DNA of 63,496 nt, the filler included, from Reclinomonas americana ATCC 50394 (taxonomy: Eukaryota), in assembly GCA_048213135.1 (NCBI GenBank). It is 6 parts of 3 records of this genome, joined end to end, with 100 filler letters (N's around TTAATTAATTAA, not from the genome) between each part and the next. Parts side by side here need not be neighbours in the genome. Positions count along the whole stretch, not along the records: positions 1 to 20,518 come from PS015117.1; positions 20,619 to 34,207 come from PS015117.1; positions 34,308 to 40,793 come from PS015117.1; positions 40,894 to 45,977 come from PS015118.1; positions 46,078 to 60,385 come from PS015118.1; positions 60,486 to 63,496 come from PS015121.1. One strand, 5' to 3'. The stretch's first letter is position 1. Each line of letters begins with the position of its first letter. Both the position numbers and the translations under genes were made by a program. Positions 1 to 63,496 of the stretch are shown piece after piece. Under the pieces are notes generated by a model. That model had not been told where the DNA came from. It searched no databases and saw only the letters and a program-made list of their open reading frames with translations.

Positions 1-250
1 TCTTCCAGTCGACATGCATCGATTACACACCCGTGCACTGCATTGTTTGCAGTCTCTTCGTGCCTGCTCACTGGCTGACCTGCTGCCTTCTCATTCTTGA
101 GTTCCATTCTGACTGTTCTTCTCCCTCTCACTTTACTTGCATCTATTTTCCTTCATCATTCTCTTCTCTTCTCCGTCATGTCTTTTCTATTCCCAGTACG
201 GTACTCTTTGCCTTCTTCTCACTTTCCTCGCTTCTCCCCCCATCCCGCAG

Positions 251-3200
251 CGTCAGGCCTCCGACGCAGACACGCAAAAACTCGCCGTCGTCGAAAAGTC
301 ATTCGCCGAGCTGCAGGCCCAATGGTCACAGGTTCGTTTCGGCATGTCCCCGTTGTCCACCTGCGTCGTCGCCGCACTCACTGCATACAAACTCTCTTGT
401 AGCTATCGGAGGAAGCCACAAGCCTCCGTCACATGCACGACGAGCGGTGTAGAGAACTGACAAAGTCGCAAGAGGCCGTGGCATTGGTGCGCTTCCATTG
501 TCACCTTCCTGCGCGCGCGCGCGCGCACCCCTCCGCTCACTTGTTTGCCACTCAGGCCCAAGGAGTGGCGGGAGCTCTCCGGCGGCAGCACGAGGCGCAG
601 GTGGCAGAGGCCGCTAGATTACAAGCAGTGATCGATGAGGTGACAACTGCCGTGTGTGTGCATGCCTTTGCGCTGTGCAGTGCTCTGACACTGTTTGCAG
701 TTGCGGAAAGAGGCTGCAGATTCTGCTGGTTCTCGACAAGCACTGGAGCAGGTGCGTTACCTCGGCTTCCTTTAGCTCCTCGACCCTGTTTACTAATCCC
801 GGTACCACAGGCCAATGCTGACGTGCAGCGCCTCGACGCGCTGGTCCGGAAACACGAAGACACCATCGCCAGCCTCACCGATGCCATTGCCGACCGCGAC
901 GTAATGGTTGAACGGTCTGAGCCCGTACTTGCCTGAATCTCGGGAGCGCACCACTCATCTACCTTTCCCCAAATTAGTCGCGACGAGGAGGTTGAGCGGT
1001 TGAGCGATCGCGTGGAGAAACTCGAGCATCAGTGCAGTGAACTGCGCAGCGGTCGCGTGCAGCTCGACGAGCAATGCCGAGCGCTGCAGCGGCAAAACGC
1101 AATGCTCAACGAATCCGTGCAGACGGAACGTGCCGCTGGCGACAAGCAGGCGAGTCGCCTGGCGCAACTGGAGGTGCGGCTGCGGGAGACGCAGCGACAG
1201 TTGACCGACGAGGAGGATCGCAATCGGCAACTGCTACAAGAGATTCATCGGCTCAATGCGTCTGCATCGCCACTGGTGGCGCCCTCGCCCGTGGTGAGTG
1301 GACTCTTCTCTCGTTATCTGCGAAAGTCTATTCCTGTACTCATTCGCGCACACAGGAGTCCGTGTCAAGCAGCAATGGCGCTAGCAGCACCACCACTGCT
1401 ACCACCACCGCCGCCCCTGCACCGTCCACCGTCCAGCCTGTGTCTCTCGACTCGTCGTTTATCGTGGCGGGATTGGAGCAGAGCCTGGAGAGCGAGCGTG
1501 CACACACCAAAAGATTAACGGAGCGACTGTCGGCGGCTCGTGGCATTCAGGAGAAACTGGAAACGGCACTGGTGAATGCGCAGACGCGTGTCTCGCAACA
1601 GGTGGCCGAGTTGTCGGAGATGCAGTCGCGACTCGAGGACTTGGAGGAGGAGGTGCGCGAGATGCGGGAGGAGAACATTCTTCAGCGCACCACTGCCGAG
1701 GCGGCGGAAAGGGAGCGGTGGGCACTGGCCGGCGATTTGCGCTCCACCGCCGACGAGTTGGCGCGGTGGCAGAAGCAGAGCGATGCGCTGCTGAAGCGTG
1801 CACACGAAGCAGAGGCGCGCAGTTGCGAGGAGCAGACGCGGCTGGCACAGCTCGAGCAGGAGACGGCGCAATTGCGTGCGCAACTGGCGGTCGCTGGCGG
1901 ATCGCAGTCGGTGTCCTCCTCCGCTTTGTCGCCTCGAACCGCCGAAGATCACACGCTGGGACTGGAGGTGGAGTTGGCGGCGGTGACGGGCGGATTGCGG
2001 GCGGTGGAGATGCGCGCGCGACAGTTGGAGACCGAAATGGCGGCGCTGGTGGCGGCTCGCCATCGCGCCGAGACCGAGGCCGCCATGGCCAATGCGCGAG
2101 CTGCCGAACTCGACGTGGCGGTGTTGAGATACGAGACCGAGGCGCGGGCATCGCAGGAGCGCGCCAACAAGTCGGACGAGCTGGCCGCCGAGTTGAAGCA
2201 GACGGTGGGTGACTTGGAGGAGCAGCTGCGCATGTCGCGGTCGTCGGTGGCGGAGTTGGGTGATCAATTGGCCACGGCGTTGGATGCGGAGCGATCGGCG
2301 TATGCCAGTCGGGTGGAGGATTTGCGAGATGATATCGCCAAGGTGAATTTGCGGGAAGGGGAAAGGGAAAGAGAAGAAGGGGACAAGGAGAGATGACACT
2401 TGTTGTTTTCTGTCGTCAGTCAGAGAGCACTCTCAGTGGAGCAATTCAACTTGTGACTGAGCACAATGAGTCTGCAACCTTTTTCACGTCTTTTGTGGTG
2501 TACATTTCCAACGTCTTGAAGTCGACATTCTGATTCTTGTATCTCCTGCGTGTCTCTCAATTTCCTTCCGATCTGTCGCTCACCTGATCCGTTTTCAGTT
2601 TTAGTCTCTCACGGCCAGGATGCAGTGCTTTCGCTGTTGTTCTCTGCGCATTGATGTCCTTCTGTTGATCATGCCTTGGTCTCCTTGTACCTGTCCGTTT
2701 GCAGACCAGCCGTTTGTCTCTCATCCTTTCTTCTCTTGCTGTTGATCTCTGCGAATTGTTGTCCTTCTGTTGATCATTCCGTTGTCTACTTGTGCGCTTT
2801 TTTGTTAATTGCAGATCAGCCCTTTGCCTTTCATTCTTTCTTCTGTCGCACTGCTGCCACTACATGCTCTGTTGCTCGTTGCGGCCTTGTTGCTGATTTA
2901 GTTGACCAGCCATTTATGTCAGAAGAAAGGATGAGAGAAAAAGGGCTGGTTACAAACAACATGAAAGAGCTCACGAGATGGACAGACTCATGTTGCTCTG
3001 TTGTTCTCTGCGCCTTGATGTCCTTCTGTTGATCATGCCTTGGTCTCCTTGCAGCTGTCCATCTTTGTGAGCGCTTTCTTGTTAATTGTAGACCAGCCCT
3101 TTGCCTTTCATTTTTCTTCTGTCGCACTGCTGCCACTACATCCTCTGTCGTTCGTTGCGGCCTTGTTGCTGTTTGAGTTGACCAGCCATTTGTGTCCGCC

Positions 3201-4541
3201 ACACACTCTCTTCTTCATGTCTGTTGTTGTTTTCCTTTCATTCCTCTTCTGTGGTCCTTCTTCTGGTACAGTGTGTGTTGTTCATTTCGGTCTTGTTGCT
3301 GCTTTAATCGACCAGCCCATTTCTCTGTATTCCTCTCCAAGCTACACTTGCAATCGTCCTTGAATCATCCGGAGTACTTCCTCTTCGTGATATTCCTCTA
3401 TTCACCAGCTCTTTGTCTCTTTTGTCACTCTCTCACCCTTTGTTTGTCTACCAGCTCTCCCGCCAGCTGGCCGACACGGAGCGATTGTACGCGGTGGCCA
3501 AACGCGATCTCGACGTGTACAAGGTCAACGCTCGCGAGACGCAAATCGACATGCAGGCCGACATTGACGAACTCAAGCAGCAACTGTCCAGTGCCGGCTC
3601 GTCACCGCGCGAAGTCAATCTCGATGCATTCTCCGACGCCGATGTGGTGGCCCACATGGCGCAGCTGGAGCGCACCATCGAAGCGCGAACGCGATACATT
3701 GATCAGCTGAAGGAGAAGATGGCGGTGCGCTGCACGACCGGTTTTTCTATCTCATTNNNNNNNNNNNNNNNNNNNNNNNNNNNNNNNNNNNNNNGCCTTT
3801 TTTTCTCACACCCCATTGCAGAGCATGCAACACGACGCCGATGCTGCTCGCGCCGAGTGGGAGGTCCGGTGTCGGCACGCGGAGGAGCGGAGTGAAGACC
3901 TGGCGCACGAGGTGCTGGACTTGCGCACGCGACTGTCCACACTGGAGGAGCAGTATGCCGCGCTGGTGCGTCTCTACGACAGCAATGACTTCCCACATGA
4001 CGACTCACTCCTTTGTGTGTCGCAGTTGAAAAAGTCGCAGCAGCTCGAGTCGTCGCTCCGAGATGCACAGCTGGAAGGTGATTTATGGAATTCCTCTTTC
4101 CTTTCTCTTTTCTATACTGTCCTTCTGATTGTCGCCCTCCATTTTCTCAGTGGTTCAAGCCGGCGTGCGCTTCATCGATGCCAACAAGGCACAAAAGGCT
4201 GCGGAAGAACGGTGCGTGTGTCTTGATCTCCCTTTCTCCATGCCTCTTTCTCCTCACTGCTGCTCCTCCTCAGGCGAAAGCAACTGGAGGAGCTGGTGGG
4301 CGACAAGGCGCCACCTCCTGTGGCCGAGCCGCCGCCACCGGCGCACACTCGCCACCGCTCCAGCTCGAGCATCACACCGCCAGCTGCGCTGACCATGCTC
4401 ATGCCTACGAATCCCTCGGCCGCCGCCGCTGCTGTCACTCGCCTCGGCCAGCGCATGCGCTCCGCCAGTGTGGCCAACCGACCCGTCATACCGCCACCAC
4501 AACCGCCGAGCCCACGGTCGCCCACCAATGGGCACTCATGA
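251..4541 (+). CDS. Multi-exon long coiled-coil protein with Pro-rich C-terminus, 5'-incomplete (about 12 exons)
   Basis: In-frame exons joined by GT-AG introns (e.g. 332-402, 1294-1355, 2343-3454). E/Q/R/L/A-rich heptad-like translation, largest exon ~1356-2342. Stop TGA ends at 4541, convergent with the next gene. Confidence 0.75.
2636..3320. repeat. Degenerate intronic tandem duplication
   Basis: Blocks TTGTTCTCTGCGC..TTGATGTCCTTCTGTTGATCATGCCTTGGTCTCCTTG (~2636 and ~3000) and TTGTTAATTG..CAGCCCTTTGCCTTTCATT..GTTGACCAGCCATTT (~2800 and ~3080) recur. Confidence 0.8.
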
Positions 4542-4705
4542 TCTAAACACACACGTACACAATCCTAATAATTTCTTGTTTTAAGAGATGAAAGAATACA
4601 CTTGTTTGGTTTGCACTGCGACACATTCGCCGGATTACGTTGCAAAAAGACAAAAACCAGGTCAATAAAAAAGAAAGGAAAGGATGGAAATGAATGGCGG
4701 CGTGA

Positions 4706-7700
4706 TCATCGTCGATCGCCATCGCCCAGTTCGCTGACAGAAAACTCTTGGTCCCATGAGAGACCACCGCCACCGCCACCGCCGTTGCCCATCATGGGCG
4801 ATCTCTGCGGCATACCATGTCGTGAAAGCGACTGTGCTGGTGCCGGCGACATGGTAGACCTGGCCACTGAGATGCGCTCCTCCAGCGCCGTGTGGCGAAT
4901 CGACTGCTGCTTGGCAATCAACACTGCAAAACACCCACTGTCAGCGACACTTTCCATTCTCTTCACCCCACGGCGCGCAGCAAGGACGCAACAATGAGCC
5001 GCGTACTTGTCGCGCAAGATGCTCAGTGTCTCCCGGTTGTGTGCCAACGTCTGCTCCTCGTCGGCCACCGTCTGCTCCAACAGCACAATCGTGCCTCGCA
5101 ACTCGGCCAAGAATCTCTCCAGATCCAGCAAGTTGACTTCAACAATCTGCTTCGACGTCTCCAGCTCCGCCACGCGGATGCGATTGGTGACGGGCGACAT
5201 GGCCTCGTTGAAGCGGCGCAGCGGAGAGCGGAACGATTGCTGCATAATAGTGACAGTGAGAATGATGAATGCAGGCCTTAAAACTCATCTCTCCCTCGCT
5301 CCCTCGCTCCCTCCCTCTCTTTCTACCTCTCTCTGTCTCTCCCTCTCACCTCCAGACGATTGAGTTGCTCAATCTTTTGCGCCACCATCTCCTGCGTAGT
5401 GCGCGACTCCGCGATCGAGCTCTTCAGTCGCACCTGCAACTCGCGGAACGAGTCACGGTCGGCACGAGTGTGCTCGTTCTCCTGCAGCACACGGAGCTGC
5501 TCGTTCAGCGTGGCAAACCGCTTGGCCAGCTCCAGCGATTCTGCGAGAAGTCACTGTTGTGTTAAGAGATACGAAAAAAATAGGAACATCACGCGCCACA
5601 GCACTCACCACCCTCGCTCTCCGCCAGACGGTCCATGAGAGCTTGGTTTTCGGCCTTCAAGCGCGCCATCTGCGCCGACGACTCGATTTCCACACGCTCC
5701 AACTTTTGCGCCAACTCATACGATCGGGCGTCGTTCGCAGCGCGAATGGCACGTGCCGCTTCCACCTCGCTCGACGGCGAACCGGTGCCGGCAGACATGA
5801 ACGAAGAATCGGTCGACAGCTGTGCGCATGGAATTCAATGAGAAATAGACCCTTAATGATGAACCACACACACCACCAACCTCGCGCGATGTGATGCGCT
5901 CGATGCGCTCCGTGTGCCGGGAGAATGTCACGCCCAAGTTCTGCACCACCCGCTCGAGCTCCTCGACGCGTCGCAGGCGCTGTGCCGACAGCGCCGATGC
6001 ATCGCTCAGCCGCTCGCACGTGATGGAGTGCCGGTGTCGCTCATCGTCCAGCTTTGCCTGCAACTCCTTGATGAGATTCTTGTATCTCGTCAGATTGTCC
6101 TCGGCCTCCTCCACGCGCTTCTGCATCTCGCCAAGGCGATCGCGCAGCTGCCGCTCCGTCTGGTAGCTCTGCGCCAGCTGGTCGTTCATGCGCGCTCGTT
6201 CCAGTGCGCTGTTCTCGGCCGCACTGAGACGCGACTCGTACATGGTAATCGTCTCCTCCAGGTGCAACACTCGCTGCTGCTTGTCCTCCAGCAGTGCTTC
6301 GGCGCGACGGCGAGAGGCCGCCTCCTCGGCCAGGTCCACTTCGAGGGCGGCCACCCGGGCGCGGGAGCTCTGTGTGCCGGAAAGGGAGAAGGGTGAGGGA
6401 AAGGGAGAAGGGAGAGGGAAAGGGAGAAGGGTGAGGGAGGTGAGGGAAAGGGAAGGGGGGAGGGAGAGGGAGTGGAAGGAGAAGGTGAGAAGGAGAAGGG
6501 AAGGGATAGAGAGCGAGGGGAAAGGAGACAGAGAAAAGTGAGAATGAAGGGAAAGAGTAAGAGAGAAAGAGAGAGAGAGAGAGAAAGAGCAGTGATAGAA
6601 AGAGGGAGAGACGGGAACGCAAACGACCAGCAAGACGGACAGCATGATTGGCACAAAGAATGGCAGACAGACAGCGAGAGCGAGAGAGACATACACTGCT
6701 CGCACACCCTTCTCCCTTTCACCCTTGTCTCTCCTTTTCCCCTTTCCCCCTTCCCTTACCCTTCCCCCTTCCCCTCTCTTTCTCCCACTCCATACCTGCA
6801 CCACTGTCTCCAGCGAACTGGTGGCCGTGCTCAGGTCCGCCTCCCGACCGGCCCTCTCGTCCTGCAGATTGCGCTCCAGTGCCGCACAGCGTGCCCGCTG
6901 CGACGCCAGCTGCTCCTCCGCATCCGCCAAGCGCTGCCGCAACGCATCGAAATCACGCTGCAGCTGTTCCACCGTATCATTGCGCTGCGCCAGTGCCCGT
7001 CGCAGACTCACGACCTCGGCCGACGACGACTCCGCCAGGCTGTTGCGCTCGTCGAAGCGCTGCTCGAGGCGTGCGAACTCGTGGCGGGCGGTGGTGATCG
7101 ACACCTCCAGCTTGGTGCGCAGGGTGCGCTCCTCCGAAATCGTGCGTGTCAGCGTCTCGTAGTCATCATTAGCCGCTCCGAGTTGCTGCTCCAGGCGCTG
7201 GCGAGCCTCGGCCTCGCGAGTGAGCTCGCCGTACACATCTTCAGCACGCTTGCGCTGACTCTCTGCCATGTCGCGCCAGTCGGCCAACTGTGCCTCCAGC
7301 ACCTTGACGGTCGACCGTGAGCGTTCCAGCTCCTGCGTGGACGGGTGAGATGACATAACACGAAGGCGGGCAATAACTGAAGGATATCACAAATACAAAG
7401 GGCACGCTGCATCTATCTGTTCACCTCTTGCACCAGTGCTTTTCTCTCGCCATTTCTCTCCCAATCTCTCTCCCATTCTCTCTCTCTCTCTTGCTCTCTC
7501 TCTTTCTGTCTGTCTGTCTGTATATCTGTCAGTTTGACTGTCTGTCTCTTTTTTCTTCTCTCTCTCTCTCTGTCTTCTCTCTCTCTTCGTCTCTCGCTCT
7601 CTCTCTCTCTTCTACCTCTCCCTTCCCCCCCCCCCCTTTCCTTCCCCCCCTCTCCCTTTTCCACCCACTCACCTCCTGCACCACCAACAACCGCTGCGAA

Positions 7701-10700
7701 TCGCCGCGCAGCCGCTCCAATGCCGACCGGCTGTCATCCAGAATCTGCTCGAGTTCCTCATGTCGCGACCGCGAGTCGGCGATCATTGCGTCGGCATTGT
7801 CGGCACGGGCGCGCTGTGAGGCCAAGCTGGCCTCCAACTGCGCCGTCAGTGCCAGCAGCTCGTGTGCCTTGGTCTGCGATCGCTCCACACGCGTCTCGGC
7901 GTTGACACGCGCCATGCGCTCACTGCCGAGCGCCGCCTCGAGATCCTCCGCTGACTTGGAGAAGGAATCGGCCGCACGCCGCCACTCCTCCACATCCGAC
8001 TCGAGACTGCTGATACGAGTGCGTGCACTGCGCAGATCGCCAGTCAGCTGTCGAATGTCCTGATCACGCTGCGTCAGCAGCTCCTGCAGTTCGGTGATGC
8101 GGTTCAAGCGTTCCTGCACAAGGGCAAAAGGTAGATGAGATGTCTCCACACGACACGTGCGGAGCAGCAGTGCGCGTCAAACCTTGGCTGCCTCCTCCAG
8201 CGAGGTGATGCGCTGCGTTGTGGACCGCTCGTGCACCACGTCACGCTCCAATGTCGCCAGGCGCTCACGCAGCTCGTTGATCTGCACCTCCAATCGTTTC
8301 CTCTTGGAGGTCTCGGCCAGCAGGTCGCCCTCCAACTTGATGGCGCGAGTGCGCGACTGATCGGCATCGTCTCGCGCCTCGTTCACCTCCTCTGTCATGC
8401 GCTGCGTCACCTGCTCGCGCATGGTACATACGTGTTGCAGCTCGGTGACACGCTCCGTCAGGCGCGTGATACTGTGCGTCAGCTCGGTCTTTTGGTTGAC
8501 CAGCTGCCACAAAAACACACACACAGACAGTGTTGATGAGGGAATGAAGTACACGGAACATGAAGAATCGTGGAATTGCAAACCTCACGGTCCAGTCGTT
8601 CCTTGGTGGAATGCTCTCGCTCGTACAACTCTTGCGTGTCGGCGAGGGCGGACTCGAGTTGCTCGATGCGGTCACGCGCTTGCGACAGTTCGTCCTCCAC
8701 GGCCGAGATGCGCGAGGCGCGTGACTCGGCCGACGCTCGCCACACCTCCACCTCCTTCTCGCGTCCGGCGAGCGCCAATTGTGCCTCCGTCAGTGCACTC
8801 TGCAGCGTGGTGGCCTTCAGCTCCAACGACGAGTACTTGTCGCTTGCCTCGCGCAAGTCCTTTTCGAGCAGCTGTTGCGCTGTCTGCCGCTTCGACAGCT
8901 CGCTGTTGGCCGTGGCAAGTTCCTGAGCGAGACGACTGCGCTGGCGATTGGCCTCGCTGATTTGCCGATCCACGTCCTCCTGCTGCTGGCGACGCTCGAG
9001 TTGCAACGCATCCATGGCGGCACGCAGACGCGACAACTCCATGTGCTGCGAGGAGATTTGTTGGTCGCGATCACGCAGCACCTCCTCGTCCTGCGACATG
9101 GCCGAGGCGTGCGCGCGCAGAGCCTCGCGCTCGTGTGCCAGGTCTTCCTCCAGCTGCGGGGGTGGGTGGGAAGGAGAAGGTAAGGGTAAGGAGAAGGGAA
9201 GAGAAGGGGAAGGGAAAGGGAGGGGAAGGGAGGGAAAGGGAGGGGAGGGAAGGAGAAAATAAGCGGGATTTTAGGAAGGAGAAGGGAAGGGTAAGGAAGG
9301 AGAGAGGGATTGCGGCGAAGGACGGAGGGGAAGGAAAATGAACGACGAGGAAGAGAAACGAGTTGAAGGCGAATGTCGGGAAGATGAGGGCAGAAGGCAA
9401 AAGAAGCAGAAGGAAATGGGAAGGAGGGGATGACAGCAGAAGGAAAAGGTAGGGAAAGAAGGCGAGGAAGGAAACTAAGTCAAAGGAAAGAGTTGGGTAG
9501 AGACGTGATGCAGAGGAGATGAGGAAGGGGAGGAGATAAGGGAAAGACAGACAAACAAATAGACAGACAGACAGACAGACAGAAAGACACAGGCACACGT
9601 GCACACACACAAACACACACTCTCTCACACAAACACACACTCACACACACACACGCACGAGCGCACGGAGACATCGCGTGACCAATATTACAAACCTGCG
9701 CACACAAGCGATCGGCATGTTCTCTCCTGTCGCGCTCATCTGCCACCTGGCTCATGAATTCCACAGCCTCGTTCTCCAGCCGGTTCACACGCTCCTCCAG
9801 TTGCGAGCGCACCCGCTGCGACTGCGTGTACTTTTGCTGCTCCTGCGACAAATCCTGTTCAAGTTGCTTCAGCGCAGCGGATTGCTGAGCAAGAAGGGCC
9901 TGCTGGTCGGAGAGCTTCTGCCGACATCTGCATGGAGTGGAGATGAAGTGAGCATCATCATCAGCACGGCGGGAAGTGGAGACTCGGGAGAATCCTCACC
10001 GGGAGAGCTCCGTCGACAGCGACTCGCGTGCCAAGCGCGCCTCGTGCACACTGCTCTCCAACGATCCAATCTTCTGACGCGCCTCATCCACCGCAGCGTC
10101 CTTCTTTGCCAACAGCGTGCGCAAGTGGATGGATTCGTTCGACGACTGCATGTTGGTGGCGACGGCCTCGGACAGCTGCGCCTGCAACTGCGAGCTGCGC
10201 GCCGTCAACGTGTCCACCGCGGTCTGCCATTCCTTGGCCTCCCCACGCAGTGCTGCGCGAAGACAAGTGAGCTGTGCGTCTTGACGACATGCTACAACCA
10301 TTGAATAAAGACGCAACAGGCGATCTCGGTCTCCAGATCCTCCCGCTGCTCCTCTGACGCGCGCAGCTTTTGCTGCAACGACGAGAGCCGCTCCTCCGCT
10401 CCCTGGCGTTCCCGATCATTGGCATCGCGCACCGCCTGCAGCTGCTGCAAGAGGCTATCGCGCGCCTGCCGCAACGTCTCCAGATCGCGCGACTGTCGCG
10501 AGACTTGTTCCGTGAGATCTTGTTCCCGTGCGTCCCAGTCTTGCGACGACTGTGGCACACACAAACAAAACGTCAGGTCTCATAAACCTCTTCCCCAGCC
10601 TCCCTCCACCCAAGCACAAACCTCGTGCAACTCGCTGCGTGTGTGCTCGAGCGCCAATTGCAGGCTCTTGATGCGTTCCAGCGTGGATGCCGACGAGGTG

Positions 10701-13700
10701 TTGCGCTCGTGCTCCAGGGCCGCCTCGAGAGAGCGGCACAACGACTCGGCCGTCTCGCGCTTCCGCCTCTCCTCGCTCAGCGTGTCCTCCAGCGTGCGCG
10801 TATCTTCACGCGCAATCGACAACTTGGCGGTGATGTCGGCTCGATCCTGTTCCACGGCGTTGCGGTCGATTTGAACTTGTCGCAAGTCGGCAGTGATGCG
10901 CGACAGTTGATCCTGCAACTGCGTGAGGCGCAGTTGCTGCTCGCTGATGGCCTGACGAGCCTTGCTGAGCTCCGCTTGTGCGCCCTCCTTCTCCAGGCGC
11001 TCCTCCGCCAGCTCGTGCTCAGCCGTGGTGGCTCGCCGCCGGGTCTCCTCCAGCGCCACCTCGCGCTTGCTGACCAGGCCGCGCAAGTGAGCGTTCTCAG
11101 CTGTTAGGCGCTCCGTCGTGCTGCCGGCCTGACCCATGTGCGATTGCAGCAGGGAGACCTGCGAGCCGAGTTCGTCGGCACTCTGACGCCACTGCGTCAC
11201 CTCGTTGGTGAGGGCCAGCACACGCGTCTCTACATCGGCACGGTGCTGCTCGCTGGCCGTCAGTCGCTGCTCCAGAGCCGCAATGCGCTGCGACGACAGT
11301 GCGCGCTCCGACTCGAACCGACCCTCCAACTCTGTCAGCGCCGCCTGCAACTCGTCGCACTGCGAGCGCGCGACGTTGGCCTCACTGCGCGCCTTGGCAA
11401 GATCGGCATTGACGGCATTCAACGACTCCTTGGTGATCGACAGGCGGCCACTGGCCTGCGCGTGCTCCTGCTCCTCGGCCAGCAGCTTGAGTTCCAGCTC
11501 CTTGACGCGCGCGGCACGATCCTCGGCCACGCTGCGCAACCGAGCCACCTCCTTATTCAGTGCCTCGACCTGCTCGCCGGTCGACTTGGCCAGTCGCTGC
11601 GCCAGCGTCAGGTCCGAGTCGAGACGTGCGGCCTCGGCGGTGGCCTCGGAGAGCGCGCTACCGGCCGACGCCAGTTCCGCCTCCAGCATGGTGATCCGCG
11701 CGCGATGCTGCGCGGTCTCCGATTGCGCGTCAGCCAGCCGCGTCTGGTACTTGCTCAACTCGTTCGACACGCTCTGCTGCTCCAGACTGCGCTTGTCGAC
11801 AACGCCCTCCAGGTCGGCCAGGCGGGAGCTCAGCGATTGCACCTCGGATTCCAACTCGCCGACGCGGGTTTGCAGGGCGTTGCCGCGGCTGGTGGCGCGG
11901 GCCAGCGAACTCTGCGCAAAAGGGGAAGGAGGGGAAGAGGGAAAAGGGAGAAGAGGGAAGAGAGGTGAGAAGAGGGGGAGAAGACGAGGAGAAGGGGGGA
12001 AAGGGGGAGAAGGGGGGAGAAAAAAGGGAAGAAAGGAGAGAAAGGGGGAGAAGAGGAGAGAAGGAGGAAGGAGAGAGCATGTATGGACAATAACAAAAGA
12101 AGTCATGCTGAGGGTGGAAGAGGATACAGAGGTGAAAGAGAAGGACGAGGAACGCGAAAGATGTGAGCACAGACAGACAGAGACAAGCATGTGTAAATGG
12201 AGGACGGCGAGAGGAGAATGAGATCAAGATGAGTATGCCAACGCACCTGTGAGTTTGCCAGCGACCGCTGCAGCTCGGTGATTGACGACGCACGCTCGTC
12301 GGCCGTCACGCGATACACTTGCAGTTCGCGCTCCAGCGAGGCCACCTTGGCACGCAGTTCGGCGCGCTCAGCATCCAGTGCCGCCACACGCTCCTGCAGT
12401 GCCGCGGCGCGATCGACGGCCGCCGACGAGTCCGAATCGTGAGCGAGGCGCGCTTGCGCCAGCTCATCTTGCAGTTTGTCGCGCTGCGAGGTGACATCGG
12501 CCAACTCGGCATCGAGGGCGGCCACACGCTGTCGCAGCTCGCCCTCCGAAGCACGCGTGGCATTCAGCTGCTTGGTGCTGTCGGCCAAATGCGCCGACGT
12601 CTGCTGCTGCTCGTTGCGCGCCTGCGACAACTCCACACCCAGCGCGCGCACACGCTCCTTCAGCTCGTCGCGCTCACGCTGCGCCTTGTCACGCGCCGCT
12701 CCGTGCTCGACCAGTCGATTGTTGAGTGATGCCACGGCCGTCTCCAGCTCGGCCACGTGCGTCTCCGCACTCGCCAGCTTCTTCTCTAGTGCACCGACAG
12801 CTGCCTTGGCTGATCCGACTTCACGCTCCTGAGCGGCCTTCATCGACGCCAGCTCCTTGTCGGCATTGTCGCAGCGGATGGAAAGCTGCGTGAGATCGCG
12901 CTTGGCCGCCGCCAGAGTCTCGCGCGCAGCAGCCAGCTCTGTGGCCAGTTGGTCGCGCTCGCTCGTAGTGTCCGCGCTGTGATTCGCAAAAGAAATGAGA
13001 TGTATGGACACGGGAAGAGAGAAGGGAGAGAGAAGGGAGAGAGAGACAAGGAGAGAAGTCAGAGAAGGGAGAGAAGGAAGATAAGGGAGAGAAGGGAGAG
13101 AAGGGAGAGAAGGGAGAGAAGGGAGAGAACTAAAAAAGAGAGAGCGAGAGAGAGAGAGAGAGAGATTAGGAAAAACTAACAGCGAGAAAGACTGCAACAG
13201 AAAGACAGACAGTGAGACAGACAGTGAGGAAGACACATGAAGGAAGGCGGACAGAGAAACCGACGGGCAGAGTGAAAGACAGACAGAAAGGACAACAGAG
13301 GGACAAGGAGAGAAGGGGGAGGTGGGAGCGAAAGACTGAGAGAGAGAGAGAGGAAGAAAGAAAGAAAGAGAAATGGGGACAAAGGCAAGCGTGTCTCTCT
13401 CTCTCTCTCTGTGTCCCTCTGTCTCGCCTTCTCTCTTTTCTATCTTCATCTCTCTGTCTTTGTCTCCCTTCTCTCTTTCTCTCTCTCTCTTTCCATGTTT
13501 GCCTGCCTCTCTCTGACTCTGGGACAAAACCCTTCCCTTTACACACTCACCACTGCTGTGCCAAAGCCAATCGCTCTGCTCGCAAATCCTCCAACTCCTT
13601 GTGCAACTGCGTCGTCTTGTCGGTCTCCTTGCCGGCGCGCTTCTCGCTCTGCTCGAGCTGCATACGCAGTTTCTCGCACTGCAAGCACACGAGTGAGCAA

Positions 13701-60822: not shown

Positions 60823-62072
60823 CCGAGCTCGGCGCCGTGCTGTACGCCTACCGAAATGCTCGCCCGTACGACGTCAACAAGCACGCTGTGGTCACTGGCA
60901 AGTCGGTGGCGCAGGGTGGCCTGCGAGGCCACGACACCATTTTTGGCCGCGGTTTCCGCACGGGCATTGAGGAGTCGTGCCGCTTCAAGGCCATTCACGA
61001 CGTCAACTTTGCCAAGCAGTGGGGCAAGAGCTTCAGCTTCAACGGCCTGACGGTGACGCTGCAAGGTACGGAAATGAGAGAGAGAGAGAGTGTCTCAGTC
61101 CCTACGTTGTGCTCATTTCTCGTCGCCTGCATCAGGCTTCGGCTTTGTCGGCCGTCAGTTGGCGCTCGAAATCGCCGAGACTGGTGGTGTGGTGACGACG
61201 ATCATTGAGAAGAATTCGGCCGTGCACAGCCCGTCGGGAATCGACATCCCGGCGGCGATTGAGTACTTCAACAAGCGCGGCACTCTCGAGGGTCTGTCGG
61301 GCGCCCACCCCGTCTCGGAGGCAACAGCGTTCAGCAAGCCCGTCGACGTGTTCATCCCGGCGGCCAAGGAGAACGCCGTGAACGCCGACAATGTGCACCT
61401 CATTTCCTGCAAGGTTTGTGTGCTCTCTATTAGGGATGCTCCCTCGCATCTTCGTCGTGTCTCACTTCGCATCGTCTTGTCTTCAAGATCTACGCCGAGG
61501 CTGCCGTCAACCCGACGACCCCTGCCGCCGAAAAGTACCTGGAGGATCACAACGTGGTACGTAACCCCTTCTCTCTCTCTCTCTTTTCTCTCTGTTTCCT
61601 CCCCTTCTATATTCTCATGCACGCGCGCAGTTTGTTGTCCCCGACCTGTGCGTCGTGCCGTCGGCCGATTTCATTCACTACGTCGAGTGGCTGAAGGGCC
61701 TCACTCACATTCGCTACGGCCGCATGGTTCGCATCTCATCGCATCCCTTCTGTCCCTGTCCTCCTCATCTCACCCCTGTGCGCTCTCCCATCCCTGCAGG
61801 AGAAGCGCTACGAGGAGAATTTTAATGAGCGTTTCCTGTCGTACGTGGAGAGCATCTCGTCTCCGATTGAGAAGTCACTGCGCCGCGCCGCCGCCGAGGG
61901 TCCCAACGAGGTCACTCTGGTCACCTCGACGGTGATGGAGGGCATTCAGGACATTGCCCGCCAGGTGTCGGCCGCTGCCCGCGCCGAGAGCCTCAACTAC
62001 CGCACTGCTGCGCTGAAGATTGCCATTACGCGTATTGCCGGTGCCTACAAGAGCCTCGGCATCTTCCCGTAA
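60823..62072 (+). CDS. Glutamate dehydrogenase (ELFV family) C-terminal part with antenna-like segment, divergent active site, 5'-incomplete
   Basis: AVVTGKS..QGGL.G, LQGFGFVG, VDVFIPAAKE, PTTPAAE, VVPDL, YVEWLKGLTHIRYGRM, YRTAA. Five exons, stop TAA ends at 62072. Confidence 0.88.
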
Positions 62073-62325
62073 ACTGCGTGTTATGGTTATGCTGTTGTGG
62101 TGGTGATGATGATGGATCTGTGTTTGTTTCTCGGTCGCGTTTATTTTGATGGTCTGTGTTGTGTGTGTGTGTATGTGTTGGGTGCTTTTTTTTTTGGTCG
62201 TCATGTGTCTGTGTGTGGGTGTGAATGTCGAAACGAGTATTGTATTGCGGTGGTGGATATTCAAGTAATCACAACGGTGTACATGGGTGTTTTTTTCAAT
62301 TCTCAAGCCGGAGCCTTCTACCGCA

Positions 62326-62666
62326 CTAGAACATAATATTGATCTTCTCATTGTCGGCTCTGGTGGTCTGAATGGCGCGCTGGATCTCTTCACATGACGG
62401 GTGGCACGAACGCAAGTCGATTTCCGCCACACCAGTGGCCCGTGCGGCCGCGTCGATAATCTCCAGGAGACCGGCGAGACCAAGTGGGTTGTGTGCCAGC
62501 ACCACGCGGTCGCACGACGAGTCCGCAATGCCCACTGCCAGCGCCTGCGAGGGGGGATGGTGAGCAGAGCTGCACGACGACGACGCGCCCACGATCGCGA
62601 GGACAACTCACCTCGGCGCCACTTCGTGTGATGCGATTGTGTGACAGATCAATGTGCTTGAGGAGC
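62326..62666 (-). CDS. C-terminal exons of an RI-like leucine-rich-repeat protein
   Basis: LKHIDLSHNRIT..GAE|ALAVGI..VVLAHNPLG, with a GAG|GTGAGT intron and a stop at 62326. Confidence 0.7.
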
Positions 62667-62715
62667 NNNNNNNNNNNNNNNNNNNNNNNNNNNNNNNNNN
62701 NNNNNNNNNNNNNNN

Positions 62716-63496
62716 CCGAGGTCAAGATCGAGACCGATTGCACGGGCGGCTTGGCGTTCCGGAAAGCCGTGGAAAAGTTCGACATTGTGGTGTTTCCCGT
62801 CGATCGTGTGGTGGAGAGACTCGGCAACGTGACGCTCGATCTGCGACACTACTCACTGGGCGACAAGGGCGCGGAGGCACTGGCCGATGCGCTCTGCTTC
62901 AACACCACCGTGGAGAACTTTCACGTGCCCGGCAACTTTATCGGTCCCCCCGGTGGCAAGTCGCTGGCCAAGTCACTGATTGTTGCGTTGTGGGTGCCCG
63001 ACTCGTCATGCCTCGTTGTTCTCCTAGTTCGTCTCATGCGTGCGCAGACCAACACGTGGATTGTGGACGTGGATTTGTCGGATAACAATCTCGGCAGCAT
63101 GCGACTCGGCTCCAACTCGCAGACGTTTGGCGATGTGTTTGCCGCGATGCTGCGCGAGAATTCCACCATTACGCGCTTGAACTTGTCGAAGAACAAGCTG
63201 TCTGACGATGACGTGGTGCCGATTGTGGAGGCGGAGAGCGATCGGCAGCTGATTCGCGAAATGGATCTGTCGCACAACAGCATGCAGGAGAGCGGTGGTG
63301 TGGCGATTGGTCGCATGATTGCCACACACATCAACCTGGAGATATTGCACCTGAAGTGGAACACGCTGCGCGATTTCGGCTGCACGGCCATCACACAGAG
63401 CATGGCCGACTCGCACCTGCACAAGCTGGATTTGTCGTGGACTGGCCTGTCGGATGGTGCCGCCAGTGCTCTCGGTGCCTGTCTCGGCCGCACCAC
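62716..63496 (+). CDS. Internal exons of an RI-like leucine-rich-repeat protein
   Basis: VTLDLRHYSLGDKGAEALA, VDVDLSDNNLG, TRLNLSKNKLSD, EMDLSHNSM, LHLKWNTL, KLDLSWTGL. One intron at 62982-63047. Confidence 0.85.

What the first reader, a model, noticed from the sequence alone, without database searches (positions are those of the whole stretch)
4924..63047. Two-register 5' splice-site code: exons not ending in G are followed by a +1-shifted donor (H|GTTGCG, H|GTTGAG, H|GTTTTG)
Seen in sequence: in ~83 hand-modelled introns, about 60 have an exon ending in G followed by GTGCG, GTGAG, GTTTG, GTTCG, GTACG and similar. All ~21 exons ending in A, C or T are followed by the same motifs with an extra T at +3. 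Donor positions are 4992(-), 10317(-), 15940(-), 19318(-), 21001, 21289, 23582, 23899, 24568, 34047(-), 39134 or 39143, 41883, 43878, 45440, 45941, 46600, 46894, 47541, 48570, 48758 and 62982. Most read GTTGCG, three read GTTGAGT and one reads GTTTTGT. I found no A/C/T|GTGCG or A/C/T|GTGAG donor. The recurring element is therefore G-[G/T]-T-x-x-G, and the cut falls after its first G (canonical class) or before it (shifted class). Established knowledge: rare vertebrate atypical 5' splice sites of the /GUUAAGU type are recognised by U1 snRNA pairing shifted by one base. Inference: here that shifted register appears to be the obligatory, common (~25%) solution whenever -1 is not G. This would imply an unusual U1/U6/U5 or Prp8 recognition system, or a dedicated snRNA variant.
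Basis: partly seen in the sequence, partly recalled or inferred. Interest (0 to 1): 0.92.

Follow-up and report, generated by a model that had tools for sequence, protein, structure and literature searches.

The report
Two offset forms of splice donor
In this eukaryotic stretch, introns that follow an exon ending in G start GTNNGT, while introns that follow A, C or T almost always start GTTGCGT, the same signal moved by one base, which would be an unusually systematic way of marking intron starts.

Summary
Confirmed at sequence level. All 22 listed coordinates read as stated.

My own gene finders reproduce the rule:
- With any GT scored equally, the donors chosen were H|GTG[AC]G 0, G|GTG[AC]G 16-18, H|GTTG[AC]G 13 and G|GTTG[AC]G 0.
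- An unsupervised two-class mixture found the same two classes.
- In a filtered set of 68 introns, 20 of 20 non-G exon ends carry GTTNNG. None of the 48 G ends does.

Homologue profiles rank five shifted donors first among all frame-keeping alternatives: 21001, 21289, 23582, 23899 and 24568. Paralogous repeat modules support five more.

The shifted class fits the canonical profile moved by one base, and this includes the exon base before the cut. The two classes have the same branch motif, acceptor and intron lengths.

The mechanism is inferred, not shown. The likeliest reading is one recognition element, G-[G/U]-U-N-N-G-U, bound in a single register, probably by U1. The cut is then placed at the only GU. 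The strong GCG preference in the shifted class (18 of 22 against 10 of 49) leaves room for an altered or second U1.

No RNA reads, whole genome or snRNA genes were available. I found no published description.

The parts
700..810 (+). Shifted-class intron, A|GTTGCGG, 111 nt, in a coiled-coil gene.
   Evidence: Predicted only by the finder with the two-class donor model. No frame-compatible G|GTNNG alternative within 45 nt.
4924..4992 (-). Shifted-class intron, T|GTTGCGT, 69 nt, in the kinesin/coiled-coil gene.
10253..10317 (-). Shifted-class intron, T|GTTGCGT, 65 nt, in the kinesin/coiled-coil gene.
15863..15940 (-). Shifted-class intron, C|GTTGCGT, 78 nt, in the kinesin/coiled-coil gene.
18660..19318 (-). 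Shifted-class intron, A|GTTGCGT, 659 nt, inside the kinesin motor domain.
   Evidence: The homology scan ranks it best among GT donors, but two GC alternatives score slightly higher, so the result is not decisive.
21001..21064 (+). Shifted-class intron, T|GTTGCGT, 64 nt, in VPS11.
   Evidence: Top of 85 frame-keeping alternatives under a VPS11 profile, 386.6 bits against 381.0 for the next.
21289..21570 (+). Shifted-class intron, C|GTTGCGT, 282 nt, in VPS11.
   Evidence: Top of 29 alternatives, 386.6 bits against 379.6. The only canonical-type alternative (G|GTGGGAG) scores about 370.
23582..23810 (+). Shifted-class intron, T|GTTGCGT, 229 nt, in PWP2.
   Evidence: Top of 101 alternatives, 960.2 bits against 955.0. 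The junction restores the peptide GGVY-RQGN.
23899..24472 (+). Shifted-class intron, A|GTTGAGT, 574 nt, in PWP2. Contains the N run 24003-24022.
   Evidence: Top of 17 alternatives, 960.2 bits against 945.3.
24568..24630 (+). Shifted-class intron, A|GTTGCGC, 63 nt, in PWP2. It is in frame and free of stop codons.
   Evidence: Top of 20 alternatives, 960.2 bits against 954.6. Retention was not among the best five.
33981..34047 (-). Shifted-class intron, A|GTTGCGC, 67 nt, in a helical-repeat gene of uncertain extent.
39134..40160 (+). Shifted-class donor, A|GTTGAGTGT, with a tandem copy T|GTTGAGTGA at 39143. The acceptor is uncertain because the intron spans the N run 39808-40000.
   Evidence: Dropped from the filtered set.
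41883..42538 (+). Shifted-class intron, A|GTTGCGG, 656 nt, in the giant repeat-protein gene.
   Evidence: It keeps the TG-x-F motif present in all four paralogous modules, which the alternative donor at 41868 would delete.
43878..43951 (+). Shifted-class intron, T|GTTGCGT, 74 nt, in the giant gene. Its position is paralogous to 41883.
45440..45503 (+). Shifted-class intron, T|GTTGCGT, 64 nt, in the giant gene.
   Evidence: Its position is paralogous to 46894 and 48570, and the spliced peptides align without gaps.
45941..46361 (+). Shifted-class intron, C|GTTGCGT, 421 nt, in the giant gene. Contains N runs.
46600..46678 (+). Shifted-class intron, A|GTTGCGTGA, 79 nt, in the giant gene.
   Evidence: The upstream frame stays open up to this donor and hits TGA within it..
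46894..46959 (+). Shifted-class intron, T|GTTGCGT, 66 nt, in the giant gene. It is in frame and free of stop codons.
   Evidence: Retention would insert a 22-residue F/Y/L-rich peptide that the paralogous modules lack..
47541..47605 (+). Shifted-class intron, A|GTTGAGT, 65 nt, in the giant gene.
   Evidence: No frame-keeping alternative within 45 nt.
48570..48633 (+). Shifted-class intron, T|GTTGCGT, 64 nt, in the giant gene.
48758..48818 (+). Shifted-class intron, A|GTTTTGT, 61 nt, in the giant gene.
62982..63047 (+). Shifted-class intron, T|GTTGCGT, 66 nt, in a leucine-rich-repeat gene.
21140..21196 (+). Canonical-class intron, G|GTGCGC, in VPS11. It stands for the G|GTNNG class. The other homology-confirmed examples are 21819-21890, 22002-22721, 22785-22843, 22891-22954, 23372-23556, 24873-25400, 26380-26452 and 27132-28327.
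   Evidence: Each ranks first among frame-keeping alternatives under the homologue profiles.
36944..36950 (-). C|GTTGCGT inside an exon and not spliced. It encodes part of the conserved FW-A-L-R-GGG stretch of an intron-free FAD/BBE oxidase gene.
   Evidence: It shows that the motif alone is not sufficient for splicing.

Best explanation
The genes in this window use two forms of 5' splice site. About 70-75% of introns are G|GUNNGU. About 25-30% are H|GUUGCGU, with a few GUUGAGU and one GUUUUGU.

Both are the same recognition element, (A)-G-[G/U]-U-N-N-G-U. It sits one base further into the intron when the exon cannot end in G.

The likeliest mechanism has three steps:
1. The 5' end of U1 snRNA pairs with the element in one fixed way. 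The first G pairs with C9, the U with A7 and the distal GU with C4 and A3.
2. The second element position, opposite C8, may be G (paired) or U (mismatched).
3. The later steps (U6, U5, Prp8) cut in front of the only GU in the element. That is after the first G in GGU and before it in GUU.

The G paired to C9 seems indispensable here, so the usual H|GUGAGU type of donor is absent.

What is shown and what is inferred:
- Shown: the sequence rule, its independence from my donor model, and exact junctions at ten sites by homology or paralogy.
For: The rule itself:
- It appears with any donor model, including none.
- An unsupervised two-class mixture finds the classes, with a BIC gain of +29.6.
- Five shifted donors are the best of all frame-keeping GT/GC..AG alternatives under homologue profiles. 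Five more are supported by paralogous modules.
- 22 of 23 shifted donors have no canonical-type alternative within 45 nt. The one that does is rejected by homology.

G at -1 is required for the canonical motif:
- G|GTG[CA]GT occurs 16 times as a donor and 5 times unused in exons.
- H|GTG[CA]GT occurs 0 times as a donor and 10 times unused in exons.

The profile shifts as a whole:
- Log-likelihood of shifted-class positions is -240.7 under the canonical profile moved by one base. It is -449.7 unmoved and -302.0 under exon background.
- H(-1) matches canonical -2, which also accounts for the absence of G there.

Other support:
- With the standard U1 5' end, 21 of 22 shifted donors have more pairs in the +1 register.
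- Shifted introns lie mostly in codon phases 1 and 2 (12 of 16). Canonical introns do so in 12 of 38 (p 0.006). This is expected if the form is used where the protein forbids a G at the exon end.
- Branch motif, CAG acceptor and length distribution are the same in both classes.
Against: - No RNA evidence for any junction and no snRNA sequence from this organism.
- With the standard U1 sequence the GUUGCGU duplex is weak and broken up. Predicted energies are +0.5 to -4.0 kcal/mol, against -4 to -12.7 for most canonical donors.
- The middle dinucleotide is GC in 18 of 22 shifted donors and in 10 of 49 canonical donors (p 2e-6).
- T at -1 (9 of 22) is not explained by pairing with U10.
- The data are one window with 7 genes. 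10 of the 22 sites are in one gene, and 5 of those fall into two paralogous groups.
- The kinesin site 19318 was not resolved by homology.
Confidence: 0.5

Rival explanations
1. There is a second, dedicated U1-like snRNA, or a single U1 with an altered 5' end. GUUGCGU would then be a separate consensus read in the ordinary register by an RNA complementary to it. The resemblance to a shifted canonical site would be partly coincidental.
For: - The shifted class is far more rigid than the canonical one: +3 T 22/22, +4 G 21/22, +5 C 18/22, +6 G 22/22, +7 T 18/22.
- GC dominates the middle positions (18 of 22 against 10 of 49, p 2e-6).
- Standard U1 pairs poorly with GUUGCGU.
- No exon base is required, as with U11 and minor introns (recalled knowledge).
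Against: - The exon base before the cut copies the canonical -2 distribution, including the lack of G. A separate RNA has no reason to reproduce that.
- The 3' signals are identical in both classes.
- No such RNA is known to me, and none could be searched for.
Confidence: 0.25
2. Recognition is not driven by U1. A protein (U1C or Prp8 type) or U6/U5 reads G-N-U-N-N-G-U directly and tolerates two spacings between the GU and the distal GU.
For: - The middle positions are loosely constrained in the canonical class.
- Pairing predicted with standard U1 is weak for the shifted class.
- If U6 pairs with the distal GU, as is established for other eukaryotes, it must accept an extra nucleotide in the shifted class.
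Against: - Nothing in the data points to a particular factor.
- The conserved positions coincide with U1 C9, A7, C4 and A3.
Confidence: 0.1
3. The register is a bulged U. U1 pairs in the ordinary register (G+1 with C8, U with A7), one of the two Us at +2/+3 is bulged out, and the rest pairs as usual.
For: - Bulge +2/+3 and +3 registers are validated for a few dozen human donors (PMC4856993, passages read).
- The number of pairs equals that of the shifted register.
Against: This register keeps C9 free to pair with the exon's last base, so G at -1 should be favoured as in canonical donors. It is seen in 0 of 22, p 0.0003 against exon G content. G|GTTG[CA]G occurs 5 times in sense exons and never as a donor.
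Confidence: 0.05
4. The pattern is an artefact of gene modelling, or a historical footprint of how these introns were inserted (a repeat or introner family), and not a recognition rule.
For: - All junctions are predictions.
- Some introns in the giant gene are paralogous copies.
Against: - The rule appears with a flat donor score.
- Ten junctions are fixed by homology or paralogy.
- Introns of the class share no sequence beyond the signals. An all-against-all BLAST of 90 introns gave 12 low-complexity pairs and none between two short shifted-class introns.
- The sites lie in 7 genes.
Confidence: 0.05

Closest known systems
+1 shifted-register pairing of U1 snRNA with atypical human 5' splice sites (Roca and Krainer 2009). 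I saw it only as cited and summarised in PMC4856993, in passages read. The original paper was not held.
   Same: The intron starts GU, and the following bases match the consensus moved by one position. The cut lies one base upstream of where the U1 register alone would put it.
   Different: - In humans it is a rare exception. All noncanonical registers together are 1.5-2.1% of 5' splice sites (PMC4856993). Here it is 22-23 of 90 introns.
- Here it is coupled one-to-one to the exon's last base.
- Here it is dominated by GCG, which standard U1 does not favour.
- The human case was proven with suppressor U1s. Here nothing was tested at RNA level.
Compensation between exon position -1 and intron positions +4 to +6 in ordinary 5' splice sites (dependency models of donor sites; recalled, no paper read).
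   Same: A missing G at -1 is made up by a stronger intronic part.
   Different: In those systems H|GTRAGT donors are common and the register does not change. Here H|GTG[AC]G donors are absent (0, against 16-26 with G) and an extra T appears at +3.
GUNNGU-type donors of intron-rich fungi such as Cryptococcus (recalled; one search gave only a search listing with the motif).
   Same: The canonical class here is G|GTNNGT, with free middle positions, short introns of 57-83 nt and a CTSAY branch motif.
   Different: I know of no report there of a second, offset class. The organism here has no close relative among the proteins searched (best identity 48%).
U12-type (minor) introns and their lineage-specific expansions (recalled).
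   Same: A second intron class with a rigid, purely intronic 5' motif and no exon requirement.
   Different: The 5' motif is not RTATCCTT. That motif has 3 matches in the window, none at a shifted donor. The branch motif and acceptor do not differ from the main class.

Membership tests
+1 shifted-register U1/5' splice-site recognition | Intron positions +1 to +7 match the canonical profile for -1 to +6. | tested here: met
   Log-likelihood is -240.7 shifted, -449.7 unshifted and -302.0 under background. H(-1) resembles canonical -2, chi-square p 0.32.
+1 shifted-register U1/5' splice-site recognition | More base pairs with the U1 5' end in the +1 register than in the canonical register. | tested here: inconclusive
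   True for 21 of 22 donors using the standard U1 5' end printed in PMC4856993. However, the organism's own U1 is unknown and the predicted duplexes are weak.
+1 shifted-register U1/5' splice-site recognition | Rescue by compensatory U1 mutations in the shifted register only. | not testable with these tools
   This needs minigene and suppressor-U1 experiments.
+1 shifted-register U1/5' splice-site recognition | The cut is at the GU one base upstream of the register's nominal junction. | tested here: met
   Junctions at 21001, 21289, 23582, 23899 and 24568 are the best of all frame-keeping alternatives under homologue profiles. The exon after these introns does not start with G, so a one-base slide would change the mRNA. 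There is no RNA evidence.
Bulged-nucleotide (+2/+3) U1 registers | The exon's last base still faces U1 C9, so G at -1 is favoured. | tested here: not met
   0 of 22 shifted donors have G at -1.
U12-type (minor) introns | 5' motif RTATCCTT and a distinct branch motif close to the acceptor. | tested here: not met
   None of the 3 motif matches lies at a shifted donor. The CTSAY motif sits at a median of -17.5 (shifted) against -20 (canonical), and both classes end in CAG.
Introner or repeat-derived introns | Intron bodies similar to one another. | tested here: not met
   All-against-all BLAST of 90 introns gave only 12 low-complexity pairs.
GC-AG introns (donor read as HGTT|GCG) | A GC donor three bases downstream explains the junction better. 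| tested here: not met
   At 4 of the 5 homology-tested shifted sites that GC alternative is the runner-up, 5.2 to 7.0 bits below the GT donor. At 23899 it is not among the best five.

The most novel reading that the evidence does not exclude
This organism has a genome-wide two-register splice-donor code. The base pair between the first G of the element and the snRNA is obligatory, so H|GUGAGU-type donors do not exist. A quarter or more of all introns are recognised one base out of the usual register. They are read by a U1 whose 5' end has changed to fit GCG (for example the complement of GGUGCGU) or by a second U1-like snRNA dedicated to GUUGCGU.
Probability: 0.3. Interest if true: 0.85.

Novelty: new variant of a known kind. 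Interest (0 to 1): 0.72.

Why it matters
Which register U1 uses, and how the cut is then fixed by later spliceosome steps, has been studied almost entirely on rare human exceptions.

An organism in which a quarter of introns use the offset form, under a strict rule tied to the exon's last base, would be a natural system for separating 5' splice-site recognition from cleavage-site choice.

It would also matter for practice. Gene finders with a single donor model misplace or miss these introns. My own independent-position model missed 7 of the 22 sites.

If the snRNA itself has changed, it would be a rare departure from the near-universal U1 5' end.

Tried and rejected
- Whole genome: none is held.
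- RNA runs: no RNA holder was listed for 40894-45977.
- Rfam: 0 matches at gathering score. At E up to 1 there were 29 matches, all far below gathering. Nearly all were microRNA models on low-complexity or palindromic stretches, and none was an spliceosomal snRNA.
- Earlier findings of the scan: none.
- First gene-finder runs with flat scores and no strand masks chained everything into giant genes on both strands and were discarded.
- The word-index search with the 82-residue VPS11 exon found nothing. The full HMMER search replaced it.
- The metagenome scan for relatives gave 8 loci at 31-43% identity. They are too distant to serve as a second genome.
- BLAST of the intron-rich part of the giant gene against its 11-kb exon gave no hit.
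- Kinesin junction 19318 ranks third of 23. Two GC alternatives are 1.4 and 6.5 bits higher, so it is not decisive.
- PWP2 junctions 6 and 8 (both canonical class) were not the top-scoring options and were left out of the validated set.
- Literature: full-text searches for GTTGCG with intron and splice (24 papers, 15 listed; I saw titles and abstract starts, none about a donor class), GUUGCG with splice (4, none relevant), GTGCGT with splice-site terms (0) and GTNNGT/GTNNGY/GUNNGU (10, none describing an offset class). Roca and Krainer 2009 is not held.
- Organism: not identified. The best protein identities are 48% (PWP2), 37-50% (kinesin) and 53% (VPS11 exon).
Full report
**What was checked.** The window is eukaryotic, about 55% G+C, with many N runs. 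The bare hexamer is not rare: GTTGCG occurs 56 times on both strands.

**Gene context.** Pfam on 150 of the 259 open frames of at least 100 codons, together with coding-potential strips, gives this layout:
- a coiled-coil gene on + (1-4.6 kb);
- a kinesin with a roughly 3000-residue coiled coil on - (4.7-20.2 kb);
- the C-terminal part of VPS11 on + (20.9-23.0 kb);
- PWP2, a WD-repeat processome protein, on + (23.35-29 kb);
- an unresolved stretch (29-35 kb);
- an intron-free FAD/BBE oxidase on - (36.0-38.0 kb);
- a giant Thr/Ala/Ser/Gly-rich gene on + (39-60.4 kb), ending in one exon of about 11.3 kb;
- glutamate dehydrogenase and a leucine-rich-repeat gene on + (60.4-63.5 kb).

**Independent gene models.** I wrote a dynamic-programming gene finder using codon log-odds and GT..AG only.
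- With a donor matrix whose positions are independent, it gave 76 introns and hit 15 of the 22 sites. The donors were H|GTTGCG 12, A|GTTGAG 2, H|GTTTTG 2, G|GTGAG 14 and G|GTGCG 9, with no H|GTGCG, H|GTGAG or G|GTTGCG. Such a matrix scores H|GTGCGT above H|GTTGCG, so the absence of H|GTGCGT is not built in.
- With no donor model at all (every GT equal; 76-81 introns at three penalties) the picks were H|GTG[AC]G 0, G|GTG[AC]G 16-18, H|GTTG[AC]G 13 and G|GTTG[AC]G 0.
- A two-component mixture started at random on 75 donors separated a 74% class from a 26% class. The first has -1 G 0.82, +5 G 0.86 and +6 T 0.64. The second has -1 non-G 0.94, +3 T 0.77, +4 G 0.82, +5 C 0.77, +6 G 0.86 and +7 T 0.77. 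The BIC gain was +29.6.
- Using that mixture as the donor model gave 89 introns, 20 of the 22 sites, and a further A|GTTGCGG donor at 700.

**Homology tests.** For PWP2 I built a profile from 34 of the 43 homologues found (those of 750-1000 residues). I then scored every frame-keeping GT/GC..AG alternative within 75 nt of each junction.
- The model junction was best at 7 of 9 junctions. These include all three shifted donors: 23582 by 5.2 bits over 101 options, 23899 by 14.9 bits, and 24568 by 5.6 bits.
- Junctions 6 and 8 lie in poorly conserved loops and were not resolved.

For VPS11 I used 34 hand-picked longer homologues (737-1212 residues) from the 150 listed. All 7 of 7 junctions were best, including 21001 (by 5.6 bits) and 21289 (by 7.0 bits). 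The usual runner-up is a GC donor three bases downstream.

In the kinesin motor, 19318 is the best GT donor, but two GC options score slightly higher.

**Paralogy and alternatives.** In the giant gene, two groups of shifted introns sit at equivalent points of repeated modules: 45440, 46894 and 48570, and separately 41883 and 43878. The spliced peptides align without gaps.
- This supports those five junctions, including the in-frame intron 46894 and the choice of 41883 over the canonical-looking 41868.
- It also means they are not five independent events. There are about 19 independent positions in 7 genes.
- For 22 of 23 shifted donors no frame-compatible G|GTNNG donor exists within 45 nt. The one exception is rejected by homology.
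- The exon after these introns does not begin with G, so sliding both ends by one base would change the mRNA.

**Counts.** Over 90 modelled introns:
- -1 G: 53 GTNNG, 0 GTTNNG, 8 other.
- -1 H: 3 GTNNG, 23 GTTNNG, 3 other.

After dropping 22 introns, the filtered set of 68 reads -1 G 44 / 0 / 4 and -1 H 0 / 20 / 0. The dropped introns have tiny flanking exons, bridge genes, lie in the unresolved 29-33.6 kb stretch or touch the window ends. They are listed and include the shifted donors 23582, 39134 and the doubtful 36019.

The six non-conforming H cases are all among the dropped introns. The four canonical-class exceptions that lack +5 G are 2343, 4078, 14936 and 16489.

On the sense strand, G|GTG[CA]GT is a donor 16 times and sits unused in exons 5 times. 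H|GTG[CA]GT is never a donor and sits unused in exons 10 times. G at -1 is therefore required for the ordinary motif. That is unlike most eukaryotes, in which exon ends other than G are common (recalled).

**Anatomy of the two classes**.
- Canonical (49 donors): -2 A 27; +3 G 25, T 16, A 6; +4 C 18, A 15, T 12; +5 G 44; +6 T 31.
- Shifted (22 donors): -1 A 10, T 9, C 3, G 0; +3 T 22; +4 G 21; +5 C 18; +6 G 22; +7 T 18.
- The shifted class fits the canonical profile moved by one base far better than unmoved or background. H(-1) is indistinguishable from canonical -2, which explains why G is missing there.
- The middle dinucleotide is GC in 18 of 22 shifted donors and 10 of 49 canonical donors (p 2e-6).
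- Shifted introns lie in phases 1 or 2 in 12 of 16 unambiguous cases. Canonical introns do so in 12 of 38 (p 0.006).
- Both classes end in CAG, carry CTSAY about 17-20 nt upstream, and have the same length spread, with a mode of 60-80 nt. The intron bodies are unrelated.

**Mechanism.** The invariant letters fall opposite U1 C9, A7, C4 and A3 if the standard U1 5' end is assumed.
- In that frame, 21 of 22 shifted donors pair better in the +1 register.
- A bulged-U register would keep C9 facing the exon and predicts G at -1. That is seen in 0 of 22.
- The simplest reading is one element, one register, and a cut placed at the only GU, which is the logic of the human shifted register (passages of PMC4856993).
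- Two facts do not fit a plain standard U1. The GUUGCGU duplex is weak, and GC is strongly preferred in the middle. An altered U1 5' end that pairs with GC, or a second U1-like RNA, would explain both.
- U6, if it pairs with the distal GU as in other eukaryotes (established knowledge), must also accept one extra nucleotide.
- None of this could be tested. No snRNA gene lies in the window, and no genome or RNA reads were available.

**Limits.** The data are one 63-kb window. All junctions are predictions. Ten are anchored by homology or paralogy and the rest by reading frame and coding potential. Models between 29 and 35 kb are unresolved. The organism is not identified and has no close relative in the collections searched. 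C|GTTGCGT at 36950, inside a conserved oxidase motif, is not spliced, so the motif alone is not sufficient.

**Verdict.** The shifted-register reading is the best-supported mechanism but remains inference. In the full-text library I found no description of such a systematic two-register donor code. I class it as a new variant of a known kind.

Noticed in passing
window 39046-60433 (+), especially 49022-60433: A giant gene of at least about 5700 codons for a Thr/Ala/Ser/Gly-rich repetitive protein. Its 5' third is broken by about 18 introns, and its 3' two-thirds is one uninterrupted exon of about 11.3 kb that contains the N run 50186-51080. The pieces scanned had no Pfam family. The 5' part contains repeated modules with a GF-x-F-x-x-D-x-x-TG-x-F motif.
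   Followed up: partly
window 20519-21000: Only the C-terminal 270 or so residues of VPS11 are present. The gene starts just after two N runs (20519-20562 and 20575-20618) and lies head to head with the 5' end of the kinesin gene. The N-terminal 700 or so residues found in homologues have no room here, which suggests an assembly gap or misjoin.
   Followed up: no
window 22140-22620; 23640-23670; 23910-24002; 16650-16760: The long introns are full of simple and tandem repeats. There are roughly 60-120-nt tandem units in VPS11 intron 5, (GT)n and (GA)n runs in PWP2 introns, and a long (CCCCTT)n run in a kinesin intron. Short introns (57-83 nt) have none. Intron length is therefore bimodal.
   Followed up: no
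window 29012-35900, both strands: My gene finder predicts overlapping models on both strands here, and several N runs interrupt the stretch. Only the helical-repeat exons around 33500-34170 (-) look convincing. The 3' end of PWP2 and whatever follows it remain unresolved.
   Followed up: no
window 36944-36950 (-) and 14714-14720 (-): These are unspliced copies of the shifted motif inside exons. C|GTTGCGTGG lies in the conserved FAD-binding stretch of the intron-free oxidase gene. G|GTTGCGTGC lies in the kinesin coiled coil.
   Followed up: yes
window 39134-39151 (+): A tandem duplicate of the donor, GTTGAGTGT followed by GTTGAGTGA, 9 nt apart and in frame. It is a possible alternative 5' splice-site pair.
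   Followed up: no
window 46121-46203 and 13301-13507: Weak Rfam matches to many unrelated microRNA models on both strands, all far below gathering scores. They look like palindromic low-complexity sequence, not RNA genes.
   Followed up: no
window 24568-24630 and 46894-46959 (+): Two short introns are in frame and free of stop codons. A gene finder with a single donor matrix reads straight through them, adding 21-22 spurious residues. Annotations of this genome may carry such insertions.
   Followed up: partly
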